From the IMG/VR virus record IMGVR_UViG_3300045988_121070: a DNA stretch of 64,000 nt; one strand, written 5' to 3'. This stretch comes from a virus. This document shows positions 1-64,000 of the stretch, piece after piece (the stretch's first letter is position 1; every line of letters starts with the position of its first letter). The translations under genes were made by a program, and so were the position numbers. The notes under the pieces were generated by a model. The model had not been told where the DNA came from. It ran no database searches and saw nothing but the letters and a program-made list of their open reading frames with translations.

Positions 1-32
1 GAGAAAAATAGTGTAATGAGTTAGAGAAAAAT

Positions 33-83
33 GGTATAGAGAGGTATAGAAAGGTATAGAAATGCGGTGTAGAAAGGTATAGA
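33..83. repeat. GGTATAGA-type octamer array (5 copies)
   Basis: ggtataga at 33, 43, 53 and 76, and ggtgtaga at 66. The first three are exactly 10 bp apart. Confidence 0.7.
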
Positions 84-97
84 GCGGTGATTTCGTT

Positions 98-150
98 CGA
101 CATGGCGGGTGTTTTGTGCGACATGGCAGGTGTTTTGTGCGGCATGGCGG
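98..150. repeat. Tandem 21-bp direct repeat CGACATGGCRGGTGTTTTGTG, about 2.5 copies
   Basis: 98-118 and 119-139 differ at one base. 140-150 is a partial third copy. Confidence 0.8.
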
Positions 151-157
151 AGATTAG

Positions 158-172
158 GGCGATAGAATCGCC
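158..172. promoter_or_regulatory. PAL-B palindrome GGCGAT-N3-ATCGCC
   Basis: ggcgatagaatcgcc followed by ttgcaaatgacgaaacaaag. Same module as 11 other copies. Confidence 0.6.
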
Positions 173-193
173 TTGCAAATGACGAAACAAAGA

Positions 194-213
194 CCCCACC
201 GATTTCGGTGGGG
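194..213 (-). repeat. GC hairpin family copy
   Basis: ccccaccgatttcggtgggg followed by agtaggggtta, just 3' of CDS 222..749. Confidence 0.6.
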
Positions 214-221
214 AGTAGGGG

Positions 222-749
222 TTATAGAATTTTCTTATTTTTGCGGCTGTATTCGAGCCATTTGAGTGAGGGGAAGTAGGTCGAGAGGTTGTCTTTGGTG
301 ACGGGAACTGTTATCCACTCATCGGTGCCCATATACATGACTTGTATCTGGAACGGAAAGGCTGTGAGGTCTTTGCTTGGGTTGGTGATTACACCACTGA
401 CCCATGGAGAGTAAGACTTGCCAGCGGTGAAAGGACCTGTGCATTCCATCCGTTTGGGTTTGATGAACTCCGTTGTATCGTTTTTGATAGCCTGAGTGTA
501 GCCAGAGATAACATCGCCAACGGCATTGACGATGTAGTAGTCCACGAGGATATATTTCAGGTCGCGGTCTGCAGTCACCTTGAATTTGGTATTGAGCATC
601 TTACGGCCAGGGAAAGCACCGAAAGGTTCATCCTTGCTCAGTTTGAACTTCGAGAACTCCACTTGGGCGTAGGCAGACTGCGGAAAGGCTGCTGTGACGC
701 AGCAGCATACCAAACAAGAAAGGAGGAGGGAAAATAATTGCTTTTTCAT
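222..749 (-). CDS. Exported or lipoprotein-like hypothetical protein
   Basis: 175 aa ORF with an N-terminal signal-like segment MKKQLFSLLLSCLVCCCVTAAFPQSAYA. Confidence 0.6.
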   Translation of the reverse strand: MKKQLFSLLLSCLVCCCVTAAFPQSAYAQVEFSKFKLSKDEPFGAFPGRKMLNTKFKVTADRDLKYILVDYYIVNAVGDVISGYTQAIKNDTTEFIKPKRMECTGPFTAGKSYSPWVSGVITNPSKDLTAFPFQIQVMYMGTDEWITVPVTKDNLSTYFPSLKWLEYSRKNKKIL

Positions 750-769
750 TGTTTGATGAATTTATGAAA

Positions 770-1078
770 TTATGATTTGGTGAAGATGGAGAGGGAGGCG
801 GAGAGGACGGTGCCACAATGGGGGCAGGTGAGGAGGGCGGAAGCACGAGGTCCGTCTTTCTCAGTTGAGAGTTGTTCCTGTTCCTCTTCGACTGGGTAGA
901 AGAGGTCGCGCACGTCGCATTCAAGTGCATCTGCAATCTGATAGAGGCTCTTGACGGTAGGGTTGCCGGTGACATAAGCGCTGACAGTCTGCGGTGTCAG
1001 TCCGATGCGCTCTGCTACGGTCTTTGAGGTCACGCCGTGCTCTGCAAAAGCACGATTGAGGTCTAATTTTGAGGTCAT
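770..1078 (-). CDS. XRE/Cro-CI family helix-turn-helix regulator
   Basis: From ATG 1078: MTSKLDLNRAFAEHGVTSKTVAERIGLTPQTVSAYVTGNPTVKSLYQIADALECDVRDLF, a typical HTH_3 pattern. C-terminal CPHCG. The track start at 1204 looks like an over-extension. Confidence 0.7.
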   Translation of the reverse strand: MTSKLDLNRAFAEHGVTSKTVAERIGLTPQTVSAYVTGNPTVKSLYQIADALECDVRDLFYPVEEEQEQLSTEKDGPRASALLTCPHCGTVLSASLSIFTKS

Positions 1079-1247
1079 AATCTTATTATATTTTGTTATT
1101 ATGGGTGCATAAGATAAGGATATATTTTGATATTTGCAAGAAAATGGGGGATTTTTTAGGAGAAAGAGGGCGAAAAAGGGGAAACGGCGATGGGTGGCAA
1201 ACAAAAAAAGGGGAAAAATTTGTCACGGGGGAATTGGGGAGAATGCG

Positions 1248-1255
1248 TAACTTTG
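1248..1255 (+). promoter_or_regulatory. Bacteroidota-type -7 box TAACTTTG
   Basis: Matches TAnnTTTG, 62 nt upstream of ATG 1317, in the divergent region between the HTH gene and the plus-strand genes. Confidence 0.45.
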
Positions 1256-1316
1256 CGGTGAGATAAAAAAATAGAAATTCCCGACAAAAGGAGGAATAAA
1301 CCAAAAAGGAAAAGGT

Positions 1317-1631
1317 ATGGCAAAGACACAGCCGAGTGAGCACTGGCAGAAGGTGCGCATGTTTGCCGAGAAATGGCAATGGCAGGATAAGCGCACGGGA
1401 CTGATGACGGTGGGGTACAATCCGCCACCTGGTGTGCAGAAGTTATCCAGGGTGCCTTTTTTCGTGCGTTACGTGACGAAGAAAGGGCGTTTGGAGAGTG
1501 GGATGGTTATCTCGTTGGAGGTGGACCGTCGCAAGCATTTGCGCCGAATAATGTTCGTGAACTCTGGAGAGATACGTTTCATTTGGGATTTCCTTATTGT
1601 GGATATCGACGGAACGAGGATTTACGGATAG
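1317..1631 (+). CDS. Hypothetical protein
   Basis: 104 aa ORF, one of only two convincing plus-strand genes, divergent from the HTH gene. Confidence 0.45.
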   Translation: MAKTQPSEHWQKVRMFAEKWQWQDKRTGLMTVGYNPPPGVQKLSRVPFFVRYVTKKGRLESGMVISLEVDRRKHLRRIMFVNSGEIRFIWDFLIVDIDGTRIYG

Positions 1632-1699
1632 AGGCCCAGCGCTAAAGCGCAGGGAACGGGACGAAGAAGAAGTATTATTAACCCTAAAATAGAGAATTT

Positions 1700-2269
1700 A
1701 TGTTCGGATTTTGGAAAAGGTGGCGTGAGAAGAGAGCCGCTAAGAAGAAGCGTAAGGACATGGTGCAGACCAGTCGAGTGTTTGGGTATTTAGAGCAGCT
1801 GTTTATGTCGAACATGCTGATATGGAATGCCCGTGAACGTCGTTTGTTTATTGCCGAGCCATTGGCTGTAGTATTCATCGGTCAGGGCTGGGAGCGTTGG
1901 CGTAACTTCCTGAATAATGCCTACCTTTATATGGTGTGGAAGTTACAGAACGAGAAGTGGGAGGAACATGCCCGTGAGTTGGAACAGGCAGCTATCCGTG
2001 AGCGCAAGGCTCAGGTGGTAGTATTGCCAAAAGCAGAAGCAGAGCGCATCCGTCGTGCTGTCCGTGCAGGGTTGCAGCCTGGTGCCGTGCAGTTGCCACC
2101 TATTGAGTCATTTGAGTTCTTTGTGTTGGCTGATCGTGCCGATGATGAGCACCGTGAGGCGATAGCCTATGTCGGTGAGTATGACCCTGACACGCGCAAG
2201 TTGGAAATGGTGGCATGGGAAGAGGTTAAGGATGCCGTGGCCAACATTCAGAAGAAAGACGGCGATTAA
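1700..2269 (+). CDS. Hypothetical protein
   Basis: 189 aa ORF. Its stop codon lies inside PAL-B 2261-2275 and is followed by a hairpin plus T-run. Confidence 0.55.
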   Translation: MFGFWKRWREKRAAKKKRKDMVQTSRVFGYLEQLFMSNMLIWNARERRLFIAEPLAVVFIGQGWERWRNFLNNAYLYMVWKLQNEKWEEHARELEQAAIRERKAQVVVLPKAEAERIRRAVRAGLQPGAVQLPPIESFEFFVLADRADDEHREAIAYVGEYDPDTRKLEMVAWEEVKDAVANIQKKDGD

Positions 2270-2275
2270 ATCGCC
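2261..2275. promoter_or_regulatory. PAL-B palindrome
   Basis: ggcgattaaatcgcc followed by ttgcaataaacaaaacaaag. Confidence 0.6.
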
Positions 2276-2295
2276 TTGCAATAAACAAAACAAAG

Positions 2296-2326
2296 GCCCC
2301 ACCGAGAACGGCGGGGCTTTTCTTTT
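2296..2326. terminator. Bidirectional intrinsic terminator between convergent genes
   Basis: gccccaccgagaacggcggggc followed by ttttctttt on plus. The minus-strand side is followed by ctttgttttgttt. Confidence 0.7.
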
Positions 2327-2879
2327 AGGCGGATTTCTTAGGCGCTTTTTTGGCGGCCTTTTTCTTTTTGGCATCAGCGACACGGATGCGGGCATTGATG
2401 GTGTCGGTGAGTTGGCTGATGCGGTCGGGGTCTTTGCCGAAGTAGGCTGTGTAGGAGCAGATGCCTGGTGTGACGGCTGAGAAGAGCGGGCCATTGACGA
2501 TGACGTTGCTCTGTTCGCCTTTGATGACCAGCAAACCGTAGTTGTCTGGGATGTCGGCACTATCTACGATGGTCAGTGTCAGTTCCTTGGGCAGTTCGTT
2601 GCGGATGAGTTCGCTTTGATCTGTTGCCGTGAGGATGGTAAGAGACTTCAGCCAGCCGCGTTTGTGGTACCACGCAAAGATGCGTAGGATAATCACGTCG
2701 ATAGCAAGCAGGCAGATGGTGATGTCGAGGTTGTTGCCGGCGAGGTAGCTCACAGCCTTCAGGATTTTCTCTACTGTCACATCGCCATTCGTCTGGAATG
2801 GCATCCACTCATATTTCTTCAGCAGTTGTGGCAGTGTGCGCTCGATGCAGCACGGTTCTTGGTAGTTGAATTTTTCCAT
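2325..2879 (-). CDS. Hypothetical protein with basic Lys/Ala C-terminal tail
   Basis: 184 aa ORF ending ADAKKKKAAKKAPKKSA. Confidence 0.6.
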   Translation of the reverse strand: MEKFNYQEPCCIERTLPQLLKKYEWMPFQTNGDVTVEKILKAVSYLAGNNLDITICLLAIDVIILRIFAWYHKRGWLKSLTILTATDQSELIRNELPKELTLTIVDSADIPDNYGLLVIKGEQSNVIVNGPLFSAVTPGICSYTAYFGKDPDRISQLTDTINARIRVADAKKKKAAKKAPKKSA

Positions 2880-2881
2880 AA

Positions 2882-3445
2882 CTATTCGTTTTTATATTTT
2901 TCGCGATTGACGCACAGTTGTCGTGGTGCGTTCTGTTCGATGTTAAGACCCATGACATGCCATTCGGCGTATTTTACGGGTGCGGAAGCCCATTCCGCGC
3001 TATCCAGTTGCAGACCAGCCAGCGCATCCATTGTCGGGCGGTCGTATGTAGTGCCGGTGATAGGGCATTTACCTGTACGTTTCAGTTCGCGGAGGTAAGA
3101 GAGCAGATCCTGGACGTAATCATCCATTGTCATCTGTACGTCAGCACCCAGTTCGTCATCCTGACGAGCCGATTTAGCCAGAGAGAACGATTTGGCACGT
3201 ATGAGGAAGTAGATAGCATGAGCATAGTTGACGACGTGGCTATTGGTGCCCTGTGCGTCAATCAGGATGGAGTACGCCATACATGGTGACTTTGCCGTGT
3301 TCTGGTTGCGCATGAATCCTGAGTTATCGTTGATGGTGCGGATTTCGTAGTATGCCTTATCCTTAGACCCCTTTTTAGGGTCGTGGCTGATAGGCTCATA
3401 GAGTTCTGCCCATTTTTCGAGTATTGCGCTGATGTTTGCTTTCAT
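2882..3445 (-). CDS. Hypothetical protein
   Basis: 187 aa ORF, tightly packed with its neighbours. Confidence 0.6.
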   Translation of the reverse strand: MKANISAILEKWAELYEPISHDPKKGSKDKAYYEIRTINDNSGFMRNQNTAKSPCMAYSILIDAQGTNSHVVNYAHAIYFLIRAKSFSLAKSARQDDELGADVQMTMDDYVQDLLSYLRELKRTGKCPITGTTYDRPTMDALAGLQLDSAEWASAPVKYAEWHVMGLNIEQNAPRQLCVNREKYKNE

Positions 3446-3462
3446 ACCTTATTATTTTAGGA

Positions 3463-3984
3463 CTATTCTTTGGGTTTGTGGATCATGTCTTCAAATTCCT
3501 TTTCGTCGATGTCGATATGGCGAGAAACCTTTGATGTAACAATCTTCTGTACGGCTCTTGCCCATGCAGCACCGTTGCATGAAGACTCGTTTTCGAGGAT
3601 AGACACCACTGTGCAGAGGACAAAGATAGCAGCTACATACTGTCCGAGGTGCAATCCTCCGAGGTGTCCGAGCAGTTGTTTATCAACACCCTCTGCCAGC
3701 AGTATGCAAAGCCATACGATAGCCAGGTCAGAGATCATCTTTGTCATGTGTGAGGACTTTAACTTACCATCGGCACCCGCATTCGGGTATTTCGCTTTTA
3801 TGCGGCGGTTTAAGCGCCATGCCGTGAGGCAGTCGATAAGTACAGCAAACGCACACATAGCGTGATAGGGTAGCGTTGGTTCCAACCACGTCCATAAAAT
3901 TCCCAGTCCGACTGCTATCAGTCGCGGTACTGAGCTGAAGAAGCTCTGAAAGAAGGTGTAGATACTATTCATTTTTTTTACCAT
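3463..3984 (-). CDS. Holin-like membrane protein
   Basis: Several hydrophobic segments and VSILENESS, which resembles the ILEN motif of the phage holin_4 family. ATG 3984 was chosen because the track start at 4020 overlaps the upstream gene. Confidence 0.5.
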   Translation of the reverse strand: MVKKMNSIYTFFQSFFSSVPRLIAVGLGILWTWLEPTLPYHAMCAFAVLIDCLTAWRLNRRIKAKYPNAGADGKLKSSHMTKMISDLAIVWLCILLAEGVDKQLLGHLGGLHLGQYVAAIFVLCTVVSILENESSCNGAAWARAVQKIVTSKVSRHIDIDEKEFEDMIHKPKE

Positions 3985-3988
3985 GTTT

Positions 3989-5026
3989 TTATATTGCGAG
4001 AGCAGCGAGTGGGCTGCCATTGATATCGAGTTGTACGGAGAACTCCACCTGCATGAAGTTTCCGCTTGTGCGGTCTATGCCATCCACCGTCTCATCAGGA
4101 ATGATATGGCATCCTATCCAATGTCCGTTGATTTTTATCCAGGCGAACTTTGCCATAATGAACTCGTGCATAAACCACGAGTGCCATGCCTCGTCGAGTG
4201 GTCCGCTGCATAGTTTCCATGTCTCGTAGTCGTTTTTCTTCGTGACGAGACCGCGAGAGAACGAGTTGAATGTCTCTTGTATGGAGCGGATGAACGACTC
4301 CTGTGTGACATTCGTCTCAGAGGTACGCAGAGACTTCACGCTGATGCTTTCGAGGCATCCGAGTCCGTTGACAAAGCGGAACTCGTAGCGGTCTTTCTGT
4401 CCTGCAGGCAGTGCATACACCTGACGACCATTAACAGTCTGCAGTCCCTCGTTGACGATGTTCACCACCGACGATGTAGGGCCATTGACGATGTTTCCGC
4501 TGCTGATAGGTTCGGCATAAGACTGCGGGCATACCATGCTCTCTCCGACAGCCACCACCTCCGGCATTGTGTTCGGTTTGCGAGTGAAGTGCTGTGCCGA
4601 CTTGCTGCCAGAGGACAGCAGGCGTTCCATGTCTGAGTAAGCACCCATGATGCAATACTGGATGGTGTCAATCGTCACTACCCCCACGTTGTCGTGAACC
4701 TCTCCATTCTGCATATACTCATCGCAGGCCGACAGTTTGTAACCGATACGCGGGTAGTTGGCAGGTGGGTTTACCGTGTACTCATACTTATCCGCCACAG
4801 CACGTAGTGCGCTGCTGATGTCAAACGTCAGAATCTCCCCCGACTCAGCCGGAGAAGACAGCGTAAGGTCGGCAAAGTTGATATCGACCCCTTCGAGGAA
4901 TGCCGATACCGTCAGTTTGACGCGATGGAAAGCACAGTCGCCATTGATGATAGCCGCTGTCACCTGATAGGTGATAGGGCTTCCTACGAGCGGTGATGCG
5001 CCTCTGATGAGTAATCCTTGTGCCAT
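3989..5026 (-). CDS. Hypothetical virion-associated protein
   Basis: 345 aa ORF in the structural gene string. Confidence 0.55.
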   Translation of the reverse strand: MAQGLLIRGASPLVGSPITYQVTAAIINGDCAFHRVKLTVSAFLEGVDINFADLTLSSPAESGEILTFDISSALRAVADKYEYTVNPPANYPRIGYKLSACDEYMQNGEVHDNVGVVTIDTIQYCIMGAYSDMERLLSSGSKSAQHFTRKPNTMPEVVAVGESMVCPQSYAEPISSGNIVNGPTSSVVNIVNEGLQTVNGRQVYALPAGQKDRYEFRFVNGLGCLESISVKSLRTSETNVTQESFIRSIQETFNSFSRGLVTKKNDYETWKLCSGPLDEAWHSWFMHEFIMAKFAWIKINGHWIGCHIIPDETVDGIDRTSGNFMQVEFSVQLDINGSPLAALAI

Positions 5027-5047
5027 ATACTTAGTTGAGCGTTAGGA

Positions 5048-5069
5048 CCCAGCCGAGAGAACGGCTGGG
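5048..5069 (-). repeat. GC hairpin family copy
   Basis: cccagccgagagaacggctggg followed by cacgtt. Intergenic. Confidence 0.7.
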
Positions 5070-5077
5070 CACGTTAG

Positions 5078-6916
5078 CTATTTATTTTCTTCGTTGTTTT
5101 GAGTTGTCACACCTGACTTTGAGCGGTCGAGCGTTGTCATTACCTCCTTTTGTACCTGCCATACCAGGTGGCGGTCCCACTTGTTGAAGCGCGAAAGCAC
5201 TTCGAGCGGTTTGAGCATGATGTTGATCTGCGGTGATTTCAGGATCAAGCGAAGCAGGAAGCGTTCGCGGATGTCCGTACCACCGTTGCTACCTACGAGA
5301 GACAGCGGCGAAGAACCCAGCAGGCGACCATCAAGACCCAGAGCCATGAATACCACTGATGACAGTTCAGCCGTCTCTTTCTCGTTGGCTGCCACCACAT
5401 CCTTGCTGTTGCTTTCTATCTCCACAATCTCGAAGCTCTTATGCTCCTTACCGTCCGTTCCCATGAACGTGAATGCCAGCAGAGACTGTCCGGCATTGTT
5501 GCGGTTGGCGAGCCACTGGTTAATCTGGGTGTAGAGTTTATCGCGTATCTCAGCCTGTTTCTTAGCATCAGCCTGTGCCTTTTTAGCCACGAATAGCTGC
5601 TGCATGTAATCGTTATGCAGATAGATGACACGTCCGATGACATTGCTGTTACGCTTGCGAGAGAGGCGGTCTGAGAATATCGTTGTGATGTATTCGTAGA
5701 TATCGCCACCAAAGATAGAGTACCAAGCAGGAGTTGGGTAATATGGGCGACCAGCGGTAGGATAGACCGTCGGCAATACAAAGTGCGTCGGTCTGTTTTT
5801 GACAGATACATTCTTCTGGCGAGCCTCACGTACCTTCTCCTCCAGTGAAGCAAGAGGAGATGGCACATGGAGGGCAGGTATAGCATTGATAGGCGCGTTA
5901 TTCTCTCCACCCTGTTCGATGAAGTATTTATCAAGCCATCTTGTAGAGCAGTACACGAAGTTAATCTTACCCATTTCATCCATACGCTCCATGCGGGTCG
6001 TATGGCATGAACGGTGGGCGATACCCGTCACGCGAGGAGTCCAAGTCTTCGTTTCGACAGGATTTCCATTCTCGTCGAGGTCTTGCTGGTTCAGCAACAA
6101 TTCTGGGAACGAGATACCAAACAGTTCCTGATCGAGCACCAGCGAAAGCCATGTCTGAGCGATATTGTTATTATCGAGGAACTTCTGCACCTCCTCATCG
6201 GTAGTTTTCCATACCTTATGTGCCTCTTGTAATTCCTTTATCTGTTCGTTGATAGACTCCACAAGTGCATCGTACACCTCAGAATTTTTCGCACCACGTC
6301 CCGTTACAGAGCCAACAGCAGCACCCATGCCTTCGCCCGATGATGAATCATCAGGAGTGGTGGCTTTTTGTTCGAGGTTCAGCAGCTGTGTCTGCAGGTC
6401 GATGATACGTCCACGCAGCCATTGTCCCGCATCCTTATAGCGGATGAGCTTCTGTGTGATGTTACCACCCACATACTGTGTGCAGTCGTACATCGGTTGC
6501 GGTCCGAGTCCCGCACAGAGATCCGTATTGAATTTGATACCTGCAGCCGTATAGGGCAGCATGTGTGTGAGCAGTGCCACGATGTTAGGCAGGTTGTTAC
6601 CATAGCCCCATTCTATCCATCCCAGGTTAGGCGTACCAATCTTATCCACTCCCTGTTGGCTTTCGTTTCCTGACGAAAAATAGAGCGTAGGTATAGACTT
6701 ACGCTGAGACTTACCATTCTCTGTGGCACCGGCGCGAAGCTGTGAGCCGATGAAGTCGCCCCATGTGATGTCGCTTGGTCCATCCAGATTATAATAGGAG
6801 CGGTCGCCAGGCAGGAGTACCGAGTAGTTACGGCGATGCAGGTCAGCAGCCTTTTTGATGAAGTTGCTGGCCTTTACGCGGGTGACGGGAGCAGAAGACT
6901 TTTTTGCCATATTCAT
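5078..6916 (-). CDS. Putative portal protein
   Basis: 612 aa. The size and the C-terminal segment ...LVGSNGGTDIRERFLLRLIL... resemble portal proteins. This is recollection only. Confidence 0.45.
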   Translation of the reverse strand: MNMAKKSSAPVTRVKASNFIKKAADLHRRNYSVLLPGDRSYYNLDGPSDITWGDFIGSQLRAGATENGKSQRKSIPTLYFSSGNESQQGVDKIGTPNLGWIEWGYGNNLPNIVALLTHMLPYTAAGIKFNTDLCAGLGPQPMYDCTQYVGGNITQKLIRYKDAGQWLRGRIIDLQTQLLNLEQKATTPDDSSSGEGMGAAVGSVTGRGAKNSEVYDALVESINEQIKELQEAHKVWKTTDEEVQKFLDNNNIAQTWLSLVLDQELFGISFPELLLNQQDLDENGNPVETKTWTPRVTGIAHRSCHTTRMERMDEMGKINFVYCSTRWLDKYFIEQGGENNAPINAIPALHVPSPLASLEEKVREARQKNVSVKNRPTHFVLPTVYPTAGRPYYPTPAWYSIFGGDIYEYITTIFSDRLSRKRNSNVIGRVIYLHNDYMQQLFVAKKAQADAKKQAEIRDKLYTQINQWLANRNNAGQSLLAFTFMGTDGKEHKSFEIVEIESNSKDVVAANEKETAELSSVVFMALGLDGRLLGSSPLSLVGSNGGTDIRERFLLRLILKSPQINIMLKPLEVLSRFNKWDRHLVWQVQKEVMTTLDRSKSGVTTQNNEENK

Positions 6917-6929
6917 TTCTTTTTTTGTG

Positions 6930-6957
6930 GCTGCGATAGTATCGCAGCATACGGAAC
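6930..6957 (-). promoter_or_regulatory. PAL-A palindrome GCTGCGATAGTATCGCAGC plus ATACGGAAC tail, in a 5' leader
   Basis: Perfect 19-bp palindrome between the -7 box at 6970 and ATG 6916. Confidence 0.65.
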
Positions 6958-6969
6958 TTTTTTATAGTG

Positions 6970-7006
6970 CAAAGATACAGATAGACACTGACGAGGACGG
7001 GACAAA
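6970..7006 (-). promoter_or_regulatory. Promoter module: -7 box TATCTTTG plus upstream box TTTGTCCCGTCCTCGTCA
   Basis: Minus-strand TATCTTTG matches TAnnTTTG. The same two-box module occurs at 15441, 28800 and 58951. Confidence 0.55.
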
Positions 7007-8152
7007 CTACTTTTTGTGGGACTGGGAGCGCATCTTACGGTTCAGAGCCTCTGTTTCCTCGTTGCGTCGAGTAATGTCTTCGAGTTGCTGGAGAATGGTA
7101 GAGTACGGTTCGCGTTCGATGTCCGTTGCCGTAGAGTGGAGGTACTTCTCCAGTGTTGCCGTTGTGCGGGCGTAGAGTAAGAGCGGGTTGACAGGTTTTT
7201 TGCTGCCTTTCACTTTCTGTACTTTGAAAACCTTTGGGTAAGTCTGATGCAAGTAGTGCATCATGCCCTGCCACCATAAGCATACCAGTTGCCAGTCTTT
7301 GTCGTCGAAGTTACGGAAGTACGGGCTATTATCCGAATGCTGGTTAGACTGATAGTGATAGTCCGTGATGGTCTGTCCCGTCTCTTCGTTGACGAAAGTT
7401 ATCTTACGGTTAAAGATAGTTGCCAGAAAGAGCGCCTTAGACAGATCCATGGCCTTTGTTGCCTTCAGGATGTCGGTAGCAGCCACTTTTCCTGACTGTC
7501 TCAGTTCGAGGAAGTGGTTTTGCTGTTCGATGAACATCTGCATATAGTCCTGAGCGAAGCGGTAGCGTCGCCATGAGAAGCCATCCATGAACGTGTTAGG
7601 ACCTTGGAATGTGACCCCGCTGGAGAAGCAGCGGGCACAGCGGCGGAAGAATCCACCAGAACGATGTCTTTTTACCGACGGAAACGGGAAGCGTTGGAGG
7701 AAGCTCTTGCTGTCACTATTCATCCAGTCGAGCATACCAGGAATGATACGCCCTGTGGCGAGGTCTTTATGCGGAGTGAGCCAATAATTGATTTGCCAGA
7801 TATAGAGCGAAAACGTATCGTCATGGCCGAGAATGGTACGGCGGAACCATGCACAGAAGCTGCGATAGTATCGCAGCATACGGAACCAGCGACTATATTC
7901 TTCATCGATAGTCCAGGGACGTAGGCGGCAGGTGTAGTATTGTTCTTCGACCGGCACACGCGGGTTTATTGGTTCCAGCACTTTGATATTGGTAAGACGC
8001 AGGAGCACCCCCACCTTTACCTCCATCATGTCGAACGGATGAAAGCGGTCTATCCGTGCCGAGCAATCCGTCAGCACGTCAGCGATAGCACGTAGGACAG
8101 GTAATGAACACTGGTTCCATGAGCGAGGCAGAGACAATTCAATTTTAGGCAT
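7007..8152 (-). CDS. Hypothetical protein containing an in-frame PAL-A copy
   Basis: 381 aa ORF. PAL-A at 7859-7886 is translated as RWFRMLRYYRSF. Confidence 0.6.
   Translation of the reverse strand: MPKIELSLPRSWNQCSLPVLRAIADVLTDCSARIDRFHPFDMMEVKVGVLLRLTNIKVLEPINPRVPVEEQYYTCRLRPWTIDEEYSRWFRMLRYYRSFCAWFRRTILGHDDTFSLYIWQINYWLTPHKDLATGRIIPGMLDWMNSDSKSFLQRFPFPSVKRHRSGGFFRRCARCFSSGVTFQGPNTFMDGFSWRRYRFAQDYMQMFIEQQNHFLELRQSGKVAATDILKATKAMDLSKALFLATIFNRKITFVNEETGQTITDYHYQSNQHSDNSPYFRNFDDKDWQLVCLWWQGMMHYLHQTYPKVFKVQKVKGSKKPVNPLLLYARTTATLEKYLHSTATDIEREPYSTILQQLEDITRRNEETEALNRKMRSQSHKK
7859..7886 (-). repeat. PAL-A copy inside a coding region
   Basis: gctgcgatagtatcgcagcatacggaac, identical to the copy at 6930. 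Confidence 0.7.
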
Positions 8153-8171
8153 TTTATATACGTTTTAGAGA

Positions 8172-8192
8172 CCCGCTGACGGAATCAGCGGG
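8172..8192 (-). repeat. GC hairpin family copy
   Basis: cccgctgacggaatcagcggg followed by cactgtg. Confidence 0.65.
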
Positions 8193-8200
8193 CACTGTGA

Positions 8201-10822
8201 TTATAGAACATAAAACTCCACTTCGAGGCTGTTCAAGCCATCTTTCGCAGAGACATTATAGGATAGTTTGTTGATGAAGCCCACCATACCGTTGATACGG
8301 AAGCGTCGCGTCCAATGGTTAGGCACGTCTGCCACCTGAGCGGCAGAGCAGTCTATGCGTATGCGGTATTTGCGGCGTTTGAGGATGAAGTTAGCATATT
8401 CCGATAGGAACGTGTCGAAGAGACCACGCGACTTGATTTTCTTCTCGATGTTACCCTGGCCATCCACTACGTCCGCATCCACCAATGGTGCATCAGCCCA
8501 TTCCGGCTGTACCCACGAGCGTATTTTCAGAGAGAAGCGTTCGCCCCCACCGATGCCAGGAGTCACACCGTTGTAGTCATATTCATTGCCCCACATATCG
8601 AGGCTGTCCGAGGTGAGCGCATAGAGACCCGCTACCGTGCGCCATTTACTGTTTCCGAAGCCGTCGTAGTTATGATCATACGTCTGTATGGTTGCATCCG
8701 TACCACCACCACGCATAATGGCGATAGCGAGGCCCCAATCCACCGACTGCAGCGGGCTATTTCCGTCATCCGACTGTGTTGGGTCATAATTCTCCACCAT
8801 GTTATCCAGCACCTCGTCGAAGTAGAACTCCGCCACGTTAGAAGCCAGTGTCTGACGTATGCGATGCTCCAGGAACTCATGTTCCATCTGTTCATCCACG
8901 AAAGCAGCGAGGATAGGCTGTTCCTGGTCAGCGTTCAGGATAATCTGGTAGCCGTCCGATTTCATCTGTCCCGACGCGGAATTGACCTCATTCTGATAGT
9001 TTACATCGTTGAACACCATCGGTACGAAATCCGACTTTATCTCCTCGATGAAGTCCTTGTTAAGATCCGAGCAGTCACCCAGTTCCACACCCTTATACTG
9101 TCCCACCTCGAAGAGCACAGGTTTCAGGTCCATTGCCGTTTCCGCGTCGCTGTTGACCTTGATGCGGTATTTGTTACCCGTTGCCTTATCCACATAGACG
9201 TTTGTGTTACCACTGGCATTGTTCTGTTGGGGAGTACGGAAAATCTCTTCGTAGTGCTTATCCGTGATGGTAGAACCCTGTGGGTAATCGATGTAGTCGT
9301 AGGACGTATCATAGTCCTTTTTGCCGGAGCGGATATTACCCTGCTGTTCCTTACTGCTGCTTTCCGCTGAGTAGCACATGCGCACACCCGTAATTTTCTC
9401 CGCTATTTTGTGCATGGATATTACACGTCCTGGGAAGTCGATAGGTTCCTGTGTGTCACGGAACACCTCACGGACGTAGTAAGCACGTACATGCTTCTTC
9501 TCGTAGTCATACTCGAAGCGGATGCCGAAAGAAGCCCAGAGGCTATCCAGTACCGTCTTTACCGACTCGTCGGGGAAGTTCTGGCTGTTAGCATACATGC
9601 GCATGATGTTGCCCGATACCGAGCGGCTACGCACGATAGACTCCACCATGATCGTGCTCACGCCATCCTTACCCACTTCTGCATGATGACGCACTCCGTT
9701 AGAGTCGATATAGTCCACGTTGTTGACCATACGGTTTCCGCCGTCGTGGAACTCAAAGTGAGCACCTGTGCCACGCGATGTCAGCCATGCGTTAATCTGT
9801 TCTATGGTGGTGAAGTACGGCACCTGGTTCGGGTACTTATATTCTTCGTCGTACTTACAATGCGTTGTAAAGAAACAAAGGTGACGCATATCCTCCACCT
9901 GGAGCAGTTCGCTATTGTCGAACGATACCCCCAGATAGGCAAAGAGACAGTCGAGGAAGTAGAGCACGTAGAAGCAGATGCCCGACTGTTGGCGGTCAGC
10001 ATCCAGCACCCAGTAAGGCCATTTGTTTTCAGGACCGCCACGTTTGGTAATCGGGTTGATGACATTAGAAGTCTTTTTCCCCTCGTCATCGAGGCCATAA
10101 TGGTAGTATGCCACGCGAGCGTTGCAATACTTCGCATTAGGGTATGGTTCGCTGACATTGATAAAGCTCTGGCGAATGGACGGTTTGTTACGTTTCTTGC
10201 CATCGTCGTAGTTCACTTCCGATGCCACTATTGCCTCTTCCTTGCTGCCAGTGGTGTTGCACTCAGCAGGGCAGGAAAAGCCCAGCGCCTGTGGCGTAAA
10301 TACCACCTCAGACGAATCCGTTGCCGACGGCCATTCGTCGGTGTCCGCCTTTTTACCATCCCATGTGATATGTACGTGATACTGATAGTTGATAGATGCA
10401 GAAACGGCACCAATCTTTTCGCCGATGAGTATTCTATCTTTGAGTGGGATGTCCTGACATTTCAGATCGCCTATGAGGTCGTCGATAGAGTGATCAGAAG
10501 CCGAGATATTCATGGTCAGCGCACCATCTATCTCTTCATCCTCGGCAGTTACAAGCGTACCAGAGCGGAACGGTTGGTTATCCACCACAATACGCATCTT
10601 GGTATGTTCGAGACCTACTGGACGGTCGATGTTCAGCGGGTCGTCGATATTCCCCAACAGAAAGCGATTACCCTCCATCGGCATCCGACAAGGGTATGAG
10701 AACATTTCGTTATCGTTGAAGAGCGGGTTTTGGTCGTCGATGTCTATGCTGAAGTCATCGGGGAGGTTCAGCGGGACTTGTTTGCCGTTCTTCAGGGCTG
10801 TAATGGCGATATGACTGTTCAT
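8201..10822 (-). CDS. Large structural protein (baseplate or tail-associated)
   Basis: 873 aa ORF in the structural string. No motif recognised. Confidence 0.6.
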   Translation of the reverse strand: MNSHIAITALKNGKQVPLNLPDDFSIDIDDQNPLFNDNEMFSYPCRMPMEGNRFLLGNIDDPLNIDRPVGLEHTKMRIVVDNQPFRSGTLVTAEDEEIDGALTMNISASDHSIDDLIGDLKCQDIPLKDRILIGEKIGAVSASINYQYHVHITWDGKKADTDEWPSATDSSEVVFTPQALGFSCPAECNTTGSKEEAIVASEVNYDDGKKRNKPSIRQSFINVSEPYPNAKYCNARVAYYHYGLDDEGKKTSNVINPITKRGGPENKWPYWVLDADRQQSGICFYVLYFLDCLFAYLGVSFDNSELLQVEDMRHLCFFTTHCKYDEEYKYPNQVPYFTTIEQINAWLTSRGTGAHFEFHDGGNRMVNNVDYIDSNGVRHHAEVGKDGVSTIMVESIVRSRSVSGNIMRMYANSQNFPDESVKTVLDSLWASFGIRFEYDYEKKHVRAYYVREVFRDTQEPIDFPGRVISMHKIAEKITGVRMCYSAESSSKEQQGNIRSGKKDYDTSYDYIDYPQGSTITDKHYEEIFRTPQQNNASGNTNVYVDKATGNKYRIKVNSDAETAMDLKPVLFEVGQYKGVELGDCSDLNKDFIEEIKSDFVPMVFNDVNYQNEVNSASGQMKSDGYQIILNADQEQPILAAFVDEQMEHEFLEHRIRQTLASNVAEFYFDEVLDNMVENYDPTQSDDGNSPLQSVDWGLAIAIMRGGGTDATIQTYDHNYDGFGNSKWRTVAGLYALTSDSLDMWGNEYDYNGVTPGIGGGERFSLKIRSWVQPEWADAPLVDADVVDGQGNIEKKIKSRGLFDTFLSEYANFILKRRKYRIRIDCSAAQVADVPNHWTRRFRINGMVGFINKLSYNVSAKDGLNSLEVEFYVL

Positions 10823-10836
10823 ATACTAATTATTTG

Positions 10837-10864
10837 GCTGCGATATTATCGCAGCATACGGGAC
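10837..10864 (-). promoter_or_regulatory. PAL-A copy, intergenic
   Basis: gctgcgatattatcgcagcatacgggac between stop 10864 and ATG 10822. Confidence 0.65.
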
Positions 10865-11604
10865 TATTCTATGACCAAGCGAGCCTGGTCGTTAAGTTTG
10901 ATACGTCGAGAGGTGAAGCTATTGATGACAGCATCGTTATAGGCGATGATGTCGAGGTGTCCTTTGTCATGCAGGACACCACCAGCGACATAGATGGTTG
11001 TAGAGTCGTAGCAAGTAATGTCACCTTTGCCGTTGACCACAGCACGGTCACGAGCGATAAGCGTACCCTGTTCTATGTTCGCACGAGCCGAGCCGGTGAC
11101 GGTGACGTTGGCACGAGCGCTGTTGATATGTACGCTGCTGTTATCGGTGACGGTCACGGGGAGGTCGCCGAGGACATAGACACGGTGGCGGCCACGGATG
11201 ACGAGGTGAGAGGTGTCACTACCTACGGGACGGTCGCCGATGAGTATCATGGCGTTGGTGGTAGGACCCAACGGAGAAGCGCTGGGCACGGTTGCTGCAT
11301 CGGAGGGCGAAATGGGAGATATAGGGTTTTCAGGATAGATACCGACGGGAGGAGCCTCGTTGTAATAGACACCGGCACGGATGATGTCTTCACGATAGAC
11401 AGGGTAGAGGTCGGCAAACGCTTTTATTACCTGTTCGGGTACTTCGTGGAGGACACCCGCCCAAAAGCGCTGCCATGCCGTCACCAGTTCGGGAACGGAA
11501 CGAGCAGCCTTGAACTGCTGTTGAGACTCCATGCAGTTGTCGGACTGAGCGAGGATGCCAATGCAGAGCTGCTGAAAGCGGTCGAAATATGGGTCTTTTT
11601 TCAT
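10864..11604 (-). CDS. Hypothetical protein with beta-helix-like repeats
   Basis: 246 aa. The C-terminal half has short repetitive V/I-x-G/N strands (VTVTDNSSVHINSARANVTVTGSARANIEQG...). Confidence 0.55.
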   Translation of the reverse strand: MKKDPYFDRFQQLCIGILAQSDNCMESQQQFKAARSVPELVTAWQRFWAGVLHEVPEQVIKAFADLYPVYREDIIRAGVYYNEAPPVGIYPENPISPISPSDAATVPSASPLGPTTNAMILIGDRPVGSDTSHLVIRGRHRVYVLGDLPVTVTDNSSVHINSARANVTVTGSARANIEQGTLIARDRAVVNGKGDITCYDSTTIYVAGGVLHDKGHLDIIAYNDAVINSFTSRRIKLNDQARLVIE

Positions 11605-11623
11605 AATCTTTATTTTTTATCTC

Positions 11624-11638
11624 GGCGACGGAATCGCC
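11624..11638. promoter_or_regulatory. PAL-B variant
   Basis: ggcgacggaatcgcc followed by gagcacacta. Confidence 0.5.
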
Positions 11639-11645
11639 GAGCACA

Positions 11646-14174
11646 CTACATTTGAACGATGTTGGGGATGGAAATACCATTGTACGAAGCCGTGATGATG
11701 AAGTTGACGATAGGGCCACTTCCCCATGATGGCGGCATGTCGTCGTTGGTGATGCGTATAGTGCGCGTCTGCGGTGTTGACGGCCAGTGTGCGTTAGGCC
11801 ATCCTTGATCAGCCTGGCGGTCAGCAGGAGTGCGCGTGTCGGTTTCTTCCCCATAGTTGCCCGTATAGCGAGACCATGACCAGTCAGAATCAGACAATTC
11901 GTTGGTGAGGTCGAAGTTGCCACACAGCAGGTGCGGGTCGAGAAACAGGTTGACGCTGCCAGGATATTGAGCAGCCGACGTGATGCGTTGTCCGCTCTCA
12001 TTGTAGAAAGCAATAGAGAGGTCGTTAACACCATACACCATGCCCCATGACGTACTGAGCGGATGCGGTTCCTCTCCGAGTGAGGAAGCCACCTTCAGAT
12101 ACCACTTACAACCTCCGTGAGTGACTGTAGGGTACTGACGCGGTGTTTTGGTGTATTCGGTGGCAGCGTCCCAGGGACCGAGGAACAATTCTTCTGCGTA
12201 GGCACGAGAGAGTACGAACGATGCCGAGGTAGTGAAAGTGTCGGTGGTGGTATCTGTTGTTACCTCACGCGATGCAGCCACCACGAATACAGCGCCCTTC
12301 TCCGGCACGTCCGAGAACTGGAAGTAGAGGGCAGACGGAATGCCGTCTGGGTAGCGTTGAGCGATAGCCGCATTCCATGCAGCATCCGCTGTTGCGTCAC
12401 CCGACTGACGAGTGATGTGCATGGTGTAGTTACCCGAAATAATATTCCCCTCCACGTCGCGCAGTACGAAGTCAGCCCTTTGCCGTTCTCCCTCCGCAAT
12501 AGTCCCGTCGGGACGTGACAGCTGGATGTCAATGCGATCAGAGAATCGCGTAAACATATCCACCACGCCATAGATGTGCGCATCCTTGGTGACGAAGCCC
12601 TCTCCGTTGAACTCCTTGCGCGTGATTTGTCCGTCGCGGTTTTCCAACATGGTAAAGCCGGTAAGGTCGCCCCAACCACCCATGAATGTATGTTCCTCCC
12701 ACTCCCAGGTGTTGACACCCTCGAAGCGAGCCATATACTTGGTGGTATAGACAAAGAAGTTCTGACGTTCAGGATGATCGACACCGAAGTAGCCAGAGAC
12801 AGACAGCACCGACCATTTTTCGGGAGCAGGAGAATAAGTAGCCGGAGAAGTATTGAACTGACGCATCTGTACGGTGACGAGACCATTTTGCAGGATGCGG
12901 TCTCCCTCCTGTGGCACGTAGCTGCTATCCTGAGCGATGTAGTAAGTCACATCCTCCACCACACGTTCAACGACGTTGGCCACGGCAATGGCGCGAGCGT
13001 AGATAGACTGGAATCCCGCACGGTTGATATTACCTCGGCGGTCATCGCTGCTGGTTGTAGCATTTTTAGAGCCATCCATGTTATGCCAGAAGCCACGCAG
13101 AATGTCGTTGACGATAAACTCACCAGGTTCGCCATCGTTCAGGTCGAGCACGAACTGGCAGGTATGATTTGTTTCGTCGTTGTCGATGATCTCCTTAACA
13201 CGGCCTTTACCGGCAGAGTCCCAACGAGTACCCGCCAATACCTCGATACTGTTGTATTTGAGCGTTGGTACCGAGAGTTCCTGTGACAGTTCCAGCGAGC
13301 GAGCGATAATAGTGCCATCCGGCAGTACACGAACACCCTGGCGCGAGCCAATACCCACCTGTATATCCTTTTCATAGTCGCCGAAGGTAACAGTACGTTT
13401 CAGTACCGTTTCCCCTTTGACCTGAATAGAGTTATTGAAGGTGATGTCGCCATTTGCTACGTCATCGTGCGTCTTCGACAGCCAATGGTCATCCGCATAC
13501 TTAGGCGTTACCAACGTGTCGTTAGAAGTCTCAGGAGTATTTTCGCCTGCCACCCCATTGATGGTGTGGCCATGAAGTACCAGTTGCGTGATGCTTGCCC
13601 ATGCCGTTGTCAATTTGTCGAAAATCGCCTCACTGATGGTCTTCAGAAACTTCACCTTATCGTTGGTGGCATTATATTCCCACCATGAGCCTTCACCACC
13701 GGCAGCAATGGCTTCGTCGGAAGCCAGTTTACCACAATCCACATCCTGCGTCCAGGTGCGGTTCTGTGTGACACCATTCACACGCGATGCACTGATGATG
13801 CCCTGTGTAAAGATGTAGTAATAGTCCAGTTTGTCTGCTACCTGGCGGCCCTGAGCATTATAGCCATAGATATCAATCTCTTCTGGAGAGAAGCACACCT
13901 GAGCGCGAGCGTCGGCAGCGTTAGACTTCGGGATGGCGATATACACCCAACGAGGGTTATCATCGTGGAATACCGTTGGTGACGAAATCAGTTGCCAACG
14001 GCGGTAGTTATGCGCGTTGTCGTACCCCAGTCCATCGATGCCCTTCATATAGCACATGACCATAGATCCATCCGCGCAGTTAGCATGGATGAAGTTACGG
14101 TCGCCGGCAGCGTTGAGCTGGATAAAGATGGCGCTGGTAGAGAACCAGTAATCAGAGGGACGTGCTTGGGTCAT
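11646..14174 (-). CDS. Large tail or receptor-binding structural protein
   Basis: 842 aa ORF in the tail string. Confidence 0.6.
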   Translation of the reverse strand: MTQARPSDYWFSTSAIFIQLNAAGDRNFIHANCADGSMVMCYMKGIDGLGYDNAHNYRRWQLISSPTVFHDDNPRWVYIAIPKSNAADARAQVCFSPEEIDIYGYNAQGRQVADKLDYYYIFTQGIISASRVNGVTQNRTWTQDVDCGKLASDEAIAAGGEGSWWEYNATNDKVKFLKTISEAIFDKLTTAWASITQLVLHGHTINGVAGENTPETSNDTLVTPKYADDHWLSKTHDDVANGDITFNNSIQVKGETVLKRTVTFGDYEKDIQVGIGSRQGVRVLPDGTIIARSLELSQELSVPTLKYNSIEVLAGTRWDSAGKGRVKEIIDNDETNHTCQFVLDLNDGEPGEFIVNDILRGFWHNMDGSKNATTSSDDRRGNINRAGFQSIYARAIAVANVVERVVEDVTYYIAQDSSYVPQEGDRILQNGLVTVQMRQFNTSPATYSPAPEKWSVLSVSGYFGVDHPERQNFFVYTTKYMARFEGVNTWEWEEHTFMGGWGDLTGFTMLENRDGQITRKEFNGEGFVTKDAHIYGVVDMFTRFSDRIDIQLSRPDGTIAEGERQRADFVLRDVEGNIISGNYTMHITRQSGDATADAAWNAAIAQRYPDGIPSALYFQFSDVPEKGAVFVVAASREVTTDTTTDTFTTSASFVLSRAYAEELFLGPWDAATEYTKTPRQYPTVTHGGCKWYLKVASSLGEEPHPLSTSWGMVYGVNDLSIAFYNESGQRITSAAQYPGSVNLFLDPHLLCGNFDLTNELSDSDWSWSRYTGNYGEETDTRTPADRQADQGWPNAHWPSTPQTRTIRITNDDMPPSWGSGPIVNFIITASYNGISIPNIVQM

Positions 14175-14177
14175 TTT

Positions 14178-15380
14178 TTATAGAGGGAGAGCAGGTGTTA
14201 CGAACATGACGGCATCGTCGCTATTGTTTTGGAATGAGGGGTTATAGTCATCGTCGGACCCAGCGGGCGAACCGCTGGACGCTGTAGCCACATAGAGTGG
14301 GGAAGAGGTGAAAGCCTCCAAAGCCTTTTCCGGCATGTCAGGCTGATGCTGCTGCAGATATTCCGAGAGGTCGGTGGTAAGACGTACAGCCTCGTTGCGA
14401 GCCGTCTCACGGCGAGGGTCTGTTGTCTTCAGCTGCATGGTACGCGCTTCGAGGTGATGCGCTACTGCCTTGCGGAGCTTGTGGATGATGCGGCGTAGGA
14501 GTTTTACATCCTTCTCACTGGCACAACCAGCGAGCACACTGTTATCCGTCTTCTGTGAGCACTCTATGAGGTAGTCGAGGAAGTCTTCACCAATGATCGG
14601 AGCGATGATGTCCTCCTGGATATAGCGGAGATCAGGAAGCATGGTGATAAATTTTTCGCGGGAGTCGTAGATGTTGAGATATTCCTGAAGGACTGTAGCA
14701 GAGGGGATGACGAGAGAGGCCGCGAGGTAGAAGTAGCGAGATTGAACCCAGAGAGCTGCTATCTCCGCTTTCTCGGTGGCGGGGTCTTCGTCAGCAGAGG
14801 GAGCAGCGGCAGAACCACTATCTGCGGAACTGTCATCGGAAGACCCCGATGGAGAACCATCGAGCACGGTGGCTGCAGGCGCTGGAGCCAGCGGATTGTC
14901 GGGGTTGGTTGGTGTAACCTCTTTGTACCACTGTTCGAGGAGCACGAGGAGGGCATTGATAGCCGCATGAGTCTCTTTGATGCAGGTTGATTTGTAGGCG
15001 GCGATTGCTTTGTCATCCGCTTTGCCGTAATCGTCGGCGGTAGAGATATTCACGCCGGAGCCATTGACGCTGACAGCCTGAATGTCGATAGCACGTCCGA
15101 GAGCATCGAAGGTGATGATGCGCTGGCAGACGGTGAGCAGCTGTGCGTAAGGCGGCATGTCTTCGCCTTTGGTGACAGTCTGGATGAACGTAGAGATACC
15201 ATCCTCGCTGTTACGGAGGTCGCGGTAGTATTTTACCAATGCCTCATAGAGCGGGGTGCCCAGTTTTTCGAGCAGGGTGTCCTTTTCAGAGCTTGCGATA
15301 TAGCCCTGAATGGTGTCGATGTGGTCGATGGCGTTTGCCGGTGAGTAGAGACGCAGCTCTTCGGTTGTGGAGATAAGCAT
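14178..15380 (-). CDS. Hypothetical structural protein with two in-frame hairpin inserts
   Basis: 400 aa. Hairpin copies at 14260-14278 (SSGSPAG) and 14847-14862 (LDGSPSG). Confidence 0.6.
   Translation of the reverse strand: MLISTTEELRLYSPANAIDHIDTIQGYIASSEKDTLLEKLGTPLYEALVKYYRDLRNSEDGISTFIQTVTKGEDMPPYAQLLTVCQRIITFDALGRAIDIQAVSVNGSGVNISTADDYGKADDKAIAAYKSTCIKETHAAINALLVLLEQWYKEVTPTNPDNPLAPAPAATVLDGSPSGSSDDSSADSGSAAAPSADEDPATEKAEIAALWVQSRYFYLAASLVIPSATVLQEYLNIYDSREKFITMLPDLRYIQEDIIAPIIGEDFLDYLIECSQKTDNSVLAGCASEKDVKLLRRIIHKLRKAVAHHLEARTMQLKTTDPRRETARNEAVRLTTDLSEYLQQHQPDMPEKALEAFTSSPLYVATASSGSPAGSDDDYNPSFQNNSDDAVMFVTPALPL
14260..14278 (-). repeat. GC hairpin family copy inside a CDS
   Basis: ccagcgggcgaaccgctgg followed by acgctgtag. 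Encodes SGSPAG. Confidence 0.65.
14847..14862 (-). repeat. GC hairpin family copy inside a CDS (different stem)
   Basis: cgatggagaaccatcg followed by agcacggtgg. Encodes DGSPS. Confidence 0.55.
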
Positions 15381-15397
15381 AACTTTTTCTTTTTATG

Positions 15398-15425
15398 GCT
15401 GCGATGGTATCGCAGCATACGGAAC
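15398..15425 (-). promoter_or_regulatory. PAL-A copy in a 5' leader
   Basis: gctgcgatggtatcgcagcatacggaac between the -7 box and ATG 15380. Confidence 0.65.
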
Positions 15426-15440
15426 ATACTTTTTATGACA

Positions 15441-15477
15441 CAAAGATACGAAGAAGAGGTGACGAGGGTGGGACAAA
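15441..15477 (-). promoter_or_regulatory. Promoter module: TATCTTTG plus TTTGTCCCACCCTCGTCAC
   Basis: Same architecture as 6970-7006. Confidence 0.55.
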
Positions 15478-15484
15478 GCGTGAC

Positions 15485-15499
15485 GGCGATGCAATCGCC
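15485..15499. promoter_or_regulatory. PAL-B copy
   Basis: ggcgatgcaatcgcc followed by ttgcaagagacgggaca. Confidence 0.6.
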
Positions 15500-15517
15500 T
15501 TGCAAGAGACGGGACAT

Positions 15518-15543
15518 AAAAAACCCAGCGGGGAACCGCTGGG
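15518..15543 (-). terminator. Intrinsic terminator after the endolysin gene
   Basis: On the minus strand, cccagcggttccccgctggg is followed by tttttt. Confidence 0.7.
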
Positions 15544-15551
15544 CACTGTGG

Positions 15552-16265
15552 TTAATATTTGTCGCAGTAGGCGAGGATGGCTTCTACGTGTAGGCGGGTG
15601 ATGGCTTGGCGGCCTACATCGGAGGTGAGGAATGCCACATCGCGGCGGTTGTCCTGGAAGAGGTTTTCCGTGAGGACTGCTGGGCAGGCCGTCTTACGGA
15701 GCACGAAGAGATTAGCTTCCATGTCGCGGTCGCCGTCGGACTTATCCATGCGGAAAGGCACCTGTTTCTCGGTGTAGTCGCCACGGCGCTTGCCTTCATC
15801 GATGATATCGACATAAGGGCGCAGGTTGGTGATAGCAGCATCGTAGAAGCATTCAGCGAGGCGGTCGGACTTTGTAGTGCCAGGAGTGGTGTAGCAGCAC
15901 CAGCCACCCGCGCCATGCCATTTGCCGTCATCGCCAGCGCCATTGACGTGAATAGAGACATAGAGGCAGTTGTCTTTGCCATACTGCTGACAGATTTTGT
16001 TGACCTGCTGACAGCGGTAGTTCAGTTCAGCAGCCTGTTCGCCATCCTTATAGCCGAGACGTTTGCGAGCATCCGTCCAGGGCTTCAGTGGTTGCAGTGG
16101 TGCATAGTCGGTGAAGCATGTGTAGCCATAGGTGCGTTCCATAATCGCTTTGATGTCAGCGATGAGTTCGCGAGAATAGACCGCCTCACGGAAAGCACCG
16201 TCAGGCGAGCATTTGCCTGGGGTGCTGTCAAGGTGAGCGGTACCGAAGATGATTACTTTTTTCAT
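15552..16265 (-). CDS. N-acetylmuramoyl-L-alanine amidase (endolysin)
   Basis: 237 aa. LYVSIHVNGAG and VLTENLFQDN match the Amidase_3 Zn-ligand pattern (H..E..H). Confidence 0.8.
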   Translation of the reverse strand: MKKVIIFGTAHLDSTPGKCSPDGAFREAVYSRELIADIKAIMERTYGYTCFTDYAPLQPLKPWTDARKRLGYKDGEQAAELNYRCQQVNKICQQYGKDNCLYVSIHVNGAGDDGKWHGAGGWCCYTTPGTTKSDRLAECFYDAAITNLRPYVDIIDEGKRRGDYTEKQVPFRMDKSDGDRDMEANLFVLRKTACPAVLTENLFQDNRRDVAFLTSDVGRQAITRLHVEAILAYCDKY

Positions 16266-16293
16266 TGATTTATGAATTTATGAATTTATGAAA

Positions 16294-19200
16294 TTAGTTA
16301 CGATGTGAAATAATATAAGCGTCGAAGTTAGTACCATCATAGACAATTTTCAGATGAACAGTATCGCCTGCAGCCATTTCTATTCCGTTTTGCTGATCGC
16401 CATAATCATTATTACGAATATGAGGACAATCCGTTGCTCCAGAACGATAGCCGAGTAGCCAGAAATGTGTACCAGCACTTGCCATAACATACATGTCAAA
16501 AGCAAAACGGCCCGTGCTGCCACATCCTAATAGCGAATAGATTGTGTATCTTGACGGCAAATACACAGATTGATATGTGCCGGAAATCAATACGTTGTTT
16601 CCTTGTTTAAGAGGAATTGCATTATTGCTTGAAGAGGGTGTAAAGATATTAAGTTTATATCCACACATAATGCCATTAAGAACACCATCGCCATTACCTC
16701 CGAAAGCACGGTCATATCCCCACGAGTTAGAATTACGGAAGTCAAAGATAATACCCGTAGCTTTTAAGGAGTCATTAGATGTATCAGTTAGGCGAACCAA
16801 CATTGGTTGACCGAGGCTACTCCATGTTCCAAGAATGGCCTGTTTTCCAGTTCCTCCGTTAAAACAGATAAACTCATCATATAGAGAAAGACCTTCATAA
16901 GTCGTAGCACCACCAGCATTAGCACGTCCAATTCTACCAGAAGCAAGTTCCCAACCTCCGATTTCTCCATATTCGATATTCGCATTCTGAAAAGTTCCAT
17001 CTTTCGATGTTATATTATCATACGTTCCGCCATTCGCTGTTACGTTGCCATTCTCATCGAGGGTAAATTTGCCGTTAGCACCTCTGATCTTAGAGACGGT
17101 GAGTTTGTCGGTAAAGATTTCCTCGGCAAACATGGCATCGACGATGGAGAATTTGAGGTTAGAGGCTTTTTCCCAGTGTTCGGTGTCGAGGTAAGGCTGT
17201 GTGGTAGAGAGGTAGCCTTGTGAGGTGGTACGCTTCTTCAGGCGGTACCACGTCTTGTTGGTGTTAGATGCACTGATGGCAGCCTGTATGGTGTCACGCT
17301 GTCCGTTGCAGTAGTAGTAACGTGTTCCTGAGCGCCATGTGCCACATGGGTTGTGATCGCAGTGCATATCATTGTCGCCTTCATGTTCGCACCATGGCGT
17401 AGCCATGATACACTCCTCCAATTTGGGGTTGCATATCTCCACATAGGTATTGAATATGCGGAAGAGGATTTTTTGGTCGGCAGCCGTGATCTCAGACTTA
17501 GTGAGGAACGTGACAGAGTGGTGCGTCCAACCGAGGTTGTCGGCCAGGTCGTCGTCATTGTCGAGATACCACTGTATGCCGGTATCACCAGGGAGGTTTG
17601 TCTTTACCACACCATCGACGAAGTAGGTAGTGCCACCAGCCACTGCAGACGGATAGCAATAGGTATCGAAACGGCTGTTGTTGGTGGTGCAAAGAATGCG
17701 CCACCAGTTGACCGTTACCGACTGTCCTGGGTCGCCGGCATGACCTGACGTTTTATAGGCATAGAAACCCATTTTATAGTAGCCGGCTCTTGTTACGGTG
17801 AGTATGCCCGTTGTTGCCGTTCCATCGGCTGTGGTGTCGATAGATGTTGATACGCAGATACCCCAGTCCTCCGTCTGTCCGTAGTCGCCAGAGTACCATA
17901 GATAGCCATTCAGTTGCACACCGGCATTCTTAGCAGCCTGAGAGCAGTGTCCGTTGAACTGGAGTTTATAGGAGCCGGCCTTCAGATAGATATTCTGGAA
18001 GAAGAAGCCGTAGGTATCGCCTGTGACATTGATATAGCGACGTGTGCGGCTATAGAATGACAGCGTGTAGTAGTTGGCAGGGCGTATCTTACCGATATTG
18101 CCAGGCGAGAACACCAGCTGCTGTAACATTTCGCGATAGGTGGCCGAAGAGGGGAAGATGCCCCATGCGTTATGCTGGCCACGCGCCTGTGGTATCACCT
18201 CTCCATTGGCAGTCATCCATTTATTCATAACATCCTCCGAGTCGAAAGCCGTTTGTTCGAGGAGGTTAGGCTGTATGCCCATGTTATACACCTGTACCAG
18301 TTTGATGATGTTCTTATTCATCGACGTGTCCTCGGTGTATTCTATATGTTCACACTGCCAGAGATACGGTTTCGCATTTGTTGGTGCCGTAGGACATCCA
18401 GAAGTTCCCTGCTTATACCATCCATTCGCCGTAGTGAGCGGTGTTGTAGGCGGTGTAGGCGTTGCCGTGAGGCAGTAGTAAAAGTCATCCACGCTAATGC
18501 CGTTACCAGGGTCGCCTTCCCCTTCAGGACCACGCGAGCCGTCGGTGATGATAGGTATCGTCTCACGATCGAGGCGTACCGAGCCAGACACACTACGAGC
18601 GCCACGCCATAGTTCGAGCACCAGAGAAGTATATCCATTGTTCGGGTACCACTGCGACACGGTAACACCCGATGTAGGAAGCACCGATGAAGGTGATGCC
18701 GCTCCGTTCCAGCCATAATAGAGATAATAGCCGGAGAGAGAAGAGTAGTTGGTGGTGGTGTTACCCTTAACCAGCTGTATTTGGCATGTGAGCGTGTAAG
18801 AACGCGTATTGATGTTGCCGTTGGCATTACGGTCGAATGGTAGGGTAGTCTGTGACGGCAGCAGCTGGTACAGTTCTGCATCCTCTCCCTTTCCTCCACT
18901 CTTCACAGCACAGATGGTAAAGACAGCCTCGCGGGTGCCATAGGTAGCATGAACAGCCCTAAAGGTAATCTCCGATATCTCAGCAGGAGTGGTGTCAGCC
19001 GCAATCGTGACGACGGGGTTCAGCGGGTCGTCGAGGTTGACAGTGAATCCCGACGGGATATTATTCGCCGTGATGGTGCATGACGAGCCGACGGCAGTGG
19101 TGCCATAGTACGCCTGCAGACCGAAGGAGAGTGTCTTTTGCGTCTCAACCTTACCCTGTTGGTTGACGGGGATAGCCGCCATTTCGTTGTCGATATCGAG

Positions 19201-20751
19201 TGAGAACGCATTAGCACCTGTGTTACCCTTCTGTCCGCTCTTGATGATAGGTATCGTCTCGCGGTCGAGGATGAGATCATCCGTGACGTTGTTAGCCACC
19301 GTTGTCTTAGCGATGCAGAACTCATAGGACGTATATGCCGTACTGGAAGACACCGTGATAGCCGACGAATACGCATACCATGCGCTCCACGATCCGTTAC
19401 TCAGGTAGCGGTAGAAGATGCGGTAGGTTGTATCGAATGCCGTTGTCTGGTTAGCCACCGTAGAGATAGTGCCATTATAGTTCTTAGAGTAACCACATGT
19501 CAGAGAATGCGATGACGGTGTGAGTGTGTCGCTGCTGTTGCGTGAGAATGCCAACGACTGATGAGACGGCAGCACCTTGTAGATGGTTGGCGATACACCA
19601 GGCGCACCAGCGCGTAGTGCGTTGAGCGTGAAAGCCACCTGATACGTCTTCTCGTTGTAAGTGACGGGAATGGTGATGATATAGCGCTCATCGGCGAGAG
19701 CAGTATTAGCCGAGAACTTCCATGAAACAGAAATGTTGCCAGATGACTGCGAAACGGTAGGTGTGACCCCAGCCAGTTTTACCGAGGCAGCTGTTGGAGC
19801 CGTGATGCCCGACGTAATCTGCGTAGCCCCCTTGTAGAGTTTCACGTTGACTACAATGGTTGTCGTTTTCGTCACCTTACCCGTGCTGTCACATGGCAGG
19901 CTATCCATTTCGTTGTCGAGGTCGAGAACAAAGGCATCGTCACCATCGCGTCCCCACACCGTAGGTCCAGACACCAGGTATTCCACTGACGTATTGCCAT
20001 TGCCATCGACAAATACCGTGCGCACACACTGGAAAAGGTAGCGGTTTGTCTCAGAGTAGCCACACTGTGAGAGCGCACTCCAGGTGTTCCATTCGTTGTC
20101 ATTGGTAGGTGTAGCGGGTACAGAGCCAGTGGTGTTCGCCTTGAAGCGCGTTGACTGACTCTGTATGCCACGTCCTGTGAGACCTTCGGCACCCTCTGCG
20201 ATAACGCGGATGTCGTGACGTTCCACCTCGATAGTGCCATAGAGCAGCACAAACGTGACGACCGACACGTTAGCCGTAGAGACATTTGTTCCGAGAGTAT
20301 AGGCAGCTGCTGTTGTGTCGCGGTACACCTTAACGCTGTAACCCGCCGGTGGTGTGGTGATACGTTCCGCCGAGCCGTCCGCATTACGTTTGATGAGTGA
20401 GCACGAGACGTTATCCGGTGTTACCGTATCATCCTGAGCCTTGATGATTGCCGAGTGAGACGGCACCAAGTCATAGTCATAGCCATTCTGTCCGAGTGAG
20501 CCACCGAACTCAATGACGGGATCGAGGTGAGAGCCGTCCGTGAGATACGTGATGCTCTTATGCCAAAGGTACGGAGCTGCAGACGTAGGTACGGGAGCCT
20601 GCTGTCCCTCCGGCACAAGCTGCCAGCGTGAGTCGTTGGCTGCGGGTTGAACCCCCGAAGCCTCGGTGATATAGTAATTATCTATATGGTCCACAGATAC
20701 CGTTGGTTTCTGTGCTGTGATAGCGAATGTCTGCGATATGACTGGTTTCAT
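16294..20751 (-). CDS. Tail fibre or large distal tail protein with internal repeats
   Basis: 1485 aa. Repeated modules LDLDNEMDSLPCDSTGKV / LDIDNEMAAIPVNQQGKV and DRETIPIIKSG / DRETIPIITDG. Confidence 0.7.
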   Translation of the reverse strand: MKPVISQTFAITAQKPTVSVDHIDNYYITEASGVQPAANDSRWQLVPEGQQAPVPTSAAPYLWHKSITYLTDGSHLDPVIEFGGSLGQNGYDYDLVPSHSAIIKAQDDTVTPDNVSCSLIKRNADGSAERITTPPAGYSVKVYRDTTAAAYTLGTNVSTANVSVVTFVLLYGTIEVERHDIRVIAEGAEGLTGRGIQSQSTRFKANTTGSVPATPTNDNEWNTWSALSQCGYSETNRYLFQCVRTVFVDGNGNTSVEYLVSGPTVWGRDGDDAFVLDLDNEMDSLPCDSTGKVTKTTTIVVNVKLYKGATQITSGITAPTAASVKLAGVTPTVSQSSGNISVSWKFSANTALADERYIITIPVTYNEKTYQVAFTLNALRAGAPGVSPTIYKVLPSHQSLAFSRNSSDTLTPSSHSLTCGYSKNYNGTISTVANQTTAFDTTYRIFYRYLSNGSWSAWYAYSSAITVSSSTAYTSYEFCIAKTTVANNVTDDLILDRETIPIIKSGQKGNTGANAFSLDIDNEMAAIPVNQQGKVETQKTLSFGLQAYYGTTAVGSSCTITANNIPSGFTVNLDDPLNPVVTIAADTTPAEISEITFRAVHATYGTREAVFTICAVKSGGKGEDAELYQLLPSQTTLPFDRNANGNINTRSYTLTCQIQLVKGNTTTNYSSLSGYYLYYGWNGAASPSSVLPTSGVTVSQWYPNNGYTSLVLELWRGARSVSGSVRLDRETIPIITDGSRGPEGEGDPGNGISVDDFYYCLTATPTPPTTPLTTANGWYKQGTSGCPTAPTNAKPYLWQCEHIEYTEDTSMNKNIIKLVQVYNMGIQPNLLEQTAFDSEDVMNKWMTANGEVIPQARGQHNAWGIFPSSATYREMLQQLVFSPGNIGKIRPANYYTLSFYSRTRRYINVTGDTYGFFFQNIYLKAGSYKLQFNGHCSQAAKNAGVQLNGYLWYSGDYGQTEDWGICVSTSIDTTADGTATTGILTVTRAGYYKMGFYAYKTSGHAGDPGQSVTVNWWRILCTTNNSRFDTYCYPSAVAGGTTYFVDGVVKTNLPGDTGIQWYLDNDDDLADNLGWTHHSVTFLTKSEITAADQKILFRIFNTYVEICNPKLEECIMATPWCEHEGDNDMHCDHNPCGTWRSGTRYYYCNGQRDTIQAAISASNTNKTWYRLKKRTTSQGYLSTTQPYLDTEHWEKASNLKFSIVDAMFAEEIFTDKLTVSKIRGANGKFTLDENGNVTANGGTYDNITSKDGTFQNANIEYGEIGGWELASGRIGRANAGGATTYEGLSLYDEFICFNGGTGKQAILGTWSSLGQPMLVRLTDTSNDSLKATGIIFDFRNSNSWGYDRAFGGNGDGVLNGIMCGYKLNIFTPSSSNNAIPLKQGNNVLISGTYQSVYLPSRYTIYSLLGCGSTGRFAFDMYVMASAGTHFWLLGYRSGATDCPHIRNNDYGDQQNGIEMAAGDTVHLKIVYDGTNFDAYIISHRN

Positions 20752-20763
20752 ACTTTTTATTTT

Positions 20764-21849
20764 TTAAGAGGCTGTAACGATGCCGTTGATCTTGTAGCCG
20801 TTGGCAGCTATGAAGTCGTAGGGCACAATCATGGTGGCACGGTTGTTAGCGATAGTCACTTCAGGCACGTTGCCCGTAATCTCGTTCTGTTGCCCATCGT
20901 AGAGGACTACGTTAAACGTCGTATATTGCGTATTGATGGCCGTCGGGTCCTCCATGGTAGCCACCCACATCGTGACGGTACACTGTTCACCAGGAGCCAG
21001 TTGTCCGCTGAAGTCAGAGTTGGAGCCATTGAGTGAGATATACAGGAACTCAGGATCCTGTGTGTCGTCGATAGAAGCGAAAGCCGTAGCCACGCGGTTT
21101 GTCATGGCGCTATCCGAGAAGAAGTCGCAGCGGATGATGATATTATCCGTCACATCAGCCTCGTTGATAGACAATGAGCGAGCGTTACGTGCTGCCACGA
21201 ACTCAGTGCCCGTTCCCGCATTGTACCATTTAGTGTACCACGTAGCAGGCTGTTGTCCGTCATCGCCATAAAGAGAAGCCGCAATCGTCACAGTCTGTCC
21301 CTTATCGGTGATGATAGCCGACTCAGGCGATAGCAGTCCGAGGAATCCCTGTGTGGTCATCTGTGCAATCTTGACATCAACCGCACACTGGAAGCCCATC
21401 TGTTTTCCAGCCACCTCTACCGAGCCTTCATAGCCGATTACATCGAGGTCGATATTCGTTGGGCTTGCGAGGTTGCTGATGATAGTCAGGCAGGGCAGTT
21501 GGTAGGAGTTACCACCCAGTGAAGCCGTTGTAGTGCCCACCTGAAACAGCGGGTCGCCAGCACCGTCGAGGAAGTTTGTTGACTTGTTATCCTGTCCGAA
21601 GACAATCTCCACATCATTATAGAGCCATTTCCCGTTGACAATGCCCGATGCCGAGATATACTGTACCCCTTTACGGATGACAGGATAAATCATAGGGCGT
21701 GTGGCAGCATCCGCTTTCCAGTCAGGTATGCAGCGCTGAGTGCCAGGGTTGTAGTTCTGTGACAGTGTTCCACTAATGCGGAGTGAGCCTTGCACGGTGA
21801 CACCCTCCTGGAGGGCAGTCAGTGCGAAGTGGTTGGAAATATTGTTCAT
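20764..21849 (-). CDS. Tail fibre-associated protein
   Basis: 361 aa ORF immediately upstream of the 1485 aa fibre gene. Confidence 0.55.
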   Translation of the reverse strand: MNNISNHFALTALQEGVTVQGSLRISGTLSQNYNPGTQRCIPDWKADAATRPMIYPVIRKGVQYISASGIVNGKWLYNDVEIVFGQDNKSTNFLDGAGDPLFQVGTTTASLGGNSYQLPCLTIISNLASPTNIDLDVIGYEGSVEVAGKQMGFQCAVDVKIAQMTTQGFLGLLSPESAIITDKGQTVTIAASLYGDDGQQPATWYTKWYNAGTGTEFVAARNARSLSINEADVTDNIIIRCDFFSDSAMTNRVATAFASIDDTQDPEFLYISLNGSNSDFSGQLAPGEQCTVTMWVATMEDPTAINTQYTTFNVVLYDGQQNEITGNVPEVTIANNRATMIVPYDFIAANGYKINGIVTAS

Positions 21850-21867
21850 ACTTATTGCTGATTAGGA

Positions 21868-21890
21868 CCCAGCCGAGAAGAACGGCTGGG
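21868..21890 (-). repeat. GC hairpin family copy
   Basis: cccagccgagaagaacggctggg followed by cacggtg, preceded by attagga. Confidence 0.7.
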
Positions 21891-21898
21891 CACGGTGT

Positions 21899-22384
21899 CT
21901 AATGAATGAGAATGGCGAGGATAAGCGTTGTGTAGCAGAACAGTTCGAGTACAAAGATGCCCTTACCTTCGAGCCATTTAGGTATAGGCGCGAAGACAAA
22001 GTAGAGCAGTGCGAACCATAGCAGCAGCCAGTAGGGGCTGATAATGAGCACACAGAGTTGAGAGAGCACTCCAGCAGCTACTGCCAACACCGAATGTGCC
22101 GTGTTAGGATCGTTGTGGATGAGCGGCAGGGTGCCTATGAATGCCAGTGATGCGATGAACAGAAACCCGACAAACTGGAACATAGAGCCATCCATAGCGT
22201 CGAGGAGGGCAGGGCATGTGCCGAAGGCGATAGCCCAGATGAACAGCGTCCAAAGGTACTGATATTTTCGCGGGAGGTTGAAGACCATGTGCGAGACTGA
22301 TGCCGGCAGTTCCTTATGGATGTAGATAGTGGTGCCCACGTAGAGCACTGCTATCAGGACTGAGATAAGAAGTAATGTTGTCAT
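21899..22384 (-). CDS. Multi-pass membrane protein
   Basis: 161 aa, about 5 hydrophobic segments. Confidence 0.6.
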   Translation of the reverse strand: MTTLLLISVLIAVLYVGTTIYIHKELPASVSHMVFNLPRKYQYLWTLFIWAIAFGTCPALLDAMDGSMFQFVGFLFIASLAFIGTLPLIHNDPNTAHSVLAVAAGVLSQLCVLIISPYWLLLWFALLYFVFAPIPKWLEGKGIFVLELFCYTTLILAILIH

Positions 22385-22401
22385 AACTTTGGGGTTTAGG
22401 A

Positions 22402-22421
22402 CCCCGCCGAGAACGGCGGGG
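22402..22421 (-). repeat. GC hairpin family copy
   Basis: ccccgccgagaacggcgggg followed by cacggtggtta. Confidence 0.7.
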
Positions 22422-22469
22422 CACGGTGGTTAATGATATCGAGATTGAATCGCGACGCAAGAGCGAAAC

Positions 22470-23159
22470 TTACTTGAAGACCAGCTTATCGGGGTAGCCA
22501 GTGGTGAAGTCGTAGGCGATGACAGCATCCGAGATTTCCATGGCGAGGATTTCCGCCTTATGAGCTGCTGTGCAGTCATAGCACTCAGAGGCATACACTT
22601 CGAGAGCGGCGAGCATCTGCAGACCGTCGTCGATAGCCAGTGTAAAGGACATGTTCTCGTACCAGAGCGTAGAAGTAGTCTTACCCATGGACTTCTCCGC
22701 GTTGAGACGTGCGATAAGACCATTACGCATATCCTTATCGAGCCACATATTGACACCCTGGTAGGTGAATTGGTTGACAGCATCCGAACTGTCATACGTT
22801 GCCAACTGAGCCAGTTTCATGGTCTTGGCGATAGCGAGGCGGTCGCCGGTGAGGATGCCCGCATCGACGAGTGTCAGCAGTGCTTCGGCAGCGATGGCTT
22901 CGGCAGCAGTGGCAGTGAGCAATTCACCATCGTACTCATGTGCGAGCAGTGCATCCTTGACGCGTTCGATGGTAAACGGGTTCTTCAGTCGTACCACGTA
23001 GGCACGGTAGAGTGTGCGAGTTTCCGGCTCCTGACCAGCGGGAGTCTCCTCTTGTGTGTTGACAGGCACCTGTTCCTCGGTGACGTTGAACGAGATACGC
23101 AGCACGTCGCCCTCCATGGTGGCGAGGTCGGGGCGTTCAAAAAATTCTGACTTTTTCAT
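22470..23159 (-). CDS. Hypothetical protein downstream of the DGR reverse transcriptase
   Basis: 229 aa ORF. Confidence 0.6.
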   Translation of the reverse strand: MKKSEFFERPDLATMEGDVLRISFNVTEEQVPVNTQEETPAGQEPETRTLYRAYVVRLKNPFTIERVKDALLAHEYDGELLTATAAEAIAAEALLTLVDAGILTGDRLAIAKTMKLAQLATYDSSDAVNQFTYQGVNMWLDKDMRNGLIARLNAEKSMGKTTSTLWYENMSFTLAIDDGLQMLAALEVYASECYDCTAAHKAEILAMEISDAVIAYDFTTGYPDKLVFK

Positions 23160-23196
23160 AATTCAATATTTTTAAAAGGGTTATTACTATGTGGGC

Positions 23197-23216
23197 CCCA
23201 GCCGATAACGGCTGGG
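23197..23216 (-). repeat. GC hairpin family copy
   Basis: cccagccgataacggctggg followed by agtggtggcta. Confidence 0.7.
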
Positions 23217-23224
23217 AGTGGTGG

Positions 23225-24571
23225 CTATTGGATGGCATAGTCGGGTAGGCCAGAAGTGTTGGTACGCACCAATGTGCCCTTGAATGGGAATCCGTCGTGA
23301 CTATTGATGTAGAACAGCGCCTGCGTGAGTTTCTGGTTATTGGTGAAGAACTTATACTTTTGTCCGTTCTCCTCCACCTGAATGACTGTTGCCGGTTTGT
23401 TGTATTTCGATTTCACGTCAAACTCAACATCCGTAAACACTATCTCGCGTCCACAGAGCATGGATGCCGATACCTTAGTACCTTCGAGGATGCGTTTACC
23501 CTCAGCGTCCTTTTTCTCAAATGCAGGAACATTCAGATCCTTATATGATTTCATTTTCATTACAGCGCACCAGAGGTTATAGCCATTGCAGTGCATGGCC
23601 CATCCTTTGTAGCTGGCAGCGGCACGATAGCGTTTCAGCGGGTCTTTGATGCGGTGCATCTTCTGCTTAAACTTCGCCTTCATGCGTTTGCGCAGCAGTG
23701 TGTGTTTGAAGAAAAACATATAGCCCACGAAGTCGAGTCGGTGTTTCTCGTCAATGATCTGCATTCCGATATTCTCATGCAGTGGCTGTTCCATGACCTC
23801 ATCGGCATACTTTTTGATGAAGTTGACCGCTTTCCACACCTCTTTCTTATTGGTGCCAACGATCACCATATCATCGCAGTATATCTCCATCCACACGTCG
23901 AAGAGCATCATTACCAGTCGGCACAGCGGGCATGTGTAGTAGTTGGCGATAGGCTGTATTGGGAACAGTCCGATGCCCAGTCCGCTGTCACATGCCGTCA
24001 CTATCTCACGGATGAGATAGCGGATGCCCTTATTGCCGAACTTCTTAGCCAGGTGGTTATACACCTTATCCTGGTCGATATTATGATAGAACTTCACGAA
24101 GTCCAGTTTGACGAAATAGATGCGGTCGTTATGCTTGCGGTGAATGTCGATATACCTTTTGGTACGACGAGCCGCGAAGTGCATCCCCTTACCTTTGATA
24201 GATGCCGAAGAGTCGTAGTAATACGCCCGCATCATGGTAGGCATAATGACCTGCATCAGTGCATGGTTCTCGATATGGTCAGGAAAATATGGCAGTTTAT
24301 GAAGCACACGGTCCTTCCCGCATGGACAGTGTCGTACACACTCATGTCCTGGGGAAGTATGGTATGCTTCATTTTTCAGCAAATCGTGCAAGAGATTGAG
24401 ATTGCCTTGTGGGTCGCGGTCGAACAAGCGTACTCCCTTGTGCGCATCCTTCCCCCGTCGAGCCTCTATGTCGGCTTGACGCAGGTTCAACGGGTCATAG
24501 ACCTGTTGGATGCGCAGTTTTCTATTCTTTCCGCGCAGGCGTTTCTTACGTTGATAAGCTAATTCTGCCAT
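23225..24571 (-). CDS. Reverse transcriptase of the diversity-generating retroelement
   Basis: 448 aa. RT motifs FVKLDFVKFYHNI and IYCDDMVIVG (YxDD box). Lies immediately 3' of a TR that matches two VRs. Confidence 0.85.
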   Translation of the reverse strand: MAELAYQRKKRLRGKNRKLRIQQVYDPLNLRQADIEARRGKDAHKGVRLFDRDPQGNLNLLHDLLKNEAYHTSPGHECVRHCPCGKDRVLHKLPYFPDHIENHALMQVIMPTMMRAYYYDSSASIKGKGMHFAARRTKRYIDIHRKHNDRIYFVKLDFVKFYHNIDQDKVYNHLAKKFGNKGIRYLIREIVTACDSGLGIGLFPIQPIANYYTCPLCRLVMMLFDVWMEIYCDDMVIVGTNKKEVWKAVNFIKKYADEVMEQPLHENIGMQIIDEKHRLDFVGYMFFFKHTLLRKRMKAKFKQKMHRIKDPLKRYRAAASYKGWAMHCNGYNLWCAVMKMKSYKDLNVPAFEKKDAEGKRILEGTKVSASMLCGREIVFTDVEFDVKSKYNKPATVIQVEENGQKYKFFTNNQKLTQALFYINSHDGFPFKGTLVRTNTSGLPDYAIQ

Positions 24572-24589
24572 TGTTTCTCTTCATTTATT

Positions 24590-24610
24590 CCCAGCGGGCG
24601 AACCGCTGGG
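24590..24610 (-). repeat. GC hairpin family copy
   Basis: cccagcgggcgaaccgctggg followed by cacagtagtggtta. Confidence 0.7.
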
Positions 24611-24944
24611 CACAGTAGTGGTTACTTTTGACACAGATGTGATGGGAGGGCCTTCTACATTTCTTGGCTCACGGGTGTTCGGTATATGCGTACAACTGCA
24701 TTGCTTACTTGCGCGAGGGGACTTTGTTGTCCGACGATGTGATAGCGCATCTTTGTGTCAGACTCATACCCAATGCCTTTTATCTTTGCTCTGTCAGGTA
24801 GAGAGGACAAAGGGGGGAAACCGCTTTGCACTCGCTAACCCTCCATCGAGACAGGCTCAATCGTGTGCTCATCCTCTTTGGCTTTCGCGAAGTCAGTGAG
24901 GACAAACAGTGGAAACATATCAGATAACTCTTTTTTTGTTCAAT

Positions 24945-25063
24945 GTAGATGTTCAGGCGAGCGCCGATGTTCGTGTTCGAGTTCGAGAAACCGTTATTCG
25001 AGTTCGCATACGAAAGACCGCATTGCGCACCGTTATTCGCGTTACCCCCGACGTTCAGCAGCT
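24945..25063 (-). repeat. DGR template repeat (TR)
   Basis: 119 nt. About 30 coding-strand adenines. Encodes the Asn-rich GGNANNGAQCGLSYANSNNGFSNSNTNIGARLNIY. Aligns to VR1 and VR2. Confidence 0.9.
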
Positions 25064-25293
25064 CCACGATATGTTGCCTTTTCCTCCGTTTCCCCGTTGA
25101 GCTGTAGAAGGCTCGAACAACCTATGTTGCTATTCTCTTTGGGGAAGGAGTCTATCAGTTTGTATGTTCAGGAAGTCAATCCCTGACATCAAGTGTCTCA
25201 GTAAGTCAATTTTTTATGGATGGTCACGCTCTTGTGACTTCACCTCTTGATGTGACTTTTTTAATTGTTATTACTCTTGTTACTTTTTTACAT

Positions 25294-25313
25294 CCCAGCC
25301 GAAACCGGCTGGG
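25294..25313 (-). repeat. GC hairpin family copy
   Basis: cccagccgaaaccggctggg followed by cactgtgg, between target 1 and the TR. Confidence 0.7.
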
Positions 25314-25375
25314 CACTGTGGCGAAAGCCGCAGAGAGGGAGCGAGCCGGATGCCGGCTGGCCAATGATTGTCCGC

Positions 25376-26629
25376 TTACGCGGAAATCATGGCCACCAGC
25401 TCCGCACCGCTCACGAATATCGGTTCTCCGTAGAAGGCCAGGCGAGCGCCGATGTTCGTGTACGAGGTCGAGAAACCGCTAGCCGAGTACGCAGACGAAA
25501 GACCGCATGGCGCACCGCTATCCGCGTAACCCCCGACGAACAGCAGCTGACCACCCGTAGCGAACCAATACCCATCGCAGTAGTATGTATTAGAACCGGC
25601 ACCAACAGCCTGGCATATCATATCCCAGTATTCGCCCAGTTCCATGCTCTTAGCATAAGTACCACTGCCACTCTGAGAAGAGAGGGCACAGACAAACTCA
25701 CGGCCTTCAGCGGTATTGCTGACAATATTGCCGTCATAGACGATAGCATAGCGCACGTCGTCGCGCATCTCGAAGCGGATGCCAGGACGGAACTCCCACA
25801 GTTTGCCCCATAGGTCCTCGAAGCCGAACAGCTTGACAGGATATTGGTCGCCGATGGTGGCATCCGTATAGAACACCTTACCTGAACCGTCGCCTAATGA
25901 CTTACAGAGGCCCATAGGCACGTTACGAGCAGCCTCCCATGAACTCGTCTGGAATCCAGCACCGATAACCTCCTGAGAGTTCAGCGAGCCATAGCGGGCC
26001 TGGAAGAGCGCATTGATAAGACAATGGAAGCCATAGTTAGCCAATCCCCACTGTGTGCCGAGCTGCTGTGCGCAGTTCCAGAAGGCGCTCATTGTCTTAG
26101 AATGGCCAGGAGCCACGTTCGGGCGTGAGTGTCCGGCACCGCCACCATCTACTGACATCTTGTAAGCACCTACCCAATGCGGTGAGCCAAAGACATGTCC
26201 TCCGTCAATAGGTACGAGACCGCCGAAGTTCAGCGTCTTGTTTTCTCCGAGGAAATGGCAGTCAGGCACATGGATCATCGTCTCACATGCTGCTTCTATA
26301 GCTGCTGTGACAGGTGTTGCATCCGCGAACTTATCCCATGTAGAGCCATTCAGTTTGGCAGCATATACCTTTCCGTCCTTGCGGAAAAACATATAGCCAC
26401 CCATCTGAGCCTGATAGAGTTCTGCAGCACCACGATTATTGACCGTGAATGCAGGGTTAGAGTTTTCTTCCAACGTGTGTTTGGAAGCGAGCGCACCGAC
26501 CACCGTTGACGGAATGGCCGCATTAGCAACCTCAGAAGGCATTGCTTCATAGAAGTTGCTTGCACTGGTGACACACAACACACGAGCGATGCCTTCACCA
26601 GGGTTGAGAGTTGTTTTTGCTTTCTTCAT
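25376..26629 (-). CDS. DGR target protein 1 (C-terminal variable, C-type-lectin/FGE-like domain), probable receptor-binding protein
   Basis: 417 aa. The C-terminus ...GGYADSGAPCGLSSAYSASGFSTSYTNIGARLAFY is encoded by VR1. Sits in the tail-fibre module. Confidence 0.85.
   Translation of the reverse strand: MKKAKTTLNPGEGIARVLCVTSASNFYEAMPSEVANAAIPSTVVGALASKHTLEENSNPAFTVNNRGAAELYQAQMGGYMFFRKDGKVYAAKLNGSTWDKFADATPVTAAIEAACETMIHVPDCHFLGENKTLNFGGLVPIDGGHVFGSPHWVGAYKMSVDGGGAGHSRPNVAPGHSKTMSAFWNCAQQLGTQWGLANYGFHCLINALFQARYGSLNSQEVIGAGFQTSSWEAARNVPMGLCKSLGDGSGKVFYTDATIGDQYPVKLFGFEDLWGKLWEFRPGIRFEMRDDVRYAIVYDGNIVSNTAEGREFVCALSSQSGSGTYAKSMELGEYWDMICQAVGAGSNTYYCDGYWFATGGQLLFVGGYADSGAPCGLSSAYSASGFSTSYTNIGARLAFYGEPIFVSGAELVAMISA
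25430..25548 (-). repeat. DGR variable repeat 1 (VR1)
   Basis: Hand alignment to the TR gives 119 nt with 16 differences. All 16 are at plus-strand T of the TR, which is coding-strand A. Confidence 0.9.
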
Positions 26630-26670
26630 TTCGTTTTATTTTAAAGGGTTATTATTAAAGCCTTTAGCGG

Positions 26671-26690
26671 CCCAGCCGAGAACGGCTGGG
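26671..26690 (-). repeat. GC hairpin family copy
   Basis: cccagccgagaacggctggg followed by agtggtggtta. Confidence 0.7.
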
Positions 26691-26698
26691 AGTGGTGG

Positions 26699-27883
26699 TT
26701 ATGTGCGAATGGCGATAGTGTTTCCGTCGGACAGTTGGATAAGTTCTCCGTCTTCATCGGCGAGGACATCATAGACTGTGCGTAGAGAGACAAATGGGTC
26801 CACGAGATATTTCACGCCGAACGTATTGAATAGTTTGTTGCCAGGCACCGTCACCTCCATGCCATACTCTCCGAGCATTTCAGGAGGATTTGTCGATCCC
26901 TGTTGACGTATGCCCCAGTTTGGCATGAGCCAGTGGCGTTTCTGTTCGGCAGTCATATCATTATGCTTTGCCACATGCACCATCATGCCAAACGTCATCC
27001 ATGCCGACTCTGGGAATACACGGTTGCCACCATAGGAGAACACCGTAGGCAGAATCTTAGGAAAGCGCCATGCAATAGCTGCTGTTGCCTCGTTATGGAT
27101 ATCTGGAGCCGCTGTTGACGTGCCGTTGTTTACACCAATGCGACAGCGCACCAGGATGTCCTCTATAAAGTCCATATCGACCGCCAGTGTCGCGCTATTC
27201 TTACCGTTGACATACCATAGGCAGTCTTCCGTGATGGCGAGCCATGTAGCGCCAGCATCCAGAGAGTAGTCCCAGAACCACGCCACCTGAGCCGTCTTAT
27301 CCACGCCACCCAGTCGTGCTTCCGCCTCGAAAGTGTAGATGGTGGTAGCAGCAGACAGCGGGAAGTGCTTACGAGTGCGGTCACACAGGATATTGATGCT
27401 CCACTGTTCGTCAGCCTGCAATACAGCCGACAATGAGAGCGTGTCGGACATGATCTGAGGAGAAGACGTGCGCGTGTCAACGAAGCGGCATTCACAATAC
27501 ACCTTGACACCATTCTGATGAGTGAAGTTCTTACGGACGTAGAGAAGATCGCCCACCAGGTAGTAGTCAGCCGTTGCATCCGTTGTCGTAACCTGCGTAT
27601 CGTTGACGTACCAGTATATCTGAGGTACGATGCTCTCCACGTCCAGGTTCTTATCGACATCGTATATCGTATATTCCGCTTGCAGTCGAAGTGCTCCATC
27701 CGTCTGTTGGCCATGCGCATCGATGACCGGCGCAATGGAATGATCCGGCAGCCACTCCTGTGTAGTCTGTCTATAAAACTGGAGTGATGACATGCCACCC
27801 AGAATAACGATTTTCATCGCCGTGTTCAGTGGGCGGAAAGTCGTCGAGACCGCAAACGGTTGTGAGTTTTGGAGTTGTTTCAT
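26699..27883 (-). CDS. Hypothetical tail-module protein
   Basis: ATG 27883 (MKQLQNSQPF...). The track start at 27919 lies inside the PAL-A palindrome. Confidence 0.6.
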   Translation of the reverse strand: MKQLQNSQPFAVSTTFRPLNTAMKIVILGGMSSLQFYRQTTQEWLPDHSIAPVIDAHGQQTDGALRLQAEYTIYDVDKNLDVESIVPQIYWYVNDTQVTTTDATADYYLVGDLLYVRKNFTHQNGVKVYCECRFVDTRTSSPQIMSDTLSLSAVLQADEQWSINILCDRTRKHFPLSAATTIYTFEAEARLGGVDKTAQVAWFWDYSLDAGATWLAITEDCLWYVNGKNSATLAVDMDFIEDILVRCRIGVNNGTSTAAPDIHNEATAAIAWRFPKILPTVFSYGGNRVFPESAWMTFGMMVHVAKHNDMTAEQKRHWLMPNWGIRQQGSTNPPEMLGEYGMEVTVPGNKLFNTFGVKYLVDPFVSLRTVYDVLADEDGELIQLSDGNTIAIRT

Positions 27884-27899
27884 ATCTTTTCTTTTAGAA

Positions 27900-27926
27900 C
27901 TGCGATCATATCGCAGCATACGAGAC
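27900..27926 (-). promoter_or_regulatory. PAL-A variant
   Basis: ctgcgatcatatcgcag followed by catacgagac. Confidence 0.55.
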
Positions 27927-27934
27927 TATTATTA

Positions 27935-27954
27935 CCCAGCGGAGAACCACTGGG
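27935..27954 (-). repeat. GC hairpin family copy
   Basis: cccagcggagaaccactggg followed by catagtgcta. Confidence 0.65.
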
Positions 27955-27961
27955 CATAGTG

Positions 27962-28777
27962 CTATTTAGGCAAAGCGAGGATGTCGTATTCAGCAAGCGA
28001 CTTGATAACGTAATCGACGATGACCGACGGATTGATAGAGATAGCCTTACCCTGGGCATTGATAGCCAGCAGGCGAGTTACATCAGCGCCATTGTTAGTC
28101 GTTGTTGCCGTCAGCGGCACGTATGTATTGGCAGCATCCGTAGATTTCAGGAATGGAGTGAGGTCTATCTGTCCTACCATCGGGTCCCAAATGGTGCCGT
28201 TCCACACGTAGTTCGTGCCAGCAGGAATTTTGCCATTCTCAGCCACCACATTATACATGTGTCCCTTCTTCATGCCCGAAGCAGGCAGGTGAGCAAAATC
28301 CTCCACCTGTCCCTCATAGGAGATAGCAGCACCCAGTGCGATAATCTTTGCCAGCAGTTCTGCGATAGCCGCCTGTACCTGAGTGGCCACCAGTCCGACG
28401 ATAGCCGTGAGGTTCACGTCAGCCGCCTGTCCCGACTTGCCGACATCCGATACTGTGTCGTCGATGATCTCGCGTACCTTACTCTCATCTATTGGTTCGT
28501 CACCACCATCCTCGATAGGTGTGACAGAAGCCGTTGCCGGTTTCTTGAATACAGCGAGGCGATAGGTCTTACCCTCCTCGGCCTTGGTGAAGTCGTAGGA
28601 AGCCTCCTTGTAGGTGAAGAACGAGTCTTTACGAAGCCATGAGCCATTATCTTGCAGCTCATCGATACTTACCACGTAATAGTCCTCCTTAGCGTAGGCG
28701 ACTGCGATGGTGTTTTTACCCGTAAATTGACCTGAGACAAATTTCGGGTGGGAATAGGAAAATTGCAGTTCAGTCAT
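27962..28777 (-). CDS. Hypothetical structural protein
   Basis: 271 aa ORF, first gene after the promoter module at 28800. Confidence 0.6.
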   Translation of the reverse strand: MTELQFSYSHPKFVSGQFTGKNTIAVAYAKEDYYVVSIDELQDNGSWLRKDSFFTYKEASYDFTKAEEGKTYRLAVFKKPATASVTPIEDGGDEPIDESKVREIIDDTVSDVGKSGQAADVNLTAIVGLVATQVQAAIAELLAKIIALGAAISYEGQVEDFAHLPASGMKKGHMYNVVAENGKIPAGTNYVWNGTIWDPMVGQIDLTPFLKSTDAANTYVPLTATTTNNGADVTRLLAINAQGKAISINPSVIVDYVIKSLAEYDILALPK

Positions 28778-28799
28778 ATCGAAAAAATTTATTTTTGCA

Positions 28800-28836
28800 C
28801 AAAGATACGAAGACGGGGTGACGAGGGCGGGACAAA
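28800..28836 (-). promoter_or_regulatory. Promoter module: TATCTTTG plus TTTGTCCCGCCCTCGTCAC
   Basis: The -7 box is 23 nt upstream of ATG 28777. Confidence 0.55.
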
Positions 28837-28838
28837 AA

Positions 28839-28860
28839 GCCCCACCGAAATCGGCGGGGC
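28839..28860 (-). repeat. GC hairpin family copy
   Basis: gccccaccgaaatcggcggggc followed by atggtgatta, 3' of the terminase gene. Confidence 0.65.
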
Positions 28861-28867
28861 ATGGTGA

Positions 28868-30904
28868 TTATTCGGGGAGCGGGAGGCACATGCCGGACAT
28901 GTTGGCGAGATGGTAGCGGCAGCCTATATATAGCGAGTCGAAAGCATCCGTGCCATCGGTACGGTATTCGAGGCGTACCGAGTCATCTTCACTCTCAGAC
29001 AGTTTTTCACCAGCTTTCCATTTACGGAAGCCACGATAGGACATCTGTACCTCGGCAGTGGTAAGAGCGACAATCAGTGCCTCGTTATTCTCGCGGTTGA
29101 TGCGGATAGCCGGATAGATAGCCCCTGCCAGAGACTCGTTGATATCCTTATATTTCTGTTGATGTTCCACCGGCGCACCCATATCAATGGCACGGACGTT
29201 CCAGCCGTAGTTTGTCAGTTCTGAGATTACCACATCCTTAAAGTCCTCAGCCCCTTCGAGTGCATAGCCACGGAATTTCGCTGTTGCATCGAAGAAAAAC
29301 ACCACCTCTTTATTTTTCTTCATGTGAGGTTTGTAGTAATGATGCCAGTCAGCCATCAGTTCACGCAACTTACGTTCATACTTCACGTACATAGACGAAA
29401 GCACGTTGAGACATTCCTGGTTGTCGCGTTTGTAAAGCTGTCCCGTGACTACCCAGTTGATGTTGGCGTTGTAATCGAGTGCGATATACAGCGGCAGTGC
29501 ATCCATCACGTCACCATCGAGGGTGCAGTCCTTCAGGTTTCCCAGTCCGTAGAAGTCAGGAGTCTCGTATTCCTCCTCGGTAACAGAACCACCGAGCACC
29601 GAAGAAGCCTTTTTCTTTGTGAAAGAGTTGTCGATGGCAGGGCAATCGTCGGGGATATATCCATGCACATTCTCGATGTCGAGGTTAGAGTAGAAGCCAT
29701 CGTTAGACTTCTGTACTTTTTTATTCAGAATAGATATGGCAAAGACCACCGGCGGCAGGTCACGCGCCATGCGAGCGATATACGAATCGCCAAGGATATC
29801 TATATTGTCAAGTGAGGAAGCCCTCCAAAAGCAGAAAGCGTTGCACTGCAATTCACGGATATGTCGCTGGTACGGTTTAGACTCCGATATCATCATCATG
29901 TCGAAGTCCTGTTCAGGCGTAATGAGATACTTATGACAAAACAGCAGTTCCGCTTCATCAGGAGAGATTAGTTTATAGTTGATCGCCATGTCGAGCATGG
30001 CCTTATTGATGCGTTTTCCGTAGTTAGGCAGGATTTTGAAAGGCCCCTCATGGTTAATCATCATGTTTGCCTTTGCCTGGATAGCCGCAATCTGTTCTGC
30101 AGGCAGCAGGATAGGCACACAGCCATCGCGTTCGGCATTACGCAACAGTTCGTTAGCCCACATAACCCTTTCCGCATAATCAGTGAGCAGCTGCTGTATC
30201 TCGCGGTACGTCTTATCTGCGAAGCGTCCAGACTCAGGGTGCATATCCAGTTTTTCCTCCTCCTTCTCCAGCCAGTTACCCTTTGCTGTGAGCGAAGCAT
30301 CAGAGGCGAAGAAAGTAGATTTGAATAGCGGGTTAGCATCAGAAAATGACGGGTCGCCGAGTGGATGCACGATACCTGACAGTGCCGGCATGATTTCGCC
30401 GTCGATCTTAGCCTTAGACATAAACTTACACTCATCCGCCACGATGCTGTTAGCCGTGATAGAGTTTGCAGAGCCGGTGACGGCGAGTGATATAAGTTGC
30501 CAGATAGTGCCATTAGCGAACCAGATGACGTTATCCCATGTCTTAGGCGTGATAACAGGCTTTTGTACCCATCGCGGCGGTTTTCCCCATCCGAAATGCC
30601 GTCCCTCCTGAATATTGAAAAAACGCTCAATGGCCGCAATGGTGCCAGGTACGGTACGTGTGTATAACTGTTTGCGGGAGTTACCCAGCCACAGGTTAGT
30701 GGCACGAGGCATAGACTGCGAGACGCGGTATATACGCGGTCCTATGGATCCGTCCGTCTTACCGAAACGTCGAGCAGCCAGCAGTCGCACATCCCTTGCA
30801 TTCGAGTAATAGATGCGCTGCTGCATCGGGTTCATATAAACGTCACGTCTCTTAGCCATTCTCGTCGAAGATATCCTTTTCGGGTTCAGGTTCTGGTTGT
30901 TCAT
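28868..30904 (-). CDS. terL: Terminase large subunit
   Basis: 678 aa. Walker A-like AARRFGKTDG, Walker B-like SIVADECKF, and a C-terminal nuclease-sized domain. Confidence 0.75.
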   Translation of the reverse strand: MNNQNLNPKRISSTRMAKRRDVYMNPMQQRIYYSNARDVRLLAARRFGKTDGSIGPRIYRVSQSMPRATNLWLGNSRKQLYTRTVPGTIAAIERFFNIQEGRHFGWGKPPRWVQKPVITPKTWDNVIWFANGTIWQLISLAVTGSANSITANSIVADECKFMSKAKIDGEIMPALSGIVHPLGDPSFSDANPLFKSTFFASDASLTAKGNWLEKEEEKLDMHPESGRFADKTYREIQQLLTDYAERVMWANELLRNAERDGCVPILLPAEQIAAIQAKANMMINHEGPFKILPNYGKRINKAMLDMAINYKLISPDEAELLFCHKYLITPEQDFDMMMISESKPYQRHIRELQCNAFCFWRASSLDNIDILGDSYIARMARDLPPVVFAISILNKKVQKSNDGFYSNLDIENVHGYIPDDCPAIDNSFTKKKASSVLGGSVTEEEYETPDFYGLGNLKDCTLDGDVMDALPLYIALDYNANINWVVTGQLYKRDNQECLNVLSSMYVKYERKLRELMADWHHYYKPHMKKNKEVVFFFDATAKFRGYALEGAEDFKDVVISELTNYGWNVRAIDMGAPVEHQQKYKDINESLAGAIYPAIRINRENNEALIVALTTAEVQMSYRGFRKWKAGEKLSESEDDSVRLEYRTDGTDAFDSLYIGCRYHLANMSGMCLPLPE

Positions 30905-31574
30905 CAGGCATCTGCCAGGTTCCCTCCGAGTTCTGTATCATATCAACAACCTGTTTGTCGGTAAGACCATAGCGACGAGCAAACTTCTTTTTCTCCTCGT
31001 CGGTATAGTTTACGCGGTCGCGCTTTACAACCGACACATCGCCTGTGATGTTGATTTCCGAATCCGGCATCTGTTCAGCCGCATTCTCTTTCTCCTGGAA
31101 GTTGTTATTGAGTTGCATTTTCAGGTCGGCACCCGACTTGACGCTGCGAGGGTCGCCCATTTTCATTCCCTCACGGATGAGCCAGTCGGAGGCATCCTGT
31201 ACCTTTGCCTTCTCGATATTCTCCGTTGGTACGTCGAAGCGTCCGATGATATGGTTGAAGAGCGCCACGTCGTTAGATATCTCCGTTGGTGTGCGAGGAA
31301 TACCAGGGCGTATGTTCATCGCATCGACATACTCAATGGCTTTGGAGTCGCCAGCTGCTGCTTTCTGAAGCAGTACGGGATATTCACGGGCAGCGATACG
31401 GCGCATGATGTCGGTTGGTCGTATCTGTTTATCTTGCAGCCATATTTTATACGCTTCGTAGGCGAGGAGCGCACGGAAACGCTGATCGGGTGACATAATC
31501 ATCTTATCGATGGTGATGCCACCCAGCAGCCAGCGTTCTACTTTGTCGAAATATTTTTCTGAGGGTTTTGACAT
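30852..31574 (-). CDS. Putative terminase small subunit or DNA-packaging accessory protein
   Basis: 240 aa ORF overlapping the terL start. The call rests on position only. Confidence 0.4.
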   Translation of the reverse strand: MSKPSEKYFDKVERWLLGGITIDKMIMSPDQRFRALLAYEAYKIWLQDKQIRPTDIMRRIAAREYPVLLQKAAAGDSKAIEYVDAMNIRPGIPRTPTEISNDVALFNHIIGRFDVPTENIEKAKVQDASDWLIREGMKMGDPRSVKSGADLKMQLNNNFQEKENAAEQMPDSEINITGDVSVVKRDRVNYTDEEKKKFARRYGLTDKQVVDMIQNSEGTWQMPDEQPEPEPEKDIFDENG

Positions 31575-31592
31575 GATGAGAAGGGGAGATAC

Positions 31593-31607
31593 GGCGATTT
31601 AATCGCC
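31593..31607. promoter_or_regulatory. PAL-B copy
   Basis: ggcgatttaatcgcc followed by tgacaaaaacgaaacaaggg. Confidence 0.6.
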
Positions 31608-31667
31608 TGACAAAAACGAAACAAGGGAGGCTATGGCATAGCCACATACGATACAGACGGGACAGAA

Positions 31668-31688
31668 CCCAGCGGGCGAACCGCTGGG
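31668..31688 (-). repeat. GC hairpin family copy
   Basis: cccagcgggcgaaccgctggg followed by cactgttgtta. Confidence 0.7.
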
Positions 31689-31696
31689 CACTGTTG

Positions 31697-32056
31697 TTAT
31701 GAGCGCATCTTAGCGTAGTGCTTACGCTTGCGCAAGTTATATTTATCCTTACCTGTGCGCATGAGATATTCGCCATAGTCCTTTGGCGACATGCCATAGT
31801 TGCCCGCCATGAGGTGAGTACCGAAGGGACCATAAGGATTGTTAGCGAACGTGCGTACCACCTTTGCTGGAGTGCGTGATGTAGCCTGCTGTCCCTGGTT
31901 GACAGAGCGCTGTGCAGGTGCTTTCTGTTCGATTTGGGGACTATTGGACTGAGCCGTCTGACTAATGACCTGCTGACCGGCAGGTGACGATATAAGGCCA
32001 CCCATGACGGCGGCAGCGCCTGCTAACATAGCAGACATGAGACTTTTCTTTTTCAT
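31697..32056 (-). CDS. Small hypothetical protein with N-terminal hydrophobic segment
   Basis: 119 aa, starting MKKKSLMSAMLAGAAAVMGGLISS. Confidence 0.45.
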   Translation of the reverse strand: MKKKSLMSAMLAGAAAVMGGLISSPAGQQVISQTAQSNSPQIEQKAPAQRSVNQGQQATSRTPAKVVRTFANNPYGPFGTHLMAGNYGMSPKDYGEYLMRTGKDKYNLRKRKHYAKMRS

Positions 32057-32077
32057 TGTTATTTGGCGTTTTTAGGA

Positions 32078-32097
32078 CCCAGCGGAAAACCGCTGGG
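32078..32097 (-). repeat. GC hairpin family copy
   Basis: cccagcggaaaaccgctggg followed by cacgttggtta. Confidence 0.7.
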
Positions 32098-32116
32098 CAC
32101 GTTGGTTATTTATGAC

Positions 32117-32131
32117 GGCGATGCAATCGCC
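32117..32131. promoter_or_regulatory. PAL-B copy
   Basis: ggcgatgcaatcgcc followed by taacaattaacgaaacagag. Confidence 0.6.
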
Positions 32132-32153
32132 TAACAATTAACGAAACAGAGAC

Positions 32154-33356
32154 CTAAGCCTTTTTTGAGGCATCCTTTTTTGCAGCCTTCTTAGCTGCTT
32201 TCTTTTCGGCTTTCTTAGCCTCGCGAGCGGCACGTTCAGCCTCCAATTTCGGTTTGATGTTCTTTTCGCAATCCTCTTTGGCAGCTTCGAGGATGGGGAG
32301 GTAAGTCTTTGCTTCCTCTTCACCAATCAGTTCTACCAATTCCTGATAGCGAGCCGTCATCGTCTCGATGCGCTTAGGCGTGTTATCCTTATCTTTACGC
32401 TGGAGGTATTTCACGATATCATCGACAGCCTTTTTCTTAGCTTCCGCCTTTTCGCGAGCCTCCTTCTGTACGGGGTCAGACTCTTTAATCATTTCGATAA
32501 CCTTAGCCTTGAAAGCCTCCTGGTTCTCCACCTTATCCCAATAGGGTCGAAGCGTAGTGCGGAGCGCCTTTGGATCGACCTTCTGAGCCTCGATAGACGC
32601 ACGGAAAGCCGTGTCCTCCTTCAGGCGCACATATACCGTGGCCATTTCGTTGTCAACACGCTCATAAATGCCCTCCACCTGTTTAGTGAGGCGGATAGCT
32701 TCTTCCGCATACGGAGCCACCTCCTGTTCAGGTTTGCCGGCGAGAGCCAGAGCCTTAGCCGTAGCGTCGGCATCCTCCTGACGAGTGCGCAAGTCGCGAA
32801 TCGTCTCGATAGCATTAGCGAGGTCTGGTGACATCAGCCACTTCAGCTGGTCGAGGTGCAGCATAGTACCACCACCCATAGAGCCAGCCACTGTCTCAGG
32901 AGCGGCAGCGTCGATGGTTGGGATGTCCGCCTTTTTACCGAAAAGCGTATCTTCGGCAGCCTCACGTTCCTGGCGTTCCTTTTCGGCAGCGAGGGCACGA
33001 GCAGCAGCTTCCTCCTTAGTGGGGCGGCCCACATGCGATGCGAGGAGAGCAGGGTCGGTGAGATCCACGGCAGGCACCGATGTCTTCAAGTCAGCGGTAA
33101 TCTTATCCGCATAGCGGCGGATGAGTTTCTTACGAGAAGCGTAGTCTTTGAAGCGCAGCGCCTCATTGACGAAAGCACGGCAGAAGGGGAAAGCAGCCAT
33201 GAGGTTCAGTCCCTTCTCGATCTGTTCACGTATGCCGGACGTGATGTTTCCCGCCTTTTCGATGACCGGCAGGTGTTCGGCATACCAGTTCTGGTAATCA
33301 GCGAGCCACGCCTTGCGTTCCTCTGCTGACATCTGGGTGAAATTTTTTGTATTCAT
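32154..33356 (-). CDS. Charged Lys/Glu/Ala-rich protein with basic AKKA tail
   Basis: 400 aa, ending AREAKKAEKKAAKKAAKKDASKKA. Confidence 0.6.
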   Translation of the reverse strand: MNTKNFTQMSAEERKAWLADYQNWYAEHLPVIEKAGNITSGIREQIEKGLNLMAAFPFCRAFVNEALRFKDYASRKKLIRRYADKITADLKTSVPAVDLTDPALLASHVGRPTKEEAAARALAAEKERQEREAAEDTLFGKKADIPTIDAAAPETVAGSMGGGTMLHLDQLKWLMSPDLANAIETIRDLRTRQEDADATAKALALAGKPEQEVAPYAEEAIRLTKQVEGIYERVDNEMATVYVRLKEDTAFRASIEAQKVDPKALRTTLRPYWDKVENQEAFKAKVIEMIKESDPVQKEAREKAEAKKKAVDDIVKYLQRKDKDNTPKRIETMTARYQELVELIGEEEAKTYLPILEAAKEDCEKNIKPKLEAERAAREAKKAEKKAAKKAAKKDASKKA

Positions 33357-33373
33357 ACTACCTTTGTTTTTAG

Positions 33374-33392
33374 GCTGCTGTGCTGCAGCAGC
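33374..33392 (-). promoter_or_regulatory. PAL-A-like variant palindrome
   Basis: gctgctgtgctgcagcagc followed by atactaaac, upstream of ATG 33356. Confidence 0.4.
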
Positions 33393-33461
33393 ATACTAAA
33401 CATTTAACACGATGCAAAAATAGGGGAAAATTTTTTGGAGGTGGGGACAAAAAAAAGGGAT

Positions 33462-33476
33462 GGCGATACAATCGCC
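33462..33476. promoter_or_regulatory. PAL-B copy
   Basis: ggcgatacaatcgcc followed by ttacaaaagaggggacgaaaa. Confidence 0.6.
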
Positions 33477-33522
33477 TTACAAAAGAGGGGACGAAAACCC
33501 AGCGGGGGGAATCGTTGGGCGC

Positions 33523-33552
33523 AAAAAAAAGTCCTACCGATTGCGGTAGGAC
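33523..33552 (-). terminator. Intrinsic terminator after CDS 33581..34156
   Basis: On the minus strand, gtcctaccgcaatcggtaggac is followed by tttttttt. Confidence 0.75.
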
Positions 33553-33580
33553 CTTTTTATGAGGTGAAAACCCTAAATAA

Positions 33581-34156
33581 TTAAGGGTTCTGTGTTTGAG
33601 CAGGATTAGCAGAAGCCAGGAGTGAATCCCAACCATCGTCAGGAGCAGTGACATAGAGGTTGTCATACAATACACCATTGAGGTGGAACTCCAGTGTAGT
33701 CTGACGGTCATCAGAAGTAGCAGCGCCCGTGTCGGACTTAATACCACCCTGTTCAGCCTTTACGCGGCGGTTAGGATCGTACATAATCTGCGTGTCGCCG
33801 GTGTTGCCATCAGGAACGATGATACCGATATTCAGATTGTTCAATGCACGAGACAGCTCAGAGGTCTTCTTATTGACCGCCTCGATGATAGCATTGTAGG
33901 TGAGGTTATAGCCACCGTTGGGACCCTGGCTCTCACCTTGGATCTGCTGGCTCTCATCCTTCAGGTCGAACTTATAGAGACCCTTACCTGACTTGAACGT
34001 AGGCACAGAGTAAGTATTACCCGTCAATTTGAGTGGTGTGAGGAGGTCAGACTTCACGAAGTAGTAAGCCACCGCAGAGGTACCACCGATATTCTCCAGG
34101 CAATTTTCCTCGTTCAGGTAGTTGTCGAGGTTAGGGCATGTTACTGTATCAGCCAT
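33581..34156 (-). CDS. Hypothetical head- or tail-associated protein
   Basis: 191 aa ORF directly downstream of the capsid gene, ending in a strong terminator. Confidence 0.6.
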   Translation of the reverse strand: MADTVTCPNLDNYLNEENCLENIGGTSAVAYYFVKSDLLTPLKLTGNTYSVPTFKSGKGLYKFDLKDESQQIQGESQGPNGGYNLTYNAIIEAVNKKTSELSRALNNLNIGIIVPDGNTGDTQIMYDPNRRVKAEQGGIKSDTGAATSDDRQTTLEFHLNGVLYDNLYVTAPDDGWDSLLASANPAQTQNP

Positions 34157-34198
34157 AATCTTGAAATTTTAATATTTGACGTTTAGTGTTTATAAGTA

Positions 34199-34218
34199 CC
34201 CAGCCGAGAGCGGCTGGG
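34199..34218 (-). repeat. GC hairpin family copy
   Basis: cccagccgagagcggctggg followed by cactatg. Confidence 0.65.
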
Positions 34219-34235
34219 CACTATGAGAGAGGAGA

Positions 34236-35513
34236 TTACGCGTTAGGAGCGAAGAATGCGGTGATAGCCATCGGCATACCTGTTGCTGTGATAGAGATCT
34301 CAGTGTCAGTCTTGCCGTTGCTCCAAGAGACAAACTTCTGGTTATCGCCAGGAACAGCCTTCAGCGTTACGATAGCGTTAGGAGCGAAGTCCAGAGGAGT
34401 ATTGTAAGCCTCTCCGTTGACCTGTACGGTACCCGTACCATCGATGCTTACCACGAGCTTAGAGTTCTCGTAGTCGCCATTGATGACGTTCTCAGCAATC
34501 GAGCCGTCGCTGATAGCGAAGACAGAAGCCAATGGGTTGAAGATACGAGTGCCCTGAATAGACTGAATCTGGAAGATTACATCCTGAGCATCCTCGTCGC
34601 TACCGAACTGTACCTTAACAAAAGTCTGATTGTTTTCAGAGTCAACTCCATACTGGAGGTTGTTAGGAATAGTTGCCATGAGGCGAGTTCCTACACCCCA
34701 AGCATCAGACGGACAGAACTCTACGCGAGGCATCTCAGGCACGGTGAAGTTGCCGTTAGGCAGGTAAGTCACCTTAGAGTTTCCGTGATACTTGTTAGAG
34801 TAGCCCTGTGCGATGTAGATACCACGCAGGATGTCACAGTGGAGCTTCACTACCTTCTGCTGGCGCAGACGAGCATCCCACTTCGTGTACCATTCAAGAA
34901 CGGTGTCGAAAGGAGTAGAGTCGTGAGCGTCGGTAGGAACACCGATAGCGTCGCAAGGAATGAGGTTGCCGTTGGTCTCGCTGATGATACCATCTGCGAT
35001 GTCGTGAGCGATGTCGGTGTGGAAACCGTCATAGAGCGAGAGCTTCTGCTTTGCCTCGTCAGGATCATCCTCATACTCCATGTTACCGAAGAAGAGGTTA
35101 GACTTCAGATCCTCGGCATAAGACTTCAGGATGGCCTCACATGCGACAGTAGAGAGAGGATAGTCGCCACCGGCCTTGCCATCGGTACCAAAGACAGTCT
35201 CAACATAGTTGTCGATATTGTCACGGTAACGGTTCCAAGTCAGCTTTGCGACCAGGGTGCGCTCCTTCAAGAAACCAATCTTGTTCTCCACAGGTGTACC
35301 CACCTTCTTACGACGGGTAGTGCCACCCTTACGGACGAGCAGATGGTCAGTTTTCTTGTACTGAACGCCAGAAATTACCTGAATGCCGAGGCGGTCGAGC
35401 AACTCAGGATCTTCGTAGGCAGGACCCATAACGATCTGCTTACCTACTTGCTCGGCTACGTGAGTCAGTGCCTCACGTCCGATGAACTCAGGTGCGTTGT
35501 TGTTGTTAGGCAT
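34236..35513 (-). CDS. Probable major capsid protein
   Basis: 425 aa ORF immediately after the protease/scaffold gene. The call rests on position and size. Confidence 0.6.
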   Translation of the reverse strand: MPNNNNAPEFIGREALTHVAEQVGKQIVMGPAYEDPELLDRLGIQVISGVQYKKTDHLLVRKGGTTRRKKVGTPVENKIGFLKERTLVAKLTWNRYRDNIDNYVETVFGTDGKAGGDYPLSTVACEAILKSYAEDLKSNLFFGNMEYEDDPDEAKQKLSLYDGFHTDIAHDIADGIISETNGNLIPCDAIGVPTDAHDSTPFDTVLEWYTKWDARLRQQKVVKLHCDILRGIYIAQGYSNKYHGNSKVTYLPNGNFTVPEMPRVEFCPSDAWGVGTRLMATIPNNLQYGVDSENNQTFVKVQFGSDEDAQDVIFQIQSIQGTRIFNPLASVFAISDGSIAENVINGDYENSKLVVSIDGTGTVQVNGEAYNTPLDFAPNAIVTLKAVPGDNQKFVSWSNGKTDTEISITATGMPMAITAFFAPNA

Positions 35514-35550
35514 AACTTTGATTTTTTAAAGGGTTAATAATTTGGAAATT

Positions 35551-37188
35551 TTACGCATTGATTTTTGCCATGTACTCCTTGCGGATGCGGGCATTCTCCA
35601 GAGGTGACTTTGTGTGGTCGTAAGCAGGCATACCACCCTCGGCCTTCTGTTCCTCGGCACCCTGGCCGTTGTTAGCAGGAGAGCCAGCAGGTACAGCAGC
35701 AGCAGCCGTTGTCAGTTGCTCAATCTGTCCCTTCTGGTCGGTGATGGTCTGATTAGCGGCGGCCAGTTGGTCCTTAACCTCCTTCAGTTCCTTTTCAGCC
35801 TTCTCGCGAGCAGCAATCTCAGCATTGAGTGCAGTGGTGTGCTCCTCTTTGAGCGTGTTGACAGCTTGCTCGTGTGCATCGTTCAATTCCTTCTCACGAG
35901 CAGAGACGGCATCTTTCTTAGTAGTCTCGGCCTGGCTGACTTGTGTCTTCAGACCCTCGATCAGTTTCAGAGCATCCGCCTTTTCAGTGGCGTTAGTCTC
36001 AAGTGTCTGGTTGAGTGCTTCGAGCATGTCGGGCACGAAGTGAGCGCCCTCAGCGTCCACTACCAGCTCAGGTACACCGCAAGCGGTGGCAATTTTTTCA
36101 TACTGTTTCATATTCTCATTGTTTAAGGGGTTGTTCTTTTCTCCCTCGGTGGCAGAACCACCGAGCACAGTGGCATCCGTGGCAGGAGTGGCAGCGGTGG
36201 CAGCTTCGGCTGCTGGTGCAGGTTCCTGTTCGGGTACATCATCTTCAGGAGCAACGGGAGCCACACGTTCGATAGGCTGTGCGGTGCCGTTGGCTACCTC
36301 GAAAGCACGGGTGATAACCTCTCCGAGTGTCATCTGGCCATCGCAGAGGATGCCCTTGACCTTTTCAGCCTCGAAGACCTTACCATGGATATGCTCATCC
36401 TTAGCAGCAGGAAAAGCCTTTTGGATGTCCGAGCGGAACTGTACGCCATCCTCCTTCAGTTCGTCGATGAGCACCTTATCATTCTTCGGGTCATCGGCGA
36501 GGTCACGATACCATTTGTTTTTGTCGTAGGACTCTGGATCGTAAAGTTCGTGGAACGTCTCGTTGGTGTATTTGTTGGTCGTACCGTTCTTTTCTGTGTA
36601 GAACACAGCCATGACACCGATAGAGCCAAACATGTCTTTGGGGTGCATGTAATACACCTCGTCACACTGAGAAGCCAGGTACATGGCAGCAGAGGCACAG
36701 AGACCATCGACGAAAGCATACACTTTCTGTCCGCGTTCGTGTGCATAGTCGATAGCCTGCTTAAAGTCGTTGATAGCCCAAGCGGAGCCACCAGGCGAGT
36801 TAATGACAAAGACATGTGCCTTACAGAACTCGTTATTAGCAGCCTCCATGAGCCAGTCGCGCAGATCCATCGAGCCATAGGAGCAGGCACCACCTTCGCG
36901 GGTGATAGGACCGGCCACCGGCATGACATTGACGAAAGGCGCATCCATGTCCTCCATCCACCAGCGGCTTTCTACCTTGCCTTGCTCAGTCACCTGGTAC
37001 TCCTTGATTTCGGGAGCGGCATCCTCGGCAGACTTGATGAGCTGCATGGCGTATGGCTTTTTCTTTTTGTCGAACTCCAAAGCGACGTGACCATTCAGGT
37101 TCTGTTCCCACATGGTACGAGAACCATGCACGTATTCCGGCATGATCATCCACTTCTTCGTTGACAGGATTTCTAATAGTCCATTCAT
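35551..37188 (-). CDS. S49 (SppA/ClpP-like) head maturation protease fused to a coiled-coil scaffold
   Basis: VINSPGGSAWAINDF...FVDGLCASAAMYLAS...GSIGV matches the S49 peptidase pattern. The C-terminal 200 aa are Ala/Glu/Lys coiled coil. Confidence 0.8.
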   Translation of the reverse strand: MNGLLEILSTKKWMIMPEYVHGSRTMWEQNLNGHVALEFDKKKKPYAMQLIKSAEDAAPEIKEYQVTEQGKVESRWWMEDMDAPFVNVMPVAGPITREGGACSYGSMDLRDWLMEAANNEFCKAHVFVINSPGGSAWAINDFKQAIDYAHERGQKVYAFVDGLCASAAMYLASQCDEVYYMHPKDMFGSIGVMAVFYTEKNGTTNKYTNETFHELYDPESYDKNKWYRDLADDPKNDKVLIDELKEDGVQFRSDIQKAFPAAKDEHIHGKVFEAEKVKGILCDGQMTLGEVITRAFEVANGTAQPIERVAPVAPEDDVPEQEPAPAAEAATAATPATDATVLGGSATEGEKNNPLNNENMKQYEKIATACGVPELVVDAEGAHFVPDMLEALNQTLETNATEKADALKLIEGLKTQVSQAETTKKDAVSAREKELNDAHEQAVNTLKEEHTTALNAEIAAREKAEKELKEVKDQLAAANQTITDQKGQIEQLTTAAAAVPAGSPANNGQGAEEQKAEGGMPAYDHTKSPLENARIRKEYMAKINA

Positions 37189-37283
37189 ACTTTTGCGAAT
37201 TAAATTCTACGGCAAAGGTATTGAATGCGTGTGATGAGAATGGGTGTGTTTTTCGAGGTGAAATGAGCGTTTTAGGGGAGGAC

Positions 37284-37298
37284 GGCGATAAAATCGCC
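37284..37298. promoter_or_regulatory. PAL-B copy
   Basis: ggcgataaaatcgcc followed by taacaataaacgaaacaaggg. Confidence 0.6.
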
Positions 37299-37362
37299 TA
37301 ACAATAAACGAAACAAGGGCGGAGAGGCCCAGCACTAAAGTGCGGAGAACGAGAACGAAAAA

Positions 37363-37384
37363 GCCCCACCGAAAACGGCGGGGC
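37363..37384 (-). repeat. GC hairpin family copy
   Basis: gccccaccgaaaacggcggggc followed by ggggtggta. A second partial copy lies at 37411-37428. Confidence 0.6.
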
Positions 37385-37448
37385 GGGGTGGTAGGAGCGG
37401 GAATGGTCAACGGGCGAACCGCTGGGCACCCTATACATTATATATATA

Positions 37449-37940
37449 TTAAGAGGTAGTGAGGGTGACGGGGTGAGACATCGAGAGCACCTTCACTTTC
37501 AGGAGGACGGACGAATTGGCTGACAGCTGTTCGTCGAGATCGATAGTGCTGCTGTTTGGCAATGCGTAGGACATATCCCTTGTGCCATCAGCATGAGTGT
37601 AAACACAGTGGAAGTCATGGCCTTGTAGTGCGTCAACAGCCCTTTCTGCAAGGGTTTTGTCATTTTTCATCGGGATTTGGAGGTCGTGCTTATAGACCGT
37701 TCCTGCCTGTTGGCGAGCCGTTGTCACCTTCAGGTTCGGGTTGTCGGATAATTCCGCCTCGTTATCGTCAGCAACAGACAGCGCCACCGACAGTGCCGGT
37801 GTGCCAGAGAAGAAGTTGTTTTCCACCAGCGACTGAATGTTGATGTTTGGCGGAATGGGAATAGAACATTGTGATGCCGGATAGATGTCGATGCGAACGA
37901 TATCATCCAGGCGCGACTCGCGGCAATTTTTTTCGTTCAT
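37449..37940 (-). CDS. Hypothetical protein
   Basis: 163 aa ORF. Confidence 0.55.
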   Translation of the reverse strand: MNEKNCRESRLDDIVRIDIYPASQCSIPIPPNINIQSLVENNFFSGTPALSVALSVADDNEAELSDNPNLKVTTARQQAGTVYKHDLQIPMKNDKTLAERAVDALQGHDFHCVYTHADGTRDMSYALPNSSTIDLDEQLSANSSVLLKVKVLSMSHPVTLTTS

Positions 37941-38075
37941 ACTTTTACTTTTTTTATGGGGTTATAACTCATCTGCAAGAGAACGTGACACGTTGTCAAC
38001 ATAAAAAACACGAAAATAGGGTTGTTTTTAATATTTTTTGTTGTATGATTTTGACATTTTTTACATTGAAAATTC

Positions 38076-38816
38076 TTATTTCTCATCATCATATTTAGGC
38101 AGTCCACCATAGCGCTCGTGTTTGTCGATGCGAGTAATGAGATCGTTGCCGATGATGGTAGGGTCCTGGACCAATCTCTTAGCCTCCTGTTTCCAGCGGT
38201 AGGACAGGCGGCGCAAGCCCTCGCGTTCGTTCTGGTTGTGCGACACAGGTATGTCGTATTCCATGAGAAAGCGCTCCAGTATTTCTACATTCGAGCGTTC
38301 GATATGATTTGCCTTTGCAAAAATCTCATTTTTTTCCACAAAGTCCATGTAACGGCGGATGAAGTTATTACGCAATATCTGGCGCAGTTGGTTAGCCGCA
38401 CGAGTATCGAGCGTGTAGGACTTGCTGATGCGTTGCACCCGTCCATCGATGAACACCTCACGCGGAACAGAGATACACAGGAACTCGTAAGCCTCCGTCT
38501 TTGTTTTGTTGGGCAGGCGTTCGAGGGTGCATATCTCGGCATAGGTTAGATAGTCGTCAGGATTGCGATTGATGATTGGTTTGCCACCGTTAGGCAGTCG
38601 GCCACGGAGCATGTTCTGCCATGAAGACTGAGAGTAACAAGAGGCACGATGCTGTTGTGCTTCAGGCACGATACGCAGTCCATTGGTGAGCACCACATAT
38701 TCCTCAGTATATTGTGAAAACTCGATAGGTGTGGTCATCGGTAGCGACTGACCATCGCCGACAGAGCGCATGAAAGCAGCGACATATTTAGATGTGCGCA
38801 GGTAGATGTTTGCCAT
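38076..38816 (-). CDS. Hypothetical protein
   Basis: ATG 38816 (MANIYLRTSKY...). The track start at 38837 overlaps the -7 box. Confidence 0.6.
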   Translation of the reverse strand: MANIYLRTSKYVAAFMRSVGDGQSLPMTTPIEFSQYTEEYVVLTNGLRIVPEAQQHRASCYSQSSWQNMLRGRLPNGGKPIINRNPDDYLTYAEICTLERLPNKTKTEAYEFLCISVPREVFIDGRVQRISKSYTLDTRAANQLRQILRNNFIRRYMDFVEKNEIFAKANHIERSNVEILERFLMEYDIPVSHNQNEREGLRRLSYRWKQEAKRLVQDPTIIGNDLITRIDKHERYGGLPKYDDEK

Positions 38817-38834
38817 AATTCCAATTTTATAATG

Positions 38835-38842
38835 CAAAGGTA
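38835..38842 (-). promoter_or_regulatory. -7 box TACCTTTG
   Basis: Matches TAnnTTTG, 19 nt upstream of ATG 38816. Confidence 0.45.
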
Positions 38843-38845
38843 AGA

Positions 38846-38866
38846 CCCGCTGACCAAATCAGCGGG
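38846..38866 (-). repeat. GC hairpin family copy
   Basis: cccgctgaccaaatcagcggg followed by caccctattc. Confidence 0.6.
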
Positions 38867-38870
38867 CACC

Positions 38871-39710
38871 CTATTCTTCTTCTTCGATTTTCAGTTTCAG
38901 TTCGTCACGGGTGATGTATTCGTTGCAGACAGCAGCAGGGAGGTAGGTATGGACGGTGAACGGATTAGCAGCCACGATGACCAATGTCTCACGGTTGTTA
39001 GCGCCCACCTCAGTCTGTGTGTCTTTCTTGATCCATGCGGTGACGATAGAACGAGCATCCTTGATGTCGTGTGCCCAGCAGACAAACTTACGTTTCTTGA
39101 CCCAGGCTTCTTTATTGTTGGTACCATCCACCCACATGTCAGCACGGGCATAGGTAGCCTGTACCTTGAACGGCATCTTTACAGGTGCATCCTTATCCTT
39201 TTCCAATGCCTCCTTTTCAGCCTGGATGTCAGCAGCTGTACGTCCGATGAAGGTGAGGTTGTCGAGCATTTCCACATCAAGGATATGGAATGAGGAAACA
39301 TGTTCGCCAAAGACCTCTTCTGTGGCACCCTCGGTGTAGTCGGTGGCAAGGTCGATAGCCTGGCGCATAGACTCCGCACGGCAGATAACCACACCCGTCT
39401 TAGAGCCGGATGACTTCATGGTGACTTTGACATGCACGAGGCGATAGAACTGGCGCAGTTCCTCGGCGCGTCCTGGAGTATTGGTGACGACGATTTCCTT
39501 GATGCCGTACTCCTCGATGTCCTTTACCATTTCAGAGTCCACGCGGGAGTCACGGTCATAGAGCACCTGGCTACGTTCGATGCTGATGATTTCCTGTGTG
39601 TCTTCATCCACAAAGTCCTCCATCCATTTCTTGCAGACATGTTCTGCGAGGAACATACCGATGCCGTCCTTTGGTGCGACGGTCTTTTTGAGATAATCTT
39701 TTCTGAGCAT
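38871..39710 (-). CDS. Hypothetical protein
   Basis: 279 aa ORF. Confidence 0.6.
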   Translation of the reverse strand: MLRKDYLKKTVAPKDGIGMFLAEHVCKKWMEDFVDEDTQEIISIERSQVLYDRDSRVDSEMVKDIEEYGIKEIVVTNTPGRAEELRQFYRLVHVKVTMKSSGSKTGVVICRAESMRQAIDLATDYTEGATEEVFGEHVSSFHILDVEMLDNLTFIGRTAADIQAEKEALEKDKDAPVKMPFKVQATYARADMWVDGTNNKEAWVKKRKFVCWAHDIKDARSIVTAWIKKDTQTEVGANNRETLVIVAANPFTVHTYLPAAVCNEYITRDELKLKIEEEE

Positions 39711-39727
39711 AACTGTTATTATTAGGA

Positions 39728-39747
39728 CCCAGCCGAGAACGGCTGGG
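39728..39747 (-). repeat. GC hairpin family copy
   Basis: cccagccgagaacggctggg followed by aggggttgcta. Confidence 0.7.
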
Positions 39748-39755
39748 AGGGGTTG

Positions 39756-39917
39756 CTATTCCTTGTTGCGGTGGCAGAATGCCTCACACCACATACGGCG
39801 GTTGACTGTTTCGCCCGTTGTGGGGCAGAAATAGCCACGCGGTTTTTTCGGTTCGCTGTTGGCGCATGTGGTGCAGTTGGTCGTTTCGGACCATCCATTG
39901 ACTATTGTTTCATTCAT
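39756..39917 (-). CDS. Small Cys-rich protein (53 aa, below the track cutoff)
   Basis: Hand translation: MNETIVNGWSETTNCTTCANSEPKKPRGYFCPTTGETVNRRMWCEAFCHRNKE. The start overlaps the stop of the upstream gene. Confidence 0.35.
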   Translation of the reverse strand: MNETIVNGWSETTNCTTCANSEPKKPRGYFCPTTGETVNRRMWCEAFCHRNKE

Positions 39918-40299
39918 AGAGTTTCTTCATTGCGTTACCCAATTCCTGTATGGCGGAAATGGTTTTTGTTATGGGTTTCTCGTTGGGAGAATCAGCGAGC
40001 ACTATTTTTTTCTGACAGAAGTCGGCAACGGCTTTTTCGAGACATGCGCCACGCGAAGTTTCGTAGTCTTTCATCAGATAGATAGCCTTGCAGAAGAATG
40101 CGAGGATCATGCAGTCGATGAATACCTGGAAACGATAAGGCATGATAGAGAAGAGCGGCTGGAACCAGCCGAACATCGTGGTAGGATTGACGGGTGTGTA
40201 GCCCAAGCAAAACACGATGTATTCTGCCATTCCAAAGCGATCCAGATAGTCGGTAGTGCCGGTGATGGGACCTGAGATATAGATACGGGGACGTTTCAT
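39910..40299 (-). CDS. DUF4406 / nucleoside 2-deoxyribosyltransferase-like protein
   Basis: The N-terminus MKRPRIYISGPITGT... matches the IYISGP(M/I)TG signature as I recall it. Confidence 0.55.
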   Translation of the reverse strand: MKRPRIYISGPITGTTDYLDRFGMAEYIVFCLGYTPVNPTTMFGWFQPLFSIMPYRFQVFIDCMILAFFCKAIYLMKDYETSRGACLEKAVADFCQKKIVLADSPNEKPITKTISAIQELGNAMKKLYE

Positions 40300-40694
40300 A
40301 GAGACATATCTTTAGACATTAACATAGAGAGACCAGCAACAATATCAAGAGCAGCTTCCATCATCTGTACGCCACCATGCAGGATTTGTGTGTAATAGGA
40401 AAGTTCCTTAAACTCTGGTGTATCTTTATCCATTGTTTTCAGTTTCTCAGCCATCTGCTTCAATGCAGTTGTAAGGAAACTTTTAGGCACTGATATATCC
40501 TTTAGGCATAGACTCAGTTGGCAGACATACATCAAGTAATCTGGCTTTGGCATAGAGACTGCAGGCTGCTGTTCTTTCAGCCGTTTGTAGTCTTGCAGCC
40601 AGGAGGCGAGTTGAGCATGGTCTAAGCCACACTCAGAGTCGGCGAGGATGTCGGCTTCGTCTATGCAGTGTTGTATTGCTTCGTCGAGTGTCAT
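40296..40694 (-). CDS. Hypothetical protein
   Basis: 132 aa ORF. Confidence 0.55.
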   Translation of the reverse strand: MTLDEAIQHCIDEADILADSECGLDHAQLASWLQDYKRLKEQQPAVSMPKPDYLMYVCQLSLCLKDISVPKSFLTTALKQMAEKLKTMDKDTPEFKELSYYTQILHGGVQMMEAALDIVAGLSMLMSKDMSL

Positions 40695-40701
40695 TGTTAT
40701 C

Positions 40702-40929
40702 TTATTTAGGGCAGCGATAGTATCGCTGCATACGGGACAATATTTTGTTTGTTTCTATCTCCAGTAGGTTAGCGACAGCCTGGTCACGAGTGGTAGCATA
40801 GCGAAAACGCTGTTTGCATCGCGAGCACTCGTAAAAGTGCTGTGTCTTTTTGTCGTAGTGGTGTACTTCGATAGGATGCAGCTTGTGACCGAGGATGATA
40901 CAGAGAACACGATGCCAATTCATATCCAT
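40702..40929 (-). CDS. Small zinc-ribbon-like protein
   Basis: 75 aa, H..H...CSRC. The C-terminus is encoded by PAL-A (SRMQRYYRCPK). Confidence 0.5.
   Translation of the reverse strand: MDMNWHRVLCIILGHKLHPIEVHHYDKKTQHFYECSRCKQRFRYATTRDQAVANLLEIETNKILSRMQRYYRCPK
40711..40738 (-). promoter_or_regulatory. PAL-A variant
   Basis: gcagcgatagtatcgctgcatacgggac. Confidence 0.6.
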
Positions 40930-41072
40930 GTATGACCATTAAAAGTTCTCGTAAAAACATGCGCGACACCATCAGGGTCGTAATAAAGTTTATACATCAC
41001 ATCGCCTTTTTGTGGCTTTGATGGCAGAACAGGTACATGGTACCCAGCAGGAGTCGTTACAAAATTACACAT
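40920..41072 (-). CDS. Small hypothetical protein (50 aa, below the track cutoff)
   Basis: Hand translation: MCNFVTTPAGYHVPVLPSKPQKGDVMYKLYYDPDGVAHVFTRTFNGHTWI. Start and stop overlap the neighbouring genes. Confidence 0.3.
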   Translation of the reverse strand: MCNFVTTPAGYHVPVLPSKPQKGDVMYKLYYDPDGVAHVFTRTFNGHTWI

Positions 41073-41073
41073 A

Positions 41074-41397
41074 TTATCTTATTTTTATACCTAAGTTACA
41101 TTCACCTGTAAAGATGCTGTTGACGCTGTTGTGCGAACATTCGGAACACATGGCACCATCGTCGTCTGGGAACGGACAGCCGAGAGAGGCGAGGTCTTTG
41201 CGCTCGATACCAGCATAAGGGTCGAAGCCCTTGCTGTTAATGCAGTGCTGAGTAGCGGGGTCGTCAGCGATTTCTTTGTCAGCACAGTGTGAACAGAGTT
41301 CGTGCGTATCATCGACCCACCAGCAATTACCATGTGTCGGGTTGTGACAGGGGTCGGTGTCTGTGCATCCGCATATTTTACATACTCCGTATGGCAT
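41074..41397 (-). CDS. Cys-rich hypothetical protein
   Basis: 107 aa with many CxxC pairs. Confidence 0.5.
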   Translation of the reverse strand: MPYGVCKICGCTDTDPCHNPTHGNCWWVDDTHELCSHCADKEIADDPATQHCINSKGFDPYAGIERKDLASLGCPFPDDDGAMCSECSHNSVNSIFTGECNLGIKIR

Positions 41398-41400
41398 ATT

Positions 41401-41890
41401 TTATCGATTTAGAATTAGATATTTACCTTGTATCGAGGATTGGCACAGGCGAGCGTCTGCTTCATAGCCGAAGGCGACGAGGACAGAACCGAAGAATGGG
41501 GAGCCGGTGGTGCCGTCTGGCTGAATGAACCTGATGCGGTGGCGCATGAAGATCAGCGACTTTGCCTTGGGGAAGATGACTTCCTGAAAGAGTAGGTTAT
41601 CAACCTGGTTCTTCAGTAAGGCGATACCATTGTTATGCTCTGCCAACTTCTCAACGAATGGACGCAGTAGGGAGCGGCTATATGGCGGGTTCATAAAGAC
41701 CAGTGCCGAGGAAGGCCATTCCTGAGCAAGCCCGTTTTGCTCCTTATTATACGATAGTGGCGCTATCTGATAGGGGGGGGGTAATTGGCGAACATGGGTC
41801 CAAATCAAATGGCCCCAACTCATCGATAACCCACTTTGGTGTGTACCACTCATCGGAACTTACTACGGGATTGCGCTGTGTCTTGTTCAT
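41401..41890 (-). CDS. Phage Dam-like N6-adenine DNA methyltransferase, split by a C9 tract
   Basis: From ATG 41890: MNKTQRNPVVSSDEWYTPKWVIDELGPFDLDPCSPITPP, then the tract at 41773-41781. The 41401..41853 frame continues PPYQIAPL...LVFMNPPYS. One C fewer joins the two frames. Confidence 0.7.
41773..41781 (-). repeat. Homopolymer: C9 on the coding strand (G9 on plus)
   Basis: Coding-strand context aattaCCCCCCCCCtatc. The frame is broken as sequenced. Confidence 0.9.
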
Positions 41891-41893
41891 TGC

Positions 41894-42115
41894 TTATCTT
41901 GAATTATAAAGTGTGAAAGTATCTGGAATAAAGTGGCAGAAGACCACTTGTTTTTTCTCGTCACAGCCGCCATAAAACGGGCAATCGTACTCCAACCACG
42001 AGCCGACATGAACTAAAGTCGGTCCTATTTTGCAGGTGTCACAAGTAGCCTTCATCCCATGCGGACAGGGAGTCTTACTACTTTTAGATTTCATCTTAAA
42101 CTTTATCTCCTCCAT
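41894..42115 (-). CDS. Small Cys-rich protein
   Basis: 73 aa ORF. Confidence 0.5.
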   Translation of the reverse strand: MEEIKFKMKSKSSKTPCPHGMKATCDTCKIGPTLVHVGSWLEYDCPFYGGCDEKKQVVFCHFIPDTFTLYNSR

Positions 42116-42350
42116 TCTCTTTTACTTCATCAGGATTGTAGGGTTGGCCACAGAAAGGGCAATACTTCGGATAGAGGTTAATGTCCTTTGGGTTCTTCGC
42201 ACGAGAGCCATCCCTTTTGCTGGGATAGTAATAACCAGTAACGACCATACGAGCGGTGCCGTCACTCATCAGCGCATAGTTAGCAAGAGCAGAGTCATTG
42301 AATTTCTCCTTCAGTTGCTTATTCCAGTTGTTAATACAATTACATGCCAT
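42096..42350 (-). CDS. Small hypothetical protein
   Basis: 84 aa ORF with a C-terminal CPFCG. Confidence 0.5.
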   Translation of the reverse strand: MACNCINNWNKQLKEKFNDSALANYALMSDGTARMVVTGYYYPSKRDGSRAKNPKDINLYPKYCPFCGQPYNPDEVKENGGDKV

Positions 42351-42597
42351 AATTTTTGCGTAAAAATTTGTCTAAGGATGCGAGAGAATTTTCTATTATA
42401 ATGATAACGATAGCCAATGCGCCAAAAAGACTGATGAAAGGAAGACAGGCAATCATCCAATCTCTCATATATGAAGAATGGAGGCGCTGACCATTTTTAA
42501 CCAGGCGAGAAATCTTCACAAGCTGGAATACTGATACTATAAGCATCGGTATCAAACAGCCGTAGAAGAGAATATCAAAAAACAAATCTTTCGTCAT
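42340..42597 (-). CDS. Small membrane protein
   Basis: 85 aa, two hydrophobic segments. Confidence 0.5.
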   Translation of the reverse strand: MTKDLFFDILFYGCLIPMLIVSVFQLVKISRLVKNGQRLHSSYMRDWMIACLPFISLFGALAIVIIIIENSLASLDKFLRKNYGM

Positions 42598-43186
42598 TTT
42601 TACTTAGGAGTTTGAAGGTGTAGGCCACGACTGTAGGGTTGCTTTCCCAGGTGCCTTTGCCACAGATACTGTTGAACATGTCGGCGAATGCTTCGCGGGG
42701 GTTACAGTGGACGTAGTGGAAGATATGGACGTGGTACTTACCGTTAGCGAGACGCTTACGTTTGATGTCTATCCAGGTATAGTCGCCCTCTTCGCCCGTT
42801 TCGAGGTTCCGGCATGGAACGTCACCATGAACGATACCCTCACGCATGATGTCGGCATCAGATATATCCTGAAGGAGCTGGTTGCGCTTCTCGATGATTT
42901 CTATACGATGCTGCATCAGTTCTGGACGCACGTAGAGTTTGTTTTCCCAGCCAGGGTGACGGGTAGGGTCTTCACAATCGAGTTCACGTTTTAGGCGATT
43001 GAGGTAGGCTTGTTTCTCTACATCAGGAAGACCGCGATAGATGAAACCGTAGGCTTCGGAAATAGCCAGGACTTCGCCCACGTCATACTGGCGATCTGTA
43101 GTCAGTCGGCGTGTGTTGTCCTTCAGTCCCTCAATGATAAGTTGGGTGAGAGCCTGACGGAAACGGATAGAGCGTAACTTATTCAT
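42575..43186 (-). CDS. ASCH-domain-like protein
   Basis: 203 aa. KDNTRR...VGEVLAI...LQDISDADIMREG resembles the ASCH pattern. Recollection only. Confidence 0.45.
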   Translation of the reverse strand: MNKLRSIRFRQALTQLIIEGLKDNTRRLTTDRQYDVGEVLAISEAYGFIYRGLPDVEKQAYLNRLKRELDCEDPTRHPGWENKLYVRPELMQHRIEIIEKRNQLLQDISDADIMREGIVHGDVPCRNLETGEEGDYTWIDIKRKRLANGKYHVHIFHYVHCNPREAFADMFNSICGKGTWESNPTVVAYTFKLLSKNDERFVF

Positions 43187-43746
43187 TGCTTTATCTTTTG
43201 CAGGCGTTCGTCAATAAATTCGAGGTCATCATCATGGTATGTCATACCATTCTCGGTGTTGTGCCACATATTATAGTATGTGGTGTGGAAGAAGTCGATG
43301 GGGTGATCATCGACCAGCACTTCCTCGTCGGTATCGATGACACGGGCACGGATTTTGGGCCAATCCTTTTTATGTGCCATGCGACGCATCCAGTCCTCGT
43401 GTTTCTGACGGATAGACTCAGGATTGCGCCACTTGCATTCGTCGCAGCGGTAGTGGCCCATTCCGTCGCAAGAGCCTTCAGGCGTACCTTTTTCGTAATC
43501 GTCACAGTCGAAGTCATCGGCAGGCGATGCCAGTACCCGCTGGTTATCTTTGCCAAAAGAGGGCTGCTGAATAATCATTACCTTGGGAGCCAGTTTGCTC
43601 ATGCCTTGCATGAAGCTGGTCATTACAGGCATAGGGCATGGTTCATTAGACATCCGTCGGATGTTGACCATAGCAAGGCTTTTGCCTTCGTCCTCTGTCA
43701 CAAGGTCGAGCGCTATATAGACGCGATAGTTTTTCTTGTTTGCCAT
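43183..43746 (-). CDS. Hypothetical protein
   Basis: 187 aa ORF. Confidence 0.55.
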   Translation of the reverse strand: MANKKNYRVYIALDLVTEDEGKSLAMVNIRRMSNEPCPMPVMTSFMQGMSKLAPKVMIIQQPSFGKDNQRVLASPADDFDCDDYEKGTPEGSCDGMGHYRCDECKWRNPESIRQKHEDWMRRMAHKKDWPKIRARVIDTDEEVLVDDHPIDFFHTTYYNMWHNTENGMTYHDDDLEFIDERLQKIKQ

Positions 43747-43748
43747 TG

Positions 43749-43994
43749 TTAATTCTTTAATATGAGCCGGAGAGCGAAAAGGGCGTTACCAGCATCGCCT
43801 ACACGGACTACTTCGTTATATACTCGTTCAAGACTTCGAGGATTGACCTCTTTAAACTTGTTCATTTCAGGGACGGTCAGTTTGTGACCTGCAATCGTAG
43901 CGATTTTGAAGATCATGGCGGTGCGGCTGAGACCGTTGCCTGCAAAGGGTGATTTTGCCCCCCCCTGATGCTTGGATGTTTGAAATATATTCAT
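43749..43994 (-). CDS. Small hypothetical protein containing an in-frame G8 tract
   Basis: 81 aa. KHQGGAKSPF is encoded across the tract at 43958-43965. Confidence 0.45.
   Translation of the reverse strand: MNIFQTSKHQGGAKSPFAGNGLSRTAMIFKIATIAGHKLTVPEMNKFKEVNPRSLERVYNEVVRVGDAGNALFALRLILKN
43958..43965 (-). repeat. Homopolymer: G8 on the coding strand
   Basis: Plus strand gattttgCCCCCCCCtgatg. In frame as sequenced. Confidence 0.9.
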
Positions 43995-44049
43995 GGGATT
44001 TTGAGGTTTTAAAGTCGCGATAAAATCGCGACATACAAGAAACGGGACA

Positions 44050-44412
44050 TTATTCGACTGGAATTACATTGGTAATGTCGTAGGCTTCACCACCTTTGCC
44101 AAAATCAACAGAGACACAACGGTCAGGACCACACCAGAAAACACCTGTATCGGCGAGAGTACCACGTTGTTTGCCAACCATGACCTTTTGACCTTTGCTT
44201 AACTTGCCGAACCATCGCTGTTGGAGAGTTTTACTCCAGATGACTTCAAGGCGTTTGCCGCTATGGTCGTAGTGTACTGCCATGCCACCGAAGGTTGGTT
44301 CAAGAGCTTCTACCTTTTCGACGATCTGACGTTTAGAGAGGACAACATCAAAGTCCAGTTTTGCCAGTAGTGCATCTGGCAGTTTTTTACGAATTGCTGT
44401 TATAGGTTCCAT
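44050..44412 (-). CDS. Hypothetical protein
   Basis: 120 aa ORF. Confidence 0.55.
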   Translation of the reverse strand: MEPITAIRKKLPDALLAKLDFDVVLSKRQIVEKVEALEPTFGGMAVHYDHSGKRLEVIWSKTLQQRWFGKLSKGQKVMVGKQRGTLADTGVFWCGPDRCVSVDFGKGGEAYDITNVIPVE

Positions 44413-44413
44413 A

Positions 44414-45181
44414 TTAAAATAATGTTTGTTGTGATAATTCTATTTTGATATTCTTCTCAGCCATTGCGAAATACTCAGGATGAATTTCAAAGCCAATGTA
44501 ATGGCTTTTCTCCTTGATAGCTGCTATGGCTGTTGTTCCGCTACCTATGAAAGGGTCGAGAATTACCCCCCCCCGTGGCACGAAAAAATGTATGAGCGTC
44601 TGAGGTAAAAGAAGCGGGAATGCTGCCCGATGCTTACCTTTGTGGTTCTTTCCAATTCTCAACACATTGGATAGTTTACCACGTTCAGCGTTCAATAGAG
44701 GAAACTGGCGGCCTTTACAGTCGTGCTTATCGAAAGCGATGATAAATTCATACTCACAGTTGAGCACTCCTGAGTGCATGGCCGGTTCAGACGATTTCTT
44801 ATCCCAGATAAGGATATCACGGATGCGGTCAGCATAGTGGCCAAAGATTTTCATCAGAGCCACCTTATTACCTGTTATCATCATTATGTTATAGAAGACA
44901 GGTCCATTGCTGACACGTAACATTTCGTCGATACACTGACATTGCCAGTTGAAATAGTCATCCATTGACATTGCATCATTCACACGGTTGTCGTAACGAT
45001 TAGCAGGGAGGCCGGTATAACCAAACGTCTCTCCTTTCGTCCATTTGGTATATTTACCAGAATGGATGCGTAGGCCGAAGTTATAAGGCGGTGAAGTGAT
45101 AACAGCATTTACGCTGTTATCCTCCATCTGCCTCATTCCTTCGAGACAATCCATGTTGTATATGGTGTCAATGTTCATCAT
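44414..45181 (-). CDS. N4-cytosine/N6-adenine DNA methyltransferase (beta class)
   Basis: From ATG 45181: MMNIDTIYNMDCLEGM...VITSPPYNF (motif IV) ... ILDPFIGSGTTAIAA (motif I). The track N-terminal extension to 45358 is an out-of-frame read through VR2. Confidence 0.8.
   Translation of the reverse strand: MMNIDTIYNMDCLEGMRQMEDNSVNAVITSPPYNFGLRIHSGKYTKWTKGETFGYTGLPANRYDNRVNDAMSMDDYFNWQCQCIDEMLRVSNGPVFYNIMMITGNKVALMKIFGHYADRIRDILIWDKKSSEPAMHSGVLNCEYEFIIAFDKHDCKGRQFPLLNAERGKLSNVLRIGKNHKGKHRAAFPLLLPQTLIHFFVPRGGVILDPFIGSGTTAIAAIKEKSHYIGFEIHPEYFAMAEKNIKIELSQQTLF
44566..44574 (-). repeat. Homopolymer: G9 on the coding strand
   Basis: Encodes PRGGV just before motif I. In frame as sequenced. Plus-strand context aattaCCCCCCCCCgtgg. 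Confidence 0.9.
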
Positions 45182-45182
45182 A

Positions 45183-46010
45183 TTACTTCTGCTCTTCAGG
45201 AATTGGTTTGAAGACCAGGGCCGACCATAGCGCAGCGAATTGGCGACCAGCGTATTTCGCAAGTTCGCTCGATTTGAAGGCCAGGCGAGCGCCGAAGCAC
45301 GCGTTCGAGCGCGAGAAACCGAGACTCGAGTCCGCAGCCGAAAGACCGCAGCGCGCACCGCTAGCCGCGAGACCCCCGACGATCAGCAGCTGTGCCTTAT
45401 CATCCTCACTCATTTCGTCTATCTCCTTCTGGGTATAGAGGTAGAAGTAAGGATAGTAGCGATATTCATCCTCAGTGAATTGTGGCACCCATCCTTCATT
45501 GAGGGCATAGGTGATGATGCGGAGCTGGATGTAAGCAAGCAGGTCAGGTGTACGTGGCGAATTAAACCAGAGGTCTATCATCAGTTCGTTAGCCAGTTTG
45601 TCGCCAGCCTGAGCACGGCGATTGAGGTCATTGCAAGCATCCTCAAAGGTCTTGATGCGTTCTGTGACGGGGCGGTTGTCTGGAGTTTCTGTTTCATCCG
45701 CAGGTATGATGCAAGACCAATCCTCTGCCAAAATATCCTCCCATGAGGGAATGTAGTAGGTGGCAGAAGCCGGTGTTTTACCGTCGTCTGTGAAGGTAAT
45801 CATAATCACCTGGTCGTGGTAGGATATTTCGCCACTTCCAACGGTGCTAATCTTTGGTTTGATAGATGCTGGCAGGGATGTCATCTTTGGCACCACATCC
45901 TTTGCTATACATTGGGGGATCTGCATGACGATTTCCTGATTGTCATGCCACGTAGAACGGGAGGCATGGCCACCCTTTTTCAGACATTCAATAACTGCTG
46001 GAAAATTCAT
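45183..46010 (-). CDS. DGR target protein 2: DUF2829-like N-terminal domain fused to a VR-bearing C-type-lectin/FGE-like domain
   Basis: From ATG 46010: MNFPAVIECLKKGGHASRSTWHDNQ...ATYYIPSWEDILAEDWSCI. The C-terminal GGLAASGARCGLSAADSSLGFSRSNACFGARLAFK is encoded by VR2. Confidence 0.8.
   Translation of the reverse strand: MNFPAVIECLKKGGHASRSTWHDNQEIVMQIPQCIAKDVVPKMTSLPASIKPKISTVGSGEISYHDQVIMITFTDDGKTPASATYYIPSWEDILAEDWSCIIPADETETPDNRPVTERIKTFEDACNDLNRRAQAGDKLANELMIDLWFNSPRTPDLLAYIQLRIITYALNEGWVPQFTEDEYRYYPYFYLYTQKEIDEMSEDDKAQLLIVGGLAASGARCGLSAADSSLGFSRSNACFGARLAFKSSELAKYAGRQFAALWSALVFKPIPEEQK
45276..45391 (-). repeat. DGR variable repeat 2 (VR2), about 20 kb from the TR
   Basis: Hand alignment to TR 24948-25063 gives 116 nt with 23 differences. 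22 are at coding-strand A of the TR. One is a non-adenine change. Confidence 0.85.
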
Positions 46011-46029
46011 ATTACTTTTGGTTATTAGA

Positions 46030-46049
46030 CCCCGCCGTTCTCGGCGGGG
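46030..46049 (-). repeat. GC hairpin family copy with inverted loop
   Basis: ccccgccgttctcggcgggg followed by catgggtta. Confidence 0.6.
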
Positions 46050-46055
46050 CATGGG

Positions 46056-46886
46056 TTATTGTTTTGTATCGGCGACAGAATCGCCGAGCACACTGTTATG
46101 TAGATCGGGACAGATAGACCAATCACGGCAGAAGCGGCGGATAGACTCTTTCCAAAGGATGCGGAAGTTGTGCTCTTTGGAGAGGCGCTGCACTTCACGG
46201 ATGAAGCGCTCGCACTGGGCGGAGTCGTAGCGTTTCTTGCTGTAAGGAGAGAGTAGGCCAATGCGGAACTCCTGGCAGTCGGAGGCAATGGTGCGGATGA
46301 TTGCCAGTGAGGAAACGAAGTCGATGACCGGCTCCATGCTGGCAAAGGTGCGGAACTGCATCTTTGAGAGATAGATAAGTGCTGTCTGACGCGATACGTT
46401 AGCCGGAGCACCAGGTTCGAGTTCGTCGTGGCCGGTGAGTGTGAAGCCGATGGTGAGGAGGTCACGGTGTGCATAGAGTGTGCCCATTACCCAATCCTCA
46501 CGTACCCACCATGTAGCCTTGGTGAGGATGATGACGGGCACCTGTTGGCTGAAGGCATATTCTATGCAGCTCAGGGTGAGCGTGATTTCCTCACGCAGCA
46601 TCGGGTCTGTTGAGAAAGAAAAGAACAGCCCGCCATCGGCGGTAATCTGGTCACGATATTTATCAAGTTCTTGGCAGAAAAGATGATACGCTTTCTTAGG
46701 ATCACCACCGAGTAGGGCCTTAATCTCTGGCACATCCTTACCGAGAGTATGGCCAAACACACCACGCTTACAGTAGCAGTAGGTACAGGAATGAGAGCAG
46801 CCGTTGTAGAGGTTGCAAGCCCATGTGCTGTATTCTGCAGCAGCACCGTTAGGGCGGTAGATGGCGAGGTTCTTTGTTTTACTCAT
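46056..46886 (-). CDS. Radical SAM domain protein
   Basis: 276 aa. CSHSCTYC fits the CxxxCxxC cluster in NLYNGCSHSCTYCYCK. Confidence 0.75.
   Translation of the reverse strand: MSKTKNLAIYRPNGAAAEYSTWACNLYNGCSHSCTYCYCKRGVFGHTLGKDVPEIKALLGGDPKKAYHLFCQELDKYRDQITADGGLFFSFSTDPMLREEITLTLSCIEYAFSQQVPVIILTKATWWVREDWVMGTLYAHRDLLTIGFTLTGHDELEPGAPANVSRQTALIYLSKMQFRTFASMEPVIDFVSSLAIIRTIASDCQEFRIGLLSPYSKKRYDSAQCERFIREVQRLSKEHNFRILWKESIRRFCRDWSICPDLHNSVLGDSVADTKQ
46071..46085. promoter_or_regulatory. PAL-B variant inside the 3' end of a CDS
   Basis: ggcgacagaatcgcc followed by gagcacactg. Confidence 0.45.
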
Positions 46887-46934
46887 TTATCATAATTATT
46901 ATTATATTGCAGTGGATATAACGCATCCATATAC

Positions 46935-47394
46935 TTAACTTTCGGCGGTTTGGCGAGCCTTTTCGCAGACGAAAATCAGTGCTTGTTTGAGGACACCTGT
47001 TGCTGTTTCCCACTGACGTTGCAGTGCGTTGATAGCCACTTTCTTCTCGTGTTTGAGGTCATAGATTTTCTTCTGCATATTGATGTCATTAAGTTGCATC
47101 TGATGATCGAGATTGTGCATTTCCTGACGCAGTGCTAATGCTTTTTCGCGCTCATCGGGTGTGCCACCAGAGGGCAGTTGTGACCGTTTGAGGTCGATAA
47201 GGCAGATGATGCGGTTGCGTTCTACCTGCTGTTCGGTACGGACGTTGAACACGTCATTGTCGCACTTGGTGCGGATCTGCATGATAGCTTCATCACGGTA
47301 GGTATTGACTTTACCAAACCATGCTCGTACTTCTTCCTCGGAGAGCTGTTTCAGGTCTTCCAGGGGGGGGGTAATTTACGAAATTTTGTTCCAT
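46935..47394 (-). CDS. Coiled-coil hypothetical protein, split by a C9 tract near its 5' end
   Basis: From ATG 47394: MEQNFVNYPP, then the tract at 47363-47371. One C fewer continues LEDLKQLSEEEVRAWFGKVNTYRDEAIMQIRTK... into track ORF 46935..47282. Confidence 0.45.
47363..47371 (-). repeat. Homopolymer: C9 on the coding strand (G9 on plus)
   Basis: Coding-strand context aaattaCCCCCCCCCtgg. Confidence 0.9.
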
Positions 47395-47430
47395 TGTTGT
47401 AAGATATTAAGAAATTGATACTATTGAGAG

Positions 47431-47448
47431 CCAGCCGAGAGCGGCTGG
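47431..47448 (-). repeat. GC hairpin family copy
   Basis: ccagccgagagcggctgg followed by gcactctata. Confidence 0.6.
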
Positions 47449-47453
47449 GCACT

Positions 47454-48386
47454 CTATACAAGCGTAGCTGCTTCTCCGGCATAGATGCGCATGGCCGGAA
47501 GAATGGCATCGTGAATGAGTTGAGCAGCGATGTGGGCATTAGGATGCGGTTTGCCTGTCTCTCCAGTAAGACGGAGGCGCATGATGTTACGCCACTCGAA
47601 GACGTTATAGGTGTAGGCGACGCGTGTTCCAGCGTCGAGTACCAGAAATCCTCGTGCATCCTGAGCAGGAAGACCGAGTAAAAGGGCGAGTTTATAGGCC
47701 CATTCGCTACACTTCCACATGACACGGGCCAACAGTCGCTTAGACCAGTGAGCGCACTGGAACCAATGCGGCAGACAGATGGTAATACCACCCTTTTTGC
47801 CGAAGTTGACATAGCGGGTAGATTGTTCTGCGATGTTGTTGGGCGATGTGCGGTTTAGTTCACGGCTGGTAGATATCTGCGTGGTGACGCAAACCGTATA
47901 ACGCACCAGGTTCATAGCTGCTGGGAAATTATCAGACGTAGCGTGTTCGACGAACTGCTGGAGTGTCACCTCGTATGGACGCAGCTTTTCTTCGATGCTG
48001 GGACTATCCATGAGATACTGGATGTTGGTGCTGATATAATAGCAGCGTGTCTTTGCCTTTTTATCCTTATGATAGCGGATGCCCACATAGGGTGTGTTTG
48101 TGAGGACCGTAAAGAGCCAAAGCGGTGGTTGAGAGGACGCTTTCTTACCACCATTGCTGGGTGTAGCGTTAGTCAGTTCTGAAGGAACAACATCAGAAAT
48201 AATGAAGTAACGTGATCCATGTCTGAACATCGACAGATGGTTACGTTTCTTCAACATTTCGCAGAACTCTTCTGCGGTTTTCTTGCCGCCTTCAGAGGCA
48301 TAGCAGAGACGGGCAGCCCGTGCTACCTGTTCGTGCCAGTCTTCAGGAGCCGGCCAAAGTTCGACTGATGGTTTGATGAGATACAT
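47454..48386 (-). CDS. thyX: ThyX-like flavin-dependent thymidylate synthase family protein
   Basis: 310 aa. NHLSMFRHGS and SRELNRTSPNNIAEQSTRY resemble the ThyX H-S-x-x-E-H and RHRxxSxxxxSxRY motifs, but with substitutions. Confidence 0.55.
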   Translation of the reverse strand: MYLIKPSVELWPAPEDWHEQVARAARLCYASEGGKKTAEEFCEMLKKRNHLSMFRHGSRYFIISDVVPSELTNATPSNGGKKASSQPPLWLFTVLTNTPYVGIRYHKDKKAKTRCYYISTNIQYLMDSPSIEEKLRPYEVTLQQFVEHATSDNFPAAMNLVRYTVCVTTQISTSRELNRTSPNNIAEQSTRYVNFGKKGGITICLPHWFQCAHWSKRLLARVMWKCSEWAYKLALLLGLPAQDARGFLVLDAGTRVAYTYNVFEWRNIMRLRLTGETGKPHPNAHIAAQLIHDAILPAMRIYAGEAATLV

Positions 48387-48393
48387 ATTTTAT

Positions 48394-49386
48394 TTATCTG
48401 AGAGTTATGCCCACTTCCTTACACCTGGCAAAGAAATAGTTGATGGTGATGGTTGTGGGATTGTTGTTGTAATCGAATTTGCGCTGACAGTCGGTAGCGT
48501 TATACTTAGAGCTGATGGCAGACACACGATGGAAGAACTTACTACCCCATGGTTCAGGGAGTGTGGCCAGTGACATGCCGAGACGAATCCATACGTCGTA
48601 ATCGTTGGTGATATCGGTGTGTGTCAGTTCCAGTTTCTGCACCAGGCGCTCCACCTTATTGATAAGATCATCGTCCGTCTCGATGCGCTGTGTATAGACA
48701 GCAGCTTTCGGTGCCAACATCTGTTCGCCGAGGTCCACTCCAGAGTACGGAATGGCGTTGACGTTGATGTATGGCTTATCGTCGTAGGAGGCGAAGCGGA
48801 TGCGCGTGGTGTCAGCACATTTGCGGTCGAGTGTGATGCCGAGAGCACCATATTCGCGGATGAGTGCGGCAAACTGTTGGCGATGGTATTGCGGGTATGC
48901 CAGCGGTATGAGAGCGAAATAGCCCGTTCCTGAGCATGACTTCATCAGCAGTGCCACCTCTGGGCGGTGTCGGAGTGTGCGCAGGATAACCTTCATGTCA
49001 GCGAGCGACTGGTTATCCTGGTGATCGATGTCGATGCAAAGGAAGCCTGTGTGTTGCTGCAGATGAGCCTGGCGGCGCGACACATTCTCATAGCGCTGGT
49101 ATTTCTCATTCCACACCTCGCGAAGTTCAAAGAGGCCGGACAATGTGGCTCCAGGCAGGAGCGTCTTCGTCTGGCGGTAGTCATCCCGTGCCTTTGCCTC
49201 CTTTTCGCCATACTGAGCCACCATCGCCCTCAGTTTTTCGACCACAGGTTTCCAGCGGTCCGTCAGACAGAACTCGCGGATGGTCATCTGCTGGATGATC
49301 TCGCCAGTTTCCATGTCAACGAATCGCCCATAGTTGTCATGGGCATCAGTATAGACAGAGCAGAGAACGTCGAACGGGTCAGTCAT
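48394..49386 (-). CDS. VirE/BT4734-like N-terminal domain protein (putative primase)
   Basis: 330 aa. LLPGATLSGLF...HTGFLCIDIDH...LMKSCSGTGYFALIP resembles the Bacteroides mobile-element primase-like family. Recollection only. Confidence 0.5.
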   Translation of the reverse strand: MTDPFDVLCSVYTDAHDNYGRFVDMETGEIIQQMTIREFCLTDRWKPVVEKLRAMVAQYGEKEAKARDDYRQTKTLLPGATLSGLFELREVWNEKYQRYENVSRRQAHLQQHTGFLCIDIDHQDNQSLADMKVILRTLRHRPEVALLMKSCSGTGYFALIPLAYPQYHRQQFAALIREYGALGITLDRKCADTTRIRFASYDDKPYINVNAIPYSGVDLGEQMLAPKAAVYTQRIETDDDLINKVERLVQKLELTHTDITNDYDVWIRLGMSLATLPEPWGSKFFHRVSAISSKYNATDCQRKFDYNNNPTTITINYFFARCKEVGITLR

Positions 49387-49389
49387 ACC

Positions 49390-49776
49390 TTATTTATTTT
49401 TATAATAGCGGTGGGTTAAAGCCCAGAACCATTCTACGGTGATATTGAGGAACCATGCTCCGAATAAGCCGGTACCAAAGAGCCAGAACGAGCGCCAGAA
49501 CATGAACGAGAGGCCGAAGGCGGTAGCAGCCATCAGCAGCTGTAAGCAGAACTCGGTAAAGTAGTCCTTTGCGAAATAACTGTGTCGCCAGCGCCATTCC
49601 TTTTCGTTGGAGGGGTCTTTGGCGAACTGAATCGTGATGCAGCCCACTGTTGAGAATGCTCCGAGGATGAGTCCGACAATGAATGAAGCACCCTGGATGA
49701 ATGGATGTTGCCATAGGAATATACCGATGATGGCGGAGAGGAATACCCAGTTGAGTAGGATGAGATAATGTTTCAT
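49390..49776 (-). CDS. Membrane protein
   Basis: 128 aa, four hydrophobic segments. Confidence 0.55.
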   Translation of the reverse strand: MKHYLILLNWVFLSAIIGIFLWQHPFIQGASFIVGLILGAFSTVGCITIQFAKDPSNEKEWRWRHSYFAKDYFTEFCLQLLMAATAFGLSFMFWRSFWLFGTGLFGAWFLNITVEWFWALTHRYYKNK

Positions 49777-49804
49777 ATCTAAGATTATATTTGTTATTTT
49801 GGCG

Positions 49805-49812
49805 CAAAATTA
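49805..49812 (-). promoter_or_regulatory. -7 box TAATTTTG
   Basis: Matches TAnnTTTG, 29 nt upstream of ATG 49776, at the head of the replication/modification gene string. Confidence 0.4.
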
Positions 49813-50445
49813 AAGATAAACTTTGATTTTACAAAATAAAATACCAATTATTTTCTGATTTGATATAAGTTTTAACACTTCCGAGGGAGATTTTTCCCTG
49901 AACGAGGAGATTTTCTTCCTTGAACTATCAAAATAACTTTTTGCAGCCCCATCCATCGGAACATGCAAGGTTGAAATTCGGGTAAAAAGTCGTGGAGAGT
50001 TACGGAAAGTTGTCAAAAAGACGTTTTGTTTTTCGTGTAAGTCGCTGATATTCATAGTGTTATTATGGTAAAAGTTATTTTACCACCTTTTTCTTCAAAC
50101 TTTAGCGCATACAGGAGAAAAATAGAAATTCAGAAATAACACTGAAAAGGAGCAAAACACGCCGCTTAACTGCTAACCCCGTTCCCCCACAACTTATTGA
50201 TACTCAAAGGAGAAAGCGGAGCTTTCGCTTTATTGCTCAATCACTTTTAGGGTGCGGGATTTTATTTTTTCTCCAAAAGAATTTTTCGCAAAATTAGGAT
50301 GAGGTATGCCAAAATAATGTCATTTTGACTTTTTGGAGGGAGAAAATGGGCGCGAGGTGCGGTAGATAGGGAGAAGTGAGGGAGAATGATGCCATCCTTG
50401 AAATTACTTTTGCCGTCACTGAGGGGTGCGGGGTGGATAGATAGA

Positions 50446-50465
50446 CCCAGCCGAGAACGGCTGGG
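50446..50465. repeat. GC hairpin family copy
   Basis: cccagccgagaacggctggg followed by agtggctg, in the non-coding hub. Confidence 0.65.
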
Positions 50466-50573
50466 AGTGGCTGAAGAGTCCTGGCCGCTATGACATAGCG
50501 ACATACAGAACGGGAGCGGGAAAATAATTAGAAAATAGTGGCGAGAAAGTTTGCGTATGTCGCGGAAAATGAT

Positions 50574-50581
50574 TATCTTTG
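50574..50581 (+). promoter_or_regulatory. Plus-strand -7 box TATCTTTG
   Basis: Identical octamer to the minus-strand promoter modules, but oriented on plus. Confidence 0.45.
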
Positions 50582-50587
50582 CACCAT

Positions 50588-50727
50588 AGATTAAATTGGG
50601 GTAATATGCGCCTTTTGTCGCTATATGGAAGATAGCGGCGTTGCCGCTATGAATGATACCACCGTAGGTGCCCGCCAGTGACACCGACACTGACACAGCG
50701 CCCAGCCGAGAACGGCTGGGCTTTTTG
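50588..50727 (+). ncRNA. Candidate small RNA (about 140 nt) between a plus-strand -7 box and a plus-strand terminator
   Basis: Only 9- and 18-codon ORFs. Internal perfect hairpin atagcggc-gtt-gccgctat. Ends in gcccagccgagaacggctgggc followed by ttttt. Confidence 0.3.
50700..50727 (+). terminator. Plus-strand intrinsic terminator
   Basis: gcccagccgagaacggctgggc followed by tttttga. Confidence 0.65.
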
Positions 50728-50785
50728 ATTAGTAACGAGCCACAGGGAGAGTACGGAGAGGATATTACCAACAGAGCGCGGAGGT

Positions 50786-50800
50786 GGCGATACAATCGCC
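50786..50800. promoter_or_regulatory. PAL-B copy
   Basis: ggcgatacaatcgcc followed by acacaatagacgaaacgggg. Confidence 0.6.
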
Positions 50801-50975
50801 ACACAATAGACGAAACGGGGAGAGAGAATAATTGTAAAGAACGCCAGAAAGGGCGCGAGAGAGAATATTACCAACGGAGCGCAAGAGAGGATATTAGTAA
50901 AGGCGGTGGCCGTGCTTCACAGCACAGCCACCGAACGAAAGAATTACCGACAGAGCGGTAGTACAAGATGTATCT

Positions 50976-52229
50976 CTACTTAAAGCGGGAGAGGAGCAGG
51001 GTACTATTGGTACCACCGAAGCCGAAGGCGTTGCAGAGAATGGTCTGTAACGGGGTGATGGTTGGCGCTGTTGGAATGCGCAGAGCTGCTGCCGTCTCGT
51101 CAGGGTGCTGGAGGTTGATGTGAGGCGTTACGAATCCGCCTTGCATCTGTATCAGGGCATATACTACCTGGGACACGCCGGACATCCAGCATTCGTGGCC
51201 GGTGAGGGCCTTTGTGCTGATGACAAAGGGACGGCTATCACCATTTGCAGCGGCATAGCCACTACCTACGGAAAAGAGGCGGCGGATGGCTTCTGCCTCG
51301 GCGCGGTCGCCATCTGGGGTCGATGTGGCGTGAGCCATGATAGCGGAGATACCAGGACCCAGCGGAGAACCGCTGGGCACAGTGGCGGCAGACAGAGCGG
51401 CGAGCATAGAGCGGTAGATAGCATCAGCGGAGGGTGTTGCGAGGTCGGGACTGGTGGTGAAGCCGTAGCCTTTGACCGTGGCCAAGGGTTTGCGATTGCC
51501 CATAGCGGCATGGGCTGCTGTTTCGAGAATGACGCAGGCAGCACCACCAGAAGGCACGAGGCCGTCGCGGTCGCGGTCGAATGGTCGTGATGCAGCGGTG
51601 GGGTTGTCGGTGCGGTGACTGAAGATGCCGAGCGCATCAAAGGAGGTATAGGCATGTAGGCCCACTTCCTGAGCGCCCACCACTATGCAGCAGTCGAGTT
51701 TGCCGGACTGGATAAGCGAATGAGCGAGACCGATAGCATGACCGCCACCGGCGCAGGCTGCAGAGACGGTAAAGGAGAGACCACCGATGCCAAAGATAGA
51801 AGCCAGCGACATAGAGACCGAGCTGTTGAGTGTGCGGAACACCATGCCGGCACCGAGTCGGCGCGAGTCATGGTATTCAGCCATGATAGCCTCTGTCTCA
51901 GCGAGGGCACCAGCGGTGCTGTCATTGCTAACAATAAGTCCGCAGCGGTAGAGGTCGGCCACTGGAGCCATAGCAAGCGCTTCCTTCATGGCCATGTAGC
52001 CATATTCGCCTGGTTCGGAGAGAGTGATGCGCTGTGAGCGTCGCAATCCCTGAGCTTTGATGTCAGGACGCGGGACGATACCCGTGAGGGGTGACTGGTA
52101 GCCGTAGGCGGTACGCTCAGGATCGATGCCGATGCCACTCTTTCCGAGACGGAGAGACTGAGCCACCTCCTGAACGGACTGGCCGATGCAGGACCAGATG
52201 CCCATGCCCGTGATTACTGTGCGTCGCAT
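50976..52229 (-). CDS. Beta-ketoacyl-ACP synthase (KAS I/II, FabB/FabF-like)
   Basis: 417 aa. Active-site Cys in FTVSAACAGG, His in MAHATSTP and GHECW, and a C-terminal NAFGFGGTNSTLLL. Confidence 0.85.
   Translation of the reverse strand: MRRTVITGMGIWSCIGQSVQEVAQSLRLGKSGIGIDPERTAYGYQSPLTGIVPRPDIKAQGLRRSQRITLSEPGEYGYMAMKEALAMAPVADLYRCGLIVSNDSTAGALAETEAIMAEYHDSRRLGAGMVFRTLNSSVSMSLASIFGIGGLSFTVSAACAGGGHAIGLAHSLIQSGKLDCCIVVGAQEVGLHAYTSFDALGIFSHRTDNPTAASRPFDRDRDGLVPSGGAACVILETAAHAAMGNRKPLATVKGYGFTTSPDLATPSADAIYRSMLAALSAATVPSGSPLGPGISAIMAHATSTPDGDRAEAEAIRRLFSVGSGYAAANGDSRPFVISTKALTGHECWMSGVSQVVYALIQMQGGFVTPHINLQHPDETAAALRIPTAPTITPLQTILCNAFGFGGTNSTLLLSRFK
51358..51377 (-). repeat. GC hairpin family copy inside the KAS gene
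   Basis: cccagcggagaaccgctggg followed by cacagtgg. Encodes VPSGSPLGP just before the MAHATST motif. Confidence 0.7.
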
Positions 52230-52477
52230 AGGCTGGGTTTTTGTTCGATGATAGAACGGATGAGGTCACGCAAGGTATGCGTGTTCTTTGCATTCGTCAT
52301 ATCGAGTTTGACGTTAAAGTTTGTTTCGCACATCATAATGAAGTCCACGATGTCGATAGAGTCGAGGTTGAGATCTTCGTGAAGATTGTCGTCGAGGTGA
52401 ATATCCTCGGCGGGAGGCATGTTGTCGAAATGGGCTGTCAGGAGCGCCACGATGCGAGGGAAAAGTTTTTCTTCCAT
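52214..52477 (-). CDS. Acyl carrier protein
   Basis: 87 aa. The DLNLDSIDIVDF phosphopantetheine-site pattern (DSxD). Overlaps the KAS start. Confidence 0.75.
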   Translation of the reverse strand: MEEKLFPRIVALLTAHFDNMPPAEDIHLDDNLHEDLNLDSIDIVDFIMMCETNFNVKLDMTNAKNTHTLRDLIRSIIEQKPSLCDAQ

Positions 52478-52508
52478 GATTTGATGAATTTATGAATTTA
52501 TGAATGAC

Positions 52509-52523
52509 GGCGATTAAATCGCC
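52509..52523. promoter_or_regulatory. PAL-B copy
   Basis: ggcgattaaatcgcc followed by tggcaatagacgaaacagag. Confidence 0.6.
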
Positions 52524-52551
52524 TGGCAATAGACGAAACAGAGCAGCGAGA

Positions 52552-52571
52552 CCCAGCCGATAACGGCTGGG
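52552..52571 (-). repeat. GC hairpin family copy
   Basis: cccagccgataacggctggg followed by catgtggcta, 3' of the tape measure gene. Confidence 0.7.
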
Positions 52572-52578
52572 CATGTGG

Positions 52579-55500
52579 CTAACCTTTCCAGAGGCGGTCG
52601 CCGGAGTTGCGGCGCATGAAGTTAGCGCCATCCTGAGACTCCTGCGTGATGCCACCACGTCCGTATTTATTGACATGGAGGCCGTTGCGCTTGATAGCCA
52701 GCATGACGGCGGTAAACTCGGAGAGCGTAGAACGGAGGCCGTCGATATCCTCTTTGGTGATGGTGTTGTCCGACGGAGAACCGTCGGGAGTGGTGGTGCC
52801 ATCAGTGCCGAGGAAATCAGAGAGGTTGCCTTCGTCGTAGGTGCGGTAGGCATGGCCATTTGAGTAGTTTTTGTCGAACTTCACGATAGCCGCGAGGAGG
52901 TCGGGACGAGCCATCTGCATGGCAGCCGTCGTTTCGCGTCCAATCACCATTTCTGGGCCACGTTCTCCGACGAGAGACGGTTGACCGTTGACCATGGTCG
53001 CTATGGGCGATGTGACGAGACCCGTCTGCAGTTGTGGTACCTGGCGAGCCTGATAGACATAGCCATCCGTACCGAGGACGGGTGTGCGGTCGCCACCATA
53101 GCCAGCGGGCGAACCGCTGGAAGCGGGTGTAGCAGAGGGAGAGTAGCCGGATGGAGAGGGACTTCCGGCGGAAGAACCGCCGGACACACTCTGGACGTTA
53201 CCACTGTCATAGGTGAGCATACCAGTGGCGAGTTTGACGTTAGGAGTTGCAGCATCAGCGCCACCACTCTCGTCACCACCAAAGGCGAGTCCGATAGCCC
53301 ATGATAGCAATCCCATCAACAAGGCGGTGATGACACCGATGAGCGGAATACCCCACCATCCGAGGGTGCCAATGATCTTAGCAGCACCACCAGCGATACC
53401 GAGACCCACCTTACCAGTGGTAGCCCCCGCTTCCTCTGCCAGTTCGGTAGCATTCGAGGTAGAGTGCTGTGTGAGGCGGGCAGCATCGCCCGTTGCCTGA
53501 GCCGTGAGCATCAGCGTCTGGTAGAGTTGCTGTATCTGCAACATCGTAGCCTGGTGCATGGTCTCGTCGGCTTCTTCCTGACGATAGTAGAGCTGCTTAG
53601 TGACGCGACGTGTGAGGTCTTGTGCGATGAGTTGCAGAGACATCTTCACATACGACTTCAGCATATCCTTCAGGAGGTCTTTGAATTTGACATCCGACTG
53701 TTCGGTGTCGTAGATCATATTACCCAGCGACTCCCCTACCCCTTCAGCGAACGTGTTAAGCGGTTCAGAGAAGTTTTGGAGGAGAGACACGCGCTCTTGG
53801 AACTTACGTGCCACCGAGTCGGCCATTTCAGACTGAGCCTCCATCATCTGACGTTTAGCATCCGTCAGCTGCTGTTCAGAGATTTTATCCTGTTCACGCA
53901 GACGCGCCATATCCTCATAATAGAGACGGGCGCGTTCAGCCAGCAGGCGATAGCGCAAGATTTCAGGGTCAGAATCCATATTCCAGGACATGCCCATCTG
54001 CTGTCCCACGTTCTTATCCGACTCGAAGCGTTGCGTATCGCTGTTGATGGTTGACAGCTGCTGTGTCGATTTGTCGATACTCTGAATGGTAGGATTGTTA
54101 TTGAAAACAAAATCCGCACGGCGCTTTGCCTCGTCGTAGGCTTTCTTCTGAGCATCCGTATAAGCATCCGAGTATTCAATCAGTTTCTGGTAGAACACCT
54201 TGAACTGGTCGGCAGACATGTTGAGCAGCGAAGAAAGGCCCGTACCAGCGAGATATGACTTATACTCTTTACCGAAGAGGATGGTAAGCACCTTATCCGG
54301 CGCATCCTCACTATTCGCATCGACAGAGAGCAGTTCCACGATGTTTTCGCGAGTAGCGGTGAAAGCCTTTTGCCACTGAGCGGTGCGGTCGTCGATGAAC
54401 TGCTGGATAGCCTCGTTATTACCCTTCTGCGACCACCCCATCATCTGAGCGATCTGTTCGGAAGTCAATTCGGCGACACCAAACTGTTCCATCTGGTTCT
54501 CGTAGTCGAGGTTGACCTTCCCCGTATAGTTCTTTTCCAGGAGCACCTTCTGACGGTCCTGGTAAGCCTTATTCTGCTGGTTGGCGTTTTTCAATTCGTT
54601 TTCTGTAGCCTTACGCCATATCTGATCGAGCAATACAGAACCATTCTGTCCCAACTCCTTAGAAAGCGTGGTAATCATGTCCTTCAGTTTCTCGACATCA
54701 TTATGGATAATGTTATCGAGCAGCTGCGTGGACTGATTTGTGCCGTCAGCAGACAGCGGTTCGTAGAGGTCGTTAAGCATCGACTGGCGGAACTGTGCCC
54801 AATCGTTCTCAGTACCCGCAATCGCCTGACGGACGTTAGCCAGTGCATTGTTCATGCGGATTGTCATGCCGTCCACCAGTTTCTTCTGGAGTTCAGAATC
54901 CATGCCCGTCTTTGTCGCCATTTCCGTGATGGCAGCAATCTGACGCTCGTAGTAATTCTTGACGTTATCGACAATCGCCTGAGCCTTGCCCTGTTCCTCT
55001 CTCATTTCCTGACGGAGCGCCTTGCGACGGGCTGCCTCTTCCGCCTTACGGCGACGTTCTGCCTCCTTATCGGGTGCATCGTTATCAAGAGCACCAGGAG
55101 ACTCGTCTTCGGTGGCGGTAACGAGATCGTCTTCAAACGGCTTCCACTTTTTGTTGACGCGGTTCATGGCGTTGGTAGCCGAGTAAGCCTGCGTAGCATA
55201 ACGGGTGGCAGCATAAAGCATCCGTTCGGCCTGGGTAAGGGCGCGGGTGTTGTTGGCACGGACCTCATTTGGTGTAAGTGTGCTTTCAGGACCGCTATTC
55301 ATTCGCATGTCGCGAACATAGCCATGCACATCGAACCATTCCGTCGGTGACTTGCTGGAACGAGACTTGTAAGCATCAGCGGCTATTTCGCCATTGACAC
55401 CCAGTTTCCTTGCCAGGTCCTTGTTGATTTCTTCAACAGACTTGCCGGCTTTCTGCATATCATCGACATAGGCTTTGAGCCATGTGCCGTTGTAGGGAGA

Positions 55501-58395
55501 GCCACCCGCCACGTTATCGTATTCCGTGAGGCGGTCGGCAGACCATCCGACACGAGGAGCCACCTGAGAGGTAATGTCCTTTTCCTTCATCTGAAGGGCG
55601 ATCTTCGCACGGAGTTGCTTCACCACCTCCTTGTAAGCCTTTGCTACATCATAGGCAGTAGATTTTTCGGTGAGCATCTTCGAGAGATACTGGCCATACT
55701 CCTTGTTAAAGTTACGAATAGCAGCCGCACGTTGACGTGAGCCGTTGGCTGCTTCGTCGATAGCCTTCTTAAAGCGTTTCAGACGGTCATCAGCGATGGC
55801 AAACTCACGGTTGAAGTCAGACATCGTGCTATTGAAGCCCTGCATCCATGTAGTAGCCTTTTGTCCGCTCTTAATGACAGAACCGATAGCAATAGCGAGG
55901 CCCGTCAGAAGCGAGATACAGAGACCGATGACATTCATCTTCTGAGCCGTGTTCAGAGCGTGCCATGCAGCCACAAGTCCCTTAGTCTGGAGCGTGGCCA
56001 ATACCGAAGCCTTACCCATGAGACCGATAGACGATGCCAAACCGATGATAGCCACCGAAGCACCCTTGAAGAGCAATCCCGTAAGAATAGCCGGCAGGAG
56101 TGCGAGGAGTATCTTCAATTCAGCAGCAATCAGTCCGAGGAGGTTTTTCATTATCCACATGGAAGCCTCGTTGGAAGTCATGGACTTTGAGAGGTCGTAC
56201 CATGCCTGGGCCATCTGTTTTACCATATCGACACCCTCTGGGTTGGTGAAAGCCTTTGCCCAGAGGTTATTACCCTTTTCGAGGATAGCGTTAGCAGTGT
56301 CCTGTTTCAGAGCATACTCATTGGTGAGAGACGTTGCCTCTGCGAAAGCCTCGTTAGACTCTTCGACATGCGCACGGACCGTATCGACATTCTTAGACAT
56401 GGTAGCCATGACACCGATAAGGCGCTGACCTTCAGAGCCGAGGTCTTTCCAGATGTTGCCGAGGGCATTCATGTTACCCTTTTCACGCATCTTTTCCATT
56501 ATCTGAAGAATGGCCTCCATTGCCTTACCCTGTTGGAAAAGGTTATTGATTGTGCCCTTCTCCATGTTCAACTGCTGTTCGATGAGATTATGGTTGGTTT
56601 GCAGCGACGTGAAGAGTTTACCGAATGCCGTGGCCGCTACTTCAGGAGCCTGGCCGAGCGCATCGGCAGCAGAGCCGAGTGCCAGCAGTTCTGGCGTAGT
56701 GATGCCCGTGATGCGGGAAAGACCCGTGAGGCGTTTAGCGAAGTCAACGATATGTGTTCCTGATGCAGTAGAAGTGGCCGACAGTTGGTTGATAGCCGAG
56801 CCGACAGACAGCATGGAGCGTTCGACACCCAGTTTGGGGATAAGTCCCATGGTATCGACGAGTTTGGAAATTTGCAAGAGGCTGTCATCGCCGAGGTCGT
56901 CGGAGAGCGCCACCTTTACCTGGTCGGCAGCACGGACGAAAGCCGACATACCTTCGACACCATACTGTCCAAAGCCCATTTTACCACCCTGGTAGGCGAG
57001 GTCGGCGAGATCCTGCACCGTAGAGCGCGTGTTTATCTTAGCCAGGCTTTCAGACAATTCGTTGACCTCCTTGGTGGCGAGGCCCGTCACCTTACGGATG
57101 TCTGCGAGTTGGTCAGAATAAGCCAGGTTGCTTTGCAGCATCCCCTGCAGTTTCTGCTGGGCGATAGAAAACAGTTGGAAGACACCGAAGTACATGGAGA
57201 TATTGCGAAACGTCGTTTTCCATGCAGACCCCTGACGGTTGATAGCGCCGGTGGTACGTTCTATTTCCCCACGTATGGCTGCCAGCTGCTTCTGTTTGTC
57301 GATATACTGCTGTTGGTCGCGGTTGAGTTTAGCCATTTCCGTCTCTAACTGCTTTGCCGCCTTTTGGAGTGTTTCGAGCGGAGCCTTGCGGAGGTTAGCC
57401 GGCTGGAGGAGGTTGCCGATATCAACCAGTTCGTGATCAACACCCGCGAGGATGTTTTGCAGCTGCTTCATCTGTTCGTTGAGTTTCTTGCGGGCCGTAT
57501 CGCCTGTGCCGAGGTTGCTCAACTTACGCTGTATCTCATCGATGGCAGCTTTTATTTCCTTTGGTGAGAACTTTTTAGGATCGAGGATGATATTGTCAGC
57601 CTTCTGCTGGAGTTGGTCGGTGGTGAGTTCTATCTGTTTCTCCTTACCCGCGATAGCATCCAGTTGGTCGTCACACTTCTTCAGTTCAGCATTGATGCGC
57701 TCGATCTCAGCAGCCACGTTGCCGGAAGCGGGGAGGATGCCACCTTTGCCCAACTGGTCACGATAACTGGCGAGGTTGGCACGAGCAGAGCGGAGCGCAT
57801 CAGCAGAAGCCCCACCACCACTGATTGTAGCGACAGCGCGGCGAGCCTGTTCGTTTTGCAGTTGATGAAGGATATTGACCTGCGACTGATAGGCGCTGCT
57901 GGTTTTCTGTGTAGAAGCCACCAACTGCTTCTGCTGATTGATGGCGCGTTGCAACCAGGAATCCGTCTGTGTGGAGAGTTCGCCCATGTGCTTTTTGATG
58001 TTCAGCATTTCGCCCTGCATGACCTTGATTTGGTCGGTGATAGCCTTATATTTCTGGCGCAGTTCTTCGAGTTTAGGGCTACTCTCGCTGGTGCGTGACA
58101 TTTCCTTTTTGACCTGACGAAGCGCCTGGTTCAGTTGAGACAGCGACGCATTAGAGAGGTTGGTAATGACCTTCTCCACCTTTTTCATGTCCGCCTCCTG
58201 CTGTTTGATGAGCGCACGGAGGTCGGCCATTTCCTTTTGCAGTTTCTGGGCACGTTGTGCGCCCGTTGCTGTGGAAGTGTTGATGGCATTATACGCCTTT
58301 TCCAGGCGCGACAGTTCGTTGCGCATGGCTTTGACGGCTGCTACTGGTTGTGCGGAGTCCGCACTGATCTTGATGTATATCTGTTTATCGGCCAT
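52579..58395 (-). CDS. Tail tape measure protein
   Basis: 1938 aa. Coiled-coil N-terminus. The core region LADIRKVTGLATKEVNELS...VDFAKRLTG...AATAFGKLF is typical of the TP901-type tape measure core. Hydrophobic segments in the middle. Confidence 0.85.
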   Translation of the reverse strand: MADKQIYIKISADSAQPVAAVKAMRNELSRLEKAYNAINTSTATGAQRAQKLQKEMADLRALIKQQEADMKKVEKVITNLSNASLSQLNQALRQVKKEMSRTSESSPKLEELRQKYKAITDQIKVMQGEMLNIKKHMGELSTQTDSWLQRAINQQKQLVASTQKTSSAYQSQVNILHQLQNEQARRAVATISGGGASADALRSARANLASYRDQLGKGGILPASGNVAAEIERINAELKKCDDQLDAIAGKEKQIELTTDQLQQKADNIILDPKKFSPKEIKAAIDEIQRKLSNLGTGDTARKKLNEQMKQLQNILAGVDHELVDIGNLLQPANLRKAPLETLQKAAKQLETEMAKLNRDQQQYIDKQKQLAAIRGEIERTTGAINRQGSAWKTTFRNISMYFGVFQLFSIAQQKLQGMLQSNLAYSDQLADIRKVTGLATKEVNELSESLAKINTRSTVQDLADLAYQGGKMGFGQYGVEGMSAFVRAADQVKVALSDDLGDDSLLQISKLVDTMGLIPKLGVERSMLSVGSAINQLSATSTASGTHIVDFAKRLTGLSRITGITTPELLALGSAADALGQAPEVAATAFGKLFTSLQTNHNLIEQQLNMEKGTINNLFQQGKAMEAILQIMEKMREKGNMNALGNIWKDLGSEGQRLIGVMATMSKNVDTVRAHVEESNEAFAEATSLTNEYALKQDTANAILEKGNNLWAKAFTNPEGVDMVKQMAQAWYDLSKSMTSNEASMWIMKNLLGLIAAELKILLALLPAILTGLLFKGASVAIIGLASSIGLMGKASVLATLQTKGLVAAWHALNTAQKMNVIGLCISLLTGLAIAIGSVIKSGQKATTWMQGFNSTMSDFNREFAIADDRLKRFKKAIDEAANGSRQRAAAIRNFNKEYGQYLSKMLTEKSTAYDVAKAYKEVVKQLRAKIALQMKEKDITSQVAPRVGWSADRLTEYDNVAGGSPYNGTWLKAYVDDMQKAGKSVEEINKDLARKLGVNGEIAADAYKSRSSKSPTEWFDVHGYVRDMRMNSGPESTLTPNEVRANNTRALTQAERMLYAATRYATQAYSATNAMNRVNKKWKPFEDDLVTATEDESPGALDNDAPDKEAERRRKAEEAARRKALRQEMREEQGKAQAIVDNVKNYYERQIAAITEMATKTGMDSELQKKLVDGMTIRMNNALANVRQAIAGTENDWAQFRQSMLNDLYEPLSADGTNQSTQLLDNIIHNDVEKLKDMITTLSKELGQNGSVLLDQIWRKATENELKNANQQNKAYQDRQKVLLEKNYTGKVNLDYENQMEQFGVAELTSEQIAQMMGWSQKGNNEAIQQFIDDRTAQWQKAFTATRENIVELLSVDANSEDAPDKVLTILFGKEYKSYLAGTGLSSLLNMSADQFKVFYQKLIEYSDAYTDAQKKAYDEAKRRADFVFNNNPTIQSIDKSTQQLSTINSDTQRFESDKNVGQQMGMSWNMDSDPEILRYRLLAERARLYYEDMARLREQDKISEQQLTDAKRQMMEAQSEMADSVARKFQERVSLLQNFSEPLNTFAEGVGESLGNMIYDTEQSDVKFKDLLKDMLKSYVKMSLQLIAQDLTRRVTKQLYYRQEEADETMHQATMLQIQQLYQTLMLTAQATGDAARLTQHSTSNATELAEEAGATTGKVGLGIAGGAAKIIGTLGWWGIPLIGVITALLMGLLSWAIGLAFGGDESGGADAATPNVKLATGMLTYDSGNVQSVSGGSSAGSPSPSGYSPSATPASSGSPAGYGGDRTPVLGTDGYVYQARQVPQLQTGLVTSPIATMVNGQPSLVGERGPEMVIGRETTAAMQMARPDLLAAIVKFDKNYSNGHAYRTYDEGNLSDFLGTDGTTTPDGSPSDNTITKEDIDGLRSTLSEFTAVMLAIKRNGLHVNKYGRGGITQESQDGANFMRRNSGDRLWKG
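52770..52787 (-). repeat. GC hairpin family copy inside the tape measure gene (different stem)
   Basis: ccgacggagaaccgtcgg followed by gagtggtgg. Encodes PDGSPSD. Confidence 0.6.
53102..53120 (-). repeat. GC hairpin family copy inside the tape measure gene
   Basis: ccagcgggcgaaccgctgg. Encodes SSGSPAG. Confidence 0.6.
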
Positions 58396-58407
58396 AGGAG
58401 GTAGATA

Positions 58408-58932
58408 TTAGAATTGGAACACGAGTGGTGGCAGGTCTTCAATATCACGGAACACCTCTACGGAGAGTTCGCGTCCGTAGAAGTCTTCGTAATAGCGCTG
58501 CATACGAGAGGCGACATGACGTGCCTCCATCATTATTGAGGGTCGGCTTGTTTCGCCCATAACGGCGAGCCACTGGCGCACATAGCGGCGGTTGTGGCGA
58601 GCCTTGCGGTCGCGGCGTACCACGTCGAGCGGTCGGCCACCGACAGTACCCATATCGACAAAGCGGAGGTAGTCACGGAAACCGAGGCTGATTGCTTCGT
58701 GGCCAGGGGTGGCATCGATGCGCGAGGTGAACGAGCGAGCACCTTTGCCGGTGGCATACCATCCGCCATGGTCTTTGCGGTACTCGTTGACCTTACGGAA
58801 GCCAGGGTAGATTTCCGTTGGGAAGACGTGCTGTGTCTGCATGTTCGCCTGGAGTGCTTGCACGGCATCCATGGCAAAGCGGCGCAGAACCACGTTCGGG
58901 CGACGCATTGGTTTTTCGAGTTGTGCTGCCAT
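58408..58932 (-). CDS. Hypothetical protein upstream of the tape measure gene
   Basis: 174 aa ORF, first gene after the promoter module at 58951. Confidence 0.6.
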   Translation of the reverse strand: MAAQLEKPMRRPNVVLRRFAMDAVQALQANMQTQHVFPTEIYPGFRKVNEYRKDHGGWYATGKGARSFTSRIDATPGHEAISLGFRDYLRFVDMGTVGGRPLDVVRRDRKARHNRRYVRQWLAVMGETSRPSIMMEARHVASRMQRYYEDFYGRELSVEVFRDIEDLPPLVFQF

Positions 58933-58950
58933 ATAATGCTTATTTTGTTA

Positions 58951-58987
58951 CAAAGATACAAAGAAGCGGCAGCGAGGACGGGACAAA
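58951..58987 (-). promoter_or_regulatory. Promoter module: TATCTTTG plus TTTGTCCCGTCCTCGCTGC
   Basis: The -7 box is 19 nt upstream of ATG 58932. Confidence 0.55.
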
Positions 58988-59003
58988 GAGACTTTGGAGG
59001 GAC

Positions 59004-59018
59004 GGTGATAAAATCGCC
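59004..59018. promoter_or_regulatory. PAL-B variant
   Basis: ggtgataaaatcgcc followed by ttgcaatagacggaacaaaa. Confidence 0.5.
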
Positions 59019-59034
59019 TTGCAATAGACGGAAC

Positions 59035-59060
59035 AAAAAACCGCTGGCAGAACCAGCGGG
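59035..59060 (-). terminator. Intrinsic terminator closing the cassette array
   Basis: On the minus strand, cccgctggttctgccagcgg is followed by tttttt, directly after the C12 stop. Confidence 0.7.
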
Positions 59061-59064
59061 AACA

Positions 59065-59307
59065 CTAAAAGAAGTATTCGATAAGGAGGACGGTTTTGGG
59101 GTAGTGAGCGAGAGAGAGGATGTCTTCAGGCAGCTGCATGGCATCGTAGCGGGTGTTTAGGGTGCAAGCGACACCTCCTGATGCTACGTTGACGGGGACT
59201 ATTTGCCCCCCCCCCCTAAACAGCCTTGGAGGTGCGGAGGTAGTTTGGGAAAGCGGGAGAGCTGTCATGCTATGACAGCATACGGAACGACTTTTCTTAT
59301 AGGTCAT
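59065..59307 (-). CDS. Cassette C12: TRD-like mini-ORF, G11 tract, in frame
   Basis: MTYKK, then an in-frame PAL-A variant, then ...PPRLFRGGGQIVPVNVASGGVACTLNTRYDAMQ...KTVLLIEYFF stop. Tract at 59206-59216. Confidence 0.5.
   Translation of the reverse strand: MTYKKSRSVCCHSMTALPLSQTTSAPPRLFRGGGQIVPVNVASGGVACTLNTRYDAMQLPEDILSLAHYPKTVLLIEYFF
59261..59288 (-). repeat. PAL-A variant inside cassette C12
   Basis: gctgtcatgctatgacagcatacggaac. Confidence 0.55.
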
Positions 59308-59550
59308 ATTCAATAAATACACATTGGGATGTTTCGCCGGCCATTAGAGCAGAAGCGACACGGCCATCCTCCTTGACACGAGCACGGCGGAGTTTGGAGG
59401 TAGGGTAAGCCATATCGAAGACCCCATTGGGGAGGCATTCGATATATCCGCTTTCGGTGGCCTGGCGGACTTGGAGCACGATTTGCCCCCCCTATTGGCG
59501 ATGGTAAGGAACGGGCGACGCAGTTCATAGTGATGGACGTTAGAACTCAT
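59297..59550 (-). CDS. Cassette C11: TRD-like mini-ORF, G7 tract, out of frame
   Basis: From ATG 59550: MSSNVHHYELRRPFLTIANRGG, then the tract at 59486-59492. One extra G gives RGGQIVLQVRQATESGYIE...RVASALMAGETSQCVFIEYDL stop. Confidence 0.5.
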
Positions 59551-59715
59551 ATTCAATCAAGACATAAGGAGTGGTGTTATACATGCCTGTATCGGAATCT
59601 TTGCCAATACCCCCCCTGAAAACGAGGTAATGGTGTTGCAGATCTGCTTCAAGTTGTAACGGAGAACCAGACCTTTCGTATCACGAATCCAGCCGATGAA
59701 GTTATAGGTTGTCAT
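59540..59715 (-). CDS. Cassette C10: TRD-like mini-ORF, G7 tract, out of frame
   Basis: From ATG 59715: MTTYNFIGWIRDTKGLVLRYNLKQICNTITSFSGG, then the tract at 59610-59616. One extra G gives GIGKDSDTGMYNTTPYVLIEYEF stop. Confidence 0.5.
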
Positions 59716-59848
59716 ATTCTATCAGGAGGCAATGAGGACATTTATAATCAGTAGCACGAAGTGCCGGAGAGACCAAAAGCCATTTGCCCCCCCCTGACTT
59801 CCATTCAAAAGCGTGGGATAAAGGATGAACGCCTACCTTATAAATCAT
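59702..59848 (-). CDS. Cassette C9: TRD-like mini-ORF, G8 tract, in frame
   Basis: MIYKVGVHPLSHAFEWKSGGGKWLLVSPALRATDYKCPHCLLIEYDNL stop. SPALRATDYK resembles the SPTLTARDYK motif of C5-MTase TRDs. Tract at 59787-59794. Confidence 0.55.
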   Translation of the reverse strand: MIYKVGVHPLSHAFEWKSGGGKWLLVSPALRATDYKCPHCLLIEYDNL

Positions 59849-59991
59849 ATTCTATCAGGATATACCCCCCCCCCATTTGCGGCCAACACCGTTTGGACGA
59901 TGCCGGCAGTACCTTGAACATTACCATCAAAACCATTACGGAAGGTATCGTAATATAGGTTCCCAATACGAAGGATGTTGCTATAAATCAT
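59838..59991 (-). CDS. Cassette C8: TRD-like mini-ORF, G10 tract, out of frame
   Basis: From ATG 59991: MIYSNILRIGNLYYDTFRNGFDGNVQGTAGIVQTVLAANGGG, then the tract at 59865-59874. One G fewer gives YILIEYDL stop. Confidence 0.5.
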
Positions 59992-60282
59992 ATTCGATAA
60001 TTACATTATTGACGTGAGCGGTGATGATTGTAGCAGAGGGGTTACGAAAATAATTACAGACGAGTTCGGGCACCCCCCCATCTTAGCATCCTGACGGTAG
60101 AAACGGAGGTCGCCATTCGGGAGCCAGTGAGCAGCGATGATATCACGGCGAGAAAGACCAAGCCGAGAACGGCTGGGAGTGGTGGCGGAGGAACCAGCGG
60201 GGGAACCGCTGGACGCTGTGGAATTGGGGGCTGCGATAGTATCGCAGCATACGGGACAATCTACAATTCTCTTTCTATCCAT
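59981..60282 (-). CDS. Cassette C7: TRD-like mini-ORF with an in-frame PAL-A plus two hairpins, G7 tract, out of frame
   Basis: MDRKRIVD, then a 35-codon insert, then SRRDIIAAHWLPNGDLRFYRQDAKMGG, then the tract at 60073-60079. One extra G gives VPELVCNYFRNPSATIITAHVNNVIIEYDL stop. Confidence 0.5.
60158..60212 (-). repeat. Two GC hairpin family copies inside cassette C7
   Basis: ccaagccgagaacggctgg at 60158-60176 and ccagcgggggaaccgctgg at 60194-60212. Confidence 0.65.
60230..60257 (-). repeat. PAL-A copy inside cassette C7
   Basis: gctgcgatagtatcgcagcatacgggac. Confidence 0.7.
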
Positions 60283-60520
60283 ACGAGGTTATCTTTTTGC
60301 ACGGAGGTGATGGTGTTTGTGACTTGGGCGGAACCGAGTTCGATAACTTGGTGAAAGTTGCGGTCAGCATGAGCACCACGGAATGAGAGGCAGTCGAGGT
60401 CACGATTAACCTGCGAACATATACGGACAGAAGCGGCACGGCTGTCTGGGTCTCGGTCGTAGAGGTAGGTCATGGTTTGCCCCCCCTACCTCGGCTTGCT
60501 GAGATACGGACTTTGGCCAT
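60261..60520 (-). CDS. Cassette C6: TRD-like mini-ORF, G7 tract, out of frame
   Basis: From ATG 60520: MAKVRISASRGRGG, then the tract at 60480-60486. One extra G gives QTMTYLYDRDPDSRAASVRI...AQVTNTITSVQKDNLVWIEREL stop. The distal part also has its own ATG at 60473. Confidence 0.5.
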
Positions 60521-60542
60521 GTCTGCGGACGGTTCAGTATCT

Positions 60543-60731
60543 TTAATCAAGAGCATATTCTACTAATAAGAGGTTATCTTTCTGAATGCCAGTGATAGTG
60601 TTAGAGCAGCCATCGGTTGCAGGGAGCAAAAAACGGTCGGAGAAACGGCAATGCCCCCCCCTATCTCCGTAGATACGGCGCACGGCTTTTGCGTGAGCGG
60701 TGCGGACAGCACGGAGGATAGAAGCCCCACC
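60543..60731 (-). CDS. Cassette C5: TRD-like segment with no start codon of its own, G8 tract, in frame
   Basis: GGASILRAVRTAHAKAVRRIYGDRGGHCRFSDRFLLPATDGCSNTITGIQKDNLLLVEYALD stop. Its frame stays open back through both hairpins into the core gene (track ORF 60543..60866). Tract at 60654-60661. Confidence 0.5.
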   Translation of the reverse strand, partial: GGASILRAVRTAHAKAVRRIYGDRGGHCRFSDRFLLPATDGCSNTITGIQKDNLLLVEYALD

Positions 60732-60779
60732 GAAAACGGCGGGGAGTGACGGCTTAGACCCGCTGGGAGAACCAGCGGG
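60725..60779 (-). repeat. Two GC hairpin family copies between the MTase core stop and cassette C5
   Basis: ccccaccgaaaacggcgggg at 60725-60744 and cccgctgggagaaccagcggg at 60759-60779. Confidence 0.7.
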
Positions 60780-60783
60780 CACA

Positions 60784-62151
60784 CTAACCTTTGGCACGGA
60801 TGGCTGCGATTTCTTCATCAGAGAGTTTGTGATCGGTGACGGTGTAGTAAATCTTAGCGGCAGCATCCGTCTCGTTTTTGGAGAGGAACTTTATCACGCT
60901 GTCCGGCTTCAGGAAGAACTTTTCACTAACCTCCTCTTCGAGAATGTCAGCGATGCAGGTGGTGAGTTCAAAGGGACGCGGGAACTCATACTGCGTATCG
61001 CCGAGGATATCCTGACGGATGGAGATCATATAGACCCGTTCGCGGTTCTGAGCTACGCCATAGTGTTTGCTGTTCAGAATGCCAAACTTCGTTTTCTTCT
61101 CACGTTTCTCTTTGCCCCAGGGGTAAGGGAATGACGGTGCGAGGAAGTTGACATAGCCATGTTTCTCCAGTAGGGCGCACCATTCTTTGAAGTCGGGCAT
61201 GTTGACGCTGTTAATGAGGGCAGAGACATTTTCCTGAAGGAGGATTTTCGGGCGCATCTGTTCAACAGCCTTTTCGGTGTACCAAAGGACTGCAGAGCGG
61301 GTGTCAGAGCCTTTTTTGATGCCCGCACGTTTTCCCGCCTGACTGATGGACTGACAGGGCGTGGAGTAAGTCAAGAAATCGATGTCAGCATCCGAGAGGT
61401 CGCTCCAGTCACATTTGGTCATGTCGCCCCTATTGAGGGAGGCATACTGCGGGAAGAGCAAGTTATGAGCAACCACGGCAGGCTGTTCATTGATTGGCCT
61501 TTTGCTTTCGGGGTCGAACTCAGCCCATGCCACGAGTTCATAGGCGAAATCAGGATAACGCTCACGGAGCATGTCAAAGGCTATGCACTGGGAGTCATAG
61601 CCAGAGCAAAGCGTAACCACCTTCAGAGGCTGTTCGCAGAAATTGCGAGACATCTGGAAAGTGGGTAGCGCAAACATATCCTGCACTTCACCAGGTATGC
61701 GGCGGTCGGTGGGGAATAAAAAAGCCTCGTAGATATACATGAGGACATCGCAGACGATTGAATTGCCAGCGAGCTTGTAGTGGTTGGAGTTGGAGATTAT
61801 CTGCACGGGGCCAAAACGCTCTTCGGTTTTGGCGGCCTTGATTTTTTCGTAAGCAAGGGTGTAGTTCTGACGGAGGAGTTCTATTTCCTCGGCATCATCA
61901 TCCTCTTCATCCCCAGCGACGGAATCACTGGGCACAGTATCTGGAGCATCTGCAGGTGCTTCGTTTTCTTCATCTGAGGGAGGTGTTTCGAGGCTTTCCA
62001 AAGAATCGCGGAAGGCTTCTTCTACTTCTTTCATTGTTGCCGAGGGTTCCAAACCGAACACGCTTAACTCATTATCGACATCAACGAAAGCGGTGTATGA
62101 CTTTTGTTCAGTAGCCATCAACTGAGAAATCTGGCGTTCAGGAACGCCCAT
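60784..62151 (-). CDS. DNA (cytosine-5) methyltransferase catalytic core, circularly permuted (motif X precedes motif I)
   Basis: YKLAGNSIVCDVL (X), VTLCSGYDSQ (I), TYSTPCQSIS (IV), ILLQENVSAL (VI), GVAQNRERVY (VIII). As sequenced the ORF begins at MGVPE, in the middle of motif IX. Confidence 0.85.
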   Translation of the reverse strand: MGVPERQISQLMATEQKSYTAFVDVDNELSVFGLEPSATMKEVEEAFRDSLESLETPPSDEENEAPADAPDTVPSDSVAGDEEDDDAEEIELLRQNYTLAYEKIKAAKTEERFGPVQIISNSNHYKLAGNSIVCDVLMYIYEAFLFPTDRRIPGEVQDMFALPTFQMSRNFCEQPLKVVTLCSGYDSQCIAFDMLRERYPDFAYELVAWAEFDPESKRPINEQPAVVAHNLLFPQYASLNRGDMTKCDWSDLSDADIDFLTYSTPCQSISQAGKRAGIKKGSDTRSAVLWYTEKAVEQMRPKILLQENVSALINSVNMPDFKEWCALLEKHGYVNFLAPSFPYPWGKEKREKKTKFGILNSKHYGVAQNRERVYMISIRQDILGDTQYEFPRPFELTTCIADILEEEVSEKFFLKPDSVIKFLSKNETDAAAKIYYTVTDHKLSDEEIAAIRAKG

Positions 62152-62155
62152 TAGC

Positions 62156-62465
62156 CTATAGCATTCGGGGGGGGGTAAGTTTTCGGATGTCGAAGTACCT
62201 CACGGGGTGCTTCGGATCCTTTTTGCCCTGGAGGTCAGGGTGGTTGTCGGGATAAATTTTTGCAATCATACGCTCTTTATGTTTAATATCAAATCTTTCT
62301 TCACAAACAAAATAATGATTACGGGCAGAGATACCCGCCAGAATCGTTACAGCGATGCCATGATGCGACCGCTGATTATAGGTGTCGAGCATTTCGCCGT
62401 GAAAGTTCGGTCGCCATTGCCCCCCCCCTAATCATGGCATTCAGCCGAGAATTAAAATGGTTCAT
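62156..62465 (-). CDS. Cassette C4: TRD-like segment plus the first half of motif IX, cut by two 9-nt tracts
   Basis: From ATG 62465: MNHFNSRLNAMIRGG, then G9 at 62420-62428. One G fewer gives QWRPNFHGEMLDTYNQRSHHGIAVTILAG...YFDIRKLTPP, then coding-strand C9 at 62167-62175. One C fewer gives ECYRLMGVPERQ, continuous with the core. Confidence 0.6.
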
Positions 62466-62650
62466 AAGTCATATTCTATTAAAACGACAGTCATTGGGAA
62501 GTGTGCAAGCGTCAGGATATTCGTAGGTCCGACAGCATCGTAACGAGTGGTAAGGGTAGCAGCGCAGCCGTCGGCTGTGACATTGACAGGAGCGATTTGC
62601 CCCCCCCTGGTAGTGCGGAATGCACCGATGTTTGTTATCTTACAGATCAT
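62462..62650 (-). CDS. Cassette C3: TRD-like mini-ORF, G8 tract, in frame
   Basis: MICKITNIGAFRTTRGGQIAPVNVTADGCAATLTTRYDAVGPTNILTLAHFPMTVVLIEYDL stop. Tract at 62600-62607. Confidence 0.55.
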   Translation of the reverse strand: MICKITNIGAFRTTRGGQIAPVNVTADGCAATLTTRYDAVGPTNILTLAHFPMTVVLIEYDL

Positions 62651-62849
62651 ATTCAATCAATACGCCAGTGGCACCACGAGTGGTTTTTAGAAGAAAATTA
62701 GCGACACTACTTTTCTGATACTGAGCTTTGATGGTTCGACATACCCCCCCCTGATAAGCGTTAATAAGCCCCAGCCGAGAACGGCTGGGAGTGGTGTTTT
62801 TTTGAGCTGCGATGGTATCGCAGCATACGGGACACTTTTCATAGGTCAT
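62640..62849 (-). CDS. Cassette C2: TRD-like mini-ORF with an in-frame PAL-A plus hairpin, G8 tract, in frame
   Basis: MTYEK, then a 23-codon insert (CPVCCDTIAAQKNTTPSRSRLGL), then INAYQGGVCRTIKAQYQKSSVANFLLKTTRGATGVLIEYDL stop. Tract at 62744-62751. Confidence 0.55.
   Translation of the reverse strand: MTYEKCPVCCDTIAAQKNTTPSRSRLGLINAYQGGVCRTIKAQYQKSSVANFLLKTTRGATGVLIEYDL
62770..62789 (-). repeat. GC hairpin family copy inside cassette C2
   Basis: cccagccgagaacggctggg followed by agtggtg. Confidence 0.7.
62806..62833 (-). repeat. PAL-A copy inside cassette C2
   Basis: gctgcgatggtatcgcagcatacgggac. Confidence 0.7.
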
Positions 62850-62987
62850 ACTCGATGAGAATTTTGGGTTTGTCTGTATCGTGGCCATTGCCCCCCCTGC
62901 GAGACAGAGGGCGATACCTTTTGGGGACACCACTATGCCGTTTTGGGAAGGGCTATAACGACCGAGGATGATAGGACGTGTGACCAT
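62839..62987 (-). CDS. Cassette C1: TRD-like mini-ORF, G7 tract, out of frame
   Basis: From ATG 62987: MVTRPIILGRYSPSQNGIVVSPKGIALCLAGG, then the tract at 62891-62897. One extra G gives GNGHDTDKPKILIEYDL stop. As sequenced it reads through into the C2 frame (track ORF 62640..62987). Confidence 0.5.
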
Positions 62988-62988
62988 A

Positions 62989-63177
62989 TTACAAGAGTAG
63001 GATGATGACGATAATCAACAGCACGGCAAAGGTGCGAGAACGACGGGGGCGGATGTCGCCACGGATGTAGGACTTTGTGGAGATCCTGGTGGGTGACGGG
63101 AGTGGACGCTTGATGTCGTAGGGATCGATGCGTTCGAGTCGTCGGGGGTCGTGGTTCTTTTTCTTCTGATGCTTCAT
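62989..63177 (-). CDS. Small basic protein with a C-terminal hydrophobic anchor
   Basis: 62 aa ending FAVLLIIVIILLL. Start and stop are coupled to the neighbouring genes. Confidence 0.4.
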   Translation of the reverse strand: MKHQKKKNHDPRRLERIDPYDIKRPLPSPTRISTKSYIRGDIRPRRSRTFAVLLIIVIILLL

Positions 63178-63590
63178 TCGTGATTGGACTGGGTGGCGGA
63201 CCAGCGGAGGTTAGAGAAATGATTATTGGTGCGGTTGCCATCGATGTGGATGACGTGGGGAAGGTTGTCGGGGTTAGGGACAAAGGCTTCTGCCACGAGG
63301 CGATGCACCTTAAAGTTCTTACCAGCGAGACGGACACGGCGATAGCCTTTGCCGTTGAAAGATGCTATCTCCTTGCAGAGAGCGCCAGGACTCGATGGAG
63401 AACCATCGAGCACGTTGGCTGTAGGAGCTGATAGGACACGGCCATCTTTCGCAATGAAATAGGATGTGCGGCCATGCTGGAAGAAGCAGGCCACCTCTAT
63501 ACGGTGAGTAACACCAGGACAGTTGGTGACACAGCCCTCATCAGCAACAAGTGACTTTGCGATAAAATCACAGTTATACATCTTATCCAT
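63174..63590 (-). CDS. HNH homing-type endonuclease
   Basis: From ATG 63590: MDKMYNCDF...HRLVAEAFVPNP...VIHIDGNRTNNHFSNLRW (HNH_3 pattern). Contains hairpin copy 63391-63410 (LDGSPSS). Confidence 0.75.
   Translation of the reverse strand: MDKMYNCDFIAKSLVADEGCVTNCPGVTHRIEVACFFQHGRTSYFIAKDGRVLSAPTANVLDGSPSSPGALCKEIASFNGKGYRRVRLAGKNFKVHRLVAEAFVPNPDNLPHVIHIDGNRTNNHFSNLRWSATQSNHE
63391..63410 (-). repeat. GC hairpin family copy inside the HNH gene (different stem)
   Basis: ctcgatggagaaccatcgag followed by cacgttgg. Confidence 0.6.
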
Positions 63591-64000
63591 TACTTTGTGC
63601 CGGTATGTCCGTAACCGCCATCGCCACGTTCGGTATCGTCGAGGACTGTCACGGGGTTCCACTCTGCCTGTTCGTAGGATGCGATAACCAGTTGGGCAAT
63701 GCGTTCGCCGTCGGCAATCTCGAAGGGGATGTTGCTTAGATTGATGAGCAGCACACCGATTTCACCACGATAGTCGGCATCGATCGTGCCTGGTGCGTTG
63801 AGCACGGTGATACCATGTTTGAGAGCGAGGCCGGAGCGTGGGCGCACCTGAGCCTCGTAGCCTGCAGGGAGTGCGATATACAGGCCGGTGGGGACTAACA
63901 CACGCTCCATGGGTTGCAGGACGATAGGCTCTGTGATGTTCGCACGAAGATCCATGCCGGCAGACTGAGCTGTGGCATATTCGGGAAGTGGGTGGTGGGA
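63590..64000 (-). CDS. dut: dUTPase, 5' end beyond the window
   Basis: ...[17 protein letters not shown]...[10 protein letters not shown]...[11 protein letters not shown]...RIAQLVI...[10 protein letters not shown] are classic dUTPase motifs. The frame is open to the window edge. Confidence 0.85.

Follow-up and report, generated by a model that had tools for sequence, protein, structure and literature searches.

The minus strand between positions 62987 and 59035 of the stretch that we analysed (64,000 nucleotides of a rumen phage, IMG/VR virus record IMGVR_UViG_3300045988_121070, hereafter the window) carries one cytosine-5 methyltransferase (C5-MTase) core flanked by twelve very small genes, which we call cassettes C1 to C12. 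Four of them lie upstream of the core and eight downstream, and each is interrupted by a run of G. The element is in a tailed phage. A previous sequence-only reading had described this arrangement, and its observation is real: all 13 homopolymers, 12 G-runs of 7-11 nt and one C9, are present, and every in-frame (ON) or out-of-frame (OFF) state that it listed was reproduced by frame-corrected translation. Only four other G/C runs of 7 or more exist in the remaining 60 kb, and a G7 window is matched 39 times in the whole window against 5.0 expected from shuffles. The junction ATHGAATATGA, in which the start codon of a cassette is embedded, occurs 7 times, always on the minus strand inside the region, against 0.12 expected by chance.

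The catalytic core occupies 60784..62269 (minus strand). Its conserved start MIAKIYPD at 62269 is followed by motif IX, an acidic insert of about 110 aa, motif X, motifs I, IV, VI and VIII, and a 78-aa tail, with no target-recognition domain (TRD) between VIII and IX. Pfam PF00145 is matched with E=8e-36, the top Foldseek hits are 4dkj and HhaI, and more than 1000 relatives were found. The circularly permuted order, as claimed earlier, is confirmed by alignment to M.HhaI and M.MpeI: query residues 93-110 align to HhaI 271-288, 224-244 to 294-314, 342-416 to 55-124, and 461-511 to 150-199. As sequenced, however, the core is OFF. A C tract at 62167-62175 inside motif IX (RKLTPP|EC) is C9, which splits the motif and leaves an ORF of 455 aa (62151-60784) starting at MGVPERQ; C8 would be ON, and the tract acts as a switch for the core itself. 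Its length is C9, C9 and C8 in the window and in two related loci 98% identical to it, L001 and L002 (related loci are numbered L001 onwards; tract lengths given below as three figures follow the same order). The tract is absent in L005 (TPRE) and is at a different spot (GVPPPQ) in L016 and L017.

Upstream of the core, all on the minus strand, C1 (62839..62987; family A of our cassette families, ...QNGIVVSPKGIALCLAGGGNGHDTDKPKILIEYDL) has its G tract at 62891-62897, which is G7 and thus OFF, while G8 would be ON. Its orthologues occur in all related loci, and tract lengths are 7/6/7. C2 (62640..62849, ...GGVCRTIKAQYQKSSVANFLLKTTRGATGVLIEYDL) is ON with G8 at 62744-62751; it matches the module at residues 177-220 of the methylase P0285 by BLASTP with E=2e-11 (the P-numbered proteins are introduced below), and its TRD part (62769-62657) is replaced by a different family in L001 and L002. 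C3 (62462..62650; family B, RGGQIAPVNVTADGCAATLTTRYDAVGPTNILTLAHFPMTVVLIEYDL) is ON with G8 at 62600-62607. C4 (62270..62465, MNHFNSRLNAMIRGGQW...LDTYNQ..GIAVTILAGISARNHYFVCEE plus a linker) is fused in frame to the core N-terminus when ON, but its tract at 62420-62428 is G9 and OFF, while G8 would be ON. This module is fused in many relatives (for example P0145), free-standing in L040, and absent in L016 and L017. It matches P0280 117-166 with E=2e-8.

Downstream of the core, again on the minus strand, C5 (60543..60818; family F, ...RIYGDRGGHCRFSDRFLLPATDGCSNTITGIQKDNLLLVEYALD) is ON with G8 at 60654-60661 and matches P0317 98-146 (E=2e-10). C6 (60261..60556; family G, ...RISASRGRGGQ...VTNTITSVQKDNLVWIEREL) is OFF with G7 at 60480-60486 (G8 would be ON); it matches P0317 with E=7e-5, and a homologous module is present in the beta subunit of Dulem virus 40. 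C7 (59981..60282; family J, ...HWLPNGDLRFYRQDAKMGGVPELVCNYFRNPSATIITAHVNNVIIEYDL) is OFF with G7 at 60073-60079 (G8 would be ON), has tract lengths of 7/7/8, and matches P0313 223-264 (E=1.5e-6). C8 (59838..59991; family C, ...NLYYDTFRNGFDGNVQGTAGIVQTVLAANGGGYILIEYDL) is OFF with G10 at 59865-59874, G9 would be ON, and tract lengths are 10/9/8. C9 (59702..59848; family H, ...VGVHPLSHAFEWKSGGGKWLLVSPALRATDYKCPHCLLIEYDNL) is ON with G8 at 59787-59794 and matches P0302 172-206 (E=1.5e-10). C10 (59540..59715; family D, ...CNTITSFSGGGIGKDSDTGMYNTTPYVLIEYEF) is OFF with G7 at 59610-59616 (G8 would be ON), with tract lengths of 7/8/8 and a match to P0280 316-345 (E=3e-5); its family lies upstream of the core in L003 and L005. 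C11 (59297..59550; family E, ...RGGQIVLQVRQATESGYIEC...RRARVKEDGRVASALMAGETSQCVFIEYDL) is OFF with G7 at 59486-59492 (G8 would be ON), and its orthologues occur in L001-L005, L011 and L015-L017, and frame-shifted in L008. C12 (59065..59307; family B', ...RGGGQIVPVNVASGGVACTLNTRYDAMQLPEDILSLAHYPKTVLLIEYFF) is ON with G11 at 59206-59216, has tract lengths of 11/8/10, and matches P0313 with E=3e-7. It is the last cassette and uses TAC for Tyr, so no overlapping ATG follows.

Several details of the earlier description need correction. It stated that C5 has no ATG of its own, but there is one in frame at 60818 (MKKS...), overlapping the 3' end of the core, and orthologues start MKKSP or MRKSP. It held that lengths 8 and 11 keep the frame, but the ON length is not always 8 or 11, since for C8 it is G9. 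C1 in its G7 state is not simply off, because it reads through into C2 as a 115-aa fusion ORF. Nor does every cassette end in (L/V)(I/V)EY(D/E/A), as was claimed: C6 ends WIEREL and C12 ends LIEYFF. Finally, the long cassettes C2, C5, C7 and C12 are long because their leaders contain hairpin elements. Hairpin H-a (GTCCCGTATGCTGCGATaccATCGCAGC) lies at 62804..62833 in the leader of C2, with further copies at 60228-60257 and 59259-59288, the last of which has compensatory stem changes (GCTGTCAT/ATGACAGC). Hairpin H-b (CCCAGCCGttctCGGCTGGG) lies at 62766..62796, also in the leader of C2, with further copies at 60154-60184 and 60721-60751, the C5 leader containing both H-b and H-c; H-b belongs to a repeat present 16 times in the window, outside the array directly after stop codons. 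Hairpin H-c (CCCGCTGGttctcCCAGCGG) lies at 60759..60787, directly after the core stop codon, and again at 59035..59068 after the C12 stop codon, where it is followed by a T-run and forms an intrinsic-terminator-like end of the array (all minus strand).

The relationship of the cassettes to TRDs rests on an exhaustive profile search. The family-B profile, searched against 1.84e9 proteins, hits five PF00145 proteins with several tandem modules before motif IX, namely P0280 (9e-7), P0285 (1.6e-6), P0302 (6.6e-5), P0313 and P0317. Nine of the 12 window cassettes match successive modules of these proteins at E between 1e-11 and 7e-5. The search thereby links the cassettes to tandem modules lying between motifs VIII and IX of canonical multi-TRD phage methylases; P0285 has the canonical order VI-VIII-modules-IX-X, and the GenBank phage PP511379.1 has the same modules in a beta subunit. 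However, the link is not equally good for every cassette. C1 and C11 have no significant match to the five tandem proteins (for C11, IKIRQATVQGYIEC in the Dulem virus 40 beta chain is similar by eye), and for C8 the match is only weak (E=0.008). Direct tests were uninformative: the cassettes have no Pfam hit even at E<=10, profiles of families A and B find no solved methylase, and AlphaFold gave a pLDDT of 23-48 for the only cis module, which says nothing on docking. Families B and C4 are not detectably homologous to each other.

The free-standing form of the cassettes is conserved in many metagenomes, as mini-proteins of about 62 aa. For family B there are 85 clusters of free-standing homologues and, in the profile search, 93 representatives, nearly all of 43-111 aa. 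Many relatives have a core with no TRD in cis. They start MIAKIYPD..., 28 aa before motif IX, L016 and L017 have no C4-type module, and the L037 core has 16 aa before IX. In L040 part of the cassette array lies about 4 kb from the core, and the C4-type module is its own ORF there. Cassette order and side of the core differ between relatives, and, as described for C2, one cassette is swapped between 98%-identical genomes. The coding character of the cassettes is supported on both sides of the tract, since in the corrected frame pN/pS is 0.31/0.73 upstream and 0.20/0.76 downstream, which indicates purifying selection on both halves.

The tracts are hypermutable, as judged from consensus assemblies rather than from reads. 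Near-identical phages from independent assemblies differ almost only in tract length: L011=L014 versus L012=L013 show 7 differences over 5.85 kb, all of them tract lengths, and L008 versus L009 show 1 difference over 7.2 kb, again a tract. Between the window, L001 and L002, 11 of 13 tracts differ. Assembly error, a concern raised in the earlier reading, is in our opinion unlikely to explain this pattern, because the same architecture and the same tract positions recur in JGI, ENA, NCBI and Logan assemblies. The tracts are also selected. They sit at the same Gly codons in relatives about 68% identical in the core protein, and they run against codon bias, since in 20 other ORFs GGG is 43 of 835 Gly codons (5%) and 0 of 60 Gly-Gly pairs are GGG-GGG. 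On the other hand, the ON fraction (38 of 101) is close to the 1/3 expected with no selection on state.

We therefore favour, with moderate confidence, the view that the locus is a disassembled multispecific C5-MTase, in which free-standing TRD mini-proteins program a TRD-less permuted core in trans. One polypeptide carries the whole catalytic machinery and has at most one TRD (C4), fused at its N-terminus through two tracts. The TRDs are encoded as about a dozen separate mini-ORFs of 45-65 codons, each with a start codon embedded in the EY(D/E) codons of the preceding cassette, its own stop, and a G (rarely C) homopolymer laid over a Gly-Gly(-Gly) motif. In this view slipped-strand mispairing during phage DNA replication changes tract length and moves each cassette independently in or out of frame, the C tract in motif IX and the G tract of C4 doing the same for the core. 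In any one genome about a third of the cassettes are in frame. Each in-frame cassette would be translated as a free TRD mini-protein, dock non-covalently between the C-terminal tail after motif VIII and the N-terminal segment before motif IX of the core, and direct 5mC to its own target sequence. The progeny population would then carry a stochastic, heritable but reversible mixture of methylation patterns, which would probably be bet-hedging against the variable Type II and Type IV restriction repertoires of host strains.

The earlier hypothesis, that of a library of exchangeable specificity domains for one core, switched individually, is thus supported in each element that sequence analysis can test. 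What our analysis demonstrates is the anatomy, the TRD homology, the hypermutability and conservation of the tracts, the purifying selection and the existence of TRD-less cores; translation of the mini-ORFs, their docking in trans, the methylation itself, the distinct specificities and the benefit against restriction are inferred, on no direct evidence for either translation or binding. As precedent, fragment complementation of C5-MTases and viable permutation in the variable region are documented (PMC5944983). However, in engineered M.MpeI and M.SssI, separating the piece holding the TRD plus motif IX from a permuted remainder gave no activity (PMC5944983), and trans TRDs are therefore not trivially functional. 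We found no prior description of a system of this kind.

The same strategy is seen elsewhere in the window, where two other methylase genes carry G/C tracts that vary in length among relatives. A Dam-like MTase is split by a C9 tract, which is C8 in relatives, and an N4/N6 MTase carries a G tract that is G7, G8 or G9 in relatives.

The window is a tailed-phage genome fragment with nearly all of its genes on the minus strand, among them those for a 1938-aa tape-measure protein and a head maturation protease. Between 62987 and 59035 on the minus strand there are 12 G-runs of 7-11 nt and one C9, while the other 60 kb hold only four more G/C runs of 7 or more. G7 windows number 39, against 5.0 expected from shuffles, and the junction ATHGAATATGA occurs seven times, only in this region, against 0.12 expected. 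The sequence-only reading had listed an ON or OFF state for every tract, and three-frame translation followed by systematic frame correction reproduced each of these states; its observation therefore holds. Cassettes C2, C3, C5, C9 and C12 are in frame as sequenced, whereas C1, C4, C6, C7, C8, C10 and C11 are out of frame by one base, together with the C tract at the joint between C4 and the core. All 13 tracts lie inside the reading frame, and in each of them a change of one base restores or breaks the conserved frame. Immediately upstream of the array lies an HNH_3 homing-endonuclease-like ORF, and next to it a 121-aa ORF which, judged by eye alone, resembles a dUTPase (63174-63662 and 63590-63955, minus strand); in relatives a NUMOD4/HNH ORF occupies a similar position.

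The core ORF (62151-60784) matches the Pfam family of C5-cytosine DNA methyltransferases, PF00145, with 124.5 bits against a cut-off of 22 (E=8e-36), and the frame-corrected C4-core sequence scores 138 bits. The catalytic and AdoMet motifs are present, namely I (LCSGYDS), IV (TPCQ), VI (QENV), VIII (QNRERV), IX (RKLTPPEC) and X (AGNS), although motif IX is intact only with C8 rather than with the sequenced C9. We searched the frame-corrected C4-core sequence against PDB sequences. In the alignment to M.HhaI, query residues 93-110 (IRKLTPPECYRLMGVPER) correspond to HhaI 271-288 (motif IX), residues 224-244 to 294-314 (motif X), residues 342-416 to 55-124 (motifs IV-VI) and residues 461-511 to 150-199 (motif VIII). 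The order is therefore IX, X, I-VIII, which is the 'Type H' permutation known from M.BssHII and about 26 other enzymes, all broken in the variable region (PMC5944983). With C8 the ORF would start at the conserved MIAKIYPD (62269), and with G8 in C4 as well it would start at the C4 ATG (62465). An AlphaFold2 model of a natural C4-core fusion from a relative has a confident catalytic domain, and the best Foldseek matches of the model are M.MpeI and M.HhaI. The mean pLDDT is, however, only 65, and the module and the C-terminal tail are below 50, thus the model confirms the catalytic fold and says nothing about docking. Motifs IX and X are separated by an acidic and partly helical insert of about 110 residues (…SDEENEAPADAPDTVPSDSVAGDEEDDDAEE…; approximately 61480-61830, residues ~20-130 of the 455-aa ORF), where canonical C5-MTases have only a few residues. 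This insert varies in length and sequence among relatives.

The architecture is conserved and widespread. The core has more than 1000 relatives in metagenomes, typically on contigs of about 100 kb from rumen and gut samples. Seventeen related loci (L001-L005, L008-L018 and L037) carry the permuted core flanked by small cassettes that hold G or C runs. The 14 of these examined in the window's lineage (all but L013, L014 and L037) have between 7 and 12 G runs in the array. L037 has fewer, with four G runs after the core, and in the lower-GC lineage of loci L039 and L040 the runs are only 6-7 nt. The cassettes fall into families A, B, B', C, D, E, F, G, H, I, J, the C2 type and others, and the 12 modules of the window represent 11-12 sequence families. 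The families recur across relatives about 68% identical in the core protein, with the homopolymer on the same Gly-Gly(-Gly) codons, but their order and the side of the core on which they sit differ between genomes. In L001 and L002, which are 98% identical to the window elsewhere, the TRD part of C2 (window 62657-62769; L001 3420-3570) is replaced by an unrelated family (RGGGNYCPCLGTTDFGLPKIVVEYDL), exactly between hairpin H-b of the leader and the junction, which we regard as a recent cassette swap.

The tracts are hypermutable. Contigs that encode one identical core protein, P0177, fall into two states (L011=L014 and L012=L013), and over 5.85 kb these differ at seven positions, all of which are G-tract lengths: 9/8, 9/6, 7/8, 8/7, 8/7, 8/7 and 8/9. 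L008 and L009 differ over 7.2 kb only by one tract, 9/8. Among the window, L001 and L002, 11 of 13 tracts differ, and apart from two replaced patches and short indels in the terminator region after C12, every indel is in a tract. The tracts are also maintained by selection. In 20 other long ORFs of the window GGG supplies only 43 of 835 Gly codons, and none of 60 Gly-Gly pairs is GGG-GGG, hence the all-G coding at every cassette is selected as such. In the corrected frame, synonymous sites between orthologous cassettes are saturated (pS about 0.73-0.76), and yet the tract keeps its position; non-synonymous divergence is 0.31 upstream and 0.20 downstream of it. Both halves are coding in the ON frame, so these are not pseudogenes. 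Across 13 loci, 38 of 101 assignable tracts are ON, which is close to the one-third expected if lengths drift freely.

Direct attempts to relate the cassettes to known TRDs were not successful. Pfam returned nothing for raw or frame-corrected cassettes, even at E<=10; profiles of cassette families B and A gave only chance hits among PDB sequences; and an hhalign comparison of family B with the C4 family was not significant. BLASTP of C1 against an approximate M.HhaI sequence, checked at residues Q237 and T250, gave only a 17-aa match at pairwise E=0.012, so that the analogy with the HhaI loop remains a resemblance only. An exhaustive HMM search with the family-B profile over 1.84 billion proteins was more informative. 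It returned 93 hits, nearly all of them mini-proteins of 43-111 aa, but five are long PF00145 proteins (P0280, P0285, P0302, P0313 and P0317) that carry between three and about eight different modules in tandem immediately before motifs IX-X. P0285 shows the canonical order VI, VIII, modules, IX, X. BLASTP places nine of the twelve window cassettes (C2, C3, C4, C5, C6, C7, C9, C10 and C12) on successive modules of these proteins with E between 1e-11 and 7e-5, while C8 matches only weakly and C1 and C11 do not match. The module ends in the tandem proteins (GVIEVG, GILEI, VVEI, LLQEP) correspond to the LIEY(D/E) ends of the cassettes. A sixth long hit, P0270 (395 aa, E=4e-9), is a repetitive protein with four copies of ...ITHFPMTVLLYDCKWFESWLH... 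and no Pfam domain; it is probably a spurious or wrong-frame translation of a repeat and we did not use it as evidence.

The un-fragmented version of the system is found in a GenBank phage, Dulem virus 40 (PP511379.1, our locus L020, 4980-6920), which has an alpha ORF (I-VIII) and a beta ORF with tandem modules plus IX-X, and no homopolymers in or next to these two ORFs. Locus L019 (4803-7620), from another gut phage, is likewise a canonical-order two-ORF multi-TRD C5-methylase, but with a G7 and two C9 tracts and one free mini-TRD ORF at module joints, and it looks like an evolutionary intermediate towards the fully fragmented form in the window. In these two-ORF methylases the beta chain has up to about eight tandem TRDs.

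The ATG of each cassette sits in the TAT-G of the E-Y-(D/E) codons of the preceding cassette and so overlaps its last codons, and every module has its own stop codon. The last cassette, C12, has no successor and uses TAC for Tyr, yet it still keeps the Tyr. This points to termination-reinitiation coupling, and to a role of the LIEY end at the protein level. Since all three stop codons (TAA, TAG and TGA) end cassettes, we rejected stop-codon reassignment. An apparent fusion of a family-D cassette to the core (protein P0158) proved to be a decayed cassette with a lost G run.

Cassettes C2, C5, C7 and C12 have long leaders because hairpin elements lie there, and these leaders remain in frame. One element (H-b, CCCAGCCGttctCGGCTGGG) is a repeat found 16 times in the window, for example at 62770-62789, 60725-60744, 52552-52571, 50446-50465, 39728-39747, 26671-26690, 23197-23216 and 2297-2316, and has a GC-rich 8-bp stem and a 4-nt loop (CCCAGCCGTTCTCGGCTGGG and variants). 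Outside the array the copies sit directly after stop codons and usually lack a T-run. The element could be a terminator, an RNA-stability element or a processing element. A second hairpin (H-a, GCTGCGATnnnATCGCAGC; 62804-62833, 60228-60257 and 59259-59288) reads as CPVCCDTIAA in frame. One copy keeps the stem through compensatory changes and its peptide becomes CCHSMTA, while in a relative (protein P0121) the element is translated inside the C4-core linker (…EECPVCCDSIAAPNKKNMIAKIYPD); it may act either as nucleic acid or as peptide. The array ends in a hairpin plus T-run. An Rfam scan of the region gave nothing.

In our opinion, action in trans is the best reading of these data. The cores of many relatives start MIAKIYPDGHPDLQGKKDP.HPVRYFDIRKLTP, just 28 residues before motif IX, end about 78 residues after motif VIII, and have no TRD in cis. 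Although the permutation site lies in the variable region, a cis module (C4) exists in the window only after two tract corrections; L016 and L017 have no C4-type module anywhere in the array, and in the more distant L037 it is also absent, the core having 16 residues before motif IX and being followed by free cassettes. In L040 one cassette sits immediately upstream of the core, but the main array lies about 4 kb away behind unrelated genes; its cassettes are intact ORFs with G runs of at most 7 nt, and the C4-type module is itself a free-standing 55-aa ORF. A conserved TRD-less core needs a source of specificity, and the only candidates are the mini-proteins. In tandem multi-TRD enzymes a module far from VIII and IX in the chain must already reach the active site with the other modules looped out, therefore the covalent links are probably not structurally essential, although this last point is inference. 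C5-MTases are known to reassemble from fragments and to tolerate permutation in the variable region; however, one engineered split that isolated the piece containing TRD plus motif IX was inactive (PMC5944983), so that trans TRDs are plausible but not demonstrated. The interpretation offered from sequence alone, a library of exchangeable and possibly free-standing specificity domains for one catalytic core, individually switched by slipped-strand mispairing, is thus supported in those elements that sequence analysis can reach. The permuted core, the homology of most cassettes to TRD modules, the variability of the tracts and the selection upon them follow directly from our analysis, whereas transfer of methyl groups to C5 of cytosine, translation of the mini-ORFs, docking of the mini-proteins on the core, a distinct target for each of them, and reversible heterogeneity within a clonal population are inferred.

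The wider context is consistent with a role in restriction evasion. The four other long G/C tracts of the window (41773-41781, 44566-44574, 43958-43965 and 47363-47371) lie in genes. One of these genes is a Dam-like N6-MTase split by a C9 tract, which is C8 in the 98%-identical relatives L022 and L023, and one is a PF01555 N4/N6-MTase whose G9 is in frame and is G7, G8 or G9 in relatives L031-L035. The other two are small unknown genes, and the one at 47363 is out of frame near its N-terminus. In relatives, PAPS-reductase-family genes just upstream of the array also carry G7-G8 tracts (L008 330-845, L011 851-1036, L012 856-1040), one of which is polymorphic (G8 against G7 between L011 and L012). 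The lineage therefore places contingency tracts preferentially in DNA-modification genes. A plausible reason to switch methylases off as well as on is the existence of methylation-dependent (Type IV) restriction, and competition of many TRDs for one core is another possible reason, but both are inference.

Other explanations deserve consideration, although we believe each of them to be unlikely. The mini-ORFs might be mainly a DNA archive from which recombination or gene conversion at the conserved junctions and G tracts moves one TRD at a time into the expressed position in front of the core (the C4 slot), as in pilE/pilS or vlsE, the free peptides themselves having no function. Indeed, conserved junction repeats of 11-29 nt flank every cassette, one cassette was exchanged precisely between hairpin and junction in 98%-identical genomes, cassette order is shuffled among relatives, and C4 is fused to the core in many genomes. 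However, every cassette keeps its own ATG and stop and is under purifying selection in frame on both sides of its tract, and an archive would not need individual frame switches. Furthermore, many relatives have no fused module and hence no expression site, the C4/core joint shares no junction sequence with the cassettes, and in L040 the C4-type module is free-standing. It is no more likely, in our view, that the mini-proteins are real but are exapted TRD fragments with another role, for instance as competitive DNA binders that mask restriction sites, as inhibitors of host methylases or restriction enzymes, or as regulators of the core. The families are conserved, short and free-standing, modelling and Pfam scans gave no structural or statistical evidence for docking, and the engineered TRD-containing fragment did not complement in M.MpeI or M.SssI. 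On the other hand, the cassettes always accompany a permuted core that lacks exactly the segment they resemble, the same families occur as cis TRDs in canonical enzymes, and a TRD-less core in a family of this size would lack a source of specificity.

Somewhat more doubtful is slippage at the level of RNA or the ribosome, by which some in-frame product would arise from every cassette whatever the DNA length, the length differences being near-neutral noise and the tracts setting expression level rather than acting as ON/OFF switches. The ON fraction agrees with the neutral expectation, and lengths of 7-11 are in the range where polymerase slippage occurs. But this does not explain why tracts are kept at every cassette against strong codon bias, nor why the same device sits in three unrelated methylase genes, and it is compatible with the best explanation as a modifier rather than excluding it. 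Least likely, in our opinion, is that the length differences are homopolymer sequencing or assembly errors, or that the cassettes are decaying fragments of a former multi-TRD gene. Differences confined to homopolymers are, admittedly, also what sequencing error would give, and one cassette in L015 is clearly decayed, with the G run lost and an internal stop. Nevertheless, the same architecture appears in JGI, ENA, NCBI and Logan assemblies, two pairs of assemblies reproduce identical tract sets and one tract differs by 3 nt between the sets, and stop codons end every cassette regardless of tract length. Purifying selection on both sides of the tract, and conservation of tracts across relatives about 68% identical in the core protein and against codon bias, likewise argue against artefact and decay.

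Each ingredient of the system is known. In the multispecific C5-methyltransferases of Bacillus phages (M.SPRI, M.phi3TI, M.rho11sI, M.H2I; also M.(phi)BssHII), one catalytic scaffold also serves several short, independent, exchangeable TRDs of different sequence, as modules of about 40-60 aa, presumably for self-protection against several restriction systems, but there all TRDs are contiguous in one polypeptide between VIII and IX and constitutively present. Here each predicted TRD is its own ORF with its own homopolymer switch, modules lie on both sides of the core, and the scaffold is permuted and lacks a TRD; the homology that we detected is to tandem modules of uncharacterised canonical multi-TRD enzymes. 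Work on the Bacillus phage enzymes is cited in PMC8936443 and PMC12707154. Naturally circularly permuted C5-MTases (M.BssHII, M.Alw26I, M2.Eco31IC, M.Esp3I, M2.BsaI; PMC5944983) share with our core the position of motif X ahead of motif I and a break in the variable region between VIII and the TRD. They keep the TRD in cis at the new N-terminus and are single-specificity components of R-M systems, whereas here it is detachable (C4, through two tracts) or absent, and there is the additional insert between IX and X. Phase-variable methyltransferases of bacteria (Type III mod and Type I hsdS/hsdM phasevarions; PMC7383803, PMC12707154) are likewise switched by slipped-strand mispairing at simple-sequence tracts in the coding region. 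They are, however, N6-adenine enzymes of cellular genomes with one tract per gene and a regulatory or defence role, while here a phage C5 enzyme has about 13 independent tracts in 4 kb, each gating a different putative specificity module.

Campylobacter phages also use hypermutable polyG tracts to create phenotypic heterogeneity in their progeny, but the targets there are tail-fibre or receptor-binding genes rather than DNA-modification genes, and here the tracts are arrayed over a library of modules. Split C5-MTases (M.AquI alpha/beta) and fragments of M.BspRI, M.SssI and M.MpeI demonstrate that active enzyme can assemble from separate polypeptides broken in the variable region (PMC5944983), and L019 and Dulem virus 40 have this alpha/beta layout. 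In the window, on the contrary, IX-X and I-VIII are on one chain and only the TRD would be separate, a three-way topology with no demonstrated precedent, the nearest engineered split being the inactive one. In Type I R-M systems specificity is also supplied by a separate, exchangeable polypeptide (HsdS) with several alternative alleles per locus, including phase-variable and shuffling hsdS loci, but this is an unrelated enzyme class (N6-adenine) with unrelated folds, and switching there is mostly by recombination between hsdS copies.

We found no description of a system that combines these ingredients, either in the literature or among GenBank phages, and in particular no precedent for free-standing, individually switched TRD mini-genes. 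Megablast of the 4 kb against GenBank phages gave no match. In tblastn of the core against the same collection, none of the 50,697 records covered 80% or more of the core at the protein level, and only the I-VIII half was matched, at about 41% identity or less. A scan of 185,579 bacterial and archaeal genomes for the core found none and thus gave no host or prophage clue; the host is probably a rumen Bacteroidota or Firmicutes strain. With more than 1000 members in rumen and gut metagenomes the core family is therefore not a curiosity; it is common but not annotated as such in that phage collection, and gene callers break these loci into 'hypothetical' 40-60 aa ORFs and truncated methylases.

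The boldest form of the hypothesis, which we consider slightly more likely than not, is a C5 DNA methyltransferase whose recognition domain has become a separate, diffusible mini-protein of about 50 aa. A phage would encode about a dozen alternative versions, each with its own polyG switch, plus a master switch in the catalytic core, and every burst would release progeny with different, heritable and reversible combinations of 5mC specificities. Progeny DNA is methylated by the enzyme set of the parental cell, so that a lag of one generation between tract states and methylation is expected. This would be the first trans-acting TRD for a C5-MTase and the densest known array of contingency loci in a virus. 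If the mini-ORFs are indeed trans-acting TRDs, specificity of a C5-methyltransferase can be supplied by a peptide of about 50 residues, a natural plug-in system of direct use for engineering targeted cytosine methylation. It would also answer a long-standing question about multispecific enzymes, namely how a TRD far from motifs VIII and IX in the chain reaches the active site. Further, it would show that phages, not only bacteria, use contingency loci to randomise their epigenome, as a counter-strategy to the combined pressure of methylation-sensitive and methylation-dependent restriction.

The window also contains a complete diversity-generating retroelement (DGR) on the minus strand, with a reverse transcriptase ORF (23225-24571; phrog_1423, Pfam RVT_1), a template repeat (24945-25063) and two variable repeats, VR1 (25430-25548) and VR2 (45273-45391). 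All 16 mismatches between the template repeat and VR1 fall at template adenines, as do 22 of 25 mismatches to VR2, which lies 20 kb away at the 3' end of ORF 45183-46052. Because this DGR has its own two variable repeats elsewhere, we rejected the idea that it targets the cassettes. The phage thus combines DGR mutagenesis with polyG phase variation.
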